A stretch of DNA of 64,000 nt, taken from the IMG/VR virus record IMGVR_UViG_3300011008_002712; one strand, written 5' to 3'. The position numbers and the translations under genes are program-made. This document shows, piece after piece, positions 1 through 64,000 of the stretch (position 1 is its first letter; every line of letters starts with the position of its first letter). The notes beneath the pieces are model-generated. The model was not told where the DNA came from, made no database searches, and worked only from the letters and a program-made list of their open reading frames with translations. This DNA comes from a virus. Lineage: Duplodnaviria; Caudoviricetes.

Positions 1-96
1 GTAGGCATATCCAATTACCTCCTTCGGTGGTACTGTTTCTTACTATTATTATACGCTATTTCTCGTCAAAAATCAACCATTTGTTGTGACAGAGCC
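1..96 (-). mobile_element. Left end of an IS1595-family (ISPna2 group, ISSag10/MTnSag1-like) insertion sequence; transposase starts at nt 8 and runs off the window
   Basis: Minus strand reads GGCTCTGTCACAAC (GGCnnTG terminus), then promoter TTGATT-N17-TATAAT, RBS GAAGGAGG and ATG CCT AC (M-P-T). An AT-rich flank TTAAAAAA abuts the end, and the end truncates a plus-strand reading frame. Confidence 0.6.
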
Positions 97-354
97 TTAA
101 AAAATAATTCTCCTTATGCAATCGATATATATGTATTTGAAAATAAAGAAACTAAAGAAAAGTATAGCGCTGTTATTACTGAAAAAATTGACACGGAATG
201 GATTTCAAATGAATGGCCGGAAATGAGCATTATTGCTGGTGATGAAAAAACTGTATTAGCAATGAATGAAATTCATGGAATAGAAATAGATACTTGGTTA
301 AACAATTTAGGTGACGCCGCAAAACAATGTGAAAAAGTAGAAAGGGGTCTATGA
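97..354 (+). pseudogene. 3' remnant of a phage gene interrupted by the IS
   Basis: Open frame LKNNSPYAIDIYVFENKE...VERGL* with no start codon at its 5' end after the IS end; its TGA overlaps the next ATG (ATGA coupling). Confidence 0.6.
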
Positions 355-920
355 TGAATCTCGATGATTTTAAAGATTTACAAATATATGTGAACAATCA
401 AATTCGTCACGAAGAGAAAGTATGCGACATTTTTTATTCTCTGTTAAACACTGATATAAAAAACATTTTAAAAAATAAAGAATGGGTTATTTGGTTTAAC
501 AGTTTTACTCAAAAAAATGGTAAAATTCAAAAAGGTCTTTTTTTGCCTTATCTTGGAACAAAAACAGATAGAACGGAAAGGTACTACAACATTCTGCATT
601 GTTGGGATAGCGATGGCTCATCGTATAATGCAAAAAGTGATGAAGCAATCATACAAACAAAAATTTTTTTCTCTGAAAAAGAAACACATTGGAAAATTGA
701 AGAAATAGAAAATGATAAATTTTTATTAGAACTTTTTTTTCAAAATAATTTTGAAGTGTTGGATGAAGGCACGTTGTGGAATGTCATAGATAGTTTTGTA
801 AAATTTGATAAAAAGTATGTTCCTTCAAGACTATATACCAAAAATAAGAAAACATATGATTTAACGTTAGAAGAATGTTATCAAGCATGGAAAATTGATA
901 AGTTGGGATCGGGGCGATAA
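351..920 (+). CDS. hypothetical protein
   Basis: 189-aa ORF, RBS-like AAGGGG, translationally coupled to the upstream frame. Confidence 0.75.
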   Translation: MMNLDDFKDLQIYVNNQIRHEEKVCDIFYSLLNTDIKNILKNKEWVIWFNSFTQKNGKIQKGLFLPYLGTKTDRTERYYNILHCWDSDGSSYNAKSDEAIIQTKIFFSEKETHWKIEEIENDKFLLELFFQNNFEVLDEGTLWNVIDSFVKFDKKYVPSRLYTKNKKTYDLTLEECYQAWKIDKLGSGR

Positions 921-946
921 ATAATGGGTGGAATTTATTCCACCCA

Positions 947-1324
947 TTATATTTTTCGTTTATACAGATCATATATTTTACCATTTATTTCTACTGTTTT
1001 TACAAATAATGTTTCAACATCTATCCCCATTTTCGTTATTGCACTTAGAATGTTATCATCTTTACATAAATTAGCAAGAATATCATTATGCTCCATAACT
1101 AAAACACGCATAGCACATGGGTTCTTAATTTCATCTAATTCATTGTCTTTTTCTAATGGTTCAATGGAATTAATTACTTGCGGACTTCCCATTAGCAAAT
1201 ATGTACAATGATCAACTTCTAAAATAATCATAGGACGTTCGAAATCTCTTCCGGCAAAAACTCTTCTTACATTTGTATATCCTTTTTTGGGAAATCTTAT
1301 GGTATCTTCTAATAACAAACTCAC
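947..1324 (-). CDS. hypothetical protein
   Basis: 125-aa ORF with GGAGTG RBS. Confidence 0.75.
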   Translation of the reverse strand: MSLLLEDTIRFPKKGYTNVRRVFAGRDFERPMIILEVDHCTYLLMGSPQVINSIEPLEKDNELDEIKNPCAMRVLVMEHNDILANLCKDDNILSAITKMGIDVETLFVKTVEINGKIYDLYKRKI

Positions 1325-1541
1325 ATTATCACTCCAATTAAATATGTCTATTCAATAATTTTGTTATTGGTCATTAATCTAACAATGTCTAATTGATTTA
1401 AATTAGTACAATATGTTGAATTATTAAATTTGAATATGCAAATATGTTCTTTTTCTAAAATTTCTTTAAATGATTTTCTAAATTTTATGTTTACAATTTT
1501 GTCAATTACTGGCATATTTTTTACCTTATTTTATTATAACA

Positions 1542-1568
1542 AAAAGAGAGAATGTTTATTCTCTCTTT
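1542..1568 (-). terminator. Rho-independent terminator
   Basis: AAAGAGAGAAT..ATTCTCTCTTT hairpin directly after the 851-aa gene. Confidence 0.7.
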
Positions 1569-1581
1569 CGTTTATATATGA

Positions 1582-4137
1582 TTAGTTTCCTTCTAAGACA
1601 GCAACTTTTGCTTCTAATTCTTCTATACGAGCAATCAGTGCACTAATATCATCTTTTACAGCAATTTCTCTACCTGGAGCAAAATTATTAGCATTTCCAC
1701 CAGTTACTCCCTTGCTGTAAAATGCTCCCAATTCAGGATTAAATGACATTCTGACGCCAATATTTGTAGTTTTGTTTTTCGTATAGATTTGACATGCAAC
1801 TTTATCTACATCACTCCAATGGTTTACGCCAACAAAGCTAAGAGTATCTTTGTCTTTAGTCAGAACTTGCGCCCCACCTCCTGAATTCTCGTTCCACAGC
1901 TTTGCGTAACTTCCATCGGCTTTCGTATTAGTTGTATCAAAATATCCGTTATTATTCCATACTTTAGAAGCATCAAGTTTGCTACTCAAAAGTGAATTCA
2001 TTTCAGTCTTAGTAAAGACATCATTTGAATTTGCTTTTTCAGCAAGTTCATTTTTAGTTGCTAAAGTAGAAACATCAGGAAGCTCACTCTTATCTGCTTT
2101 TGCAACAAGATCATTTATTGTAGCAAAATTACTAACATCAGGAATATCTCCTTTGACAGCTACTTCGCGATCTGCAGGGAAACCTAAATTGGTTGAATTC
2201 TTCAGGTAGAACATACCTTTTGTAGCAGATAAATTCACGCGGAGTCCTATGTTTGTGTCTTTATCCTTGCTATAAAGTTGAATATCAACATCGCTACCAG
2301 CAGTAGAAGGCTTATTGACGCCAACGTAGCTCAATGTATTTGTTTTAGCATTGAAATATTGATTGCCGCCACCAGAATTCTTTTCTTGCCAGAATAAATT
2401 ATAGCTTCCATCATCATCAGTTTGTTTTACATAAAAGACTCCATTTTTGAAAAGATCTTTTGTATCTGCTTTAGCACTTAATGCAGCATCTAATGTGGAG
2501 TTATTAACTAAATCACTGATATCTGGAATTTCAGTCTTATCGGCTTTCAATGCAACTGCATCTTTAGTTGCTAAATTATCGAGACTGGACACATCAGCTT
2601 TTAATGCAAGAGCTTCTGCAACTTCCATTTTATCTGCTTTGTTTGAAATATCTGGAATTTCAGATTTATCAGCTTTATTTGCAATATCATTAGCAGTAAT
2701 AAATTCGCTTACATCTGGAATCTCTGACTTTTCTGCTTTAGAAGCAATATCTTCGGCTTTTAAGAATTCACTAACGTCAGGAATTTCATTTTTTTCTGCA
2801 AATTTTGCATCTGATTGAGCTCTAGTATATACATCAGTAAGATCTGCTTCTTTTTCGAGAAGGCCATCAATCATTTCTTTAGTATAAGTTTCTGCTTTAG
2901 AATAAATGTCTTCTAAATTCGCCTTAGCTGCAAGTAAATCGACAACTTCTTCTTTTGTATAAGTAGAATCTTTATCTGCTTTGTTAGCAATTTCTGACTT
3001 GATTTCAGTATCATCATAAGCAAGATTTGCAAGTTCTTGTTTTGTAGCTAAAAGATCTAATGAAGCTTTATCAGCTTTCTCAGAAAGAGCAGTGCTTACA
3101 CTAGTTTTAGTTGCATAAGGAGTTACATCTGGGATGTCTGTTTTGTCAGCTTTTAATGCAACCTCATCTTTAGTTGCAAGATTTGAAATATCTGGAATTT
3201 CAGTTTTATCTGCTTTTAATGCTAATGCGTCATTTACTGAAGAAATGTCAGCTTTACCAGAAATGTCTGGCATTTCAATATTATTGATAGCATCTGTTAC
3301 TTCTGTTTTTGTAGCAAAATTAGAAACATCTGGAATATCTTCTTTATTTGCTTTTGCAGCAAGACCTTCATTAACATCGGCTGTATTTGCTTTCGTGTCT
3401 AACAAAGCATTGACATCTTCAGTTTTCGCAAAACCAGAAACATCAGGAATTTCAGATTTGTTAGCTTTTGCGGTTAACATGATGTTGACATCATTAGTAG
3501 TAGCAAAAGCTTCTGCATCAATTTTATCAAGTTTTTCGGCTAATTTTTCATCTGTTTGAGCGCGAGTATATACATCAGTAAGATCTGCTTCTTTTTCAAG
3601 AAGTTCATTAATCATATCCTTTGTGTAAGTCTCTGCTTTAGAGTAAATATCATTTAAATTAGCTTTAGCTTCTAAAAGAGAAAGTACTTCATCTTTAGTA
3701 TAAGTTGTTTCTTTATCTGCTTTTGAGTTAATAGATATTTTTATTTCAGCATCGTCATAAGCTGCTGATGCAACATCATCTTTAGTAGCAAAATTAGAAA
3801 CATCTGGAATTTCAGTTTTATCTGCTTTTTCTGATAAAGTGACATCTAATTGATCTTTTGTATAGACATCTGTTTTGTTTGCTTTATCATTTAAAGATTC
3901 TGAAACTTCAGAAATTGAAGTTTTAATATCTGTATCATCATACTTAGAAGCTTCTACTTCGTCTTTAGTAGCAAGACCAGTGAGATCTACATCAAGATTT
4001 TCTCTTATTACTTCTTTTACAACTGTTTCTTTGACTTGCGTAATAATTTGCTGAGATGCAGTTTCTACACGCTCAGCATTCTTATTTGACATATTTTTTA
4101 CAACGCTTCTTGTTAATTCTTGAATGCTTTCAGACAT
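1582..4137 (-). CDS. Fibre-like virion protein with KADKxEIPDVSxFATK / YTKxE repeats and two tandem C-terminal globular domains
   Basis: Many short coiled repeats, a duplicated DGSY..W.E.NSGGG..LS.VGVN..TNIG.R..REI/VAVK domain, and a C-terminal LIARIEELEAKV coiled coil. Confidence 0.7.
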   Translation of the reverse strand: MSESIQELTRSVVKNMSNKNAERVETASQQIITQVKETVVKEVIRENLDVDLTGLATKDEVEASKYDDTDIKTSISEVSESLNDKANKTDVYTKDQLDVTLSEKADKTEIPDVSNFATKDDVASAAYDDAEIKISINSKADKETTYTKDEVLSLLEAKANLNDIYSKAETYTKDMINELLEKEADLTDVYTRAQTDEKLAEKLDKIDAEAFATTNDVNIMLTAKANKSEIPDVSGFAKTEDVNALLDTKANTADVNEGLAAKANKEDIPDVSNFATKTEVTDAINNIEMPDISGKADISSVNDALALKADKTEIPDISNLATKDEVALKADKTDIPDVTPYATKTSVSTALSEKADKASLDLLATKQELANLAYDDTEIKSEIANKADKDSTYTKEEVVDLLAAKANLEDIYSKAETYTKEMIDGLLEKEADLTDVYTRAQSDAKFAEKNEIPDVSEFLKAEDIASKAEKSEIPDVSEFITANDIANKADKSEIPDISNKADKMEVAEALALKADVSSLDNLATKDAVALKADKTEIPDISDLVNNSTLDAALSAKADTKDLFKNGVFYVKQTDDDGSYNLFWQEKNSGGGNQYFNAKTNTLSYVGVNKPSTAGSDVDIQLYSKDKDTNIGLRVNLSATKGMFYLKNSTNLGFPADREVAVKGDIPDVSNFATINDLVAKADKSELPDVSTLATKNELAEKANSNDVFTKTEMNSLLSSKLDASKVWNNNGYFDTTNTKADGSYAKLWNENSGGGAQVLTKDKDTLSFVGVNHWSDVDKVACQIYTKNKTTNIGVRMSFNPELGAFYSKGVTGGNANNFAPGREIAVKDDISALIARIEELEAKVAVLEGN

Positions 4138-4171
4138 GCTTATTCACCTCGTAAATAAAATAAAATTCTTA

Positions 4172-4489
4172 TCATTGACTAATTTCATTATTGATTTGTT
4201 GTAATGTTGAAGCGATAGCTTCTGCAATTTTTGCATCTACTTCTTCCTTTGTATAAAAAACAGCGGTTGTTTGATCTGGTTGTTCAATACTGCTTTGCGC
4301 AGCGATTTCTTCATTTAATTGATTTAACGTATTAGCAATAGCAGAATTGATCTGCTCTTCGATTTGTTCTTTTGTATATACATCATTTAAGATTTCATCT
4401 TTTATGGTAGAAGTAATGAATGTTTGATCTACTAATAGTTTTTTTACTATTGATCTAATTAGTGTAAAAATGTCATGCATATCAATCAC
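4172..4489 (-). CDS. Small fibre-associated protein with two YTKE(Q/E)..I..AIA.TL.Q.N.EI repeats
   Basis: The repeat matches the C-terminus of the 872-aa neighbour. Confidence 0.7.
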   Translation of the reverse strand: MIDMHDIFTLIRSIVKKLLVDQTFITSTIKDEILNDVYTKEQIEEQINSAIANTLNQLNEEIAAQSSIEQPDQTTAVFYTKEEVDAKIAEAIASTLQQINNEISQ

Positions 4490-4504
4490 TTCTCTTTAGT
4501 AAGA

Positions 4505-4531
4505 GAGGACTCCCTTTTTTGAGGAGTCCTC
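4505..4531 (-). terminator. Hairpin/terminator
   Basis: GAGGACTCC..GGAGTCCTC inverted repeat between genes. Confidence 0.6.
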
Positions 4532-4537
4532 AATTTA

Positions 4538-7156
4538 TTAAGAATTTATTTCGTTTCTAATTTGTTCTAGTACACTAGTAATTGCATTATTAATCGCTTC
4601 ATCTACTTGCTCTTTCGTGTACATATTCGCCAATAAAGCATCAACTTCTTCTTTTGTATATACTGTTGATGCATCTGGTTTGTTTGCAAGATTATTAATT
4701 ATTTCATCAACTGATTCTTTGGAAGCTTTTGCATTCAAGAAAGCATTAATTTCAATTTTTGAATAAACTTTATCATTATCTGCTTTTGTATTTAATGCTG
4801 CGCTTACATCATCAGATGATGCTTTACTAGAAAGTTCTGTCTTAATATCATTAGAATCATTTTCTAATGTATTTACTCTTGCTTCTAACGCTTCTACTTC
4901 GCTCTTGTCTGATTTTGAATCAAACTTATCATTAATTGCATTAACTTCATTTTCTACATGTGCAATAGTAGCGTAACCATCTAAAGAAGGAATTTCTGTT
5001 TTATCAGCCTTAGCATTAAGTTTATCATCAACATCTGTTGTTTTTGCATAATCATCTAATTTACTAATATCTGCTTTTGCATTAAGAAGATTATCAACTT
5101 GAGATATAGTATAAACTTCATCTTTATTGACTTCTAAATCGAGAAGTTCTTGTATTTTCTCAGCAGAATATGTATCTACTTTTCTATATACTTCTTCAAG
5201 ATTAGCTTTTGCTTCAAGCAATGAAACTATTTCATCTTTTGTATATACATCAGAAGAATTAGCTTTTCCGTTGATTGCATCTTCTACATCTGATAATTCA
5301 ACTTTAACATCATCCACTATAGATGATAAATTGTCAAGACTTTCTTGTGAGGCTTTAGAAGATACTTCTTCGTTGTTTAAGGAAACATATTCATCAAACT
5401 CATTTTTGTTATTTGAAACGGTTTCAGAAATTCCAGATACAGAATCTTTGATTTCGTTGATATTTTCAGTAAGAGTTCCAAAAGTATCTTGTGTTGCTTT
5501 GAAATCTTTTTTATATTCTGTCTGAGTAACGATAGAAGAAGCAACGTCTGTAAGAGTTTTATTTAATGCAGCGGAAAGTTCTGCTACGTTGTTTTCTAAT
5601 ACATTGAACTCATTATTGTCAACTTTAGCATTAGCTATGTCATCTATTTCATGTTTTGTATATACATTATCTGAATCAGCTTTTGCTGCAACATTTGCAT
5701 TATTATCTTCTACATATGTTTCAAATGAATTTTTTAATTCATTAGCATTGTTTTCAATAGAATTAAATTTTTCATCTGATTCATTTTTTGTATATACATC
5801 CTCTGCGTTTGCTTTAGCATTAACTTTTTCATCGTTAGCAGTAACATAATCATTATATTGCTCAGAAAGTTCAACTAAAGAATCTGATAATACTGAAAGT
5901 TCTCCATCTACTTCACTTTTTGTATATACTTCATCTTTATTTGCTTTGCTATCTGCTAAAGTATCAATTTCTTCTTTTGTATATACACTAGCTTTATCTG
6001 CTTTTTCATCAAATTTAGCATCTGATTCTTTGATAGAATATACTTCTTCCAAGTTTGCTTTTTCGATCAATAGATTGTCAACATCTGCATTTGTATATAC
6101 GTCTCCAACATTGACTTTGCCTCTAAGCATAGCGTCACTTTGTGATCTGCTATATACTGAATCTACATTTGCTTTTCCAGCTATCATATCATCAATATTG
6201 GTTTTTGTATATGTGTCATCTCTTGTTAGAACATTGACAAGTTTGTCATCTATCTCACTTTTAGTATATACATTGTCAGCATCAGCTTTTAATTCAATTT
6301 TTTCTAAACGAGGATCGTTATCTCCTACAGCTATTGGAGCTAATGCATCTTCTGGATCAACTGAAAGACGAAGTACACCATCAACATTAGAAGATGCTTT
6401 CTTTAAAGAACCATCAATGCTTAATGCTGTTGGGAATTCATTCCAAGTGATACCATCATTTGTAAATTCCCAAGCACCTTCATTATTGTTACGTCTTTCA
6501 TTAAATCTAATTCCAACACTCAATTCTGAACCACGAGATACCATAATTCCAGAAGAAGCTGTTGGTACTCCAGTTTGAGCATTATTTAATGTAAATACAG
6601 CAGAAGATGTTCCGGGAACTTCATCTATTTTTTCACTAAAACGTTCAAGATCTGCTTTTGTTGCTTTAGTATCTAATTCTTCTTTTAATCCAGTAATTGA
6701 AGAAATTGGATGCAAATTTGGTTGATCACAATTATCTAAAATGGTGTGATCTCCAGGATGATATCCGCTAGCTAAAAATGGACGAATATCTTCAATCATA
6801 TCTTCAGTAATAGCTGTTGTATTTGCTCCGATATAAATAGCAGCTAATGGAAGCATATTTTTTTCAATTGTTGGTAATTCTGGAGCTCTATTTTTAATTT
6901 CACCAGAAGAAACAAAAATAGTTCCCTGTGGAGTAATACCAACAACAACCCATTTATATCCAGTTACTGGAGCTTGAATCATTGGAGAAGTACCACCTTC
7001 AAATTCAACGAGCTTCATGCGAGAAGTGTAATAAGAACCTTCATTGACACGCACTGTCATATTAGGATTAGCTTGAGGACGAACACGCAGTTCTTCCATG
7101 GCAACTCCTAATTTACGATATTCACTACCGCTTACTGGTTTATTCATAACTTTCAC
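4538..7156 (-). CDS. Long fibre protein with VYTKxExD repeats
   Basis: 872 aa: N-terminal anchor domain, HPISSITGL fibre motif, many KA(D/N)xxxVYTKxE repeats. Confidence 0.7.
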   Translation of the reverse strand: MKVMNKPVSGSEYRKLGVAMEELRVRPQANPNMTVRVNEGSYYTSRMKLVEFEGGTSPMIQAPVTGYKWVVVGITPQGTIFVSSGEIKNRAPELPTIEKNMLPLAAIYIGANTTAITEDMIEDIRPFLASGYHPGDHTILDNCDQPNLHPISSITGLKEELDTKATKADLERFSEKIDEVPGTSSAVFTLNNAQTGVPTASSGIMVSRGSELSVGIRFNERRNNNEGAWEFTNDGITWNEFPTALSIDGSLKKASSNVDGVLRLSVDPEDALAPIAVGDNDPRLEKIELKADADNVYTKSEIDDKLVNVLTRDDTYTKTNIDDMIAGKANVDSVYSRSQSDAMLRGKVNVGDVYTNADVDNLLIEKANLEEVYSIKESDAKFDEKADKASVYTKEEIDTLADSKANKDEVYTKSEVDGELSVLSDSLVELSEQYNDYVTANDEKVNAKANAEDVYTKNESDEKFNSIENNANELKNSFETYVEDNNANVAAKADSDNVYTKHEIDDIANAKVDNNEFNVLENNVAELSAALNKTLTDVASSIVTQTEYKKDFKATQDTFGTLTENINEIKDSVSGISETVSNNKNEFDEYVSLNNEEVSSKASQESLDNLSSIVDDVKVELSDVEDAINGKANSSDVYTKDEIVSLLEAKANLEEVYRKVDTYSAEKIQELLDLEVNKDEVYTISQVDNLLNAKADISKLDDYAKTTDVDDKLNAKADKTEIPSLDGYATIAHVENEVNAINDKFDSKSDKSEVEALEARVNTLENDSNDIKTELSSKASSDDVSAALNTKADNDKVYSKIEINAFLNAKASKESVDEIINNLANKPDASTVYTKEEVDALLANMYTKEQVDEAINNAITSVLEQIRNEINS

Positions 7157-7287
7157 CTACCTAAAGTTTTTGTATATTTTGATATCAAAACATGCAAATA
7201 ATTCGCATTTCTCAATAATCTAATAAAAAACATTAATGTTTTTATTAGTAAAGCATTTCAAATAAAAAGAGCCATTTTAACGGCTCT

Positions 7288-7665
7288 TTATATCATATGC
7301 AATGCAGATGCTGTAGCAGAAACAATTTTTCCATCATGTGTTTGAATTTCATATAGTTGTTTATAATTTTTTTCATAAGGACCATATACTATGGTCGCAT
7401 TCTTTCCTCTATATGTTACGATTTCTCCAGAATTGAATATTTTTTCTTGTTTTTTCTTTTTGGGTTTCATTATGGTTGCTTTTGTGGATATTCTAGCGTC
7501 ATCAAAACATTGAAGAATATCATCGTCATCTATTGTATCTGCTAAATTTTTTTCATCTTCATCGTCATCATCTTCAAAATATTTATTATATTGAGAAGAA
7601 CGTTCATCATAGTCATAATTATAATCATTATAACCATCGTAATCATCATAATATTTATTTCTCAT
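7288..7665 (-). CDS. Acidic hypothetical protein with C-terminal SH3/KOW-like segment
   Basis: Y/D-rich N-terminus, FNSGEIVTYRG..ATIV motif, GGAGAGG RBS. Confidence 0.65.
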   Translation of the reverse strand: MRNKYYDDYDGYNDYNYDYDERSSQYNKYFEDDDDEDEKNLADTIDDDDILQCFDDARISTKATIMKPKKKKQEKIFNSGEIVTYRGKNATIVYGPYEKNYKQLYEIQTHDGKIVSATASALHMI

Positions 7666-7798
7666 TATTTCCTCTCCAAAATTTTATTTTCTACTCCAAA
7701 AATATTGATAAACGTAAAGTTTATTACTAAAAATTCAAATTATTTTATTACAAAAAAGCGACAACAAAAAAGCAGCAAAATATTTGCTGCTTTTTAAA

Positions 7799-8014
7799 TT
7801 ATCTTGCATCAACAATAGAATCTGTCATGATTCCCTTTTCTTTTAAAAAACCATATAAATCAGACATATCGAAGCCGCCTTTTGATGCAAATCTTCCTAC
7901 TGCTTCAGCAACTAATTCTGACGTTGGTTCAACGCCCATATATTGAAGCATTTCAGTAACAGATGTATTATCATTATACATTGCCAAAATGCTATGTCCT
8001 TTTAATAGTCCCAT
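7799..8014 (-). CDS. hypothetical protein
   Basis: 71 aa, GAGG RBS, followed by an AAAAGCAGC..GCTGCTTTT terminator. Confidence 0.7.
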   Translation of the reverse strand: MGLLKGHSILAMYNDNTSVTEMLQYMGVEPTSELVAEAVGRFASKGGFDMSDLYGFLKEKGIMTDSIVDAR

Positions 8015-8026
8015 ATTTAATACCTC

Positions 8027-9214
8027 TCACTTTTTATAATGAATCGTATTGTCTTTTTTGTTTACAGCAAATTCTTTTTCGCAATTTGCACATTTAACGC
8101 CAATAACATCATTTTTTATATCTACTGCAGATAAATGTTTTTGATGACAAAATGGGCATATCTGATTAGAAAATTCATATATAGCATCAGGATCTTCTAA
8201 AAGAATAATATCTTCTTCAGGTTGTTCTAATTCTTCAGACGAATCAGAAACAGCGTCTTCTGGTTCTACTCCATTTTCAACAACATCTTCTACTACTTCT
8301 TTTGCTTCTTCAATGCTATCATCTACTATATCTTGAAGATTTTCTTTTACATCATCAAGAATTTCTTTTAAGAAATCGGCGTTCAATTTACCGCGCTCCT
8401 CTTGCTTAGATAAATCTAACTCATGCTCTTTATCAATTATTTTTTGAGAAAGTTCAATGCCTTCATTTACATGTTTCATTTCTTCATCTTGACATTTTAA
8501 ATCATATTGATCATTTTTGGGAGCAGTATATGCACGATACAATTCGGCATATTTATTTTCTAATTTTGCTAATCTTTCTTCTAATTGGTTTGAAGGATTT
8601 TCAGTTTCTTTTTCCGTTTCTTGAGGTGACTCAAACTTTGCAATAAGATTCTCAACCAATTCTCTAAGTTCTTTGACTTCGTTTTTTAATGATGCAAATT
8701 CATCGTCAGATTCTGATTCTTCGTCTTCTTGTACATCATCATCATCTTCTTCCAACATGATTTGCTCTAACTCTTTAGTTAAATCATCTTCGTCTTCTTG
8801 TTCGTTTTGTTCTTCTAAAACTTCTTCTACAACTGGAGCGTCAGGCTGAGTAACATCAATAATTCCTTCGTTTTCTGAAGCTTCTTGAACAGAATCTTTT
8901 GGATCTTCTGGCAATTGATCCAATGAGTTATCTGATTGCGAATCATCTGAAGCTGTAACGGTATTTGCATTCAAAAATTTATCAACCTCATCAATAGATG
9001 AAGCATGTTCAATCTCTTTTACTATCGTTGCAAATTTGTTATATAAAGTTGCTCCATTTTCGTCAAATCTTACATAAAATGTTTCACCTTCCCAATTTAC
9101 TGTTGGAAGATTTAAAACTTTTGTTTCTGCAATAATATTTTTTTGTTCTGATTTCTTTTGAAGAATTCCAGCGAGATCATTAAGCCAAGCTGGTAAAGAA
9201 CCGACTTTATTCAC
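8027..9214 (-). CDS. Highly acidic coiled-coil protein with C-terminal Zn ribbon (possible head scaffold/internal protein)
   Basis: D/E-rich with heptad segments; CPFC..CANC motif. Confidence 0.6.
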   Translation of the reverse strand: MNKVGSLPAWLNDLAGILQKKSEQKNIIAETKVLNLPTVNWEGETFYVRFDENGATLYNKFATIVKEIEHASSIDEVDKFLNANTVTASDDSQSDNSLDQLPEDPKDSVQEASENEGIIDVTQPDAPVVEEVLEEQNEQEDEDDLTKELEQIMLEEDDDDVQEDEESESDDEFASLKNEVKELRELVENLIAKFESPQETEKETENPSNQLEERLAKLENKYAELYRAYTAPKNDQYDLKCQDEEMKHVNEGIELSQKIIDKEHELDLSKQEERGKLNADFLKEILDDVKENLQDIVDDSIEEAKEVVEDVVENGVEPEDAVSDSSEELEQPEEDIILLEDPDAIYEFSNQICPFCHQKHLSAVDIKNDVIGVKCANCEKEFAVNKKDNTIHYKK

Positions 9215-9225
9215 TTATATCACTC

Positions 9226-9417
9226 CTATAAATTAAGGCCCTGTTGCATTGACCATTCTGGTAATGTAAAATCATGATTAAATTCATATGTTAATTGTTT
9301 TTCAAACTGGTCTTCTATTTCTCCATGCTCAATCATTTTTTTTTCATATGTTGGAAATTCAAATCCAATTTGAATTGGAACTTGACGATGCGTTATTGGG
9401 CGTCCCAAACGTTTCAT
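9226..9417 (-). CDS. Small protein with MKRL leader
   Basis: GAGGTG RBS; begins MKRLGR. Confidence 0.7.
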   Translation of the reverse strand: MKRLGRPITHRQVPIQIGFEFPTYEKKMIEHGEIEDQFEKQLTYEFNHDFTLPEWSMQQGLNL

Positions 9418-9431
9418 TTAAAAACACCTCT

Positions 9432-9806
9432 TTATACATTAGGAAAATCGCTATCACCAAGAAACAATGGTTTAACTTTCAATATCATATCTTGTTGTTT
9501 TTCGACTAAATCATCTAAATCTTTTTTTATTAATAATTTTGTTTTAGCGAAATTTTCAGCATAACTTATACCTTTTAATGCTATTGCTAATTCGCAAAAT
9601 AATTCGAAACTCTTCTCAAAATCATCTCCATCGTATAAAGAAGAAGAATCAAAAGCAGAATCGCATGTTATCGAATAAAAAGGCTTATTATTAAGAAGAC
9701 GAACTTGATATGCATAAAATAATCCACCAGCAGTAATAAAGCTCTCTAAAATTTTAATAGGTTTTGATGCAAATTTTTTTCTTAGTCTTTTCATCTGTAT
9801 ATCCAT
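9432..9806 (-). CDS. Hypothetical protein; likely true start MKRLRKK at 9794
   Basis: The ATG at 9794 overlaps the upstream stop (ATGA). Confidence 0.7.
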   Translation of the reverse strand: MDIQMKRLRKKFASKPIKILESFITAGGLFYAYQVRLLNNKPFYSITCDSAFDSSSLYDGDDFEKSFELFCELAIALKGISYAENFAKTKLLIKKDLDDLVEKQQDMILKVKPLFLGDSDFPNV

Positions 9807-10039
9807 CTTTCGCTAGAAGACCAGAGCCCTGGAATTCCAGGGCGCATTTGTGTGTTTATCAAATTATCATCATAATCGATTAACATATTTCCTGGCTGAA
9901 TAAAAAATGTTTTCTTTTCATCATTAACTTGGTTTTTCATAACCTGAGGTTTATTTTCAGAAACATACTTTTTATCCATTAATTCTCTATATTGGTTTTC
10001 TAGCCTATTTATGTCTATAGTTTTACACAATCTTTTCAT
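9791..10039 (-). CDS. Small protein with MKRL leader
   Basis: Begins MKRLCK; ATGA-coupled to the 1090-aa gene. Confidence 0.7.
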   Translation of the reverse strand: MKRLCKTIDINRLENQYRELMDKKYVSENKPQVMKNQVNDEKKTFFIQPGNMLIDYDDNLINTQMRPGIPGLWSSSERWIYR

Positions 10040-13000
10040 CTAAAATACCTTTGCAAATCTTTATAAATAGAATTTAATTGGTTAGCAGTTTTTGCATCGT
10101 TTATTAATTTTTTAATTTTATTGAGCTTATTTGCTGTAATAACTTGTTTATTCAAATAATCTTTAGCTAATTCTAAAACCTTGTTTTTAGATTCGTTAAA
10201 TGCATCTAATGTTTTGCCATCATTCACAGAAGACAATATTTTTGCCTCAAAATTGTTCGCGTGATATGACTTGGGTATTACATCTTTTTGACGTTTTGAT
10301 TGAAGATATTTTTGTTCAGTAACGTCTTCTTTATATGGACGCAAATTTGACATAGAAACTAATTCATTTAAAGAATACTTAGAAGCAAAAGTATTAGAAT
10401 CTATTTTCTCTATTTTACCGTTTTTAGACCATTTTTCTATTTCGTCTTCTATTAATTTTTCATCCGTTAAATACTTTAATTTCTCTTTTAAATCATTCTT
10501 ATTTATAATGATAGAACAATACGAATATTTATCGTTTGATGAATCAATGAGTTTTTCCGCAAGCAACGTTGTATTAAATGCATCATCTATGTTGATTTCA
10601 TTATCATTTAAATAATATTTAATATTATTCAATTCCGAATTATCTATAGATGCTATGCATTGTATTGTTGTTGATAATCCTTTTTTATTATTAAATAGCT
10701 CTAACTCTGATGACATTAAATTATCATTTATGCTAATATTTTTAACATTTTTTAATTCAATGTATCTTGGCAAATTTGATAATATGTAATTTTTGCAATC
10801 AGACGTTTTAATATTTTTTATAAGTTTTCTATTATCATTGTCTAATACGTGACGCTTATCAAATTCATATCCAGATGTTCTATCAGATAATTTTAAGTAT
10901 TTTTGTTCAAAATTTTTATTTGGAATATACTTAACGTCTCTTATTAATTCATCAAAACTAACATTAGAAACAAATTTATCACTTGAAATTCTTTTTATTT
11001 GTTTGTTGTCTTCAAGGTAACTTATCAAAGCTGATATCTCTTTTTCAGAAATATAATTTCTTAATTTTTCATTAAAAGCTTTTCTAGATATCAAAATACC
11101 TTGATGTTTCGTTTCTTTATTGTCTTTTAAATATGCATCTAACAATTTGCTCTTTTCTAAAGCTGTCTTTAATTTTGAGATAGAAATTTTTTTATTATTT
11201 ACATCACAAATAATATCTTCTATTTCGTTATTTTCATTTGATATGATAGATGCATATACATCTTTTCCACAAAGATTAATATTCGCGTGATATTTATCTA
11301 TAAGATTTACAATAAACTTATCTACATATTTATTAATATAAGAATTTACCTTGTATGCATAATCTTCTAAAGAAGATAATAATTCTTTATTTCTTGTATC
11401 ATTATCTTCTATGTTTCTTCTAGAAAATTTGAGTCCAGATGTCTTATCAGCCATTGATAAATTTTCTTTCCTTAAATTATCAATTGGAATTTTGTTACAC
11501 ATATTAATTAGTTGCTCAAAATTTTTAGAAGATGCATATTTATTAGATTCAATATGCTTTAATTCTTTCTCATTTAAAAGATATTGAATCATATCATCAA
11601 TTGTAGAAATATTCAAATAATCTTTTAATTTATTGTAAATCATTGATTTAGAAATTATTATATTGTAATGATTTGACGAATTATTATCTTTCAAATATGA
11701 TTTTAATAATTTACTTTTTTGAAAAATATTTTTTGAATCATTTATGGAAATAAATCTATTTCCAATTTTGCAAATAATATCTTTAATGTCATCATTTTCA
11801 TATTTGACTTTTGCATATATATTATTTGGCTTTTCATTAATCACGAATACTATATTTATATCTTCATTTGAAAGCAAATCTAAACTAAAATCATTTAAAT
11901 ATTGATTGATATAAGAAGCTATTTTATCTATTTTTGATTGCTTTTCATATAATGCGACTTTTGTTCTTGTATCATTGTCTCTAACAGCTAGCTGATAAAA
12001 CCTGCTATTATTGCCAAAACGTTGTTTTTGACTAACAATAGATTCTATTTCTTTATCATTTAAAAATGACACATCACTTTTATCTAACAATTCATTCAAA
12101 GAATATTTAGATGCAAATTTGTTTGTTTCTATTCTATTTATTAATTTGTTACTTTGCCAAAAAGCAATTAGATCATTAATATGATTTTCATTAATTACAT
12201 TTTCTAACTTGTCTTTTAAAGACAAAGACGAAAATATAAATTTATTTTTCATTAATTTAGAATGATCTTTTGTATATGATGCTATCTTATTCTTTTTTGT
12301 TTTGTATTCGTCAACAGAAAAAACATTATCATTGTCTCTAATTTCTTTTATTAATGATAATTTTTCGTTTTCAATATCAAAAACAAAACCAATAACCTTT
12401 CTAATATTATCGTTGACAATCTCTGCATTTACAATAAATTCATTTTCTCTTCTATTTTGAGATATTAATTGATTTAAATTAAAGTCATTAGAAATGATTT
12501 TAGATGCTTCTAGGGCCAATCTTTCTTCTGTCTTATGTTCATTTTCAATGGATTGTCCAACATTATCGACATATTCTGCTATATGTTTTTGCTGTGGTTG
12601 ATACTGTTTCCTTAAATCTGGAAAAAGGAAGTTCATATCATAGTATGATGCAAATTCATTGCTTCCAACGCCAACAATGTTTCCTTCTTTTAGATGTTTA
12701 TTAATCAATTCAGAAGCTTTTTCAAGAGAATTATTACAACGTTTAACAATTTCATATCTTGTCATAACAGCAAATTGTTTGTTTGATTGTTTTACTTGAT
12801 ATGATTCTTTCTTATTAAAATTATTTTTTGCATCTTCAAATGAATCACTCAATCCAGCTTCACTGAATGGATATTCATTATTTACTCCATTTAATGATGC
12901 GGTAAATAATTTGTTGTTTTTAATTTTCCCATTCTCTGTAAAAAATGAAAAAGAATATGTAGCTGGATTCTGATCAAAATTTACATCAAATTTAATGTGA

Positions 13001-13308
13001 TTATCATTAATTTCTGTATTATTTACAGAGTATCTATATTTTCTTAAAAAAGAAGACAATTTTATTATTGCATAGTTTTTTAATGTCTTATCATCAAATG
13101 AATGTTTAATTTCTCTTACAAATGCCAAATTATTATCTGAACGTGAAGCGATAACGTGCTTCTGATTGATAATATTTGCATCTGAATCCAAATCAAATTG
13201 TCTATCTACTTTTTCTTTGAAAGCAATGTTATCAATCCAATCTGGAATGTCTACTTTGTTAGTACTAGTTAGCACTTTGTTGTCAATTGTTTCAAAACTG
13301 TAAGACAT
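10036..13308 (-). CDS. Large protein with about five ~190-aa repeats, each containing a winged-helix-like unit
   Basis: Recurrent ISK..L.EKL..Y....I...I.......I..I.SNKFAS..S..EL motif and DNDTR linkers. Confidence 0.75.
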   Translation of the reverse strand: MSYSFETIDNKVLTSTNKVDIPDWIDNIAFKEKVDRQFDLDSDANIINQKHVIASRSDNNLAFVREIKHSFDDKTLKNYAIIKLSSFLRKYRYSVNNTEINDNHIKFDVNFDQNPATYSFSFFTENGKIKNNKLFTASLNGVNNEYPFSEAGLSDSFEDAKNNFNKKESYQVKQSNKQFAVMTRYEIVKRCNNSLEKASELINKHLKEGNIVGVGSNEFASYYDMNFLFPDLRKQYQPQQKHIAEYVDNVGQSIENEHKTEERLALEASKIISNDFNLNQLISQNRRENEFIVNAEIVNDNIRKVIGFVFDIENEKLSLIKEIRDNDNVFSVDEYKTKKNKIASYTKDHSKLMKNKFIFSSLSLKDKLENVINENHINDLIAFWQSNKLINRIETNKFASKYSLNELLDKSDVSFLNDKEIESIVSQKQRFGNNSRFYQLAVRDNDTRTKVALYEKQSKIDKIASYINQYLNDFSLDLLSNEDINIVFVINEKPNNIYAKVKYENDDIKDIICKIGNRFISINDSKNIFQKSKLLKSYLKDNNSSNHYNIIISKSMIYNKLKDYLNISTIDDMIQYLLNEKELKHIESNKYASSKNFEQLINMCNKIPIDNLRKENLSMADKTSGLKFSRRNIEDNDTRNKELLSSLEDYAYKVNSYINKYVDKFIVNLIDKYHANINLCGKDVYASIISNENNEIEDIICDVNNKKISISKLKTALEKSKLLDAYLKDNKETKHQGILISRKAFNEKLRNYISEKEISALISYLEDNKQIKRISSDKFVSNVSFDELIRDVKYIPNKNFEQKYLKLSDRTSGYEFDKRHVLDNDNRKLIKNIKTSDCKNYILSNLPRYIELKNVKNISINDNLMSSELELFNNKKGLSTTIQCIASIDNSELNNIKYYLNDNEINIDDAFNTTLLAEKLIDSSNDKYSYCSIIINKNDLKEKLKYLTDEKLIEDEIEKWSKNGKIEKIDSNTFASKYSLNELVSMSNLRPYKEDVTEQKYLQSKRQKDVIPKSYHANNFEAKILSSVNDGKTLDAFNESKNKVLELAKDYLNKQVITANKLNKIKKLINDAKTANQLNSIYKDLQRYFR

Positions 13309-13327
13309 TCAATTCTCGCCTCACTTT

Positions 13328-13630
13328 CTATGTTAATTGTGTATATATTGCTGATTTTGCTTCATCCACAGTAGAATAAAAACCTCTATATTTAATTTGA
13401 GACCATTTTGCTTTTCTATATCCTTGTAAATTGCATTTACCAGATAATACTAAAAATACTTCACTTAAGTCTTCATCGTCCAGCGTTATTTTCCAAATTT
13501 CATATACATCGACAATATCATTAATATCAATCATTGTATAAAAATTATCTATATAACTTTTTGTTCTATTTTTTTGCTTTCTAAATGATCTTACTGGAGA
13601 TGGTGGAATTGCTAAAGTTTTATTAGTCAA
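13328..13630 (-). CDS. Hypothetical protein, probably the C-terminal part of the upstream gene via a -1 shift
   Basis: The frame is open upstream to the A9 run at 13711-13719, and the TTG start has no RBS. Confidence 0.55.
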   Translation of the reverse strand: MTNKTLAIPPSPVRSFRKQKNRTKSYIDNFYTMIDINDIVDVYEIWKITLDDEDLSEVFLVLSGKCNLQGYRKAKWSQIKYRGFYSTVDEAKSAIYTQLT

Positions 13631-13704
13631 TGTACATATGTTTCTTACGCCATAATTTAAGGCATCTAACGCTTGAGCTAACGGAATATTTCCAATACTA
13701 TCTG

Positions 13705-14598
13705 CTAGTCTTTTTTTTTAAAAGCTAAATGTGGAGGATTGTTATTAGTACAGTCTGTAGTTTCATACTGTTCTGGACGCACGCCATCAAATCCACGCAT
13801 ATCAGAAACATAATCCCATCCAAATGGTTCATTGCCGCTATGAATATCATAATAAGAATCATCATTTCCAGACAAAATACGTTCTGTTTCTTCTAATGTT
13901 TTGTCTGTCATCCCAAAATCTTTATAATATTCAAACCCAACATCTTGCAATCCTTTATCAACTACTAAATTTTTTGTCAATGATATCGCAAAATCTTCTG
14001 GAAAAATTTCAGAATAATAATCTAATAAATCAACAACTTTTTTAGCTGTTATTTTTTTGCCAATTTCTTTCATGTCGCTGATTTCACCAAAAAATAACAT
14101 GAGTGGTTCTGACTGACGAAATGAATTTTTTAAGCAATATAATTTCGTCTCTAAATCGGCAGAAGCGATTCTTTGTAATTGTTCTTGCGCTCTTTTTGCA
14201 AAAAAAGCTCTATCATCTACATATACTGGATATATTTCATATCCCATTTTGTTAAGGCTTTTTGCTATTGATTCTTTTAGATTATTATTGTATCTTAAAG
14301 TAAATCCATTAAAAAAATCTTGTAATGTTCCGTCCGTGCCATTCCAAAGAGTCAATATATAATCTGCCAAATATTCTGGATAGAAATGCATTGGCACAAC
14401 TTCTTTGGCCGCTTTCTTTACAATTTTATTTTCTTTTTTTGCCCATTGAACAAAATCATACGGTCTCATATTATATCCTTTCAAATAGTCGTTCATAGAA
14501 GGATCTTCCAGTTCATTGCCATCGTCTCGCCAATTAAGATTTTTTACATAATCATATGTATCTTCTTCTACTATCTTTTTGTTCTTTAACGTAGCCAT
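13705..14598 (-). CDS. Putative head/virion protein
   Basis: 297 aa, GGAGTG RBS, K/R-x-A motifs. Confidence 0.65.
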   Translation of the reverse strand: MATLKNKKIVEEDTYDYVKNLNWRDDGNELEDPSMNDYLKGYNMRPYDFVQWAKKENKIVKKAAKEVVPMHFYPEYLADYILTLWNGTDGTLQDFFNGFTLRYNNNLKESIAKSLNKMGYEIYPVYVDDRAFFAKRAQEQLQRIASADLETKLYCLKNSFRQSEPLMLFFGEISDMKEIGKKITAKKVVDLLDYYSEIFPEDFAISLTKNLVVDKGLQDVGFEYYKDFGMTDKTLEETERILSGNDDSYYDIHSGNEPFGWDYVSDMRGFDGVRPEQYETTDCTNNNPPHLAFKKKD

Positions 14599-15404
14599 TA
14601 TTGCACTCCTTCTTTTGAGTCGTATTTATTGGATTCTTTCCGAACAAATCTGTCTAAATCTATTTTAGACATTATAGATTTTTCATTTAATGCTTTTGTA
14701 CGTAAATCATTAATATGTTTTTCAGATACAATAAAATTATATTTTTTCAAAGATGAAGCAATCTCTTTATCTATCTTTTTATTTAAAATATGTTCAAATT
14801 CGTTTTTTAATGATTTGTTTTTAATGGCATCTTCAACAATTTCATCTGTGTGTTCGCCATAAAACATTTTCATTATTTTTTTAAAAACATCATCGTTCAT
14901 AGATGTGTTTTTTGACGCTGTTTTTTTGCGAATCACATCGTTTTCATCGTCACTATTAATTTCTTTGACAAGATATTCGCCATCATCAAACTTTTCTATT
15001 CTCCAAATAGAGCCATCATCAAAATCATAATCATATACACCAGCTACTTTTTGAAAAGCCTTATATAAATTGCCTCCAATGTTATTAAAACAACTCATTG
15101 TTGATGCTGTAACTTTAATTTTTGGCTGGCTTGAAGAATAAAATATTTTAAACATATTTTTATCTTTATTTATACTAACATTATAACCGTTGGCAATTAG
15201 TTGTTTCTTAATGTCGTTTGCTTTGACTTCAGAATTAACGATACTAAACAACTTTTTATTGTCTTTGTTTTCTAACACCTCTGCAAGATGTTCAAAACAT
15301 TCATCTGAAATAGAAGCAAATTTGTCAGCGATTCTATTTATCATTACAATATCACTTCCTCTAGAAAAGTTGCACAGCAGAGCGTTAACTCTCATAATGT
15401 GCAA
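14598..15404 (-). CDS. Putative head/virion protein
   Basis: 268 aa; DDGSIWRI..DGEYLVK segment; KVTAS/KKTAS motifs. Confidence 0.65.
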   Translation of the reverse strand: MHIMRVNALLCNFSRGSDIVMINRIADKFASISDECFEHLAEVLENKDNKKLFSIVNSEVKANDIKKQLIANGYNVSINKDKNMFKIFYSSSQPKIKVTASTMSCFNNIGGNLYKAFQKVAGVYDYDFDDGSIWRIEKFDDGEYLVKEINSDDENDVIRKKTASKNTSMNDDVFKKIMKMFYGEHTDEIVEDAIKNKSLKNEFEHILNKKIDKEIASSLKKYNFIVSEKHINDLRTKALNEKSIMSKIDLDRFVRKESNKYDSKEGVQ

Positions 15405-15461
15405 ATACTTTTATTATTCAATAACAAAATATTAAGAAATGTACTATTTATTAAACAATGA

Positions 15462-16142
15462 TCAATTAGATTTTTTACGTTTTTCTTTTTGAGGCTTATC
15501 ATAAAAACTTTGTTTTAAATCTTCTAATATAATCTCATTTTTTTCTTCTTCTGTGTGATTTTCATCTAAAATATTGTATAAATCTTTTAACGCTTTCTTT
15601 TTTATTACAGATACTCTTGACTGCGAAATATTTAATTTTTTACCTATTTCTTGTTGCTTATATCCATTTAATGTTAATTTTACTATTTCTGCAGCCCGTT
15701 CATCAACTAAAGAATAAATATATTCATTATATAATTCGCTTTCAACATCTTTTATATCATTAGTTACTTGATCTTGCATAAGAAATTCATAACAATCACT
15801 TGGTTTTTCTCTTTTCCCTTTAAAGTAATATCTTTGTATATAAGCTCTTAACTTTATAATTAAATTTTTAAATAAATATCTATCGAACTTAAAAAATTTT
15901 CCCTGATAGTATGGATCGTACTGTTCGCATAATGATATAAAATACAAATATGTTTGTTGTGTCAGTTCGTCTTTATCAAAATTTTTCCACCAAGCAAGCC
16001 ATTTAATCAATTTATTAAGACGACGTTCAAGTTCAAACCATACTTTATTGGGATTTGTTTTTATATCTTCATACAATGGTTCAAATGGTGTTTGAAGACT
16101 AAAATCTTCTAATGCTACATTATTAGTTGAATTGATATTCAA
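15462..16142 (-). CDS. Phage sigma70-family RNA polymerase sigma factor
   Basis: Region-2-like DELTQQTYLYF..YDP..KF..YL and region-4 HTH YKQQEIGKKLNISQSRVSVIKKKAL. Confidence 0.85.
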   Translation of the reverse strand: MNINSTNNVALEDFSLQTPFEPLYEDIKTNPNKVWFELERRLNKLIKWLAWWKNFDKDELTQQTYLYFISLCEQYDPYYQGKFFKFDRYLFKNLIIKLRAYIQRYYFKGKREKPSDCYEFLMQDQVTNDIKDVESELYNEYIYSLVDERAAEIVKLTLNGYKQQEIGKKLNISQSRVSVIKKKALKDLYNILDENHTEEEKNEIILEDLKQSFYDKPQKEKRKKSN

Positions 16143-16147
16143 TTTAA

Positions 16148-17398
16148 TTACTCCTCTGACTTAGTTTGCAAAAGTGTAATAAAACCTACATTGTCAACAT
16201 CAAAAACGTTTTTATAAAAATTGTTTAAATCATCTATAGATATAGTTTCTAATTGTTCAACTATATTTTGAAAATCTACATTATTTAAATCAATTCCCAT
16301 CCCCATTAAAGAAATTCTAAAATCATTCATTGATTCTGTAAATAATGATTTTTTCTTTAAAAGTGTTTGATAACAGTTATAACTCGTTTCAAATTCTTTT
16401 TCTGTTATTCCATTTTCTTTTATTTCTTTCATTTTTTTCAAAATCAATTTTTGTGTATTATCTATGTTATTTTTGTTTAATCCAACATAAACATATATTA
16501 ATGATTCTGGGAATGAAGAAAACATACTGCAGCATATAGTATATGCATATCCATATTTTTCTCTTATTTCTATCAGCCTTGAACTAAATCCGTTTCCAAA
16601 AATATCTAATGCCATATCAGCAATTATAAAATTTTTAATAGATTGTTCAAATTTATATGGAAAATATGCAATCATATGAGATTGAGTTGTATCAATATCT
16701 TCTTCATTATTTTCAACATTTACAATGCAAGAATTATTTCTAAATTCTTTGATTTCATCATCAAATTTATAATTGGAGGTATATTTGTCTATAAAATCAG
16801 TAACTTCTTCACAATTTATATTTCCAGTTATGTAAATCGTGATTTTATCTGGAATGTAAAAATTATCTATGAAATTTTCAACATCTTGTTTTGTTATATT
16901 ACTGACGCTTGCAATCGTTCCGCCATTATTCCATTTGTTTTTTGCATCCTTATAAGCAACTTTGGTCATGTTATCCAAAATTCTTCTGCTACCATCATCA
17001 TGGTACATTTTTAGTTCTTCTAAAACAACATTTCTTTCTCTATCAAATTCTTCTTCTGGTATAGTGTTGTTCCATATAATATCAGATAAAACATCTAATG
17101 CTTCTTTCCAATGCTCTTTTAATATAGTAACATAAAATACAGTGTGATCTTCTGTGGTATAAGCATTCATGCTGCCGCCTAATTGTTCTATTTCAGTAAA
17201 AATACTTTTAGCTTCTCTATTCATCGTGCCTTTAAATACTAAATGTTCTGTTAGATGAGCAATACCAAGTTTATCGTCTGGCTCATCAAAAGATCCAGCA
17301 TGAACAAAATAACTAATTGTAACAAAATCACTGTCTATATTTTCTATGCAAAAACTTAAGCCATTTTTTAATTTATTGACATACAAAACAAAATACAC
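16148..17398 (-). CDS. M16 (pitrilysin/MPP-like) zinc peptidase
   Basis: GSFDE..GIAHLTEHLVFKGT (HxxEH), GGSMNAYT, ERNVVLEE, SRL..IREK.GYAY. Confidence 0.92.
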   Translation of the reverse strand: MYFVLYVNKLKNGLSFCIENIDSDFVTISYFVHAGSFDEPDDKLGIAHLTEHLVFKGTMNREAKSIFTEIEQLGGSMNAYTTEDHTVFYVTILKEHWKEALDVLSDIIWNNTIPEEEFDRERNVVLEELKMYHDDGSRRILDNMTKVAYKDAKNKWNNGGTIASVSNITKQDVENFIDNFYIPDKITIYITGNINCEEVTDFIDKYTSNYKFDDEIKEFRNNSCIVNVENNEEDIDTTQSHMIAYFPYKFEQSIKNFIIADMALDIFGNGFSSRLIEIREKYGYAYTICCSMFSSFPESLIYVYVGLNKNNIDNTQKLILKKMKEIKENGITEKEFETSYNCYQTLLKKKSLFTESMNDFRISLMGMGIDLNNVDFQNIVEQLETISIDDLNNFYKNVFDVDNVGFITLLQTKSEE

Positions 17399-17444
17399 CT
17401 CTTTGTATTTATTTTAATTTAAAATTTATAAAATAAAACTTTAT

Positions 17445-19142
17445 TTAAAATCTACTAATCCTACCATATCTTGCGCGAGGAGCAGTTGAACGTTGTCCCA
17501 TTACGGCCGCAAAATTCGCTAAAACATCTGCATCACAACAATCGTCATGATAACCAGTTGGAGCTTCTATTTTTTTATTTAACGTTTTGCCAACTATATA
17601 CTCCAAATCTGCCCACTCGCCAATCATTTTGTGATAAAATCCAATGTTGTCTTTACCAGCAGATGCCAAATACGAATCTAAAAATCGTTCCTTAGTTGGA
17701 TATTTAAATTTTCCAGAATCGAGTTCTGTTCTAAATTTTCCATACATAAGATTTTTCATATTCATCCCGGAATGAGTATATCTATCTCCAGCATTGAAAA
17801 TAATGCCTTCTAAATTTGTTAATCCAAACTCAGTTTGAAGTGTCTGTATAACTGGAGCACCGCATCCAGTATAATCAGCGAATATTTTTTTTACTTCAAA
17901 TCTTGGATTATATCCACCAAACAATTTTGATATTTCATACATTTGTTGCGGATATGTTTCATCTTTAAATTCTAAAGCAAATACTTTTTGTTTTGTACCA
18001 TCTGGAGCAATTCTTAGAACAGTAATGTGAGTATTATCTCCTTCTGGGTTAGAACCAGCAAAGTCAATACCAGCAACATATCGTTCGCCTATAATCCCAT
18101 GTTCTATCCAATCAAATTCACCGTCGGATAAATTTTTTATCTGACTAGATGTTAAAAATTTGCCAGCACCATCTATAAATTCAAGCATATATTGAGTTTT
18201 AAAATCCTCAATATCCATACCGCCTTCTGTCCAAACTTCTGGATTATTAGGGAAAAATTCTTGTTTTAACGCTTTTGGCATTAATTGTTCTATAACATAT
18301 CGAGAATATGGTCGTTTTTCTCCAGTTTTCAAATCTGGTAAATAAATTGCATCTAATGCCCAAAGCTGAGGACATTGCGTCCAATCGCGACGAATAACAG
18401 TCCATTTTTCAGAACCTTTTCCCTCAACAGAATCATAAAAATGATTTTTTGTTTTTGGCGTACCAATTTTAATAATTTTGGCGTTTGTTGCACCTCCCAT
18501 TGGCGCAATACGTTCAGACCAAGTATAATTTGATATTTTTTGTGCTTCGTCTAGAATCATAACATCAAAAGTCAAACCTTCAATATTAGATTGGTCTGAT
18601 GCAGAAACAGCCGTGACATAAGAATTATTATTTAATTCAATTTTATCTTTTGTCAATTTTACAATTTTATTATTCAAACGTTCTTCATTCATTTGAAAAA
18701 AAGTAGATAATCTTCCTATGCTAACTTCTGCCTGTTGCAATCGAGGAGTAAAAATTCCAACTTTCATTTGGGGATAATTATCTATTAAATAACCTGTCAT
18801 AGATGCTATTGATTCTGTTTTTCCAGTTTGTCTAGCCATAAGCCCAGCTACCTGTTTTAATTTTGGATTACAAGCTGCTCTAATTAAATCAACTTGATTT
18901 TGATGAAGATATTTTTTAGATTCTGGATAATGATTCCTTAAAACATTTTGGCAATACTCAACAGGGTCTATTCTATCTAAAAATCTATAATAGATAAAAT
19001 CTGTTAGAAACATTCCACCAATATAATTTTCTCTACGAGCTTCTGAGATTTCTTCATGTATAGCTTCTAAGTTATTTTTAACATCTGCGGTTAATGCTTT
19101 AGTTTCTTCTGAGATTTGTTTCTTCTTTTTTGCCATTTTCAA
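17445..19142 (-). CDS. terL: Terminase large subunit
   Basis: Walker A ARQTGKT, Walker B MILDEAQ, motif III IGTP, nuclease AGIDFAG and HDDCCDA. Confidence 0.92.
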   Translation of the reverse strand: MKMAKKKKQISEETKALTADVKNNLEAIHEEISEARRENYIGGMFLTDFIYYRFLDRIDPVEYCQNVLRNHYPESKKYLHQNQVDLIRAACNPKLKQVAGLMARQTGKTESIASMTGYLIDNYPQMKVGIFTPRLQQAEVSIGRLSTFFQMNEERLNNKIVKLTKDKIELNNNSYVTAVSASDQSNIEGLTFDVMILDEAQKISNYTWSERIAPMGGATNAKIIKIGTPKTKNHFYDSVEGKGSEKWTVIRRDWTQCPQLWALDAIYLPDLKTGEKRPYSRYVIEQLMPKALKQEFFPNNPEVWTEGGMDIEDFKTQYMLEFIDGAGKFLTSSQIKNLSDGEFDWIEHGIIGERYVAGIDFAGSNPEGDNTHITVLRIAPDGTKQKVFALEFKDETYPQQMYEISKLFGGYNPRFEVKKIFADYTGCGAPVIQTLQTEFGLTNLEGIIFNAGDRYTHSGMNMKNLMYGKFRTELDSGKFKYPTKERFLDSYLASAGKDNIGFYHKMIGEWADLEYIVGKTLNKKIEAPTGYHDDCCDADVLANFAAVMGQRSTAPRARYGRISRF

Positions 19143-19178
19143 ATCAATCTTTCTTAATGTTTTCCAATAATGTATTTA

Positions 19179-20246
19179 TTAGACTTCATTAATAATTGCA
19201 CCATCTTGGAATATAACATCATATGTAATTTCACATTCATCAACAATTTGATGAGTATCATTATCATATAATGCCATTGATAATCTATGAGTTCCAACGC
19301 TATGAAAATTTAACTCAAATACTTCATAAAATCCCATTTTTGTTAAATCAAGATTTGTAATTCTAAATTCTGATTCTTGATATTGAGGAATATGATTTTC
19401 ACTATATATTGTTGTATCTGAACATGATATAATCAATGTACAATTTAAATCAGCATTGCTTGCATTTTTTGAGTCTATTTTTACAGCTAATTGAATATAT
19501 TGACGATCTGTTTGATTAACTATATTCACATGATTATGTTCGTAAGTAAATTTATAATCTCTAACTAGATCATCTACTTCATTATCTTCATAACCAACTC
19601 TAGTCCAATATGGAGTTCCATCATCTTTGAACCTAATATCATATAATAATCCAGAATCGCTCTTTACTCTATATACTTTTTGAGGTTCATGCAAAAGTTT
19701 TAATTCATTAATCTGTTGTTGAAAATAATCAAATTGATTCTGAATATTTTCAAGCATTTCGACCTGTTCTGAAGTCAAACCGCCTTCCATAGTACATTTA
19801 CATTGACACAATGATTCTGACGGCGCTGCAAATCCAAACAATTGTCTCAAATCATATATTTTATCATTCGTTATTTCTGTATCATTTGAACTAACTTCAA
19901 TTAAAGCAAGATGCATGCATTCTTCTGGAAGTGTTGGAATTCTTTTTTGTTCGGTTGATTGAATTCCATAAGTATAAACTATTTCTAAATCGGAATTTAA
20001 TGAAATTGCGACTAACCATGTGCCAGACTTAGGAGCAAAAATAATATCAGAATTTGTATCTTCAAAATTTTTAATTTTTTTATTTTTTATGACAGTTCCA
20101 GAGTTTATATGAACTGTCATATTGGGAATCGCTAACTGAGATACTTTGAACATATCTAAAACTCTTTGGGCTTTAAAATATTTATCACTATTTAAGACAG
20201 TGCTCATATCATACACCTCGTCAATATTTGTTGCCAATATATTCAA
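19179..20246 (-). CDS. Virion protein sharing its N-terminal anchor domain with the 872-aa fibre
   Basis: PNMTV.IN.G...AP....W....PTLP....LA.I......IT.D.I.D.R matches 4538..7156. Confidence 0.65.
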   Translation of the reverse strand: MNILATNIDEVYDMSTVLNSDKYFKAQRVLDMFKVSQLAIPNMTVHINSGTVIKNKKIKNFEDTNSDIIFAPKSGTWLVAISLNSDLEIVYTYGIQSTEQKRIPTLPEECMHLALIEVSSNDTEITNDKIYDLRQLFGFAAPSESLCQCKCTMEGGLTSEQVEMLENIQNQFDYFQQQINELKLLHEPQKVYRVKSDSGLLYDIRFKDDGTPYWTRVGYEDNEVDDLVRDYKFTYEHNHVNIVNQTDRQYIQLAVKIDSKNASNADLNCTLIISCSDTTIYSENHIPQYQESEFRITNLDLTKMGFYEVFELNFHSVGTHRLSMALYDNDTHQIVDECEITYDVIFQDGAIINEV

Positions 20247-21465
20247 ATGTTATATCATCACCATCTGGACTATATGTAATTTTTTCAATATTTTTATTAT
20301 CACGATTTACATCTGTGCATTTTATTCCATTCATATTAATTCTAAAAAATTCTTTGTAAGATTTAACATAATTTGGAATATCATCGTTTGGATGAGTTTT
20401 TGTATTACGCCATACTACAATATCTGCATTATCTTTATCAATTTCTACATCTCTTTTTCGAGTTTCAGAGTAACCATTAACCCATTCAATAAATCTGTTT
20501 ATAATTACATTGTCCCAAAGTAAACACCATTTTTTTACTTCATCTTGTGGAAAATCTTCTTTTTTCTCATATGTTACTACATCATTAAATACATTTGTGC
20601 ATTTGCCATATTCATTTTCAAATTGTTTAAAATCTGGATTTTCTTCAAGAAATTTATCTATTTTAGGTTGATTGCCTTTAAAATAATGAATATAATCTTT
20701 TTCTGCTGTTTTTTCAAAATCTAAAAGTTCATCTATTTGTTCATTCAAATCTTTGCAATCACAATGTTCACAGTTACACTTTGGTTCATAAATAATAATG
20801 TTATCACAATCTCTTAGATCTAAACATTTTAGAACATCTATAATATCATCATTATCTATTACTGCATTTGGAATTAATTTCAATGTTCTATCTTCATTAT
20901 CAACATCAACTATTAATTCTTCTCCTCTTAAATCTTCAGCCTGATTATCTATTAAAATTAAATCGCAATCACGCAAATCAATTAAATCATTTTCACAAAT
21001 TTCATTTGATTGCATGCAATTTTCACATTCTGTATTTGTTAAATCTCTCAAATCTAAATCACCTTCTACTATAGATTCTATAGACGCCAAACGAACATCT
21101 AAAACTTTTTCATTCAAATCATCAAACAACTTATTAATTCTATTCACTAGTCTGGTTACACTATAATTTACGCAATTATATGCATCAGATTTTCTTTGTG
21201 GATTAAATCTAGATAATTTACCAAAATGTTTATCTTTGCATTCTTCGCCGCGAAGATACACTTTTCCGTTATCACAATCAATAATTAACATCGTATACTT
21301 GTCTTCGTACTTTTTTGGTAGATTAATTTCAAGAAACGAAGCTTTTTTAACAGAATTAATTCCTCTATTCAATAATTCTTTATGAAAATAATCTACTAAA
21401 GATAAAGTAAAATCATCATTTTTGCTATCGCTTGGAGTTATTAATAATTTTGATTCTTTTTTCAT
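20221..21465 (-). CDS. Hypothetical protein with DLRD(C) repeats and Cys clusters
   Basis: 414 aa; four DLR(D/G) repeats; CENC and CNCEHCDC. Confidence 0.7.
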   Translation of the reverse strand: MKKESKLLITPSDSKNDDFTLSLVDYFHKELLNRGINSVKKASFLEINLPKKYEDKYTMLIIDCDNGKVYLRGEECKDKHFGKLSRFNPQRKSDAYNCVNYSVTRLVNRINKLFDDLNEKVLDVRLASIESIVEGDLDLRDLTNTECENCMQSNEICENDLIDLRDCDLILIDNQAEDLRGEELIVDVDNEDRTLKLIPNAVIDNDDIIDVLKCLDLRDCDNIIIYEPKCNCEHCDCKDLNEQIDELLDFEKTAEKDYIHYFKGNQPKIDKFLEENPDFKQFENEYGKCTNVFNDVVTYEKKEDFPQDEVKKWCLLWDNVIINRFIEWVNGYSETRKRDVEIDKDNADIVVWRNTKTHPNDDIPNYVKSYKEFFRINMNGIKCTDVNRDNKNIEKITYSPDGDDITFEYIGNKY

Positions 21466-21580
21466 TAGATCACCATCTTTAAAAATTTTGCAAAATCTTT
21501 AATTTTATTTATTTTAAGTGTATTCTATAAATTTAATAATGCGCTTTTCTAAAAATAACATATGAGCCAGGAATTCTGGC

Positions 21581-22168
21581 TCATTTTATCATTTTATTTA
21601 TTTCTTTTAAACATTTTGGTATTGATTCATTAATTATTCTATTATCTGGAATTCCAAATTTATCAAACATTTCACTAGAATAATCATGACTATCAGTAAC
21701 AAATCTTCTACACATTTCTACATAATTCTCATTTGTTGATGTCTCTCTCGCAAAACATCTAAGAATTCTATCTCTATCATTTACATATAAATGTATTGGT
21801 ATTACAGAAGTACCGTATATTTCACGTAATTTTCTTACCCCAAAAATCGTATTAATAGTAATATATTTTTTATCAGAATTGACATCAATTTGATTGTCGT
21901 CAGCCATAAAATAATACCATTCACCTTGTACGGTGTTATATTTTCTATATTCAATGATAGAATTATTATTTTTTAATTTTTCAAAAACAGATAATGTTAC
22001 AAAATAATATTCTCTACCATTTTTTTCTCCTGGTCGCATTGGCCTAGTTGTATAAGTAATAATTGGCGTCAAATCTTTTCTTGAAGCAAGAATTTTATTC
22101 AAAATAGTATCTTTTCCTGCCCCAGATTTTCCCATAATGCAATATAATTTCATCCGTTCAATTTTCAT
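21581..22168 (-). CDS. gmk: Guanylate kinase-like protein
   Basis: GKSGAGKDT P-loop and TTRPMRPGEKNGREYYFV signature. Confidence 0.88.
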   Translation of the reverse strand: MKIERMKLYCIMGKSGAGKDTILNKILASRKDLTPIITYTTRPMRPGEKNGREYYFVTLSVFEKLKNNNSIIEYRKYNTVQGEWYYFMADDNQIDVNSDKKYITINTIFGVRKLREIYGTSVIPIHLYVNDRDRILRCFARETSTNENYVEMCRRFVTDSHDYSSEMFDKFGIPDNRIINESIPKCLKEINKMIK

Positions 22169-22288
22169 CTCCTTAAAACAAAAAATTAAAGTCCAATAAT
22201 CTTATTGGGTTTGATTTCAATTTTTTGTTTCTTTAAAAAAATTCCTATCTAGTTTTATATTAGATAGGAATTAATTAATTTTAACAAT

Positions 22289-23245
22289 TTATTCTTGCTT
22301 TTGCTTGATTTTTGCTAATTTTACATAATTTTCTATATCACTATCTATACCACTATGTGAATCATCATCATATATTGAATAATTTGGATATTTAGCTTTT
22401 ATAGCATTTATTACAGTATCTTTATTTGTATTAAAAATTGATTTCGTTTCTAAAAATATATTATCATCTACTAAATGAGCAAATGCCATTGAATGCTCAA
22501 CAGCAGCTTGTTCTTGTCTTTTATCTTCCATTAATAATGCATATGCTTCATACGGCAAGTCTTTATCGTGAATAGCCATTTTTATTTCATCTTGAATTTC
22601 TTTAGAATTGATATCTTTACCAATCATTTTATAAAATTTTTTTAAATATTTTTCCATATCATTATGATCACATAACCATTTAGAAATAAGTCTCGGATGA
22701 TTTATACCAGAAATAACATCACCATCAATATATAAAATTGCTCTATCTCTATTTGAGATTCCGTGTTTTCCAAGTCTTTTTAAATGATTATATGAAGCTA
22801 CTTTTTCTTCGTCTTCATCTGTAAAAATACTACACTGAGGATATCTATTTTTAAAACGAGAAACCAAATCTCCAAATCCAATGTTACAAGTTGCATCAGA
22901 GATAATGTATATTTCATCGCCTATTTTATGAGCAAATCCTAGTTGAATATCTAAGTCTTCTTCTAAATCATATTCAAAACGACCATACTCAGACATTGCA
23001 TAATATAAGTCATCCAATAATTCATTTTCTTCTGTTAAATCTAACATTTCATTTTTTTCTTCTTCCGAAAAACCTTCTGAATCTAAAAATTGTTTGTTAA
23101 TATCATTTATCATATGATGACTTTTTAAATAGTCTTCTATTATATCTGGATGAGTTTTTCCTTCAATAATATCACCATTTATATATACTAAAGCAATATC
23201 TCTGTTCGAAACATTATGAATAGATATTTTTTTTAATTTTTTCAT
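22289..23245 (-). CDS. Two-domain repeat protein (NRD.A..YI(N/D)G...HP...FAH family)
   Basis: Two copies of the domain, each preceded by K(K/R)LxK. Confidence 0.75.
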   Translation of the reverse strand: MKKLKKISIHNVSNRDIALVYINGDIIEGKTHPDIIEDYLKSHHMINDINKQFLDSEGFSEEEKNEMLDLTEENELLDDLYYAMSEYGRFEYDLEEDLDIQLGFAHKIGDEIYIISDATCNIGFGDLVSRFKNRYPQCSIFTDEDEEKVASYNHLKRLGKHGISNRDRAILYIDGDVISGINHPRLISKWLCDHNDMEKYLKKFYKMIGKDINSKEIQDEIKMAIHDKDLPYEAYALLMEDKRQEQAAVEHSMAFAHLVDDNIFLETKSIFNTNKDTVINAIKAKYPNYSIYDDDSHSGIDSDIENYVKLAKIKQKQE

Positions 23246-24648
23246 TTTTGTTTCCTCGCGACAAGCAAAAGTTCATCATTATTGTCTTCTTTATATATAG
23301 ATGAATTTGGGAATTCTCTTTTAAATGCATTCATTACTGTATTCAAATCTACATTTTGAATGCTATTAGAATCTATGTATATGTTCCCATCATCAAGATG
23401 AGCAAATGCTACAGGCAGTCCAGCAATATCTGGCATGTTTTCACTTCTATTGAATTCACTCATATCATTATGCAATTCGAGTGTAATCATTCCTGCATCT
23501 GTCATCTCAGTAGCAAGTTCATTTTTTTCTTCATCAGACATATCTGAATAACAATCATGGCTTTCTATATAATCCTTATTGACTTGATACAACAAATTAT
23601 TTTTATCTAAATATTCTTGAACTATTTCTGGGTGAATATATCCTTTAATGATTTCACCATCTATATAAACTAGTGCAGAATCTCTATTTCCTATTCCATG
23701 ATATGATATTCTTTTTTTTAATCTTTTAAAAGAATACTTACGTTTATTTTTTCTTTTTGCTAAAAATTCGCCGTTGCTTATATCGAATATTTGCATTTCT
23801 GGATGTTCTGTTTTGAAATCATTTATAGCATCTTGCATTGTTGTATTATATAATTTATTTGTATCAATAAACAATGTATTATTTTGTTCTTTTGCGAATG
23901 CCATTGGCAATCCCATTGCAATCCTGCTATCATTTAAATATTTTTCGACTTCATCAAGAATAATGCCAAAATCTCCTTGCTTTTTAGCCTTGTCTAACAT
24001 TGTGTCTTTGTTTTCGTTAATAAATGTTTCAACAAAATATACATTGAATTTTTTTGCAGCTCCATGCTCAACAAAATAATTTTCTATAGCATCAAAATAA
24101 TTATCTCCATAAAAAACTTCATGGTTGATAGAAACTAAATAATTATCTACGCCAATTATGTCTGCAACAATTTGTTTATAATCTTTTTCATCTTCTGATG
24201 TCATAAAACAAGAATTATCATCAAAAATCTTATAATTTGGATATTTCGATCTTATAGCATAAACTACATCGTCCAAAGAACAATTTATTAAACTGTCTGT
24301 TTCTATATATATGCCATTATTTGCTTCATGTGCGAAAGCAATTTTATATCCAGTATTAAATCCGTATTCTCTATCAAATTCTCCAAGCTCTCTACTAATA
24401 GCAGTTGGAAGTTTATTTTGTTTTTCAGCAATTTCTATATCTTTTTTTACGTCATTTTCATCTTCATATTTATCAGCAACGCTTGGATTTTTATCAATAA
24501 AATCGAGGATAAAATCTTGCATCTTACCATTTTCTGATAAATAGTCATTGAGCAATGGCATAAAATCAGAACCTCTGAGTACTTTTCCATTAATATAAAG
24601 TACAGCATAATCTCTAGACCAAGCGTTATGTTTGGATAATCGTTTCAA
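23242..24648 (-). CDS. Three-domain repeat protein, paralogue of 22289..23245
   Basis: Three copies, the middle one degenerate; MKRLSKH start and internal KRLKKR. Confidence 0.75.
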   Translation of the reverse strand: MKRLSKHNAWSRDYAVLYINGKVLRGSDFMPLLNDYLSENGKMQDFILDFIDKNPSVADKYEDENDVKKDIEIAEKQNKLPTAISRELGEFDREYGFNTGYKIAFAHEANNGIYIETDSLINCSLDDVVYAIRSKYPNYKIFDDNSCFMTSEDEKDYKQIVADIIGVDNYLVSINHEVFYGDNYFDAIENYFVEHGAAKKFNVYFVETFINENKDTMLDKAKKQGDFGIILDEVEKYLNDSRIAMGLPMAFAKEQNNTLFIDTNKLYNTTMQDAINDFKTEHPEMQIFDISNGEFLAKRKNKRKYSFKRLKKRISYHGIGNRDSALVYIDGEIIKGYIHPEIVQEYLDKNNLLYQVNKDYIESHDCYSDMSDEEKNELATEMTDAGMITLELHNDMSEFNRSENMPDIAGLPVAFAHLDDGNIYIDSNSIQNVDLNTVMNAFKREFPNSSIYKEDNNDELLLVARKQK

Positions 24649-24697
24649 TGTTTTTCACCTAATCCTTATATAAGAATAACCTGAATTTTCATTCAGG

Positions 24698-25195
24698 TCA
24701 TTTTGTACTAAATTTTTTCATTCCAGTATATTTTAACTTAGAATTAATATTATAAAATTTAAAAACTAAATCATTTGTAATTGAACGAACAGAATTTTTT
24801 AGAGTTGTTTCAAATCTCGTTTTTAATTTTTTGTTTTTAATTGGCTTTTGCACAATAGTTAATTTATCATCACTATCAACATAAATTAAACCTATTTCTT
24901 TTAAAACATCTTTTTTGTCAATAACTCCAGCTGGACACATTATGTAAAAATAATTACAATGAGGATAATAACTTTTTTCCAGTTGAAATAATTTTTTATC
25001 TCTTAGATAATCTTCTTTTGTTGCTTTTACTTCAATGACTCTAACTTCTTTTCGTTTTAAATTTATTCCGCAAACATCCGCTACAGAACGTATATTTCTA
25101 AATTTAGTTTCTAAAGATACAACATCAATGCAATATTTTTTTAAAAAAGCTATAGCCGCAAGTTTTAAATGTTTATGAACACTTCCTTCAGACAT
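24698..25195 (-). CDS. PD-(D/E)XK nuclease-fold protein (MmcB-like)
   Basis: H..LK...E....ADV......IEVKAT..DY..DKK..Y...CNYFYI.CP motif. Confidence 0.65.
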   Translation of the reverse strand: MSEGSVHKHLKLAAIAFLKKYCIDVVSLETKFRNIRSVADVCGINLKRKEVRVIEVKATKEDYLRDKKLFQLEKSYYPHCNYFYIMCPAGVIDKKDVLKEIGLIYVDSDDKLTIVQKPIKNKKLKTRFETTLKNSVRSITNDLVFKFYNINSKLKYTGMKKFSTK

Positions 25196-25625
25196 TTTCT
25201 TTCTCCAAAAATTTTTGCAAAACTTCTAATTTTCGTTCTAATGCTTTATGATCTTTTCGAACACTTAACGCACTCTGTCTGTATATTTCGCGTTGTTTTT
25301 GATCTTCAGAATGTTGTTCTTGCATTATTTGATAAACTTCATAGTCAACCTCTTTAGAAAGAATTTGGTATCTTGTTCTCTCCATCATTTCTATGATAAG
25401 TTCTCTTCTAGTTTTCATTTCTGGTTTTTCTTTTGTAACTTGTTTAGGCTGACGCTTTTGTTTTTTTGGTTTTTCTTTTTTTACAATTTGTTTTTCTGGA
25501 TTTTCTGGAATTTGTATATCTAAAAATTGAGATGTTCTAACATCAAAATCGTTAGTCTCTGATTCCATAACTTCTTCTCGTTTTATTATATTATTTTCAT
25601 CAAGAAACTTATTCAAGTCTCTCAT
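25188..25625 (-). CDS. hypothetical coiled-coil protein
   Basis: 145-aa ORF in a coupled operon. Confidence 0.7.
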   Translation of the reverse strand: MRDLNKFLDENNIIKREEVMESETNDFDVRTSQFLDIQIPENPEKQIVKKEKPKKQKRQPKQVTKEKPEMKTRRELIIEMMERTRYQILSKEVDYEVYQIMQEQHSEDQKQREIYRQSALSVRKDHKALERKLEVLQKFLEKENV

Positions 25626-25643
25626 GATTAATCATTCCTTACA

Positions 25644-25895
25644 TTATAAATTTACAAATACAACGTCGTTCTGTATTGTAATTTTGCAATTTTTATTAAA
25701 ACTCTCTTCTATTGTTTCAACCAATTTATTAAGGTCTTTGCTTATTAATGCTATTCCTTTCATATTAGTAGTAACTTCAACGTCATGTTTTTTGCTAATA
25801 CGTTTAATCAATTTTGTATCTCCAAAATCAAAAAAATTTGTTCTGTATATAGCTTCAACACTTTTCATATATATATTGCCTCCGTTATTCGCCAA
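25644..25895 (-). CDS. hypothetical protein
   Basis: GGAGG RBS before MKSVEA, the likely start at 25868. Confidence 0.65.
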   Translation of the reverse strand: MANNGGNIYMKSVEAIYRTNFFDFGDTKLIKRISKKHDVEVTTNMKGIALISKDLNKLVETIEESFNKNCKITIQNDVVFVNL

Positions 25896-26661
25896 TTGTA
25901 TATTGCCAAACCACTTTTACTGGATTTTCATATACAACGAATTCTATTTGAATATCATCGACATCCTTTTCGTAAATTATCGTTGGAGCCGGTGAGTTAT
26001 TTCCAGAAGAGCTATTGCCAGAAGAATCTGTTCCACTAGAAGTTGCAGCTTGTTTTGATAATAAGTCATCATATTGTTCTTCATTTGTTTTTGTATATCT
26101 TTCAAACAATACTAATCCAGTTTTATAATTAATTTTCCCGCTAACATATACATCGTCCAATTGGTATTTGTCCATATCAAATGTTATTAATCCCCAATTT
26201 ACTTTTTCGCTTGTATCATAATATTCTCTTAACGAATCCTTAATATAAAAACTTCCCATTTTTATAGAAATTGGCCAATTAAATTGTTTATTTGTAACTG
26301 GACAAGTAAGTTTGCTTGGAGTATAAATATCATTTGAGCCAAAACAAGCAAAAGATGACAAAGAAAATGTTTTCTTTTTTTCTGTTGCTTTTAAGAGATA
26401 TATGGTTTTTCCAGAACATGATCCAATTACTTGAATTCCCATTAAATCATGTTCTTTTTCGAACATGCTATTGAAATTTGCTTTTATATCATCTGGAGCA
26501 TCTGGCCATTCGTTTGGAAGATGAGAACTAAAATCGCGTTTAACATCATCACTAAATCTCCAGCCATACATTTTAGACTCATTGTGTGTATATTTTAAAT
26601 TCGCATTTTCTTTATACTTATTAAATTTTTCTATAAATGGAGCAAAATCTGACATTGACAA
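25885..26661 (-). CDS. Putative tail/baseplate protein
   Basis: 258 aa with an S/G linker, directly downstream of the PAAR gene. Confidence 0.55.
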   Translation of the reverse strand: MSMSDFAPFIEKFNKYKENANLKYTHNESKMYGWRFSDDVKRDFSSHLPNEWPDAPDDIKANFNSMFEKEHDLMGIQVIGSCSGKTIYLLKATEKKKTFSLSSFACFGSNDIYTPSKLTCPVTNKQFNWPISIKMGSFYIKDSLREYYDTSEKVNWGLITFDMDKYQLDDVYVSGKINYKTGLVLFERYTKTNEEQYDDLLSKQAATSSGTDSSGNSSSGNNSPAPTIIYEKDVDDIQIEFVVYENPVKVVWQYTIGE

Positions 26662-26703
26662 TCCACCTTACATATAAAAAATAAAGTTTGATCTGCAATT
26701 AAA

Positions 26704-27024
26704 TCATCCTGTAAATGTTAAATCGCTTCCTGTTATTATTTCTCCAGTTCTAGAATGAGGACATTGGTCACAACCTATATCGCAAGTACCAACAGTTGCA
26801 TCTCCAACTCTGGCGCTTTTTAAACTATCTGTAAAATCCAAAAAAGAACCAGTTATAATGTTACCAGATTTTCCACACGCTGTACACGTTACAGTATCTG
26901 TTAATCTTGCTTTTTTTCTAGAATCAGTAATTGAAAGTTCAGAACCAGATACTATGATTCCAATTTGTGGCCCATGTGGGCAAGATATTTTAACTAAATC
27001 TCCAACTCTAGCTTGTGCGCTCAT
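26704..27024 (-). CDS. PAAR-like spike-tip protein
   Basis: Three AR(V/L)xD repeats, CPHG/CPHS, G.I.(S/T)GS. Confidence 0.85.
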   Translation of the reverse strand: MSAQARVGDLVKISCPHGPQIGIIVSGSELSITDSRKKARLTDTVTCTACGKSGNIITGSFLDFTDSLKSARVGDATVGTCDIGCDQCPHSRTGEIITGSDLTFTG

Positions 27025-27623
27025 ATAAAAGAAACACCAATCCTTGACTGATTTGTTTCAGCTCTTCTTAATACATTTAAAAATTCGTCTATTAATGAAT
27101 TTATTTTAATTTTTTCAAATTCATAACTGCCAATTTCTTCTGAAACATAACAAGTAATTTCTTTAGAATTAATTTTATCATTTTCAAATAATCGTTGTTT
27201 TCTTTTGTCTATAAAATTAATTTTAGAATTTTTATCATTAAATAATTCGTCGCTTCCAGCGAGGCAAGCAATAAATGTTCGTTCTGAATTAATTCTTGTT
27301 TTTATATCATTCAATTCACCTATAATTGGATGAACTTCTTCGTATTCTATGAAATCATCGTCGTCACACATGAACATAAAATGAGAAAAAACACTTCCCC
27401 ATCTAGATAAATCTTTTTCATCTCTATGCTCAAAATTATACCATACAGTATCTCTAATCATATTTAAATATTTATTTTCTATTTGCAATGAAACTTGAAA
27501 ATTTAATTCAAAATCATTAAAACAATTTTTATAAACGCTAAGCATTTCATGTTCTTCTATTCCATAATTTTTAAAAATTTCGTATATTTCTTTATTTATA
27601 TCGTTAAGATGTTCTTTTTTCAT
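27021..27623 (-). CDS. hypothetical protein
   Basis: 200-aa coupled ORF. Confidence 0.7.
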   Translation of the reverse strand: MKKEHLNDINKEIYEIFKNYGIEEHEMLSVYKNCFNDFELNFQVSLQIENKYLNMIRDTVWYNFEHRDEKDLSRWGSVFSHFMFMCDDDDFIEYEEVHPIIGELNDIKTRINSERTFIACLAGSDELFNDKNSKINFIDKRKQRLFENDKINSKEITCYVSEEIGSYEFEKIKINSLIDEFLNVLRRAETNQSRIGVSFI

Positions 27624-27921
27624 TTTTTTTCACCTTTAAATTTATTGGCATTGGAACTCCATTTTCCATAAAAGTATTATATGCAAGTAATGTGCAATCT
27701 TTACATATAAATATTTTTTTATCTATTGTAAATAATGGATCGTCACCAGATGGTGCGCCACAAAAAGAGCAAAACTTTATATTTTTAATTTTATCTGATA
27801 TATCGATTGGCATATCAGACAACAACTGCGTTTTTCCGTTGAAATGAACTAGCGTTTGGCCATTATTTATTTCTAATTTTACATTTTTATCAGTGATTAT
27901 TTTCTTTGTTTTTTCATCCAT
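27604..27921 (-). CDS. ClpX-type C4 zinc-finger protein
   Basis: CSFCG...FICKDC. Confidence 0.7.
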   Translation of the reverse strand: MDEKTKKIITDKNVKLEINNGQTLVHFNGKTQLLSDMPIDISDKIKNIKFCSFCGAPSGDDPLFTIDKKIFICKDCTLLAYNTFMENGVPMPINLKVKKNEKRTS

Positions 27922-27974
27922 AATTTTTCTCCTCTAAAAAAGGACTACAACAATACCCTTGTAGTCCTATTTTA

Positions 27975-28838
27975 TTAAAAAATTTTGATATCATTTAAAT
28001 CGTAATAATTATATACATATTTATTATTGGAATAACGAGCATATTGATCTTTTATAAAAAGAATCTCTTTATTTGAATAAGAATTTGCAATACTTACAGA
28101 ATCAAATTGAAATGTGAATGGATTGGTTGTAAAAAAATTTGTTATATGCATTAAATTATAGTATGTATTATTTACGTTTGGAAGGCATTCTATATCTTCT
28201 CCAAAAAATAGACAATTTTTAATATTTTCATTATAACTCATATTATGGTAAGAATCTTCAAAATGAATCTTATATTTTCTTGTTGGATCGAATTTGATCA
28301 ACATTGCTTTCATTTTGTTTCTATTAATATCATTAAACATATAATTGCAACTGCCATTAGCATAAGTTGAAAATTCAAAAACGTTATCTACTTCATCATC
28401 AACAGAATCAATGTATGAAATTGATATATTCAATCCAATCATTAACATTTTTGTTATGCCTAAATTTTTTCTTGGAGCAATTAAAATAATATCATTACCA
28501 TCTTTGGTGACTCTACTATCAAACAAATTATTTAATGCATTAACAGCATGCTGAATATTATATAAATTTATGTAATAATTAGCATTTGCAAACTTTACAT
28601 CAAAAATTTTATATACATAAGACATATCAATTTGATATGTCTTATTTTTAGACAGATATCTGAATCCAGAATCAAATGGAGAAAAATGTTCATCAATTAG
28701 CAAATATTTAAACGTGCCATCGTCTAATTTTGCTTTAATTAATTTTTGCCCCTGTGGAAAAGTTTTATAATCATCGTACATGGAACAAGATATGATTTTA
28801 TCATTTTGTATTTTTAAAAAATGTCCCATATTAATCAC
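27975..28838 (-). CDS. Tail-fibre partner protein, paralogue of 31053..31886
   Basis: Shared AP...G.TKM...GLN.S, KF.P...Y.I.F.DS and YNYY motifs. Confidence 0.65.
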   Translation of the reverse strand: MINMGHFLKIQNDKIISCSMYDDYKTFPQGQKLIKAKLDDGTFKYLLIDEHFSPFDSGFRYLSKNKTYQIDMSYVYKIFDVKFANANYYINLYNIQHAVNALNNLFDSRVTKDGNDIILIAPRKNLGITKMLMIGLNISISYIDSVDDEVDNVFEFSTYANGSCNYMFNDINRNKMKAMLIKFDPTRKYKIHFEDSYHNMSYNENIKNCLFFGEDIECLPNVNNTYYNLMHITNFFTTNPFTFQFDSVSIANSYSNKEILFIKDQYARYSNNKYVYNYYDLNDIKIF

Positions 28839-31066
28839 TCCACTGTTTTTACTTCACTTCCAATACTTTCCCACATTTCGTTTGTCGCGTCATTTTCAGA
28901 AGTTACCATATCAAAGTAATCGTCTACTTCCCATACTTTATCCCATACAAATTCTTTTCCTAATGGCATTATATTACCATCATCATCGACTTCCCATGAA
29001 TCATTATCTATGATCGTTCCTTCTCCCACAGGAACAAGTCCGTCATCGGTTGTTTCCCAGCTGTCATTACTTAGATCGCCTTTGCATGGCATGAAATCTC
29101 CGTAAACATCTTTTTCCCAAACTACGTCATGTGCTCTAGCAGAAGTTGTTGGCATAAGATTTTCTTGTATATCATAATCCCATGTTTTATTTTCAATAGA
29201 TACAACATAATCAATGTTTGAATCTTCTGGCCTAAAAATTAATTTATTTTTTGCAACATAACCAACTTTTTTAATAACAAGATCTTCTTCATATGGACGT
29301 TCAAACCAAATTTCACCATCTTGTCCAACATAGCATCCACATCCATCATGTTCGTCTGTCGGTAATATATATATTCCGTATGTTAATACATTTATGTTAT
29401 TTTCACTATCTGGTTCGTTTAATGCTAACGCAAGGTTTTGGCAAAGAACTTCATTTCTGTTATCAGCCAATCTATAAGAACCGCTATTATAAGTAAGCAG
29501 TTGCATTGGAACACACGTTTGTTTCTTATATATTTTTGATGCATGAATCGTGTCAGTATCTAAACTTGCAACAATTCGTTTCATCTCATTTAATTCACTT
29601 AAGATATTTTCTATTTCTGGAGTTATGCCCGTAACTCCTTCACCAGATACTTCTTCTACCCAAATTTTACCGCCTGGAATATAAAATGAATCAGTAACAC
29701 TAATCTCATTAGCAGAAATAGACTTTGCTGTAATTCCACCAGATTTTACAGAAATATTTTCATCAATTCCAATTTTATCAGATTCAGAACTTGTTACGAT
29801 ATAACCATGTTTATCTGAATTATTGTTTAATACTACTTTTTCTGCTCTTCCATTAGAACCAATCGCATAATCGTGTGTATGTCTAGCTAATGCATTAGAA
29901 GTCACTAATTTATCACTATCTATTGTGCCGCCTGGAGTATCGTCAATTTCTCTTTCTGCAGCTTCATTTATTTTATATCCATTAATTGTTTTATTATTTA
30001 AATTTTGTTCTGATTCAACATCAGCAACTTCATTATATTGAGAATACAATTTCCCATTGCGTTCAAATACAGCGGCGTTTGAATATGTTCTTTGTCTAGT
30101 TCCTTGATTTAAAGTACCTATTAAAAGAATTTTTTCATCAGTATTGTCATTATTAATTGTTTTATTTAAAATATCAGCATCTATAGTGAGACTCATCTCT
30201 CTATTTGCTATTTTCGTAATCAATCCCGACTTAGATACTGTAAATTCTGGAACATAAAATACTTCTCCAGGTTTAATAATCTGATCTAAACCAGGGCCAT
30301 ATGTTCCTTCAGCAACGTTTCCATTAGGATTTGCTGAAATTGATGTATTAATTTTTACATCTTCTGAACCGTCAAAATTAACTGAACCTGAAATGTCTCC
30401 ATATAATGTAAAATTTAATTTATTTGTTAGTTTTTTTGCAGTTTTTGCTTCACCATCTAAATTTCCTTTAAATGTGGTAGCTTTCAATGTTGATTGATCT
30501 ACAGTAATTGAAGTATTGTATTTTAATTTATTTGTTGATATATTGTCAACGCCAACCAAACTCATTTCTGTTGCAAATACTTTTTGAGTTGCTACGGTTA
30601 ATGCATCTCCTGATTCTTTATCTGAAGCTGCATATTTATATTCCATATTATTAAACGATTCTTGCAAATCGTATATTCTTTGCAATAAATTATTAAATTT
30701 TTGTTGATCACTTTCATCATTTAACGTAACAGTGCCAGAAAGGTTTTCTAGTGAAGTTTGCAAATTTGTAAGAGATGCTCTTAATCCACTAAAATCGTTT
30801 AGATTGCTAACAACATGTGAATCAAAATTTGTTTTTAAATTATCTACAAAATTAGTTAATTCTTCTAAATTGTTCTTTAAATATAACGTTCTATTGCTAA
30901 GCTGTTCATGCGGAACATTACTGAATCCATGTTCTCCGCCATGAACATAATCTTCTTCTGTAATTTCATAAATCTTGTCAACCCATTCACTAACTTCATC
31001 AATGTATGAATTCGGAGTCAATAGATCATCAGATTTTACGGCCATGATATTTTCACCCCTTTTCAC
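28835..31066 (-). CDS. Tail fibre protein 2
   Basis: QLSNRTLYLK baseplate-anchor motif, L.GD.SGSV.FDGS, HTHDYA, YIPGGKIW, acidic WExD repeats. Confidence 0.8.
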   Translation of the reverse strand: MKRGENIMAVKSDDLLTPNSYIDEVSEWVDKIYEITEEDYVHGGEHGFSNVPHEQLSNRTLYLKNNLEELTNFVDNLKTNFDSHVVSNLNDFSGLRASLTNLQTSLENLSGTVTLNDESDQQKFNNLLQRIYDLQESFNNMEYKYAASDKESGDALTVATQKVFATEMSLVGVDNISTNKLKYNTSITVDQSTLKATTFKGNLDGEAKTAKKLTNKLNFTLYGDISGSVNFDGSEDVKINTSISANPNGNVAEGTYGPGLDQIIKPGEVFYVPEFTVSKSGLITKIANREMSLTIDADILNKTINNDNTDEKILLIGTLNQGTRQRTYSNAAVFERNGKLYSQYNEVADVESEQNLNNKTINGYKINEAAEREIDDTPGGTIDSDKLVTSNALARHTHDYAIGSNGRAEKVVLNNNSDKHGYIVTSSESDKIGIDENISVKSGGITAKSISANEISVTDSFYIPGGKIWVEEVSGEGVTGITPEIENILSELNEMKRIVASLDTDTIHASKIYKKQTCVPMQLLTYNSGSYRLADNRNEVLCQNLALALNEPDSENNINVLTYGIYILPTDEHDGCGCYVGQDGEIWFERPYEEDLVIKKVGYVAKNKLIFRPEDSNIDYVVSIENKTWDYDIQENLMPTTSARAHDVVWEKDVYGDFMPCKGDLSNDSWETTDDGLVPVGEGTIIDNDSWEVDDDGNIMPLGKEFVWDKVWEVDDYFDMVTSENDATNEMWESIGSEVKTVE

Positions 31067-31886
31067 ATATCGGTTGTTGCAAAAGATAATAATTATAAGA
31101 TGTATTTTCTTTTTTCAAATAGTTATTTTTTGCAAAGTTGATATATTTCATTTGCTCTGCATATTGCCCAATTTTATTTATGACGTGCTTATTTTCATCA
31201 TACAAATAATATTCATCTGTTAAAATCAATCTTTTATAATCTCCAGATGTTTCTTTTAATTGCTCTACTTCATATCCAATAATAATAAAATTTTTTACCA
31301 TTTCATTGCTATAATTTAACGATTTAAATGAATCATTAAATGAAATCAAATAATTTTTTTCAGGAACAAATTTTACTAACATCGAACGAGATAATAAATT
31401 ATCTTTTTTATAAATTTTATCTGACAAACCATTGTAAGTTGTTGTCCAGGTTGTATCGTTATATGTTAATGATACATTTAATCCAGTAATAAACATTTTT
31501 GTCAGTCCAGATAATGTCATTGGAGCTTTAAATAAAACTCCATTTTCTTTCAATTTAACATGAAACTCGCCAAACATTCCAATGAGTAATTTATATAATG
31601 TTTGATACGAAGTCAACGGAATAAATAAATTGCCTCCTGGAAAATACTTATTGACAACATTAATTGGCAAAGAAGTGCATATCTGATATTTATTATTCTC
31701 AATTAATGCTCTGAGCGATGAATCATATTCGTCACTTAATCTATCTAATGGAACATAATAAGTATTTCCATCAATATTTAAAGATAGGCATTTGTTTGCG
31801 ACAAAATGATTTTTTGACGAATATGCTATACATGATATATATTTATTGATTTTTTCATTATATATATGAACAATCATATTAATCAC
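31053..31886 (-). CDS. Tail-fibre partner protein, paralogue of 27975..28838
   Basis: Motifs shared with 27975..28838; lies directly downstream of fibre 1. Confidence 0.65.
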   Translation of the reverse strand: MINMIVHIYNEKINKYISCIAYSSKNHFVANKCLSLNIDGNTYYVPLDRLSDEYDSSLRALIENNKYQICTSLPINVVNKYFPGGNLFIPLTSYQTLYKLLIGMFGEFHVKLKENGVLFKAPMTLSGLTKMFITGLNVSLTYNDTTWTTTYNGLSDKIYKKDNLLSRSMLVKFVPEKNYLISFNDSFKSLNYSNEMVKNFIIIGYEVEQLKETSGDYKRLILTDEYYLYDENKHVINKIGQYAEQMKYINFAKNNYLKKENTSYNYYLLQQPICEKG

Positions 31887-34020
31887 CAGAACTTATAGAT
31901 TCTATCGCTGGAGTTATATTGCCATTTTCATCAAATTTCCACGTATTATTTTCTCTGCCTTCTTCAGAAGGAGTAAAATCATCTAATTCATCGTGTTCCC
32001 ACATTGAATCATATGAATATTTTTCCTTTAATGTAAGATTTCCAAATTCATCAGTCTCAAAAGTTGTTAATAAATTTTCGTCTTCATCAAATGACATTGG
32101 CATTATTGATGATGTATCTAAAACTTCCCAATAATCGTTGGATGTGCAATATTGCGCTGGCATTACATCGCCTTCATCATCAACTTCCCACATATTGTCA
32201 GTTTCAACATCATCTTTAGGCATAAGATTGCGCATATCGTCCATTTGCCAGACATAGTTTGAATTATCAGAATATATTCTGTTTAATGAACGTTCTAGAG
32301 AATCTAGTCTTTCAGCTGTAGATTCGTCTCCAGGATTAAATATTAAATAATTTCTTCTAACATAGCCAATTTTTCTTATTACTATATCATCATCCACTGG
32401 TTTGCCGTATATAATATCGCCTTGTTTTCCAACATATGCGTCTGCGCCATCGTAGTAATTTTCTCCAATGTTAAACGCGCCCAATGTCATAACAGACATA
32501 ACTTTATTTTCACTATTTTCAAGAGCAATAGCTAAATTTTTTGAAGAATTTTTAGATGAATTATCAGCAAGAACATACCCATCAGAATGGTATGATAATA
32601 GTTGACCTGCTTGGCATTCCATTTCTTCATTATGAAGCTTTTCAGTAGAAACTCTTTTAACATAATCATCTGGATTGAGAAAATCTCCTGGCAACAGATT
32701 TCCGCCAGAATCTTCACTTGGCTCAACATTTTCTATCCAAATTTTACCACCTGGAATATACATATTTTCCGTTGCCATTAATGTCTTGCTAATCAATGAA
32801 TCGTTAGTTATAGATACACTTGAAATGTATAATTTGTTGTTTTTATTAATGACAACTCTATAAGATTCATCCAATTCTGCTGGAGAAATTTCAATTGTTT
32901 CTGCTTCTCCAGATGGATTTTTTGAAGAAGCATAATTGTGAGTGTGACGAGCAACAGCATCGGACGTAATTAAACTATTACTTCCAACAGTTCCTCCAAC
33001 TGTTTTATCAACAGTATATTCTATTGCATCATTTGGAATATATCCATTGATTGTCTTATTCAACAAATCTTGTCTTTCGTTTAAAGTTACTACCTGATCA
33101 TTATTTGAATATAAATGATTTTCTTTTGCATAAACGCCAGATTGACTATATGTCGTTGCATATCTATTTTGAGAAGATGCACCAACAACATATATTTTTC
33201 TTGCATCTTGTGTAGCAGAAATAGAATTATTTGTTCCAAGATTTGATGGAAGTTGAACTACTCTGTTTTGAATACGAGTAATTATACCAGTAGCGTTAAC
33301 AGTTATAGATGGGACAATAATACTTCCATCTAACGGCAATGTATAATTTGACGCCTCACCATATTCTCCTGGAGAAACATTTTGTTCTTGTAAAGATGTT
33401 ATTATATTGATGTCATTGTTTCCAGAAAAATTAGCACTACCTCTCACATCTCCACTTAAAGAAATATTTGGAGAATGACTTAATGATTCAGCAGCTGCAG
33501 CTTCACCATCTAAATATCCATGAAATACATCTGCATATAAATCATTTTCTTCCATATATATTTGTGGATTTCTCTTTACGTTATTTATATGCGATTGATC
33601 GGTTCCAAGTAATGATAATTTATTTACTGGATCATCAACTATATTTACTTCAGCAGCTGGACCAGCAGGTTTAGAAGAACCAGCATAATTATGCGTATGA
33701 TTTTGCAAAAGCAATTCTAAATCAGATACGTCTTTCAATAATTTGTTTACTGCTTTTACAACATCGTCTGACGTGCTTATTGTAGAAGAAGATGCACCTT
33801 CTCCGATGACAGCTCTTATTTGATTAACTCTTTTTGTCAATTCTTCAATTTGAATATCAGTATCATCTTTCACGGAAGATAAATAATTGCTTAAATTATT
33901 TAAAGCATTATTCAAATATCTAGTTCTATTTGCCAATTGAAGATTAGCAACATCGTTATTGTCATCTACTCTAGATATTGCTGGTGAATAAATATTATCT
34001 TCTACTAAATATCCTGTCAT
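31879..34020 (-). CDS. Tail fibre protein 1
   Basis: QLANRTRYLN, two HTHNYA motifs, LSGDVRGSANFSG, YIPGGKIW, acidic WExD repeats. Confidence 0.8.
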   Translation of the reverse strand: MTGYLVEDNIYSPAISRVDDNNDVANLQLANRTRYLNNALNNLSNYLSSVKDDTDIQIEELTKRVNQIRAVIGEGASSSTISTSDDVVKAVNKLLKDVSDLELLLQNHTHNYAGSSKPAGPAAEVNIVDDPVNKLSLLGTDQSHINNVKRNPQIYMEENDLYADVFHGYLDGEAAAAESLSHSPNISLSGDVRGSANFSGNNDINIITSLQEQNVSPGEYGEASNYTLPLDGSIIVPSITVNATGIITRIQNRVVQLPSNLGTNNSISATQDARKIYVVGASSQNRYATTYSQSGVYAKENHLYSNNDQVVTLNERQDLLNKTINGYIPNDAIEYTVDKTVGGTVGSNSLITSDAVARHTHNYASSKNPSGEAETIEISPAELDESYRVVINKNNKLYISSVSITNDSLISKTLMATENMYIPGGKIWIENVEPSEDSGGNLLPGDFLNPDDYVKRVSTEKLHNEEMECQAGQLLSYHSDGYVLADNSSKNSSKNLAIALENSENKVMSVMTLGAFNIGENYYDGADAYVGKQGDIIYGKPVDDDIVIRKIGYVRRNYLIFNPGDESTAERLDSLERSLNRIYSDNSNYVWQMDDMRNLMPKDDVETDNMWEVDDEGDVMPAQYCTSNDYWEVLDTSSIMPMSFDEDENLLTTFETDEFGNLTLKEKYSYDSMWEHDELDDFTPSEEGRENNTWKFDENGNITPAIESISSGD

Positions 34021-35990
34021 TAAGTCTCACCTGCCTTTTTATCAAAATTTTCTTCTAAATCTCCTTTCTCATAAGGATTTATTTTAACATTCATATAATA
34101 ATATCTTTCAGGAGCATATTTGTGTTTTCCATCATGACGTATTTTTTTATTATATGAATATTCGTTTTTAATAATCAATTTTTCGTCATATGTAAAATTA
34201 TTTGTATGTTTATCAATTATTTTGTGTGCTTTAATAGAAATATTATCTAAAAACGCACAAGTCCAATCTATTTTAGAATGTTTCATGACTTCCCATCTAA
34301 TTAAAGCATAATCTTGATTCATATATGTTTGCTCAAAATGATACCAATTAGATGAACTATTTTTTACTTTATGTCCAAGCTTAAAATCATAAAACATATT
34401 TAATCTATCTTTTGATGTTTTTGCTAAAAATTTATAATCATATTTTAATGTAAAACATTCTGGAATATCATTTTCATGTATCAATAATACTCCAACATCA
34501 TGATAATTTAAATGATCACATACCCACACTGTATCTCTATTAAACTGAAATCTTATTTCTTCTTTATTAAACAAATCGTATCTATAAAAATCTTTATGCA
34601 AATGCCATAAATTTATATCATAAAAATCTGATGGCGATTTATAAAATTTTTCATCTTCATAGTATGGACCAATTAAAGATATGTTTTGATATTCTATCCT
34701 AATATCTTCATCACAAAAATCATATGTAGGAAAAATAGCAAATACCCACGATGAATTGCTTGCTAAATTTTCTATATCTATAACATATTCTTCCACGCTA
34801 TTATATGGCTCAAATGTTATAATTTTATATGTATCATCAACATCTGTAATATATTTATCATCCTGTTTAAAATACAATTTTAATTCTTTTATATTGTTCG
34901 GCCACTGAAGATTAAAAGATATATGCATTTTTCTTTTTCCAGGCTCAAATTTCAAATTATATATATCATCTTTATAAAAAGGTTTATATTGAATAATTTT
35001 TACATCTGAATTTTTATTCCAAAAATATTTATCTGGATAATCTTTGTGATCATTATCTTTATCTTGTTTAAATTTTTTAGAACGAATATATGGTTTTAAA
35101 AAATATTGTCTTTCATCTGGAAAGAAAAAACGATTGTCTTTATCAAAGTATAGATCTTCGTGCCAATATGAAATAGATGGAACGTGATCATGATTAACTT
35201 TAAAAATTACTTTTCCAAAATTATCATCATTTATATCATACTTTGCATATAAATAATCTATTGTTTTAAAGTCATTATCATTATTTTCTAAATATCTATG
35301 TATTCTATATTCAAAGTTTATATCTTTTGGAGTATGATCTAGAACTGGAATATAAACATCTATACAATCTATCATCAGAACCTCATCTAGAAGCCCAATA
35401 TATTGAATCATATATGTATATATTCTTCCATCATCTAAATCATTGTCGTAAAGTTCTAGTGACTTAGTTTCAGCTAATAATTCAAAATCTGAAATATCAT
35501 TTTTTTTATATATCTTAAAATAATGATCGAAATCAAATTTTATGTCTTTCCAAGATAATGTTTTTGTATCTAAATTGTAAGTCAAGTTTGAAGAGAGATC
35601 TGATTGAAATTTTGTATCATATATGTCATGTTTTCTGCTTCCGCAATTCTTGCACCATCTTCCAAAAATTAATGTTGGAGACATTGCGTTATAAGTATTG
35701 TATACTACAGATTCTTCTCCAATCTTATGCAAAGCCTTTTTATATATATCATCATTATAACTTAAATATTGACCAAGCAATTTATATTTTGTTTTTAAAT
35801 TATTACTTTCTAAAACGTTATTCAAATGATAACCATTTACCAGCAACGATTCTAACCTTTTAATTCCTTCTTGGTCTGAAAATGATTTAAGGTTATTGAA
35901 TTGCTCATCTAGTACCTTGCATATTTCACAATTTGGATTTGATTCGTATTTATTTTTACTAATTTCTAATACGTGTTTTGACAATTTCAT
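34020..35990 (-). CDS. Putative baseplate/tail protein with beta-sandwich (FN3-like) segments
   Basis: LSWK..YFKIYK..DNDLDDGRIYTY FN3-like motif; upstream of and coupled to fibre 1. Confidence 0.55.
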   Translation of the reverse strand: MKLSKHVLEISKNKYESNPNCEICKVLDEQFNNLKSFSDQEGIKRLESLLVNGYHLNNVLESNNLKTKYKLLGQYLSYNDDIYKKALHKIGEESVVYNTYNAMSPTLIFGRWCKNCGSRKHDIYDTKFQSDLSSNLTYNLDTKTLSWKDIKFDFDHYFKIYKKNDISDFELLAETKSLELYDNDLDDGRIYTYMIQYIGLLDEVLMIDCIDVYIPVLDHTPKDINFEYRIHRYLENNDNDFKTIDYLYAKYDINDDNFGKVIFKVNHDHVPSISYWHEDLYFDKDNRFFFPDERQYFLKPYIRSKKFKQDKDNDHKDYPDKYFWNKNSDVKIIQYKPFYKDDIYNLKFEPGKRKMHISFNLQWPNNIKELKLYFKQDDKYITDVDDTYKIITFEPYNSVEEYVIDIENLASNSSWVFAIFPTYDFCDEDIRIEYQNISLIGPYYEDEKFYKSPSDFYDINLWHLHKDFYRYDLFNKEEIRFQFNRDTVWVCDHLNYHDVGVLLIHENDIPECFTLKYDYKFLAKTSKDRLNMFYDFKLGHKVKNSSSNWYHFEQTYMNQDYALIRWEVMKHSKIDWTCAFLDNISIKAHKIIDKHTNNFTYDEKLIIKNEYSYNKKIRHDGKHKYAPERYYYMNVKINPYEKGDLEENFDKKAGET

Positions 35991-36184
35991 TTCCTCCCTT
36001 CTATAAACAAATAAATTAGAAAGAAAAAAAAAGACTACACTGCATAATGCAAATACATAAAAAATTTGTAATGCATAGAGAAGATTTTTAACAATAATTG
36101 AAATTTTTCAGCTCATTAGTTTATTTTTTTATAGAGCGACATATTTATGCATAAAATTATATATACTTAAGGAGCGATCGCTAA

Positions 36185-36874
36185 ATGAGTTACAAATTAT
36201 TTGTAGATTCAAATGGCGTCGTATATAACGGCGCTGGCAATCAGGTTTCTGCGAGTTGGTCTAGTTTATCTGACACTCAAAAAGAAACGTTATTTTTAAA
36301 TTCTGGAAGTACAGATACTTCTTTTTCTGGACTGTCTAGCCTTGGAACGGTAAAATGTTATACATATTCTACATTTTCAGAAGCTACTCACACGTGTTCT
36401 TTAGATGTTGTTCCGTATGATCAGACAGTTCTTCCACATGGACTAATTGATTTAAGTTCTTATACAGCACTTAAATCTGTCAATATAGTATATTCATTAA
36501 GTGGTTCTGGAGCTGTAAAAATTGCAGTAACTCCAGATTTAACAAATTATTACGTATTTAATACGTCAACTAACACATGGGAAACTATTAATATTTCAAA
36601 TCTTAACAGTAATGGTATGAATGTATCACAAATTTCAAGCATTGGTGACTGGTCTATATTTGATGAAGCAAAAAAAATAGGATTTGCTTATGGACTGTCA
36701 ATTGATAGTATAAACGATACATGTAAAGTAGATAGATTAGATATTACAGTTGACGCAAACGGAAGCTGGGCAAAAGCAACAGAAAGTCAAGCAACATATA
36801 AATATCAAGGTAATACAACATTGGTCGTAAGTCTTATGGCTAATGGTGACTATAAAATCAATTATCAATCATAA
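36185..36874 (+). CDS. Ser/Thr-rich beta protein, lone plus-strand gene (possible virion accessory domain)
   Basis: AAGGAG RBS, 229 aa, followed by a bidirectional terminator. Confidence 0.75.
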   Translation: MSYKLFVDSNGVVYNGAGNQVSASWSSLSDTQKETLFLNSGSTDTSFSGLSSLGTVKCYTYSTFSEATHTCSLDVVPYDQTVLPHGLIDLSSYTALKSVNIVYSLSGSGAVKIAVTPDLTNYYVFNTSTNTWETINISNLNSNGMNVSQISSIGDWSIFDEAKKIGFAYGLSIDSINDTCKVDRLDITVDANGSWAKATESQATYKYQGNTTLVVSLMANGDYKINYQS

Positions 36875-36878
36875 AAAT

Positions 36879-36908
36879 AAGTAGTTGGTAAAAATTTACC
36901 AACTACTT
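36879..36908. terminator. Bidirectional terminator
   Basis: AAGTAGTTGGTAAA..TTTACCAACTACTT between convergent genes. Confidence 0.8.
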
Positions 36909-37200
36909 ATTTGATATATACATCTATTTGATTTTTTCTAAAAAAGTCAGTATATTCCATGTTGCTGTATCGTTCTTTTATTTTGTATTCTATGTCACAT
37001 ATAGTATTTTGATTTAATACACACCATAACGATTCATATAAAACGTCTTGTGCTATATCAAAAATCCAACAAATGTTGGAATAATCCTTGTCGCTGACTT
37101 CATTAACTTCTAAAGTCAAAGTTGATTTATCACTAATCAAAAAAATGTCAAAATTATATACATCAAAGTTTTTCATATCTTTAACTATCATTTTTATCAT
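36907..37200 (-). CDS. hypothetical protein, last gene of the rSAM operon
   Basis: 97 aa, 5 nt downstream of the preceding gene. Confidence 0.65.
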   Translation of the reverse strand: MIKMIVKDMKNFDVYNFDIFLISDKSTLTLEVNEVSDKDYSNICWIFDIAQDVLYESLWCVLNQNTICDIEYKIKERYSNMEYTDFFRKNQIDVYIK

Positions 37201-37205
37201 AACTA

Positions 37206-37634
37206 CTAATGGTGAGACATATAAAAAATATGCTCCATTTTTTTAAACGCACCTCCCCTATCCATTAATTGATCAAATCTTCCATTTTCTGAATAAAATT
37301 CACATGTTTGATATAGTTGTTTGTTTAATGTTCTAGCTGAAACCAATTCACTAGCGTATTTTCTGCTAATTTTTTTCAATTCATTTCTTGTTAGATTGCG
37401 CCCATCTTGGATTTCATAAAAAATGTCATACATAAGTTCGTCTATTAAAGATTCTTGAGAGATTTTTCTTGATTCTGTTTTTAATGTTTTAAGTAATTCT
37501 TCTGCATACGGTTTTACATCTTCACTCAACCATTCAGTAAGTTCATCTTGCGTTAATTCACTAATATCATTTTCTAACGCCAATACATAGCTTGATGAAG
37601 ATGAATTTGTAACGAAGTCATTTCTTATTTTCAT
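37206..37634 (-). CDS. FVTNSSSSS-motif protein 4
   Basis: MKIRNDFVTNSSSSSYVL...SHH. Confidence 0.85.
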   Translation of the reverse strand: MKIRNDFVTNSSSSSYVLALENDISELTQDELTEWLSEDVKPYAEELLKTLKTESRKISQESLIDELMYDIFYEIQDGRNLTRNELKKISRKYASELVSARTLNKQLYQTCEFYSENGRFDQLMDRGGAFKKMEHIFYMSHH

Positions 37635-37636
37635 TT

Positions 37637-38107
37637 TTAATGTCCTTCTACCAAAATAATGTTAGAATCTTTAGTATGTTCTCTTATTTCTTCTTGATAT
37701 TCACAATAAGGAATAAACACAATTGAATTCCCGCCATTTACTTCATTTTTTATTTTTTTGAATAGTTTATTATCGAAAAATAGTGATATGTCATAGCAAT
37801 CGATAAAAATTTCGCGCTGCATCAAAAGAAATAATTTTATTTGTGCGTAATTCATCTTTAAAGAATCAAGAAAACATACAAACTCAGAATAATCTTCAAG
37901 TTCATATGGTTCGGCATCATAAAACATGTTATAAATGTAATTTATATAGTCGCTTTGTGAAATTATTTTATCTTTATTTTTATTTACATATACATCAAAA
38001 CGATTCCTGTGAATAGAATCAAGAAAAACATTTATTTCTTCATCATTAAATGATAAAACATAGCTAGACGACGATGAATTTGTCACAAAATCATTTCTAA
38101 TTTTCAT
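37637..38107 (-). CDS. FVTNSSSSS-motif protein 3
   Basis: MKIRNDFVTNSSSSSYVL...EGH; GAGG RBS. Confidence 0.85.
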   Translation of the reverse strand: MKIRNDFVTNSSSSSYVLSFNDEEINVFLDSIHRNRFDVYVNKNKDKIISQSDYINYIYNMFYDAEPYELEDYSEFVCFLDSLKMNYAQIKLFLLMQREIFIDCYDISLFFDNKLFKKIKNEVNGGNSIVFIPYCEYQEEIREHTKDSNIILVEGH

Positions 38108-38129
38108 ATCGCTACCTCTTAAATCTATT

Positions 38130-38570
38130 CTAGTAATTATTTTCTTCTAAGATAACTCCACTATGTTTAGATATTGCATATCTAACATCGGGATTGTAAT
38201 TATTGTCAACAGTGATACTATAAACAAATTTATCATTATTTAATTGTTCTTTAATTTTTTCATAACTCGAATAACTGATGTTATCAGAGATTATCGTAAT
38301 ATCACCGCTTAGAAGTAACAAAAACATCATTTGTTGCCTTGTCATTTTTAATTCTTTTGCAAATTTAATGGAATCCAAATCACTATTGTTATTGACAAAC
38401 TCTTCAAATGTTTCCCAATCATGTTCTATATTATAGATAAAATCGAAATAATCTTCTATTGATCTAAGTTCAACATGATGAAAATCAAATGTATCATCTA
38501 TTGGGTCATCAAAAGCAACTATAAACGATGAACTAGATGAATTAGTTATAAAATCTGAGCGTAATTTCAT
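38130..38570 (-). CDS. FITNSSSSS-motif protein 2
   Basis: MKLRSDFITNSSSSSFIV; GGAGGA RBS. Confidence 0.85.
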   Translation of the reverse strand: MKLRSDFITNSSSSSFIVAFDDPIDDTFDFHHVELRSIEDYFDFIYNIEHDWETFEEFVNNNSDLDSIKFAKELKMTRQQMMFLLLLSGDITIISDNISYSSYEKIKEQLNNDKFVYSITVDNNYNPDVRYAISKHSGVILEENNY

Positions 38571-38609
38571 TTTAATAAAATCCTCCGATTTAAAAATTTT
38601 ATTATGAAA

Positions 38610-39752
38610 TCATTTTCTGTTAATGGAATTACACAAAACTATTTTATTTTTTATGGGGCAACCACCCATACAATTTTCTCTTTTAGTGCATTGAGGACAT
38701 GCGTTTCTCATATGATTTCTAAAATTGTCGAAAACGTCTGAATCCCATGCTTCTTGTATAGAGTTATTTCTAAGAGAAATCCCCCATTTTAATCCTTGGT
38801 CAAAACTGCAAGGAACCATTGTCATATTTGCTGATATATAAGCGCTATATCTTCCACCTTCGCACGTATCTATAGAATTGAAATCAATATTTTTAGAAAA
38901 ATTTAATACTGCTGGAACAGAGCAAGAATCAAATCCTATTTTGAATGGATGCTTTTTAGATGTCACCAAATCAAAAAATTGTTTGATTTTATTGTCATCT
39001 TCTTCAAGCGTCAACATATTTTCTATCTTACCGAGTCCAACTGGCTTATATAACAAGAAAATAATAGCATTTACTTTATTCTCTTCAAAGTTTCTTGTTT
39101 GTTCTTTATTGTTGCTATCAACAAACGTCAATTCATGTTTTTCCAATAAACCGATAGCTTCATCAATTGTTTCTTTTGACAAAACATAATGAATATTAGT
39201 TTTGCATCCGGCATGAATAAATTTATCCAATGCATCCACAGTGAATTGTTGTGCATACCAAGAAACAGCAACGGCACCACAGTACTTTTTTGTTACTTCT
39301 ACAGCATGATCAGTTAATTCAATTCCAGCTGTAGTATAATTAGGCACTATTCCATTCTCTCTAGTATATTTGCATATTTCTTCAAAATATTGATGATCGT
39401 TTGGATTGCCAGCTCCTCCTAATGCAATTTGCATTAATCCATGCTTTGCACCTTCATCTACTATCTTCTTATAATCCTCCAACTTCATATCATTGTCTGG
39501 ATTATATGGTCTTGCGCCCTGATAGCAGCCAGATCTTTTTCCACCAGCTTTACAAATTCCTTTAGAAGCTGCCTTGCATCCGCCCATAATACCAACATCC
39601 AACAATCCTGGAAACGAACGCATAAATGGATCAACATTCGTATCTTTTCCATTTTCTATAATGCCGGTTCTCATATATTTTCCAGAATTTCTGTCAAAAA
39701 TTTCCAAGAATTTATTTTTTTTATCAACAAATTTAACAATATCATTTTTCAT
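38610..39752 (-). CDS. Radical SAM protein with SPASM domain and non-canonical CX7CX8C motif
   Basis: C-KAASKGI-C-KAGGKRSG-C-YQ; QIALGGAGNP; PNYTT; SPASM CEGG..PCSF..CPQCTKRENCMGGC. Confidence 0.9.
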   Translation of the reverse strand: MKNDIVKFVDKKNKFLEIFDRNSGKYMRTGIIENGKDTNVDPFMRSFPGLLDVGIMGGCKAASKGICKAGGKRSGCYQGARPYNPDNDMKLEDYKKIVDEGAKHGLMQIALGGAGNPNDHQYFEEICKYTRENGIVPNYTTAGIELTDHAVEVTKKYCGAVAVSWYAQQFTVDALDKFIHAGCKTNIHYVLSKETIDEAIGLLEKHELTFVDSNNKEQTRNFEENKVNAIIFLLYKPVGLGKIENMLTLEEDDNKIKQFFDLVTSKKHPFKIGFDSCSVPAVLNFSKNIDFNSIDTCEGGRYSAYISANMTMVPCSFDQGLKWGISLRNNSIQEAWDSDVFDNFRNHMRNACPQCTKRENCMGGCPIKNKIVLCNSINRK

Positions 39753-39776
39753 TCAGCATCATCCTTCCTTTTGTCT

Positions 39777-39808
39777 ATTTTATCACGCAAACAACAAAAT
39801 GTACATAG
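39777..39808 (-). promoter_or_regulatory. Early-type sigmaA promoter of the rSAM operon
   Basis: CTATGTACA-N17-TAAAAT with TG extension, a variant of the repeated CTATTTACA promoter. Confidence 0.6.
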
Positions 39809-39811
39809 CAT

Positions 39812-39855
39812 TAACAAAAATGTAAGAAAGATTTCGCTTTCTTACATTTTTGTTA
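39812..39855 (-). terminator. Long hairpin terminator
   Basis: TAACAAAAATGTAAGAAAG..CTTTCTTACATTTTTGTTA. Confidence 0.75.
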
Positions 39856-40332
39856 TTACTTTAGATTCGCTTTATTCTTATTCAAAAAATCTTTGAATTC
39901 ATCAAAATCTTTGAATCTATTTAAAATTTCATTTTTTATCGTATCATCGCTTTTTTGCAATTCAATGTTTTTATACATTTCAATATCATCTGTTGATATT
40001 TGCACGAATGAACAAATTGGGCACAAGATAGGTGGAATTTCATATCTAATTTCATCATGAACTTCTTCAATTAGTTCTTCAGCTGTTCCTTCAAAATTTC
40101 TAATTTCATGCTTATCTACTTCGCAGCAATTTTCTAATTCTTTTTTTAATTCTTCTACATCAATGTTGTTAAAAGATATATGTTCATCGCAAAAAATACT
40201 TCCGCATTTATCGCATTCATTTAATCCAAAATCTCTAAAATCGACATCATAACCTGATTCTTCCCTGCCGCAGATATCGCACACATAACTTGATGATGAA
40301 GAATTTGTTACAAAATCATTTCTAATCTTCAT
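39856..40332 (-). CDS. FVTNSSSSS-motif protein 1 with Zn-finger
   Basis: MKIRNDFVTNSSSSSYVCDICG..CDKCG..CDEH..CPIC. Confidence 0.85.
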   Translation of the reverse strand: MKIRNDFVTNSSSSSYVCDICGREESGYDVDFRDFGLNECDKCGSIFCDEHISFNNIDVEELKKELENCCEVDKHEIRNFEGTAEELIEEVHDEIRYEIPPILCPICSFVQISTDDIEMYKNIELQKSDDTIKNEILNRFKDFDEFKDFLNKNKANLK

Positions 40333-40432
40333 GAAGTAATTTCCTTTCTTTATTATTAATTACATTAAAATTATTTTCAATTTTTATTTTATCAAAGACA
40401 CGCATCAATATAAAAACTATTTTGCTAAACAA

Positions 40433-41804
40433 GTGAACGTACCACCGCCTCTATAGGCGTGGTTTCCTGCTTCAACGAGAACAGCACTGCTTCTCCGAAG
40501 AGTTGTGGCGACTTACACTCTCTCCGCAGGCGTAGATTCCCGTGCGACCCACGGTACTCTATGAGTTACATTAGGCGGTGGTTATGCGCCTAGCTTCCTC
40601 TCTAATATTTATTGCGGCGTTCTTATCTCTGTTGTGATGACCGCTACATTTTGGGCAATCCCATTCACGAACAGATAAGTCTTTAGTTTCGTTATTTTGA
40701 TAGCCGCAGATATGGCAAATCTGACTACTTGGGAACCATTTGTCTATCTTGACAAGCTGTTTCCCTTGCCATGCAAGTTTGTATTCCAATATGTTTGTGA
40801 ATATATTCCAACCATTATCAGCCACAGATTTGCCAAAACTGAACTTACCGCCTTTCTTGTGTTTAGCCATAGCTTTGACGCTAATATCCTCAATGCCTAT
40901 GGCATCATAACGGTCTACCAAGTAGCAGGCTTTTTTGTGCAGAAAGTCACGGCGTTGATTTGCGACCTTCTCATGAAGCGTTGCCACCCGAAGCCTCTGT
41001 TTATCTCGATTATGACTGCCTTTTTGTCTTTTGGACAACTTTCTTTGTGCCTTGGCTAATCTTTTCTCGGCTTTCCTCAAGAAATTTGGATAGTTCGCAT
41101 CATCCTCATCGGAAGCAACATACAAACCGTGCATAGTAAAGTCAAGTCCAAGAAAGTTCTTCGGTATTATGGGGAGTATTTGGTTTTCATACTCTACAAG
41201 AATACTGATGTAATATTTCTCTGATGGTGTCTTGCTTATGGTTACTGTCTTTATAGTGCTATTTTCCATCAGTGGACGGTGCAGACATAGCTTGACCCAA
41301 CCTATTTTAGGTAGCTTGATCTTGTTTTCTTTGATTCTTACAGTACCATTTTGGTTGTTCGTAGAATACGAAGCATGGCCTGTCTTCTTCGACTTGAAAC
41401 GCGGTTTGCCAAAATGCTTGCGATTCTTCCAGAAGTTGTTGTAAGCCTGATTTAGATTTAGTTGAGCATTGGCGAGAGCTAAACTATCTACTTCCTTCAG
41501 CCAAGGAAATTCAAATTTGTATTGTGCAGGGGTGTTGTTCAGTTTCTTGCCTGTCTCTTTGTAGTAGTCAATGCGGTCACTAAGCATCTTGTTATAGATG
41601 AATCTAACACAACCAAAAGTCTTAGCAAATATAATTCTTTGTTCAGTTGTTGGGTATAGTCTTATCTGTATGCCTTATTCACTATAATCACCGCCTCTCA
41701 CATATAATTTTATCATAAATGAGTCACAAAGTAATTGTCTGACTCAATTACTTACGTAAATTTGCCAGGCCAACCTCTTATGTTGGGGATGAAGGTTGGT
41801 TGCG
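40433..41804 (-). mobile_element. Non-autonomous IS200/IS605-family (IS1341-type, tnpB-only) element
   Basis: GC-richer block; left-end hairpin CCAACCT..AGGTTGG after TTTAA; right-end hairpin CCAC-GCCT..AGGC-GGTGG ending TTCAC; no tnpA. Confidence 0.85.
40571..41682 (-). pseudogene. tnpB: TnpB RNA-guided endonuclease with a 1-nt frameshift at codon 6
   Basis: RBS + GTG AAT AAG GCA TAC AGA TAA; a second frame gives IRLYPTTEQ..FGCVRFIYN. RuvC residues GLD, IED and RD.NAA and the Zn ribbon CHICG..CPKC are intact. Confidence 0.85.
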
Positions 41805-42236
41805 TTAAAAATTTAAGCTTTTCATTAAACGTTGAAGTTCTCTTTCGGATTTTTCTTCATCTTCTTTCGTCCATTCAACTTTTTCTTCAACAATATTATT
41901 TTCTTTATTATATTCCATTGTATCTTCTAATAGTTTTTCATAATCTTCAAAAAAATCATTGTACGTTGAAACTAATTTAGACAATTCTTTTTTAACATCT
42001 TCTAATTTATCGTTTGATTCTTTTATAAATTCTGCTTCTTCTTTTGCTTCAATAACTTTGCCATTAATAACAAGTTTCAGCCATTCATCACATTGTTTAT
42101 ATTGATTTTTTAATTCATAATCAAAATCTTCTATTGATTCTTCAAAATTATTGATTTGTTTTGTTATTTTATCAAAAGATGATTTTAGCTTATCGCTATT
42201 TTCAAATTTATTAGATACTTTTTTTAATCTTTTCAT
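41805..42236 (-). CDS. Coiled-coil protein with MKRL leader
   Basis: MKRLKKVS; GGTGA RBS. Confidence 0.75.
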   Translation of the reverse strand: MKRLKKVSNKFENSDKLKSSFDKITKQINNFEESIEDFDYELKNQYKQCDEWLKLVINGKVIEAKEEAEFIKESNDKLEDVKKELSKLVSTYNDFFEDYEKLLEDTMEYNKENNIVEEKVEWTKEDEEKSERELQRLMKSLNF

Positions 42237-42261
42237 TATACATCACCAAAAATTAAATAAA

Positions 42262-42492
42262 TTAATTAGCATTTTGTTTTATAAAAATGAAAAATGCCGC
42301 AAAGCACATCATTAATGCAAAAACATAAAAATTTTCTAATGATATGTAAGTTAACACGATGTCAAACATAATTAAACACAAATACATAGCAATTGTTATC
42401 ACTGTAATTGGAATAAATAAAAAGCAAAAATAGGTAATTCCTTCTCCAAACGTTTGAGAAAATCTGCAAACTAGATTTCTAGTTCTTTGCAT
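42262..42492 (-). CDS. Small membrane protein
   Basis: Two hydrophobic segments. Confidence 0.5.
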   Translation of the reverse strand: MQRTRNLVCRFSQTFGEGITYFCFLFIPITVITIAMYLCLIMFDIVLTYISLENFYVFALMMCFAAFFIFIKQNAN

Positions 42493-42836
42493 TCATATCC
42501 CGCCTTTTTTAACCAATCTGCAACCAGATGCCTATGACAAAAATCATTAGATTTTTCATAGCATAACAAAACAACATCTTTGCCACCAGATAAAAAATAA
42601 AAATCGTTTACTACTTGATGCGGATCTAATTTTGATAACACCTCCTCATTAAAATGTTTGATATAAAAATCATTATCATGATTTTCTTTCCACAGTTTAA
42701 AAAAACTCCATTTTGGCGCTAAAAACTTATATTCCTGACCGTTATAAAAATCAGGACATCTTCCAGCAATAGAAATTAAAAACATATCTTGGGGAATCTT
42801 TTTAATTTTTGCATAGTATGATGTATAAATTTTCAT
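42471..42836 (-). CDS. DUF488-family protein
   Basis: IYTSYY..LAP..LLCYEK..FCHRHLVADWL. Confidence 0.8.
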   Translation of the reverse strand: MKIYTSYYAKIKKIPQDMFLISIAGRCPDFYNGQEYKFLAPKWSFFKLWKENHDNDFYIKHFNEEVLSKLDPHQVVNDFYFLSGGKDVVLLCYEKSNDFCHRHLVADWLKKAGYECKELEI

Positions 42837-42864
42837 GAATAATCACCTTCAAATTATTTTAATT

Positions 42865-42896
42865 AGAAAACCACTAATTAAATTAGTGGTTTTCTA
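42865..42896 (-). terminator. Terminator after uraA
   Basis: TAGAAAACCACTAATT..AATTAGTGGTTTTCTA. Confidence 0.75.
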
Positions 42897-42902
42897 TCAA
42901 AA

Positions 42903-44153
42903 TCATTTATAAGCCATTTTATTTCTAATAACAAAAATTATTTTAATGAGTAATGAAAGAATAACAGCTACAACAGTTGATAATGACATACCAACTAAAG
43001 AAACTGCACCAATTGTAATGCTTGCAGACGATACACCAATGCCTAAAACAACAGATGTAAGAATTAGATTAACTGATTTACCGTAATCAACTTTTGAATC
43101 TACAAAAATCCTGATTCCGGAGACAGCAATCAATCCAAACAGTAATAAAGATACTCCTCCCATTACTGGAGTTGGAATTGATTGAATCAACGCAGCCAAT
43201 TTGCCGAAACAAGATAAAATGATAGCAAACACAGCTGCGCCTCCAATTACCCAAGTAGAAAATACTTTGGAAATTGCTAAAACGCCAATGTTTTCAGCAT
43301 ATGTTGTATTAGGTGTTGATCCAAAAAATCCAGAAAACATAGTAGAAATACCATTTCCAAGAAGAGAACGATCCAATCCAGGATCTTTTGTTAAATCTTT
43401 TCCAACAATGTTTCCAGTCACAATTAAATGGCCAATGTGTTCAACCACAACGACGAATGCCGCTGGAAGAATAATCAATGCAGCAGAAAGATTAAATGTT
43501 GGTTCATAAAAAGTTGGCAATGCAAATATTGGCGCTGCATAAACAATCGATAAATCAACAATTCCCATATACAATGATAATGCATACCCGCAAACAACGC
43601 CGATTAAAATTGGTATGATTGAAAGGAATCCCCTAAAAGCTACTGAAACGATAATCGTAACTAATAATGTAAATAATGAAACAAAAACATTGTCAATATT
43701 TAATTGATCTCCAACAAGTCCTGCCATCTTAGCCGCTGTTGGCATAAGTTCTAAACCAATCACTGCAATGATTGCACCCATAGCCGCTGGAGGGAATAAC
43801 ATATCAATCCATTTTGTTCCAGCATATTTAATAATTAGTGCTACTAAACAGAAAACTAATCCTGAAAGTATAAAACCTCCCAAAGCAGTAGAATAATCAT
43901 AATTTGTAAGCACTAAGAAAACTGGAGATAAAAATGCAAAACTTGAACCAAGATATGCTGGAATCTTGCCTTTACATAAAATCAAATAAAATAATGTGCC
44001 AATACCATTAAACAACAAACATGTAGCAGGATTAATGTTAAAAAGAATTGGCACTAAAATTGTAGAACCAAACATTGCAAACAGATGTTGCAAACTTAGA
44101 GGAATAGCTTTTAAGATTGGCGGTTTTTCTTGTACTTGAATAATCTTTCCCAT
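42903..44153 (-). CDS. uraA: Uracil permease (NCS2 family)
   Basis: SLQHLFAMFGSTILVP, YLGSSFAF, EHIGH, PNTTYAENIGV (NAT signature). Confidence 0.93.
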   Translation of the reverse strand: MGKIIQVQEKPPILKAIPLSLQHLFAMFGSTILVPILFNINPATCLLFNGIGTLFYLILCKGKIPAYLGSSFAFLSPVFLVLTNYDYSTALGGFILSGLVFCLVALIIKYAGTKWIDMLFPPAAMGAIIAVIGLELMPTAAKMAGLVGDQLNIDNVFVSLFTLLVTIIVSVAFRGFLSIIPILIGVVCGYALSLYMGIVDLSIVYAAPIFALPTFYEPTFNLSAALIILPAAFVVVVEHIGHLIVTGNIVGKDLTKDPGLDRSLLGNGISTMFSGFFGSTPNTTYAENIGVLAISKVFSTWVIGGAAVFAIILSCFGKLAALIQSIPTPVMGGVSLLLFGLIAVSGIRIFVDSKVDYGKSVNLILTSVVLGIGVSSASITIGAVSLVGMSLSTVVAVILSLLIKIIFVIRNKMAYK

Positions 44154-44549
44154 TTACTTGTCCTTTCTTAACTCTGGATTTACATCTTCATCAACAAACA
44201 TTGCATAACTAATTCTACCATCTTTTTCTTTTATTCGAAAAGCATCTGGTCTGGATGCGTGTGCCCACAGATATTCAATATCTATATCTCCACATGTTCC
44301 AAAACCTTCACGAACTAATCTAATTCCTGGAGTATGAATCAATGCTTTTCCGCATTTCTTGCATATAATCATCTTTTGTCTTGGAGCATCTAACGCACAT
44401 TGACATGTCCAGGCTTCCCATTCATGTTTATCAAAATCACACACTTCTTCTTTTGCAAAAGATTGGAAAAATAACCTAAGGCTAAACAACAATACAAAAA
44501 TAACGAACAATATGATACTCAACATAAATGAATTTACCATGAAAATCAT
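44154..44549 (-). CDS. Membrane-anchored protein with Cys motifs
   Basis: N-terminal TM segment; CQC, CKKCG. Confidence 0.65.
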   Translation of the reverse strand: MIFMVNSFMLSIILFVIFVLLFSLRLFFQSFAKEEVCDFDKHEWEAWTCQCALDAPRQKMIICKKCGKALIHTPGIRLVREGFGTCGDIDIEYLWAHASRPDAFRIKEKDGRISYAMFVDEDVNPELRKDK

Positions 44550-45112
44550 CGCTCCCTATAACTTTCGCACATGAGCAATTCATTTCTTAATTTATCATAG
44601 TATTGGTGAAGTCTTGGATTTGTCCATTTCATCCATTCATCTATATTGTTGTTTTGCAAAAAACCTCTTATCTTTGTTGCAGAAATTTGATATTTTGAAC
44701 GTGATATGACAACTTCAGTAATGTCTTTGATATCTTCTGGATCGAACCATTTGCTTCTAGCTTCATCATTTCCATAAATCATTAATTCTGGAATATTCTT
44801 CATTTGAAGTTTTGTGTTTTTTAAAACATATTTTCCCCATTCTGGAGTGATATCTTGTTCGTGAGTTAAATCGGCTAGAGGTTTTACTATCACATTATCA
44901 TCTGGATAAATATTTTTAATCATTTCTATTCTTGTAGAAACTGAAAATGGATTTCTTTCTGTACAAAATTCTTGCGCTGATCCAACTAAAATTAAAAGCC
45001 TATCAGCAAGACGCAACGCTGTATTGATAACGTGTTCATGTCCAATATGAATATGTTGAAATCTTCCGCAAAACATCGCTAGATCAAAAGCATGTTTATT
45101 CATTATTTCCAC
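44546..45112 (-). CDS. HIGH-family nucleotidyltransferase, NMN adenylyltransferase (NadM-like)
   Basis: GRFQHIHIGH, GSAQ...RNPF, ISATKIR. Confidence 0.8.
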   Translation of the reverse strand: MEIMNKHAFDLAMFCGRFQHIHIGHEHVINTALRLADRLLILVGSAQEFCTERNPFSVSTRIEMIKNIYPDDNVIVKPLADLTHEQDITPEWGKYVLKNTKLQMKNIPELMIYGNDEARSKWFDPEDIKDITEVVISRSKYQISATKIRGFLQNNNIDEWMKWTNPRLHQYYDKLRNELLMCESYRER

Positions 45113-45576
45113 CTGTATTCTTCTTTATCAACGTCAACAATTTCATAATCTTCTGGAACTATCAGAACATCATACTTAACAACATCAACGTACGTTTGTT
45201 CCTCTCCAGTTATAGAATTTTTTTCTAAAACATGTTTTTCAAAACGTCCAAATTGTGGAGGCTCGTCATTTGTCTCTATAAATTTAGTATCTTTACTATC
45301 AATTATTTCAACAATCCCATTATTTCTTCTAACTTTGAAAACATAGACAATCTTATCATAATTGTTTCTATACTTTCCCAAAACAATTTTACCAGAATCT
45401 TTGTTTAACGTTAACACATCACCATTTTTTACAAATTTTTGTTCTTCTGACACATCTTCCCAAGACATCATTATAATTGCCTTAAAAAGAAATATCAACG
45501 CAATTATACAGCATGTTGCAATAGCAGTAAATTCTGTTATGTGTTCTTCTAAATCTTCCATAAGTTCTCCTTTCAT
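45103..45576 (-). CDS. Membrane-anchored hypothetical protein
   Basis: N-terminal TM segment. Confidence 0.65.
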   Translation of the reverse strand: MKGELMEDLEEHITEFTAIATCCIIALIFLFKAIIMMSWEDVSEEQKFVKNGDVLTLNKDSGKIVLGKYRNNYDKIVYVFKVRRNNGIVEIIDSKDTKFIETNDEPPQFGRFEKHVLEKNSITGEEQTYVDVVKYDVLIVPEDYEIVDVDKEEYRWK

Positions 45577-46289
45577 TAAAGATTGGCGCCAAGCATTTTG
45601 TATTTACAAGCTTCTTTGTTTGCAAGTTCATCGCATCTCTCATTATATTCAACATTAGAATGTCCTTTTACCCAATTCCATTCTATATTAAACTGAGAAA
45701 CTAAATCGTCAAGACTCCTCCATAAATCTACATTTTTAACAGCAGAACCAGATGATGTCTTCCAATTAGATATTTTCCAATTTTTTAACCACCCACTAGT
45801 AAATGCATTTTTCATATACTGAGAATCAGTATATATTACAATATTACTTTGTTTTGGTATAACAGACAATGCGGCGATCGCAGCCGATAATTCCATTCTA
45901 TTGTTTGTTGTATCTGCGTCACCTCCTGACACCTCTTTTATTTTTTTAGAATAAGTATCTATAATGATAGCCGCATACCCTCCTGGTCCAGGATTCTTGA
46001 GGCATGAACCGTCAGTATAAATAATATAATCGGTATTTTTCTTTGGATGTACTTTTCCTTGAGATGGTTTTGGAACAGTATTTTTTTTATTATGATTCAA
46101 ATAATTTTCTGCTTCTTCTTTCGTATCAAATCCCTTGAATTGCGCATTTGAAAAACCTTGAGTAGCATTTTTGCACTCTTCCCACGTCGTTACTATGCCG
46201 ATCGTCCTGCCGTTCATAATAGCATAATATTTTTTCATTTTTACTCCTATAGAAATAAGCTCCGTTTTATTCTGGAGCTTGATTCTCAT
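45576..46289 (-). CDS. rnhA: Ribonuclease HI with N-terminal hybrid-binding (viroplasmin-like) domain; likely start 46238
   Basis: KYYAI..GR..GI..TWEEC; YTDGSC..NPGPGG, TTNNRMEL, TDSQY, WVKGH, NERCDELA. Confidence 0.92.
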   Translation of the reverse strand: MRIKLQNKTELISIGVKMKKYYAIMNGRTIGIVTTWEECKNATQGFSNAQFKGFDTKEEAENYLNHNKKNTVPKPSQGKVHPKKNTDYIIYTDGSCLKNPGPGGYAAIIIDTYSKKIKEVSGGDADTTNNRMELSAAIAALSVIPKQSNIVIYTDSQYMKNAFTSGWLKNWKISNWKTSSGSAVKNVDLWRSLDDLVSQFNIEWNWVKGHSNVEYNERCDELANKEACKYKMLGANL

Positions 46290-46599
46290 TTAATCCATCT
46301 TGATATGCTTCTGCTACAGCTGAATAAAAAATGTCATTAAAATCAACATTCAAAATTTCCATTAGATATACCAAGAACTGAGCACGAGCTAGATACATCG
46401 TTTCTTCGTCTTTGCAAACTTGTTTATTTTCAGTAAATGTTTCTAGAAACGCCCCCATCATCAATGCCGCATCTCTTAATGAAATATCTTTTGAGCTGAC
46501 ATCAATTTTTTCATTACGCTTCCTAATCCTAATTTCTTGAAAATCATCTATAAATTCAACATTATTTTGTTTATTTTTTCCACCGTCGATAACTTTCAC
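46267..46599 (-). CDS. hypothetical protein
   Basis: 110 aa with RBS. Confidence 0.65.
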   Translation of the reverse strand: MKVIDGGKNKQNNVEFIDDFQEIRIRKRNEKIDVSSKDISLRDAALMMGAFLETFTENKQVCKDEETMYLARAQFLVYLMEILNVDFNDIFYSAVAEAYQDGLNENQAPE

Positions 46600-46609
46600 A
46601 AAAACACCC

Positions 46610-46960
46610 TCAATTTAATTTTTTTGTCATTATTCCATAAATGCAATTCTTTGATATCCAACCATTGACATGACCATGATTGTTTCCAATTTGGAATGAT
46701 TTATTATTTTTAATTGATAAGACTTTATGTAAGTAATAATGCCCATTTACTTTGCAAAATACTATATCATTCTTTTTCAATTCTATTTCATCTGTTATTG
46801 GAGACACAATAACTGGTTGACCAGATTTTAGAATCGGAGTCATAGACTGTCCAAATCCAACTATGACAACAGTCTCACCATTCAAAAGGTGTTCAGCTGA
46901 AATTTTATTCTCTTTTCCTACAAACATAATGTTTATTCCCCTTTTTGTATCACAACCCAA
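46610..46960 (-). CDS. S24/S26 peptidase-like protein
   Basis: GQSMTPIL, DIVF, LHKV, IGNN. Confidence 0.7.
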   Translation of the reverse strand: MGCDTKRGINIMFVGKENKISAEHLLNGETVVIVGFGQSMTPILKSGQPVIVSPITDEIELKKNDIVFCKVNGHYYLHKVLSIKNNKSFQIGNNHGHVNGWISKNCIYGIMTKKLN

Positions 46961-47315
46961 ACCTTATCAATAAATCGTTTCTGAAAAACAATGACAATTT
47001 ATGAAAAAAATCATATCTTTTGTCTATTTCCATGATATCTTTAAATTTTCTAACTAAGAACATGTTGTATTTAAAATCGTATATATATGTGTCGCATCCT
47101 AGAATAAAGTGATAGTATTTCATATCTCCTAATGCAAAAATTTTAAATGTCAGCTGCAACTCATTATTTGTGCAACAAAATATTTTATTTAAAAAATCTT
47201 CAACATTTTGATGCACAATAGTAGCATTAAAATCATCAAATATGTATATTCCATTAATGTTTTTCACGATCTTCCTTTCACATAAAAAACCATTTCTTGT
47301 TATCAAAGTAATCAT
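46950..47315 (-). CDS. hypothetical protein
   Basis: 121 aa, overlapping the end of the ATPase gene. Confidence 0.55.
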   Translation of the reverse strand: MITLITRNGFLCERKIVKNINGIYIFDDFNATIVHQNVEDFLNKIFCCTNNELQLTFKIFALGDMKYYHFILGCDTYIYDFKYNMFLVRKFKDIMEIDKRYDFFHKLSLFFRNDLLIRFGL

Positions 47316-48267
47316 CTTTTATTCTGTCTCCATAAATTTTGTAAAATATTGATTCGCCGTTTATTCTGTCAGCAAAAATAATTTTTTTGTATTTCAAAAA
47401 ATCTAACATGATAGTGTTATTCGCAATAAGCACAAATTGGCTTTGCTTATCCAGGCTATATATCATATGCTTAACTAACAAAGGATGCATGCTTACGTCA
47501 AAGTCATCTACGAAATATGTCTTTTTTGAAGTTAGATTCATCAAGATATATTCTAATGTTTTCTTTATCCCATTGCATTCTTCATCATAACTAACATGCA
47601 TTTTATTTTCGTTACAAAAATGAACAAAAACTAGCTCATATGTCTTATTTTTTTCAATATAATAAATTTTTCCATTGTGCTTTAAAAACATGTTTTTTTC
47701 GCACATTCTTAACTTTTCATCTGTTTTTTTTATTTCTAATTTAATTTTTGAAAATCCAAACGATTCGAACGCCGATGATTGTTTATTCACTGTATTTAAG
47801 CTGCATAAAAATTCCGTGTCAATATTGTCTTTTATAACTACCAAAGAATCAATAAAACTTCTTAATTCTTTATGATTATTTACAGCACAACAATGATATT
47901 CATACATTTTATCATTATCAAAAGAATAAAAAACTTCTTTTAATATCTTATTTTCTTTATGATCGTATGTTAATTCATAATTAAATTTTTTATCATCTTT
48001 TTTGAATTGAAATCCGAATATCATTGGAATGTGTAAACCAGAAAATTTATTGTAATGACTAGAAAGATCAATGTCATTTCCAAGAGCTATTTGCTTAGCT
48101 GCATATATAGCCTGCACTAATGCAGTTCTCCCAACACCAATATGATTAACATTACTATAAATTAATGTCTTAGAATTGTCAAAAATTATTTTTGCATTTC
48201 TTAAACATTTAAAATTGTCAACATAAATTGATGTTACCATTTCGTTTTCTCCTGAAAAAATTGACAT
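47278..48267 (-). CDS. Degenerate AAA_21/ABC-type ATPase
   Basis: V.NFKCL start, GVGRTAL, EECNGIKK, FVDDFDVSMHP, QFVL, I.FADR..GES. Confidence 0.7.
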   Translation of the reverse strand: MSIFSGENEMVTSIYVDNFKCLRNAKIIFDNSKTLIYSNVNHIGVGRTALVQAIYAAKQIALGNDIDLSSHYNKFSGLHIPMIFGFQFKKDDKKFNYELTYDHKENKILKEVFYSFDNDKMYEYHCCAVNNHKELRSFIDSLVVIKDNIDTEFLCSLNTVNKQSSAFESFGFSKIKLEIKKTDEKLRMCEKNMFLKHNGKIYYIEKNKTYELVFVHFCNENKMHVSYDEECNGIKKTLEYILMNLTSKKTYFVDDFDVSMHPLLVKHMIYSLDKQSQFVLIANNTIMLDFLKYKKIIFADRINGESIFYKIYGDRIKDDYFDNKKWFFM

Positions 48268-48301
48268 ATATCAGCAAATAACAAAACTATTTGCTGATAT
48301 A

Positions 48302-48715
48302 TCAACCTAGCGTTCCGTAATATAAGCAATGTTTGTTTCCCATCAATTCTTTAGGACATTCATCTAACTTGACATATTTTCCAGTCTTATCGTCATATTT
48401 ATAGAAATATAGCACCGTGCCATTAGAAACATCTGAATTATCAACAGACGCCATGGGATAATAGCCAGATGGAGTTTCTTCAATCACTGCATATGTATAA
48501 CAATATTCATATATATCACAGTCATTGTTTCTTACTCTTTTATCTGCTTCTTCAAATGTTGGCAACCATCCAACAGCACGTGTGCTAGAATACGGGCTTG
48601 CCAGTCCATTTTCAATTTTTTCTTTCAATTTTGGATCTTTTTCAAAATCTTTTTCTGAGTATGTGCTTATCGCAGTAACTATGTAAATAACATCGCGCAT
48701 TATTTTATCCTCCAA
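48302..48715 (-). CDS. hypothetical protein
   Basis: GGAGGA RBS before MRDV; DIYEYCYTYAVIEE motif. Confidence 0.75.
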   Translation of the reverse strand: MEDKIMRDVIYIVTAISTYSEKDFEKDPKLKEKIENGLASPYSSTRAVGWLPTFEEADKRVRNNDCDIYEYCYTYAVIEETPSGYYPMASVDNSDVSNGTVLYFYKYDDKTGKYVKLDECPKELMGNKHCLYYGTLG

Positions 48716-48735
48716 AAAAACCTAAATTTTTATCT

Positions 48736-48790
48736 CGTGAAATTTTTGCAGTTGCTGCTTTATGTCCAGAAAAACTGCAAAAATTTCACG
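48736..48790. repeat. Perfect 18-bp inverted repeat
   Basis: CGTGAAATTTTTGCAGTT (48736-48753) / AACTGCAAAAATTTCACG (48773-48790). Confidence 0.9.
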
Positions 48791-48840
48791 CGAAAATTTT
48801 TTGAAATCTCACTATTCTATCCAGAAAACAGCAAAAAATT

Positions 48841-48917
48841 CTCGTGTAATGTGAAGCCATAGTTCACTTTTTTATATGGTTTTCTGATTTATTTCTGAAC
48901 ATCATAAAACTGCACGC
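48841..48917. repeat. Dispersed non-coding element, copy 1
   Basis: CTCGTGTAATGTGA-N23-GGTTTT-...-AACTGCACGC; copy 2 is at 52290-52365. Confidence 0.8.
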
Positions 48918-48958
48918 TGTTCACTATTTAAAAACATTTTCTTTTAGTTCTTTTCAAA

Positions 48959-49378
48959 TCACATATCAGTCAGCCATTTTTGCAGTTTCAACTTAATTTT
49001 GAACAACAAAGAAGGCTCAAAATTGATGTCTATCCTGAGATGTCTGCTCTCCTTAAAATCAAGAATGGATTCACCTGGCTTCAGCGGAATTGGCTTCTTG
49101 TACTCGCAAAAACCCGCGTCATAACCTTTTCTCCGCAAAATATCTACAACTCGTTTCGCGGCTTCTATCTGCTGATCCGATTTTCCCTTCCATAAATCAA
49201 TGTGAATAACACAAGTAGAAGAACCGTCTGAGATAGCGCTATAAATCTTTTTATTGACTATACAAAGAAGCTCTTTGACTCCGTCAGAATAGTCTTCTGC
49301 TTTGCGAGCTTCTAGCATCTTCATATATGCCTCATCGCTATCTAACAACTCAATTTCATGATTAATGATAAAAACCAC
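48959..49378 (-). CDS. hypothetical protein
   Basis: 139-aa ORF. Confidence 0.7.
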   Translation of the reverse strand: MVFIINHEIELLDSDEAYMKMLEARKAEDYSDGVKELLCIVNKKIYSAISDGSSTCVIHIDLWKGKSDQQIEAAKRVVDILRRKGYDAGFCEYKKPIPLKPGESILDFKESRHLRIDINFEPSLLFKIKLKLQKWLTDM

Positions 49379-49388
49379 CTTCTTATTG

Positions 49389-50366
49389 TCAAATCAATTT
49401 TAAAATATCAGTGAATTGATCATATGCGAACAACGACATCTCATCAACAAACGTTATCCATCTTTTCTCTTGTTCTTCTTTTGTCTTTTTACTCTTATTC
49501 TTCCAGCTCTTAGATATGAATTCTTTAATCCACTGCTCTCCATAAGAAGGGAATACTGCACCTGCACGAAACGCAAGCATTTTTTCTAACTGTTCTTTGC
49601 TTGGACAAAATGCAAAGTAGTAATCTAAGAAAAATTCTTTCTGCCCATCAAATTTTACTCTCTTTTCAAAAGCTTCAGAATTAATCTTCTTGAGCATATC
49701 ACGTCCAACGACATATTCTTCAATAGAAAAAAACGTCCCTCCTCTTTTTTCTATTTCACCAAGTTTTTCTACTACATCTTTCCATTCATTGATATCTGCC
49801 TTGATGCCTTCTTCTTCCATCTCCCGTTTCATCTCGTTGAAGTCTATTGGTATCTTTATCATAACTGGAAGAGGGACAATCTCTCCACTTATAGAGTCAC
49901 GAAGAAATAGCCCATCATTGATGAAAGAAAGAGTCGTCGGAACTGCTATAATATCTTTTGCCAAACGATCTTCATGCTGCTTTGCATAAGTATATGGCGT
50001 CTTAATGAAAAAATCAAAGTCGTCTATCTCATCATTGCTTGCTACTAAAAAATTGTTGAAAAAATCTATCGTTTCTTTCTTTTTCCACATGCGATATAAA
50101 TTTGGTGGAGGGGAGAATACTTTCGAAGGATCGTCTTTGCAATTTTTTTCAATCTTCTTAATCTCATCTAATATTGTAATGCCCTCAAAATATTGCACAT
50201 CTTGTGTCTTTTTTTCGCCTTTCTCATCTAGATATTCTTTCTTTCGCTGATAAGAAAATGCAACTAAAATATCTCCAAGCATAATCCCTTTCAGCTCAGA
50301 TTTTGTTTCATACTTTATGCTCATGCTGATATCTATAGCATCATTGCTTTTATTCATAAGTTCCAT
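49389..50366 (-). CDS. hypothetical protein
   Basis: 325 aa with GAGG RBS. Confidence 0.75.
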   Translation of the reverse strand: MELMNKSNDAIDISMSIKYETKSELKGIMLGDILVAFSYQRKKEYLDEKGEKKTQDVQYFEGITILDEIKKIEKNCKDDPSKVFSPPPNLYRMWKKKETIDFFNNFLVASNDEIDDFDFFIKTPYTYAKQHEDRLAKDIIAVPTTLSFINDGLFLRDSISGEIVPLPVMIKIPIDFNEMKREMEEEGIKADINEWKDVVEKLGEIEKRGGTFFSIEEYVVGRDMLKKINSEAFEKRVKFDGQKEFFLDYYFAFCPSKEQLEKMLAFRAGAVFPSYGEQWIKEFISKSWKNKSKKTKEEQEKRWITFVDEMSLFAYDQFTDILKLI

Positions 50367-50453
50367 GCCTCAACACCCTCCACACCTTACTGTTTAATTA
50401 TAAACAATCTCAAAGAAAATTTAAACCTTCGACGCAAAAATATATCTAATTGA

Positions 50454-50600
50454 TTATTCAATTATATATAAAACATTTTCTTTCTCATCAAACCTTATCC
50501 CTGATGCACTCTTTTCCCATTCATCTTCATATGCTATTCCTACTTCAACTTCATCGTCAAGCTTCTCAACCCATTCTCTTAAGTCTTTAATTTTTACCAT
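50454..50600 (-). CDS. Small protein not in the ORF track (MVKIKDLREWVEKLDDEVEV...)
   Basis: 48 codons, AGAGAG RBS, upstream TTTGCT-N17-TAAAAT. Confidence 0.6.
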   Translation of the reverse strand: MVKIKDLREWVEKLDDEVEVGIAYEDEWEKSASGIRFDEKENVLYIIE

Positions 50601-50657
50601 CATCTAATCTCTCTTTCTTATCATTTTATTGTAAAATCAAGTTTAAGCAAATGCATA

Positions 50658-51263
50658 TCAATACGGATATTCGTAATTTGTATGATATGTCTCGTTAAAT
50701 TGTGCCAGACGTTTTTTATCATGTTCTTTCAGCATCTTGCAAAATTCTTCCGCATCCTTTTTCTTCTTGAAAGCATATTCTTTTGCCGTGCCAGTTTTTG
50801 AAGCAAAAGATACATCCATATCATCAATTTTTTGATCAAGCTTTTTTTCAGAAGGCACATAGCATTCGATATAATCATTTTCACATCGCCCAGTCCTACA
50901 AAATGCTATGAGATGCAAAGAATCCATATATCCCTTGCCATCTTTATATGCAGAAACAGCTGCCGGTCCTTGTGCAATTATTTTATAGACAATGTATTCA
51001 TGAACTTCCCAATTGCATAAAACAATCTTGTTTGCGTATTCATTAGAGTTATTTCTTTTGCAAATTGGACATTCAGCTTCATATGCATTTCCATCAAATC
51101 CAACATATCTAATCATTCTTGTATCATCACAAGACGGGCACTTCGAATAATATGTTCTTGCATTATCAGAATAATTATTCTTAGCACATTCTTCGACTTT
51201 ATAAAAACGATCTCCCAACCACAAACTTGTGTGATATTTTAAAAACATGCTACGCTCTTCCAA
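50658..51263 (-). CDS. Zn-finger-containing hypothetical protein
   Basis: CPSC..CPIC; AAGGAGG RBS. Confidence 0.75.
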   Translation of the reverse strand: MEERSMFLKYHTSLWLGDRFYKVEECAKNNYSDNARTYYSKCPSCDDTRMIRYVGFDGNAYEAECPICKRNNSNEYANKIVLCNWEVHEYIVYKIIAQGPAAVSAYKDGKGYMDSLHLIAFCRTGRCENDYIECYVPSEKKLDQKIDDMDVSFASKTGTAKEYAFKKKKDAEEFCKMLKEHDKKRLAQFNETYHTNYEYPY

Positions 51264-51566
51264 AATAATTCCTCCTTCAATTTTGTAAAGTCTGTTGTTT
51301 GATGTAATATGCTTAAATCAACTTACTTAGATAAATTGATTATTCATCCCCATTTCTTTGAACAACTTAAAATAATTATTTATGCATCGATAAAAAGAAT
51401 TTCTGATCTATCTGTTGCAGCTCCATAAAATTTTTAGTTCTTAAAACTTCATCAATAAATATATCAGCTCCTTAGATATTCTTTGTATTCTATTACAGAA
51501 TTTATATGTTTTTACATTTTCATCCAATCACCTTTATATGAAAATCGTAAAATCAAAAAAATTTTT

Positions 51567-51917
51567 CTACATATATAAACAATTCAATTTATCAAAATGC
51601 AAATTTTTATCTTTTCCATTCGGAATAATTAATAATTTATCACCAAATAAATATCGTAGATATTCTTCAACTTCTCGCATAGAATCCAAGTCATTTATTA
51701 CTACATTAATTTTTACACCATAAGGTTGAATCATAGAATAGAAGCGTTTTTCTTTTCCTTCAAAAATACGCTTTGCTATGTTCATATTATAATTTCCATT
51801 CATACATTTTTTATGCTTTGCTAAAACGTCTTCATAATTTATATCATTTTCTAAAACAACATCAAATATCATTATACATTCACTCCCTAACTTTAAATAA
51901 GTTATGTAAAATATCAC
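51567..51917 (-). CDS. hypothetical protein
   Basis: GGGAGTG RBS before MIFDV. Confidence 0.6.
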   Translation of the reverse strand: MIFYITYLKLGSECIMIFDVVLENDINYEDVLAKHKKCMNGNYNMNIAKRIFEGKEKRFYSMIQPYGVKINVVINDLDSMREVEEYLRYLFGDKLLIIPNGKDKNLHFDKLNCLYM

Positions 51918-52007
51918 GTTTCATAATATCAAAAGAAATTAAGAATTTTATCAATTCAATTTCAATATATAAAGAGACAACATAAAACAAAATTATATAA
52001 AACAATC

Positions 52008-52200
52008 TTTTGAAAACTTCTATTATATAGAAAATTAGATTTCAGAAAAATAGCTGAAAAATCTTATATTGGCTTAGTGTTTTTAGAATATATGGTAAAA
52101 TTCGATTTTTGAAGAACTTCTATTCCAGAAAAAATGTTTTTAAAATGCTATTACTCTAGAAGAATCTTATTTGCTTAATATTTTTAGAATATATAGATAG
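52008..52200. repeat. Degenerate ~100-bp tandem repeat (two copies)
   Basis: TTTGAA..AACTTCTATT..AGAAAA....AATCTTAT.TGCTTA..TTTTTAGAATATAT at about 52008 and 52108. Confidence 0.65.
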
Positions 52201-52289
52201 CAAAACATACGGATTCTATTTTTTATTTATATGTAATTTAAAAACACAATTATTCGAAAATTTATTTTCTAAAAAAACCGTAAAAAAAT

Positions 52290-52365
52290 CTCGTGTAATG
52301 TGACCGGTTGGTCGACGTCTCCAGACGGTTTTTTCAATATAAGACGCTCTTCATGAACTGCACGC
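52290..52365. repeat. Dispersed non-coding element, copy 2
   Basis: Same three boxes and nearly the same spacing as 48841-48917. Confidence 0.8.
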
Positions 52366-52668
52366 CGTATGTATACATGATGCTTTTCAACAAAGAATAT
52401 TTGATATCACGAATTCACATTTCTTGAGTATTTATACAGGCCTTACACATATATTCCAAAAACTATATAACGTGTTGTTCATATTTCACGCATATAATGA
52501 ATTTATGATAACATGCAATTTGTAAAAAATTATTTATATTCATAATTGGTAAAAATTGCTATTATGTATGTATTTTGTGGCAATAAACATTAAAAATGGC
52601 AATTATACAAAAAAGTATAGAAACTCATTTAGTTATTGACGTTCCGTATAGATAAACTAAGTAATTTT

Positions 52669-52794
52669 TTATGAGAAGTTTGTTTCTATAAATGGAAGTC
52701 TTATTCGCTGTTGTTTAACCTTATTCTTCAGTGCGTTTCTACACTGTCGTCGAATGTTTTTGTTATTGTTGTTTTGATGATTTATTGCCATCAT
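52669..52794 (-). CDS. Small basic peptide (41 aa)
   Basis: AGAGGA RBS before MMAINH; downstream of the promoter at 52906. Confidence 0.45.
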   Translation of the reverse strand: MMAINHQNNNNKNIRRQCRNALKNKVKQQRIRLPFIETNFS

Positions 52795-52905
52795 ATAATC
52801 CTCTTTGCCATATTTCTGGATAAACTTAATTTTATCATATTTTGAGATCAAAGAAAATATTTTAGGAGCATCTATTAAGATGTCTGCAGTATTTGTCCTA
52901 ATTAT

Positions 52906-52937
52906 ATTATAACACTTTGCTAATTACTTGTAAATAG
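52906..52937 (-). promoter_or_regulatory. Early sigmaA-type promoter
   Basis: CTATTTACA-N17-TATAAT with TG extension. Confidence 0.8.
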
Positions 52938-53197
52938 TTTTTTGATAATATTTTCACTATATTTGAAGTAATATATTATTTCAAATAGCAAATTAAGATA
53001 ACATAGATTTTTGAACATCTTATGCAAAAAACATAGACATCACATGAAATTATTATACAATCATTATGATGTCTATGTTTTTATTTGTTTGCGTTATTGA
53101 ATTTTAGAATTACTTAACATCTCGCACATAGAAAGGTAATTTCCAAAAAGAGCTTCCACAAAATAAATTCAGAAATTATTCTCTTCATTCTTTTTAA

Positions 53198-53671
53198 TCA
53201 TTTACAAGGAGGACATTCCATCAACGAATTCCATTCAGTTGTAAGATAATTTGCGATTTGTGATGCACAGCGTTCCACTACTTTTACCCACCAGTTTACA
53301 TCGCCGATATCATTGTTTATTCCAGAAAGTGCCAGATTGATATAAGCCATGGAAGAGAACTGTACACGACCGTTTTCCAAACTTAAGCCGTCGTTGTATT
53401 TGCAAAACGCATTTGTAATGGCCGTCCTAACCTTCAGCATCTCTTCCGTCATCTTTATGTGTTCAAAGGCCATCCCGAAACCTACAAGCTTTTCGACTTT
53501 TCTGCGTATTGTCTTCAATGAGCCAAGCGTAAATTCTACATTGTTTACCAAGCCTGTACGCTTAGTCACGTTCAGCGTCGCATCGATGACTTCAACCCCT
53601 GTAATCTTGCTATATTCGTCGATAACGTTCATAACATCCTTAAACTCAATTCCATTTGTCAGTTCAGCCAT
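53198..53671 (-). CDS. hypothetical protein
   Basis: 157 aa downstream of a promoter. Confidence 0.7.
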   Translation of the reverse strand: MAELTNGIEFKDVMNVIDEYSKITGVEVIDATLNVTKRTGLVNNVEFTLGSLKTIRRKVEKLVGFGMAFEHIKMTEEMLKVRTAITNAFCKYNDGLSLENGRVQFSSMAYINLALSGINNDIGDVNWWVKVVERCASQIANYLTTEWNSLMECPPCK

Positions 53672-53758
53672 TGTTCATCCATACTTTCAAGAAACAAATC
53701 ATTACCAAAGTTGTTTCTGAAATTGTTGAAATCAACATTTCAGTTATCCATTGATTTA

Positions 53759-53790
53759 ATTATAACATATTCTTGGCAAATTGTAAATAG
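53759..53790 (-). promoter_or_regulatory. Early sigmaA-type promoter
   Basis: CTATTTACA-N17-TATAAT, just downstream of the terminator at about 53799-53838. Confidence 0.8.
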
Positions 53791-53883
53791 ATAAAGCAAA
53801 AAAACGAGAAAATATCTATTGGATATTTTCTCGTTTTTCCTATGCGAATGATATAAGAATGTACAGCTGCAAAATCTTCATTT

Positions 53884-54609
53884 TCATTTTGTTGGTTGGA
53901 TATGTAAAGCAATTACTCCTTTCAATGCTTTCTTCAGCATATAGTCATTGTAATTGATTACTGCATCGTAATAAGCATACTTTAATTTTTTCTCTTCTTC
54001 TGTTTCTTTTTCTCCTTCTATTCCTAAGCCCATAAACACATCTTCCGCTGGTATACTCTTATAACTACCAGATTCTATTTCTTCCATTGCATCATCCAGT
54101 TTTTTCTTCGTCCCTGCCAAGTCTTCTTGCTCAAATCCGAAAAACGATGCTTCATACAATACGTCAACCAATAAGTCTACAAGATGCATTTGCGTATACG
54201 CATCCTCCGAAATAAAAAACCCGGCTATCTCACCGTGCAAACAAAATTCATAGGCGTAATTATTTGCTTCAGTTCCTATCTTCTTCAAATCTTCAATATG
54301 AACAAGACCAAAATAGCTTTTTATTCCGTCTTCTACATTTTCATAAGCATACAGTATCGATGGTGTGTAAGTGGTTTCTATTTCAATCGTCGAAAGTTTT
54401 TCAATAAACTGGCGAATACGCATTCGCATAGCCATCAGCAACTCATACGCTGTTAATTCTTTCTCATTTTCCATTATGTTTATTACTGTTGTGTCTCGTT
54501 CCAAATATCCGTCTACTAATTCATCGATTGAAAACTTAGAAATTTTGTCAGAAGTTTTGTTATCCTCTTCTTTAAATGCTTCACTCAAATATTGCTGCAC
54601 TGTCTTCAC
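53884..54609 (-). CDS. hypothetical acidic protein
   Basis: 241 aa; LYEASFFGF motif. Confidence 0.75.
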   Translation of the reverse strand: MKTVQQYLSEAFKEEDNKTSDKISKFSIDELVDGYLERDTTVINIMENEKELTAYELLMAMRMRIRQFIEKLSTIEIETTYTPSILYAYENVEDGIKSYFGLVHIEDLKKIGTEANNYAYEFCLHGEIAGFFISEDAYTQMHLVDLLVDVLYEASFFGFEQEDLAGTKKKLDDAMEEIESGSYKSIPAEDVFMGLGIEGEKETEEEKKLKYAYYDAVINYNDYMLKKALKGVIALHIQPTK

Positions 54610-54646
54610 AATCTATCCACATCCTTTCTTACCACATTTTAATTAT

Positions 54647-54889
54647 TTAACGAACACCGAAAATAGCTTCTTCATCATCAATGATTTCCACCTGACCTTC
54701 AAGCAACGACATAAGTAACGTATCATCGTCAAACCACGTCACTTCATTATCGCGAAAGAAGGCATACCATAGGCCGTTTTCTTCAATCTTTACCATGATA
54801 GGATTTTTCGATTTCAGATATTTGATGTAAAACGATTCGCCCAACTTTTTGCCGAATAATGCGGCTAACAAATGGGTGGTGTTTGACAT
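54647..54889 (-). CDS. Small phage protein (AALFxKxLGExF family)
   Basis: Start MSNTTHLL; paralogue of 59933..60124. Confidence 0.7.
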   Translation of the reverse strand: MSNTTHLLAALFGKKLGESFYIKYLKSKNPIMVKIEENGLWYAFFRDNEVTWFDDDTLLMSLLEGQVEIIDDEEAIFGVR

Positions 54890-55217
54890 AAAGCAACATA
54901 TTATTATAAGATGGGATATTATAATTAGATTGAATAATTTTTGAAATTTTTTTATCTTTTCCGGCGCAAATACTATCTTTATCAACAATTGCTGCGTTAT
55001 TTATTATAACACCATATGCAATAACATTAGCTCCCGACTCCTTAGCTTCTTTTAGAAATATTTCTTTCTTTTTTTTGCGTGTAGATATAGTTTGTATGCG
55101 ATCATTCACCACAAGAAACTCATTATCAAATCCATGCTGAGGGAAGTTTGATTGCTTCACCTCAATAACATCTCCAATAGCAGCATATCTTTTGACAACC
55201 TCTGAGATTGTTCACAT
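54783..55217 (-). pseudogene. Gene with TGA at codon 2
   Basis: Promoter + GAGGTG RBS + ATG TGA ACA ATC..., in frame with the 125-aa ORF. Confidence 0.55.
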
Positions 55218-55236
55218 GTTTTCACCTCTTTGTTCT

Positions 55237-55268
55237 ATTATATTACATTTTCATTAAAAAGTAAATAG
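55237..55268 (-). promoter_or_regulatory. Early sigmaA-type promoter
   Basis: CTATTTACT-N17-TATAAT. Confidence 0.8.
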
Positions 55269-55431
55269 CTAAAGAAAAACTTTAGCTATTGTAGTTTGTA
55301 TTCTGCAACGATGATAAGATTGTTTTTTGTTGTAATTGACAAGACTAGATATCTTATTGAATATTTACATTCATATTCATTCATCCCATATGTTATTCCC
55401 TTATCTCTTGACTTTGCATGTTTTTATTCTC

Positions 55432-55938
55432 CTATTCATTTGTATATAATTTTATTTTATACCAAGACACTCTTTTATCACTCATATTGCCATGTTCATC
55501 TGGCAGTATTGCACAAGCAGATACTGGAAAATCCCATGCTTTATTACTCCTTAGATTCCATTCTGTGGAGTTAATGCCATTAATCACATTAGACTTTTCT
55601 TTTTCTGTGTCTTTGCATTCAATAAAAAATTTATAATGCATATCATCAATTTTTTCTAATCTCATGCCAAGTTTGTTAGATGGAACAAAAATTTGATCAA
55701 CTTCTGGAATTCCAGGATTATCTTCTTTCCTGCCAGAGTATAGCATTGCATCTTTATTACTTATGTTAGCAAAACGACAACATTCGCCTTTTTTGAAATA
55801 AAAATAAAGCTTCATATTCCAAGTTTTTGCCATGTCATAAAACATTTTGCTTGACTCAATCATTGTTTTTGCTGATTCATTAAGACTGTGTTTAATAGCC
55901 ACTTCTTCCGGCGTTCCTTTTTTCATGGTTTTGTCCAT
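55432..55938 (-). CDS. hypothetical protein
   Basis: 168-aa ORF. Confidence 0.7.
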   Translation of the reverse strand: MDKTMKKGTPEEVAIKHSLNESAKTMIESSKMFYDMAKTWNMKLYFYFKKGECCRFANISNKDAMLYSGRKEDNPGIPEVDQIFVPSNKLGMRLEKIDDMHYKFFIECKDTEKEKSNVINGINSTEWNLRSNKAWDFPVSACAILPDEHGNMSDKRVSWYKIKLYTNE

Positions 55939-56123
55939 TTTATTGCAGATTCAATTATGCTTTGATAACAGTTGTACATATCCGCTTGTGATGAGAATTT
56001 ATATTGATAAATTTCATTTTTTCGTTCAACAACAATTGTCGAGTTGTTCTTGATAGTACGAAATGCAATGCAATCCGCGAAGCAAACATCATCACCATTT
56101 GGAGTTGTAAAATTAATAATCAT
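55923..56123 (-). CDS. hypothetical protein
   Basis: 66 aa with AAGGAAG RBS. Confidence 0.6.
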   Translation of the reverse strand: MIINFTTPNGDDVCFADCIAFRTIKNNSTIVVERKNEIYQYKFSSQADMYNCYQSIIESAIKWTKP

Positions 56124-56140
56124 TTTTCATCTTCCTTTCT

Positions 56141-56659
56141 TTACCTTGCATGACAAATGAGATTAACATCAAGAATCTGGTCTACTTCTGCTAAATCAAC
56201 TGAAAATGGATGAAACCTGCGTTTATAATCAACAGACAAGGTACTAAACCCTGTCTTACCCTTCGCCGTTGCGACAAACATGTTTTCAATAATATTATCA
56301 TTATCTTTCAAAAAATGTGAAATCCTTACTAAGTAGAACCCACGCTTTAGATAAATACTCGCTAAAATATTAGCAACAACTTTCCAATTTTTGCGAACAG
56401 TTTCTATGTCTCGGGGTATTGAAACGATAGCATTACTAATGATGCTTCCACAAGATATGCTTATTCCATGAAGATCAAAAGAGTCCTCATTATCTGAAAT
56501 AATTATATCTCGGTTATTCCCATCAAGTAAAGTAAGATCAATAATTGATGGCACATTCCCTAAGGAAATCTTTTTTAGTACTTCTTCCGTTGCTTTCGCC
56601 GGTGTATATCGGAAATTACTAGCATTTTCGACAGATATGACTTGTGATTCACTATGCAT
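56141..56659 (-). CDS. hypothetical protein
   Basis: 172 aa with AAAGGA RBS. Confidence 0.7.
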   Translation of the reverse strand: MHSESQVISVENASNFRYTPAKATEEVLKKISLGNVPSIIDLTLLDGNNRDIIISDNEDSFDLHGISISCGSIISNAIVSIPRDIETVRKNWKVVANILASIYLKRGFYLVRISHFLKDNDNIIENMFVATAKGKTGFSTLSVDYKRRFHPFSVDLAEVDQILDVNLICHAR

Positions 56660-56810
56660 TAAACATTATCCTTTCACATAAGTAATTAAGCTTCCGTAAC
56701 ATCGTTTATCTTGTCTAAATCAAATTTATACAAAACGAAGAGAAAATAAACGGCTAGAAACAATTTTTATTTCCAACTGTTAAGATTAAATTTAACTAAT
56801 GAGCTATGTA

Positions 56811-57296
56811 TTATTTCTCATCTAATGCAAGAATATTTTGGAATACACTTAACGCAGAATAATCTTCCAAAGCTTTTGATTTCCTGATACTATCTAGCAT
56901 TAACCTCTGAACAGGATATTTCTTTTCATCACCATAGCAGTCATAGAAAATATCTTCATCACCATAATAGCCCAATATATCATTCTCTACTAGATAATCA
57001 TAATCCCTGACAAAAATTTCGAATCCGAATTTCTTCAAAACATCAATCGCATCATCCAAACCAATGCCTGAAAACAAGTCCTCCGGCTTTTCCCTGTCAC
57101 CAAGACTTACGATGCTGTAATTGTCTGCCAGTTTCTTAACTTCAGCAATCTTGTACTTTCCCTCAAAATCGAGAATTCTGTCCGAAATGATGATTTTACA
57201 CTCATTGTCGTTTCCAATAAAGGATTCCCTATCATGCTTCTTATCCCATGAACTGCGAAACCAATAAGACTGACCTGCTTCAATCCTGTTTCTCAT
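56811..57296 (-). CDS. hypothetical protein
   Basis: 161 aa with AAGGAGA RBS. Confidence 0.75.
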   Translation of the reverse strand: MRNRIEAGQSYWFRSSWDKKHDRESFIGNDNECKIIISDRILDFEGKYKIAEVKKLADNYSIVSLGDREKPEDLFSGIGLDDAIDVLKKFGFEIFVRDYDYLVENDILGYYGDEDIFYDCYGDEKKYPVQRLMLDSIRKSKALEDYSALSVFQNILALDEK

Positions 57297-57348
57297 TTTG
57301 TTTCTCCTTTACTATTTTATGAAATTATCAACTCTTTTCTTATTAATA

Positions 57349-57380
57349 ATTATACAACAAAACAACAAAAATGTAAATAG
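57349..57380 (-). promoter_or_regulatory. Early sigmaA-type promoter
   Basis: CTATTTACA-N17-TATAAT. Confidence 0.8.
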
Positions 57381-57413
57381 TTAAATAAAAATTTGTTTAA
57401 CAAATTCTTCGAA

Positions 57414-57638
57414 TCAAGTTTTCTTCACAGTTGCAATAGAATTAATAAGTTCAAGAAATTTCTCGAAACCACTACCCTCAGCAACCTCAACTGTCCAGAC
57501 AGAGTTCTCGCCGTCAGACTCTGAATAACCCTCATTGGCGTACTCATTAAGAAAATCACGCACCACAGGATTTTTCTCTGCCAAGGTTTGCATTTCTGAT
57601 TCTTTGTAGGAAATACTGTAAGTCACAAACTTTTTCAT
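57414..57638 (-). CDS. hypothetical protein
   Basis: 74 aa with AAGGAGA RBS. Confidence 0.7.
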   Translation of the reverse strand: MKKFVTYSISYKESEMQTLAEKNPVVRDFLNEYANEGYSESDGENSVWTVEVAEGSGFEKFLELINSIATVKKT

Positions 57639-57653
57639 TTTACATTTCTCCTT

Positions 57654-59003
57654 TCAAGCCCTGACATTCCAGATTCGTTCATAGATCGGAACAAACTTTT
57701 CTTTCAGTTCTTCGAATCTCAGATAAAGAGTATCTTCCTTCCCATCATTCTTGAATTTCCGAACGTTTTCGTTATAGAAAGAAGATGTGTAATAGAGATA
57801 CTGATAATAAAACATGAAGAATTCCATTTTCTTTCGAACAACAGGATTCTTTACGAGGAACGCCGACTTGGAATCATAGTCCTTGTAATCTTCAGGAGAA
57901 ACAAAAGCATAATATTCATCCCAGAGTTTTGTTCCTCTAAAAGGCATCAGGAAATTTCCACAAACCATTTCAGGTTGTAATTCTTGGAATCTATCTATCA
58001 GTCTTCTGTAGAAATCAATTCCTTTTTCTTTGCCAATGATTTTTAGAGGATTCACGATGAATGAAAGATAAGTAAATATTCCATACTTCTTCAAAAGCTT
58101 TACGGCTTCACTCAATTTCTTATTCTTAGAATAATCAACAGTAATATCTTCCAATCCAAGACAAACCATATAAACATTATTTTCTTTGAAATATTTAACC
58201 ATGTCTTCGTTTAGAAGATTTGCTGAAGCAAAAAGATAAATTCTTGCTCCTGTTCGATTTATGATGGATAGTCGTTCTTTCCAATCTTTCTGGAGAGGGA
58301 AATTCTCATCCCTGATAAAAAGATAGACATTTTCACCTTTGTCCAATCTTTCTTTTGCTTCTTCTTTCAGAATCTCAACTTCTTTCTCTATAAGAGAGAT
58401 CGGTTTGGATTCCAAAGATAAACACATTAATGGAGAGCAACAAAAATCACACCTCATAGGACAACTCTGCGAAGTGTTGATAGATATTGCCAATTCATGC
58501 GGAAGTTTCTCAGGGATAATCTGTTGATTAAAAGAAGCATCGTACAAATCATACCGAGGAACATTTCGGTAATTCGTGATTCCTTTTACAACTTGACCTT
58601 CCTGCTGAATGGTAGAAAAGAAATCATCGCAAGTCCCGACTATGATTTTCTCAGCATACATTTCGAAATCTTCTGGGAAAGTTGTAGGATGATAACCACC
58701 AACTATGATTTTCTTTCTGTCATGTTTTGAAGCCCAGGATTTGAATTCATCGTATCCTGAGATGTAGACAGCACAGGCGTAATACATCACGTCGCCGTCA
58801 TTGAAATCAATGTTATGCAGTGAATATTCCACATTATCTCCTTGCGGAAGAACAGTCAGGAGAGAAGGTTCTAATCCCAGATTTCCCTGCTGTTCTGGGA
58901 ACGACAACCCAATAATACGATTTTTCTTTCTTTTTGGTAGAATGTCTTCAAAAACAACTTCTTTCCAAGTTTTTATCATTGCATTACCAACCCTATCTTG
59001 CAA
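57654..59003 (-). CDS. Cobalamin-binding radical SAM protein (class B methylase-like)
   Basis: IIVGGYHPTT B12-domain motif; TSQSCPMRCDFCC (CX3CX2C); DENF; LGLED; PFRGTKLW. Confidence 0.85.
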   Translation of the reverse strand: MQDRVGNAMIKTWKEVVFEDILPKRKKNRIIGLSFPEQQGNLGLEPSLLTVLPQGDNVEYSLHNIDFNDGDVMYYACAVYISGYDEFKSWASKHDRKKIIVGGYHPTTFPEDFEMYAEKIIVGTCDDFFSTIQQEGQVVKGITNYRNVPRYDLYDASFNQQIIPEKLPHELAISINTSQSCPMRCDFCCSPLMCLSLESKPISLIEKEVEILKEEAKERLDKGENVYLFIRDENFPLQKDWKERLSIINRTGARIYLFASANLLNEDMVKYFKENNVYMVCLGLEDITVDYSKNKKLSEAVKLLKKYGIFTYLSFIVNPLKIIGKEKGIDFYRRLIDRFQELQPEMVCGNFLMPFRGTKLWDEYYAFVSPEDYKDYDSKSAFLVKNPVVRKKMEFFMFYYQYLYYTSSFYNENVRKFKNDGKEDTLYLRFEELKEKFVPIYERIWNVRA

Positions 59004-59031
59004 ATATTTTAAAATACTAATTTTTCAATTT

Positions 59032-59259
59032 TTATGCTCTGAACGATGAAGTATCGACAACTGGCAAAAATGTATCAGACATAATCAGAGCCGTGGTGTG
59101 GTTCTCGTAATAAGTTGACGTTGCTGGCATAGCAGTTGAAAACATAGGTTTTCTCGGTGCTCTGTATTCATATTCAAATTCTTCTTGTTTTTGCTTAAGC
59201 ATCTTTTCTTTTTCTTTTTTCTTTTGACGCCTACGCTTCATATTTCTGGAAAAGCTCAT
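59032..59259 (-). CDS. Small basic protein
   Basis: 75 aa with K/R-rich N-terminus. Confidence 0.55.
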   Translation of the reverse strand: MSFSRNMKRRRQKKKEKEKMLKQKQEEFEYEYRAPRKPMFSTAMPATSTYYENHTTALIMSDTFLPVVDTSSFRA

Positions 59260-59265
59260 AAGCCG

Positions 59266-59478
59266 TTATCCTTCATTCTCTTTACTTATCTTGATATTAT
59301 TGTCCTTTAACATACCTATTGCTATCCATAGAGCAACTTTACATTCTTCGACGTCTTTTTCTTCAAAAAGGCCGCCGCAAACTGCAAGAAGACCGTCGTT
59401 GTAAGCATTGGCCAATATATTAGCAATTTGTTTTGAATCGCAACTCTTGAGTCTGTTAAAAGTGTCTGTCATTCGCAT
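59266..59478 (-). CDS. hypothetical protein
   Basis: GGGAGTG RBS. Confidence 0.65.
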   Translation of the reverse strand: MRMTDTFNRLKSCDSKQIANILANAYNDGLLAVCGGLFEEKDVEECKVALWIAIGMLKDNNIKISKENEG

Positions 59479-59678
59479 TTGCGATCACTCCCATACCACC
59501 TTTCTTCACTAGCAAAATTACTTAATAAATGTTAGCGCTCCACATCCATTGTTGATATTGCCCATGCCAATACCAATCTTTGTATTGCTGCTCTTCTATT
59601 AATTCTTCATATCGCTCCATGACTAATTTAAGTCGCTTAATTAATCGCCACCGTTTCATCTTGATTAAAATTCCCTCC

Positions 59679-59927
59679 TTATTTTGACATTATTCTCTGC
59701 ATTTCTGTTATTGCAAGATTATAACCAGATTCGTATACATCACTATATTCTGGATCATATTTCATACCTTCAAGATCTATTTCCACTAGTGGACAATCTT
59801 TGTGACGTTCTATGCATGTATTGTCAAGCAATGCACCAGTTATTTGGCATTTATTTTGATATTGAAACCGGCAATTGTTGCAGCTATTTGGCATATTAAA
59901 ATGCTTAATAGCAATCACTTCTCCCAC
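59679..59927 (-). CDS. Small Cys-rich protein
   Basis: MPNSCNNCRF..C..CPLVE. Confidence 0.7.
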   Translation of the reverse strand: MGEVIAIKHFNMPNSCNNCRFQYQNKCQITGALLDNTCIERHKDCPLVEIDLEGMKYDPEYSDVYESGYNLAITEMQRIMSK

Positions 59928-59932
59928 TCCTT

Positions 59933-60124
59933 TTATACTATTTTAGCTTCTCCAATAAGTAGATACTTGAAAATCCTATCGCATGTATTCCAACTTTGTC
60001 CTCGCAAATGTAATCCTCTTGGCCAGAAATCTGCAGTATATATCGTATTTTCGTGTTTGACTTGAAACATCTCTCCAAGCTGCTTATCAAAAAGAGCAGC
60101 AATGATAGTCATTTTGTTTTCCAT
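59933..60124 (-). CDS. Small phage protein (AALFxKxLGExF family)
   Basis: GGAGGG RBS; paralogue of 54647..54889. Confidence 0.7.
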   Translation of the reverse strand: MENKMTIIAALFDKQLGEMFQVKHENTIYTADFWPRGLHLRGQSWNTCDRIFKYLLIGEAKIV

Positions 60125-60156
60125 TGTAAATCCCTCCGTATCAAAATCTTTTTTTT

Positions 60157-60188
60157 ATTATATCATTTTCTCATTTGTTTGTAAATAG
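60157..60188 (-). promoter_or_regulatory. Early sigmaA-type promoter
   Basis: CTATTTACA-N17-TATAAT with TG extension. Confidence 0.8.
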
Positions 60189-60202
60189 ATTTTATGCATT
60201 TT

Positions 60203-60514
60203 TTATAATCCCTCATAAAAAATGCATTTTTCTTTGTATTCTCTGAAATATTTTTTATACATTCGATACAGCTTTACTTTTTTTATTTCTTCAAGTTTGT
60301 ATCTTCTTAGAAGCTTAAAATAATTTCTAATTGATGATTCAATGATCTCTTTGTTTGAATAAATCTCAATAGTATCTCTTTTTAAGATCAACGTTATTCT
60401 ATTAAACATTTTTATGTAAGAAGCATATAACATTTTATAATTTCCATCTGGCAAGATACTAACGATAATATCATTTTCAGATAGATTGGGATTTTTTTTC
60501 TTTCGTTTTCTCAT
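60203..60514 (-). CDS. basic hypothetical protein
   Basis: 103 aa with AAAGGA RBS. Confidence 0.6.
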   Translation of the reverse strand: MRKRKKKNPNLSENDIIVSILPDGNYKMLYASYIKMFNRITLILKRDTIEIYSNKEIIESSIRNYFKLLRRYKLEEIKKVKLYRMYKKYFREYKEKCIFYEGL

Positions 60515-60655
60515 AGTTATCCTTTACGAAATTCTTAGAGAAGTTTTTTGCATATCTCACGCCTTCTCATGTCACTGTCAATGATAAATTTAGATCATCG
60601 AATATAAATATATACAAAAATAACCGATGATATGACTCACCGGTTATTTTGTGAT

Positions 60656-61183
60656 TTAAAGTTTCTTAATTTCTTCTACATGCTTGACGATAAAATTAAA
60701 TATATTCATATCATCATTGTTCAAGTGCTTTTTATTTTTTGAAACAAGCTGATAGACTTTGGCCTCCAGGTCCGTCATGCATGTCTGTGCGTTGTTTTCT
60801 GCATTGAGGAATTCCCAGCCATTGATGAACTTCCAACCGGTGCCATCAAACATTGAGTCACTTGGGAGAAGAAAACCACCGCCAAAATTCTGAAGTATTT
60901 CTGTTAGAATCTTAACAGAATTTCCCCAATATCCCAAGCTCAGAGAAACGGATGTTCCTTTGACAGGTTTGACAGGATATGTATTGTCTTCATCTTCCCA
61001 ATCTATGAGATGAACGAACAATGCCCTATTATCTTCTCCATCTTTGAAGTAAGCCACATAGAATATATAGCCGCAAGTCTCATTAGATTTAACATTTACG
61101 TTTTTGTATTTGGACTCAATGTATTTGGTAAGTTGAATGATATTGATGCCTTGTTTCATAAATGCTTTGGAATCTACACCCAC
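60656..61183 (-). CDS. hypothetical protein
   Basis: 175 aa, AAGGAGAG RBS, terminator at about 60618-60650. Confidence 0.75.
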   Translation of the reverse strand: MGVDSKAFMKQGINIIQLTKYIESKYKNVNVKSNETCGYIFYVAYFKDGEDNRALFVHLIDWEDEDNTYPVKPVKGTSVSLSLGYWGNSVKILTEILQNFGGGFLLPSDSMFDGTGWKFINGWEFLNAENNAQTCMTDLEAKVYQLVSKNKKHLNNDDMNIFNFIVKHVEEIKKL

Positions 61184-61198
61184 GGAAATTCTCTCCTT

Positions 61199-61627
61199 TC
61201 AAATATTGTCAAGCAAATACTCAAATCTTTTCTTTCCTTCATCAGACTGATTATAGCCCATTACGATATCATAATCATTTATAACAGATTTGGGATAATT
61301 AGCATTTCCATCGACTAATATCAAATCAGTGTTTGGACGGAACTTAACACGACGTTGGAATTCCTCTTCAGACCAACCATTTTCTACCACATAATGGAAA
61401 TGTAGCAGATTCATAAAAATTAATTTTTCTACTGAAGGCCGAAAAAGCAATTTATAAAATTCTCTTTCACGCTTTTTACCGAATGGATCCCATTCATCAT
61501 ACCAGTTGCGAAATTTATCAATCATGCCATAAATTTTATTAAAAAATTTTTCCAACTGTTGTTTAGCAGATAATTTTGTTTCTTTTATCCAATTTTTCAT
61601 AAACTTTACTCTTCTCGTTTTATGCAT
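61199..61627 (-). CDS. hypothetical protein
   Basis: Coupled ORF; likely start MKNWIK. Confidence 0.65.
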   Translation of the reverse strand: MHKTRRVKFMKNWIKETKLSAKQQLEKFFNKIYGMIDKFRNWYDEWDPFGKKREREFYKLLFRPSVEKLIFMNLLHFHYVVENGWSEEEFQRRVKFRPNTDLILVDGNANYPKSVINDYDIVMGYNQSDEGKKRFEYLLDNI

Positions 61628-61875
61628 AATCTTTTGTTATGACCAGCTTCTTTCAATGGTCCATGCGGAGCTTTTGAATTAGCAGTTTTCAAAGCTTCTT
61701 GAAAATTCTCTTCAGTGGTAGCATCTACATCTTTGTACAAAGTACTATGATCACACCAATGTACTGTCCAACCATGAGGACCAGCGTCAATATCAACAGG
61801 ACTACCATCTGTTTCTACAAAATGGCCTTTCTTTTCAATCTCTTTACTTGGCATCATACCAAAAAATCTATTCAT
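61606..61875 (-). CDS. hypothetical protein
   Basis: 89 aa; FFGMMPS..IDAGPHGWT. Confidence 0.7.
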   Translation of the reverse strand: MNRFFGMMPSKEIEKKGHFVETDGSPVDIDAGPHGWTVHWCDHSTLYKDVDATTEENFQEALKTANSKAPHGPLKEAGHNKRLCIKREE

Positions 61876-61900
61876 AATTAAACATCCTTTAATCGTTGAA

Positions 61901-62137
61901 TCAGTCTTCGTTTTTATTTACAGCCTTTTCAGCTTCCATCTTAGAATTAAAGATGATCGCTGAGTGAAGTACTGCCTGTACATGCTGAAGATGTTTTTCG
62001 GCATCGTTAAACATTGTCTTTGCTTCTGTTTCCAGCATCTTGAGATCCTCGATATCCATGAGTCCATTTTCCAAAAATTTCGGTGTAATCTTAGCCATAT
62101 GCAAGTCTCCTCTCTTATATAACTGAAAAAAGTACAC
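61901..62137 (-). CDS. hypothetical protein (likely start MAKITP at 62098)
   Basis: GAGGAG RBS. Confidence 0.65.
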   Translation of the reverse strand: MYFFQLYKRGDLHMAKITPKFLENGLMDIEDLKMLETEAKTMFNDAEKHLQHVQAVLHSAIIFNSKMEAEKAVNKNED

Positions 62138-62353
62138 GCTGTTCTTTCAATTCATAGATCACTTCCTTTAGTTTATTATGTGGGGAAATCGAAACAAAAG
62201 GCCAAGCATCTTTCTTAAAATTACAGAATTATTAGTTTGAACAATTTTTACTTAAAATTTCTGAGAGTACATCAAAAAATTATTTATTTTTATTTAAAAC
62301 AATGATATAATCTATATTAGAACTTGGTGTCAATATTATTGGAGGTTGATAAA

Positions 62354-62695
62354 ATGAAAGAAGTAGTTTTAGTAAACATGTACACTGAAGACGATAATGT
62401 ATGCTTACAAACAATGGGAAAGAAAATGTTTGATTCTTTGGAAGATTCAACTCATCGTATAATATGTGATAATGAATCTCCAGTAACAAAAATCTCAAAA
62501 ATCAATATAGCAAAAACAATGCATGAGCAAATGTATTATGAATGGAAAGACGGAAAGTTTTTCACACATAGAACATCTCTCCCTAAAATCATTAGAAATT
62601 ATATCTGCATAAGAAAAATTTTTCAATTAGCTAATCCAACATTTTTGCATCTCCTGATTGATATTGATATGAAGATTTTTAATTTTGGAACGTAA
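62354..62695 (+). CDS. hypothetical protein
   Basis: TGATATAAT promoter, GGAGG RBS, start MKEVV. Confidence 0.6.
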   Translation: MKEVVLVNMYTEDDNVCLQTMGKKMFDSLEDSTHRIICDNESPVTKISKINIAKTMHEQMYYEWKDGKFFTHRTSLPKIIRNYICIRKIFQLANPTFLHLLIDIDMKIFNFGT

Positions 62696-62830
62696 AAAAC
62701 TGCTACGATTGGCAAGTCCTTTATCGTGAATTTTCCCCTTTTTCCAATCTCTATGAAACACTTTTAAGATCTTTGCATGCTCAGATTTGCAAGATTCAAG
62801 CTCTTTCTTCATTGTAGTCAAATCTCTCAT
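62627..62830 (-). CDS. hypothetical protein
   Basis: GGGAG RBS, downstream of a promoter. Confidence 0.6.
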   Translation of the reverse strand: MRDLTTMKKELESCKSEHAKILKVFHRDWKKGKIHDKGLANRSSFLRSKIKNLHININQEMQKCWIS

Positions 62831-62856
62831 ATCATCATCTCCCTTAACTTGATTCC

Positions 62857-62888
62857 ATTATATTACAACGTATAAAATTTGTAAATAG
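62857..62888 (-). promoter_or_regulatory. Early sigmaA-type promoter
   Basis: CTATTTACA-N17-TATAAT. Confidence 0.8.
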
Positions 62889-63060
62889 ATTAAGAAAAAA
62901 TTTTTGTAATTAAAAAGGCTAGAAAACTCTAACCCTATAAACTTAATTGATCTCCTTTGTAAATTATGTGATTGTACTTTCATGCTGTACATGAGTACCA
63001 GTAATACGTCCAGTGGAATGTTTAATACTAATCTTAATATAATAAAAAGAGGTGACATAT

Positions 63061-63537
63061 ATGAAAAGACTATCAAAATTTAACACATTAGACATGGAAG
63101 ATTTAGGATTAGATACAACAAAAGCACTAAATTTAATACAACAAACAGATAAAAGATTAACCCCTAATGATGCCATTTTATATAATAATTCTTATTGTTC
63201 GTTCGGAGGAATATATAAAGAAAATAATTCAACAGCGAAAGACAATACATTATTTGCAGTAGAATTTTATGCTTATCTTATATACAATGATGAACTTGAT
63301 GACGATATGGCTTACGTAGGAGTAATCGCTACAAATATTAATTATTTAGATGAAAATAATGAATTAACTACTCCAAAATTGGGCCAAGGGCAATACGTTG
63401 AAATTTATAATTCAAACAAAAAACCTAATGAACTAATCAACGAACTTAAAAACAATGTTAGCGTACACGGATTATCTTTAAAATATATTTCTGGAACATT
63501 TGATGAAGCAACTCAAAAATTAGATATTTGTGCTTGA
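63061..63537 (+). CDS. Protein with MKRL leader
   Basis: GAGGTG RBS, then MKRLSKF. Confidence 0.75.
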   Translation: MKRLSKFNTLDMEDLGLDTTKALNLIQQTDKRLTPNDAILYNNSYCSFGGIYKENNSTAKDNTLFAVEFYAYLIYNDELDDDMAYVGVIATNINYLDENNELTTPKLGQGQYVEIYNSNKKPNELINELKNNVSVHGLSLKYISGTFDEATQKLDICA

Positions 63538-63854
63538 AGTTCTTTCATTGCTTCTTCAAATTTTATGTCTTGAAATTTAAGAAACACAGTAACACATGGA
63601 GATAGATTTTTTGAACCAGGAGCACGATGATCTTGAACCAAGAAATCATTAGAGACTACAATTTCAGTCTCTATTTTTTTATATGATGTAAGATATGCAA
63701 ACACTAAAATCTTTTCGTTGAGAGAATTTTTGATTGGCGCTATTCCTTTAAAATTTTTCAAATGTTTTATATATGGTTTCATTTCTGTAGCGTTACTGCT
63801 AAGATATACATTATGATCATTTAAAAGTTCATAAAGCATATTGATATTTTTCAT
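63513..63854 (-). CDS. hypothetical protein
   Basis: 113 aa with GAGGAG RBS. Confidence 0.7.
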   Translation of the reverse strand: MKNINMLYELLNDHNVYLSSNATEMKPYIKHLKNFKGIAPIKNSLNEKILVFAYLTSYKKIETEIVVSNDFLVQDHRAPGSKNLSPCVTVFLKFQDIKFEEAMKELQAQISNF

Positions 63855-64000
63855 CTAACTATCTCCTCAAAAGCAATTAGTTGAGTGGGTTCAATATTTT
63901 TTGATTGATAATTTTCTATGCTTTCTCTAAATAATTGAATATACTGCCTGTAGTAAAAAAAATCAATATTCGCAATGATCGAAATACTCTTATCTTGAAA

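Follow-up and report, generated by a model that had tools for sequence, protein, structure and literature searches.

Peptide natural products, cofactor synthesis and sulfatase maturation are the main settings in which radical SAM/SPASM enzymes are known, and those with solved structures bind their substrate in a cleft that lies between barrel and SPASM domain. The conserved N-terminal part of a RiPP substrate usually serves as a handle and is not itself the site of modification. Some active radical SAM enzymes, namely ThiC, HmdB and QueE, have non-canonical cysteine spacing. Among phages, the T4 proteins IPI-III share an N-terminal peptide on otherwise unrelated small proteins, which is cleaved by the prohead protease. 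In the FxSxx-COOH system, whose radical SAM/SPASM enzyme is FxsB, the short motif is C-terminal and is freed by a zincin peptidase, and the system forms part of actinobacterial vWA-MoxR/AP-ATPase conflict systems (Kaur et al. 2020, PMC7159879).

Here we analyse a phage locus in which one radical SAM/SPASM gene lies among genes for proteins that share a short N-terminal motif. We conclude that the motif is a portable docking tag for this enzyme family, as a first-pass annotation of the sequence had proposed in calling it a portable recognition tag. The conclusion draws on co-occurrence in both directions, the unrelated architectures that carry the tag, a docking model, and co-variation between tag residue 6 and enzyme residue 184. 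Literature searches on the motif and on SPASM enzymes in phages found no published description of such a system, and the enzyme-tag pair is apparently both widespread and undescribed.

The gene row and its enzyme

The window, that is, the whole 64,000-nucleotide stretch analysed, comes from a phage genome of 416,024 bp that holds nine tagged genes and one SPASM enzyme gene by whole-genome count. Four of the nine tagged genes adjoin the enzyme gene and five are dispersed far from it. That four minus-strand tagged genes flank the enzyme gene is borne out by the open reading frames at 37206-40332; the earlier start at 36907 given for the system takes in an untagged 97-aa ORF. The features are as follows.

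36907-37200, minus strand: 97-aa ORF with no tag, last in the gene row (ORF call)
37206-37634, minus strand: tagged client, 142 aa, C-terminus MSHH, divergent member of the SHH family; tag codons 37584-37634
37637-38107, minus strand: tagged client, 156 aa, cluster 1, C-terminus EGH; tag codons 38057-38107
38130-38570, minus strand: tagged client, 146 aa, cluster 1; tag codons 38520-38570
38610-39752, minus strand: radical SAM/SPASM enzyme, 380 aa (Pfam SPASM, phrog_7293, the single SPASM match in the genome)
38631-38864, minus strand: SPASM auxiliary-cluster region, residues 297-374, with CX2CX5CX3C (Pfam and invariant cysteines)
39201-39203, minus strand: codon of K184, which co-varies with tag D6 (predicted interface and tree)
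39525-39578, minus strand: non-canonical cluster motif C59-x7-C67-x8-C76-YQ, replacing CX3CX2C (translation and homologue alignment)
39663-39686, minus strand: enzyme residues 23-30, the predicted pairing strand for tag residues 2-7 (where the complex model has its lowest-error contacts)
39812-39855, no strand assigned: 19-pair inverted repeat between the 158-aa client gene and the enzyme gene (hairpin search)
39856-40332, minus strand: tagged client, 158 aa, zinc-ribbon family, cluster 2 (ORF call and family clustering)
40282-40332, minus strand: tag segment (17 codons) of the 158-aa gene (protein and DNA alignment)

The 97-aa ORF has no family match in profile searches and no relatives in other loci (a singleton cluster). 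The enzyme gene had been credited with an early-type promoter of its own. Sequence analysis lent this no support: promoter-like sites number 23, against 24.7 ± 4.1 expected in shuffled sequence, and the 103-bp gap 5' of the gene contains one such site together with the 19-pair hairpin. A megablast search of GenBank phages with the locus returned no matches. Tail-fibre genes adjoin the cassette in the lineage of the 416-kb phage. A second radical SAM gene in the window (57654-59003) resembles the B12-binding class and has no relation to the system.

The reading of the 380-aa protein as a SPASM radical SAM enzyme stands: the SPASM model PF13186 matches residues 297-356 above its cut-off (29.3 bits against 21.5) and TIGR04085 matches at its own (27.0 against 27), while Radical_SAM (PF04055) covers residues 76-158 alone at 24.8 bits, below the gathering cut-off of 29.5, which some homologues exceed. 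A phage radical SAM-like family, phrog_7293, matches residues 19-348 (profile positions 36-346 of 384; E 4.3e-25), and the closest solved sequence is SkfB (E 3.5e-5). The enzyme nevertheless falls under every family cut-off among the named SPASM maturase models of NCBIfam (anSME, PqqE, MftC, GeoRSP, ScmF and others). The best equivalog, TIGR04317, gives 37.4 bits against a cut-off of 380, PqqE 34 against 381 and MftC 28.6 against 265, and neither anSME nor FxsB is among the NCBIfam matches. At E <= 0.1, Pfam detects nothing outside the SPASM and Radical_SAM regions, and thus no RRE/PqqD-like domain, in the enzyme. Residues 1-50 are conserved and are predicted to contact the tag.

The CX3CX2C motif of the radical SAM superfamily is not present, and three cysteines stand at other spacing. 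Across 20 homologues C59 and C76 never change, C67 is kept in at least 90%, and the spacing varies (x5-7 and x3-8). The glycine-rich SAM-binding motif, L111-G-G-x-G115 within 'ALGGAGNP', is invariant in the same set, as are G24, Y26 and R28, and GGxG(N/D)P is conserved alongside the cluster cysteines. All seven SPASM cysteines are invariant (C297, C315, C352, C355, C361, C365 and C374, four of them as C352-x2-C355-x5-C361-x3-C365). Judged from sequence, then, the site looks functional. Catalytic competence is only assumed, because the CX7CX8C cluster motif is non-canonical and the Radical_SAM match lies below its cut-off.

Those same two features, together with the variable spacing across the family and a weak match (21.9 bits) to the 'pseudo-SAM/SPASM' family TIGR04347, would fit a protein that no longer cleaves SAM and serves tagged proteins as their receptor, chaperone or assembly factor. 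We regard this as quite improbable. The three cysteines, GGxG(N/D)P and every SPASM cysteine are kept over thousands of homologues (4548 at about 50% identity), one relative carries an intein that interrupts the enzyme precisely at the GGxG motif, and non-canonical spacing also occurs in the active enzymes ThiC, HmdB and QueE.

The tag and its carriers

The shared N-terminus reported for the four proteins of the window, MK(I/L)R(N/S)DF(V/I)TNSSSSS(Y/F), is confirmed by alignment of the 158-, 146-, 156- and 142-aa sequences, in which M1, K2, R4, D6, F7, T9, N10 and S11-S15 are invariant. When the opening 57 bases of every copy are aligned as DNA, synonymous codons do differ between them, as had been claimed (serine, for example, is TCN or AGY), and selection has therefore acted on the peptide and not on the DNA. 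More widely, the tag is a stretch of 17-20 residues with the consensus M-K-h-R-x-D-[F/Y]-V-T-N-S-S-S-S-S-[F/Y]-h, carried by more than 12,000 protein clusters from phages, ranging from megaphages to T4-like coliphages, and from gut and rumen bacteria. It begins at residue 1 in 145 of the best 150 of 12,527 matching clusters. T9, N10 and S11-S13 are invariant in all 312 distinct tagged proteins, with the remainder of each protein free to diverge. Tagged proteins match phrog_7397 through profile positions 1-35 of 170 alone, which correspond to the tag (E 9.6e-5 to 0.033), and not over their full length. We also considered the tag as the phosphate-binding hairpin of an ASKHA or RNase H-like fold and rejected this, since D6 is replaceable, residues 1-10 lie outside the fold and the tag heads unrelated domains.

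The clients range from 90 to more than 800 aa, some with domains, and share no common sequence past about residue 20. The four in the window had been described as unrelated beyond the tag. This is right for the 158-aa protein, which belongs to a separate zinc-ribbon family (cluster 2) found at 46 of 81 enzyme loci, and wrong for the other three, which are distant paralogues: with tags removed, the 146- and 156-aa proteins align by BLASTP at E 2e-6 and 29% identity, and the 142-aa protein matches the profile of a '...SHH-COOH' family with an hhalign probability of 97%, the 73 rows of that profile including the protein itself. The C-terminal histidine endings SHH and EGH of the 142- and 156-aa clients were correctly noted; one client family typically conserves a terminal HH, with SHH ending 102 of 120 members. 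Overall, the tag stands in front of unrelated architectures (zinc ribbon, LRR_5, BRCT and TIR), the LRR, BRCT and TIR carriers being bacterial. PADLOC defence models have no matches to the enzyme or the four window clients. Within the system as a whole, PADLOC matches only tagged proteins of bacteria, in their TIR and BRCT parts.

AF2 gave a pLDDT of 56 for the 156-aa client with 23 sequences, and a typical family member, with 73 sequences, was therefore folded instead (pLDDT 92). This model, which stands for one client family, has its first strand at residues 13-20, and residues 1-10 (pLDDT below 50) are a disordered free tail. It thus speaks neither for nor against the metal or catalytic site that the first-pass annotation had suggested the C-terminal histidines might form with a modified N-terminus. 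Searches with the model found no match at E <= 0.001 in Foldseek, helical-hairpin matches alone (Z <= 6.4) with VIA-align, and only its own unnamed family in the ESM Atlas. The predicted fold thus appears to lack a nameable known counterpart and is not thereby proven new.

Enzyme and tag occur together in both directions. Among viral loci picked by the enzyme, 77 of 80 have tagged genes alongside (the three exceptions are cut contigs), with one to eight tagged ORFs per locus on the same strand and mostly immediately downstream; among bacterial loci the figure is 71 of 80. These viral loci were found with an alignment query, a single enzyme sequence finding no loci in viral contigs, and the tag was found by profile search. 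Conversely, viral records picked by the tag contain the enzyme in 22 of 29 cases and in five of five that are at least 90% complete. In 400 Clostridia-class genomes we found enzyme and tag together in 10 (including G265, whose degenerate tag was spotted by eye), the enzyme alone in none, the tag alone in one (a weak match) and neither in 389 (Fisher p = 4e-19). The pair always lay within about 2 kb in those 10, and in five enzyme-positive genomes all tag matches were at the enzyme locus. Gene-family clustering of the loci gave no other conserved neighbour, and no protease, exporter or PqqD-like RRE gene was found conserved near the enzyme. Among T4-like phages, RB16, RB43, Lw1, KP27 and Miller each carry an enzyme homologue at 26% identity and two tagged genes about 20 kb away from it; T4, RB69 and RB49 have neither tag nor enzyme. 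Adjacency is not obligatory, since the enzyme is distant from five of the nine tagged genes in the present phage and from both in RB16.

The tag could instead be a sorting or packaging signal comparable to the T4 capsid-targeting sequence, or a plain structural strand, with its link to the enzyme indirect. That it opens unrelated small phage proteins, as the IPI-III peptide does, would suit such a role, as would the tail-fibre genes beside the cassette and the use of residues 13-20 as the first strand of the client fold. However, residues 1-10 lie outside that fold, the near-perfect two-way co-occurrence with one enzyme family extends to bacterial chromosomes, and the docking score and enzyme-residue co-variation given below favour direct contact. 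We consider this explanation highly improbable.

Predicted docking and co-variation

Complex prediction placed tag residues 1-20 in the enzyme with a score far above that of the controls: ipSAE was 0.92 (0.88, 0.93 and 0.92 in separate runs) against 0.02 for the best control. In calibration, 58 of 80 solved complexes and two of 110 mismatched pairs scored as high, on set-ups other than the small custom alignments with ligands included that were used here. Partner pLDDT was about 67, and contacts agreed between runs by at least 95%. In the model, all tag residues from 1 to 20 are at the interface, residues 2-7 bind by strand addition and residues 7-8 lie on the barrel strands.

Enzyme residue 184 is at this predicted interface, and it co-varies with tag residue 6 independently of the complex model. 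Across 53 lineages (below 80% identity), D6 accompanies K or R at 184 in 48 and a non-basic residue in none, while tags without D6 accompany T184 in four and K184 in one (p = 1.7e-5). T184 goes with G6 or S6 and arose at three separate places in the tree; the exception is L062, with an S6 tag and K184. In RB16 the tags have G6, and the residue equivalent to 184 is Q. Taken together, the comparative genomics, the docking model and the co-evolution make it very probable that the enzyme binds the tag. What the model and the co-variation show is binding, and not modification.

One alternative that accepts binding holds that the tag is a plug by which the enzyme is fitted with interchangeable binding modules (LRR, BRCT, zinc ribbon, the SHH family), and that these modules direct or regulate what it does to a third-party substrate, for example a host protein or nucleic acid. 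The attached LRR_5, BRCT and TIR domains are typical binding modules, there are multiple clients for each enzyme, and the predicted interface is strong. Nevertheless, the modelled tag fills the cleft between barrel and SPASM domain and would block a third substrate, and many clients are of just 90-120 aa with no recognisable binding fold, so that we hold this reading to be improbable.

It is also conceivable, if unlikely, that the tag is a leader-like docking sequence that stays unchanged, with the modification deeper in the variable body or promiscuous (epimerisation, for example). The usual role of the conserved N-terminal piece in RiPP systems and the leader-like strand addition of residues 2-7 agree with this, and the co-variation of tag 6 with enzyme 184 shows contact alone. 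Yet the clients have no common sequence beyond about residue 20, the modelled interface takes in the whole of residues 1-20 and sets 7-8 on the barrel strands, T9, N10 and S11-S13 are more strictly conserved than the strand-forming residues 2-6, and the Pfam search detected no RRE/PqqD domain in the enzyme.

Proposed maturation and its relation to known systems

We return to the tag as both docking site and possible target. A covalent change to the client is likely, and the chances that it lies within the tag are about even. On balance, we propose that whole-protein clients are recognised by their N-terminal tag and oxidatively modified by a three-cysteine radical SAM/SPASM enzyme. More tentatively, and with slightly less than even confidence, we suggest that a dedicated enzyme installs a new radical-derived modification (a cross-link or aldehyde) in a portable tag, and that many unrelated proteins, including those with TIR, LRR and BRCT domains, need it.

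Under this proposal, an enzyme with a rebuilt three-cysteine site would select whole proteins through a 17-20-residue N-terminal tag whose first 10 or so residues may be a free tail in the client fold, with residues 13-20 as its first strand. Residues 2-7 would add as a strand to enzyme residues 23-28, with D6 opposite K184, F7 and V8 above the barrel strands bearing the SAM-binding motifs, and residues 9-20 threading between barrel and SPASM domain. Hydrogen would be abstracted from a residue in the invariant F7-S15 stretch and an electron taken up by two auxiliary clusters, giving an oxidative change of -2 Da per event. The favoured products would be a cross-link from aromatic residue 7 to a nearby side chain, or serine converted to formylglycine; a thioether (sactionine) link as the general chemistry was dropped, as the tag has no cysteine. 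A single enzyme could serve all nine tagged proteins, the four adjoining and the five dispersed.

A radical SAM/SPASM family with a rebuilt active-site motif is tied here to a 17-residue tag on unrelated folds. If the tag is modified, this would be a new post-translational chemistry on whole proteins and would give the first functional handle on thousands of 'hypothetical' phage genes; it would also give phages and anaerobic bacteria a general maturation module of the 'write once, use on any protein' kind, and the enzyme-tag pair might become a portable tool for protein engineering. RB16, RB43 and Lw1 grow on laboratory E. coli, and the question is therefore directly testable.

The likeness to anSME/AtsB is close in several respects. 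These too are radical SAM/SPASM enzymes with two auxiliary clusters, one enzyme serving many whole-protein substrates, and their two-electron oxidation before folding of a short conserved Ser/Cys motif near the N-terminus (C/S-x-P/A-x-R, compared with MKxRxDFVTNSSSSS here) may be likened to what we propose for the tag. However, their clients form one enzyme superfamily and their cluster motif is CX3CX2C, whereas the present enzyme matches no anSME model and its tag stands at residue 1 of unrelated folds. The RiPP SPASM maturases (SuiB/StrB, SkfB, CteB, PqqE and MftC) resemble this system in acting on several precursors with a common leader, so that a conserved N-terminus for recognition precedes a remainder that varies, in the adjacency of enzyme and substrate genes, and in strand-addition binding, which is predicted here. 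In contrast, the clients here, at 90 to more than 800 aa, are domain-bearing proteins with a tag of only 17-20 residues, no protease, exporter or PqqD-like RRE was found conserved beside the enzyme, and its NCBIfam scores are far below the cut-offs. The capsid-targeting sequence of T4 IPI-III is, like the tag, a short common N-terminal peptide on otherwise unrelated small phage proteins, but those proteins have no such enzyme partner and their peptide is cleaved off by the prohead protease, and T4 has neither tag nor enzyme. Finally, the FxSxx-COOH system also sets a SPASM gene beside small, fast-diverging proteins that retain a short terminal F/S motif (PMC7159879); the enzyme described here has no FxsB model match, and its tag is N-terminal.

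The enzyme gene and its tagged neighbours

The 64,000-nt stretch covers bases 351,998-415,997, read on the reverse strand, of a 416,024-bp IMG/VR virus record with a G+C content of 29.7% and a CheckV completeness of 99%. The first-pass annotation had described tagged genes around a radical SAM/SPASM enzyme, and this was confirmed. The four encoded tagged proteins, or clients, begin MK(I/L)R(N/S)DF(V/I)TNSSSSS(Y/F), with M1, K2, R4, D6, F7, T9, N10 and S11-S15 invariant. As had also been noted, their codons vary synonymously; over the first 19 codons the differences include TCN versus AGY for serine, and selection therefore acts on the tag peptide. A six-frame scan found nine tagged genes in the whole genome.

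Tagged genes, the enzyme gene and the ORF that follows (window positions unless stated)
40332-39856, minus strand: tagged client of 158 aa, zinc-ribbon family, upstream of the enzyme
39752-38610, minus strand: radical SAM/SPASM enzyme of 380 aa, with a Pfam SPASM match
38570-38130, minus strand: tagged client of 146 aa, divergent SHH-family member, downstream of the enzyme
38107-37637, minus strand: tagged client of 156 aa, divergent SHH-family member, downstream of the enzyme
37634-37206, minus strand: tagged client of 142 aa, divergent SHH-family member, downstream of the enzyme
37200-36907, minus strand: untagged ORF of 97 aa, after the five-gene row
Genome positions 21,484; 127,578; 261,599; 261,943; 344,253: five further tagged genes from the six-frame scan

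In the nearest relative, a 504-kb contig (L009), the zinc-ribbon client is found downstream, not upstream, of the enzyme, so the gene order of the window cassette may be rearranged. Tail-fibre-like genes (28835-35990; clusters 128, 129 and 164) are found at the same place in both nearest relatives, L009 and L010; the cassette thus abuts a fibre module in this phage lineage. Immediately upstream of the cassette is a TnpB/IS605 OrfB gene (40571-41587, minus strand; OrfB_IS605 95.9 bits, Cas12f1-like TNB 80.2 bits), where the G+C content is raised to 36.8%.

The enzyme scored 29.3 bits against Pfam SPASM, above the cut-off of 21.5, and 24.8 bits against Pfam Radical_SAM, below the cut-off of 29.5. 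Its first cluster site reads C59-x7-C67-x8-C76-YQ instead of CX3CX2C. Across 20 aligned homologues the three cluster cysteines are retained despite variable spacing, and there is no variation in the GGxG(N/D)P motif or in any of the seven SPASM cysteines. The protein is a member of phrog_7293, a family without an assigned function, and fits no named SPASM family (top NCBIfam score 37 bits against a cut-off of 380), and the closest solved sequence is that of the sactisynthase SkfB (E 3.5e-5). It is encoded by the only SPASM gene in the genome; a second radical SAM gene (57654-59003, minus strand; 449 aa) is unrelated, its product matching B12-binding class families, PhpK and BchE, weakly at about 35 bits.

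The enzyme family comprises 4548 proteins at E <= 1e-3, many of them about 50% identical, on contigs of up to 504 kb. In viral record G406 (L248:1453-3813, minus strand) the enzyme homologue, a 786-aa ORF, is split by an intein-like insert within the SAM-binding GGxG motif (flanks ...GKMFQ / C...SHN / CAMGGAGD...), and the homologue in record G431 is split identically. In viral record G422 (L247:1458-3317) the enzyme frame is continuous with about 260 upstream residues resembling a GIY-YIG homing endonuclease; either two genes are fused or the stop between them is missing. A homologue in a bacterial genome (G005:C71:73416-74471) has one in-frame TGA, which may mark a pseudogene, an error in sequencing or recoding of the codon.

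Co-occurrence of enzyme and tag

In 77 of 80 viral loci picked by the enzyme, between one and eight tagged ORFs lie on the enzyme's strand and mostly begin less than 100 bases from its stop codon; the other three loci are contigs that end near the enzyme gene. When all neighbouring ORFs were clustered, only tagged gene families were common to several lineages. Tagged ORFs also lie immediately up- or downstream of the enzyme in 71 of 80 bacterial loci, mostly from Clostridia. At the level of whole genomes, in 400 evenly drawn Clostridia-class genomes the enzyme was present in ten, all with a tagged ORF within about 2 kb (that of G265 being degenerate, under threshold and spotted by eye), a weak tag-like match occurred without the enzyme in one, and 389 had neither (Fisher p = 4e-19). 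In five enzyme-positive genomes, all tag matches were located at the enzyme locus. Starting instead from the tag, the enzyme was found in 22 of 29 viral records, including all five with a completeness of 90% or more, and the seven records lacking it are fragments. The two are thus linked both ways, in phage records and in bacterial genomes, and tagged proteins are not commonly found without the enzyme.

T4-like phages of enterobacteria carry a more distant homologue in 170 GenBank records, with 26% identity across 90% of its length. In each of RB16, RB43, Lw1, KP27 and Miller there are exactly two tagged genes, at a distance of about 20 kb from the enzyme homologue; T4, RB69 and RB49 lack both tag and enzyme. 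In RB16 (HM134276.1) the tagged genes RB16p106 and RB16p111 (L172:1111-1578 and L172:4989-5501) flank RB16p109, a 739-aa vWA-domain gene; RB16p111 ends in ...SKSHH, resembling the SHH family of the window.

Client families and the position of the tag

A 30-column tag profile matched 12,527 clusters (50% identity) at E <= 1e-3; of the best 150, 145 match from residue 1 onward. Beyond the tag, the clients at enzyme loci fall into recurrent families, and bacterial tagged proteins reach 809 aa, with BspA-type LRR, BRCT or TIR domains.

Clients beyond the window
At enzyme loci: family of about 156 aa, ending ...LEHxIxP...SHH
At enzyme loci: family of about 190 aa, zinc-ribbon
At enzyme loci: several other families, 90-255 aa
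L167:1186-3414, bacterial genome: tagged TIR protein of 743 aa
L145:6311-7534, bacterial genome: tagged BRCT protein of 408 aa
L138:7496-9922, bacterial genome: tagged BRCT and BspA-type LRR protein of 809 aa

The C-terminal SHH is present in 102 of 120 members of its family, and the TIR part of the 743-aa protein matched the PADLOC SAVED_TIR models. The four window clients had been thought to have almost no sequence in common after the tag. That holds across the wider system but fails for the three downstream clients, which are distant SHH-family paralogues: once the tags are cut off, the 146-aa and 156-aa proteins still match each other (E 2e-6), and the 142-aa protein matches the family profile with 97% probability, in a profile that includes that protein as one of its 73 rows.

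The fold of one typical SHH-family member was predicted from 73 sequences (pLDDT 92, pTM 0.83); searches of the PDB and the ESM Atlas brought up no clear relative. The model has a three-stranded sheet whose first strand comprises residues 13-20 and whose other two are 124-131 and 149-154. Residues 1-10 have pLDDT values under 50 and lack secondary structure, so the most conserved stretch of the tag is predicted to be a free tail. A few database proteins (P0121, P0122, P0123, P0130 and P0166) have two tags in one chain. In some, such as P0122, the tags are in tandem at the N-terminus; in others the second is internal, as in P0121, which looks like a fusion of two adjacent clients. It may be that a free N-terminus is not strictly needed, or these proteins may be gene-calling artefacts.

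Binding, proposed chemistry and known systems

One complex prediction combined the enzyme (20-row alignment), a 30-residue tag (nine rows), SAM and three 4Fe-4S clusters. The tag docked with a score of 0.92 (runs of 0.88, 0.93 and 0.92), while the best of the three controls scored 0.02; the pLDDT of the partner was about 67, and at least 95% of contacts agreed among runs. In calibration, 58 of 80 solved complexes and 2 of 110 mismatched pairs scored this high; the counts apply only roughly here, since the run relied on alignments of our own and included ligands. Tag residues 1-20 all lie at the modelled interface. Residues 2-7 pair with enzyme residues 23-28, including the invariant G24, Y26 and R28, and residues 7-8 contact enzyme residues 108, 110, 136, 138, 159 and 160; the remainder (184-188, 228-233, 271-279, 292-299 and 315-317) is the barrel/SPASM-domain cleft.

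A test independent of the structure predictor compared tag residue 6 with enzyme interface residues across loci. Enzyme residue 184 is K or R in 93 of 93 loci with D6 tags and T in 19 of 19 with G6 tags; S6 tags go with T in two loci and with K in two others. Counted as 53 lineages (<80% identity), 48 are D6/basic, four non-D/T, one non-D/K and none D6/non-basic (p = 1.7e-5). T184 appears at three separate places on a FastTree tree, each beside K-bearing sisters. In RB16, a distant outlier to this set, the tags have G6 and the aligned enzyme residue is Q. This is the pattern that would be expected of a D6-K184 contact.

That the enzyme binds the tag is therefore well supported, and the original suggestion of a portable tag for the enzyme is upheld by two-way co-occurrence, unrelated client domains, modelled docking and the D6-K184 co-variation. 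The docking score, the co-variation and the co-occurrence in whole phage genomes add weight to binding but none to the chemistry. What argues for catalysis is that the cluster ligands and SAM motif are conserved, that SPASM-domain relatives carry out two-electron oxidations of peptide or protein substrates, and that T9, N10 and S11-S13 are invariant in 312 of 312 distinct tagged proteins, stricter than the strand-forming residues. The GGxG site also appears to matter, since an intein sits exactly in this motif of one homologue. We favour an oxidative modification within tag residues 7-15, which might yield an aromatic-to-side-chain cross-link or convert Ser to formylglycine. Since the tag lacks cysteine, a thioether is ruled out as the general chemistry. 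The main rival reading is a tag that serves as a handle only; further rivals are that its role is that of an adaptor, that the protein is a pseudo-enzyme, or that the tag is a sorting signal.

Several known systems are comparable. Closest in logic are anSME and the sulfatases, in which one SPASM enzyme serves many whole-protein clients through a short motif near the N-terminus, and RiPP maturases that have shared leaders come closest in gene layout. In the FxSxx-COOH system, too, a radical SAM/SPASM enzyme is accompanied by small proteins that diverge fast (Kaur et al. 2020, PMC7159879), but their conserved piece is C-terminal and removed by a peptidase, whereas the tag here is N-terminal. The enzyme matches no NCBIfam family model of any of these systems, PADLOC has no model for enzyme or clients, and full-text literature searches on the tag motif and related terms brought up no published description. 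We would class the enzyme-tag pair as a putative protein-modifying radical SAM/SPASM system; it is widespread and unnamed, and can be tested in culturable coliphages.
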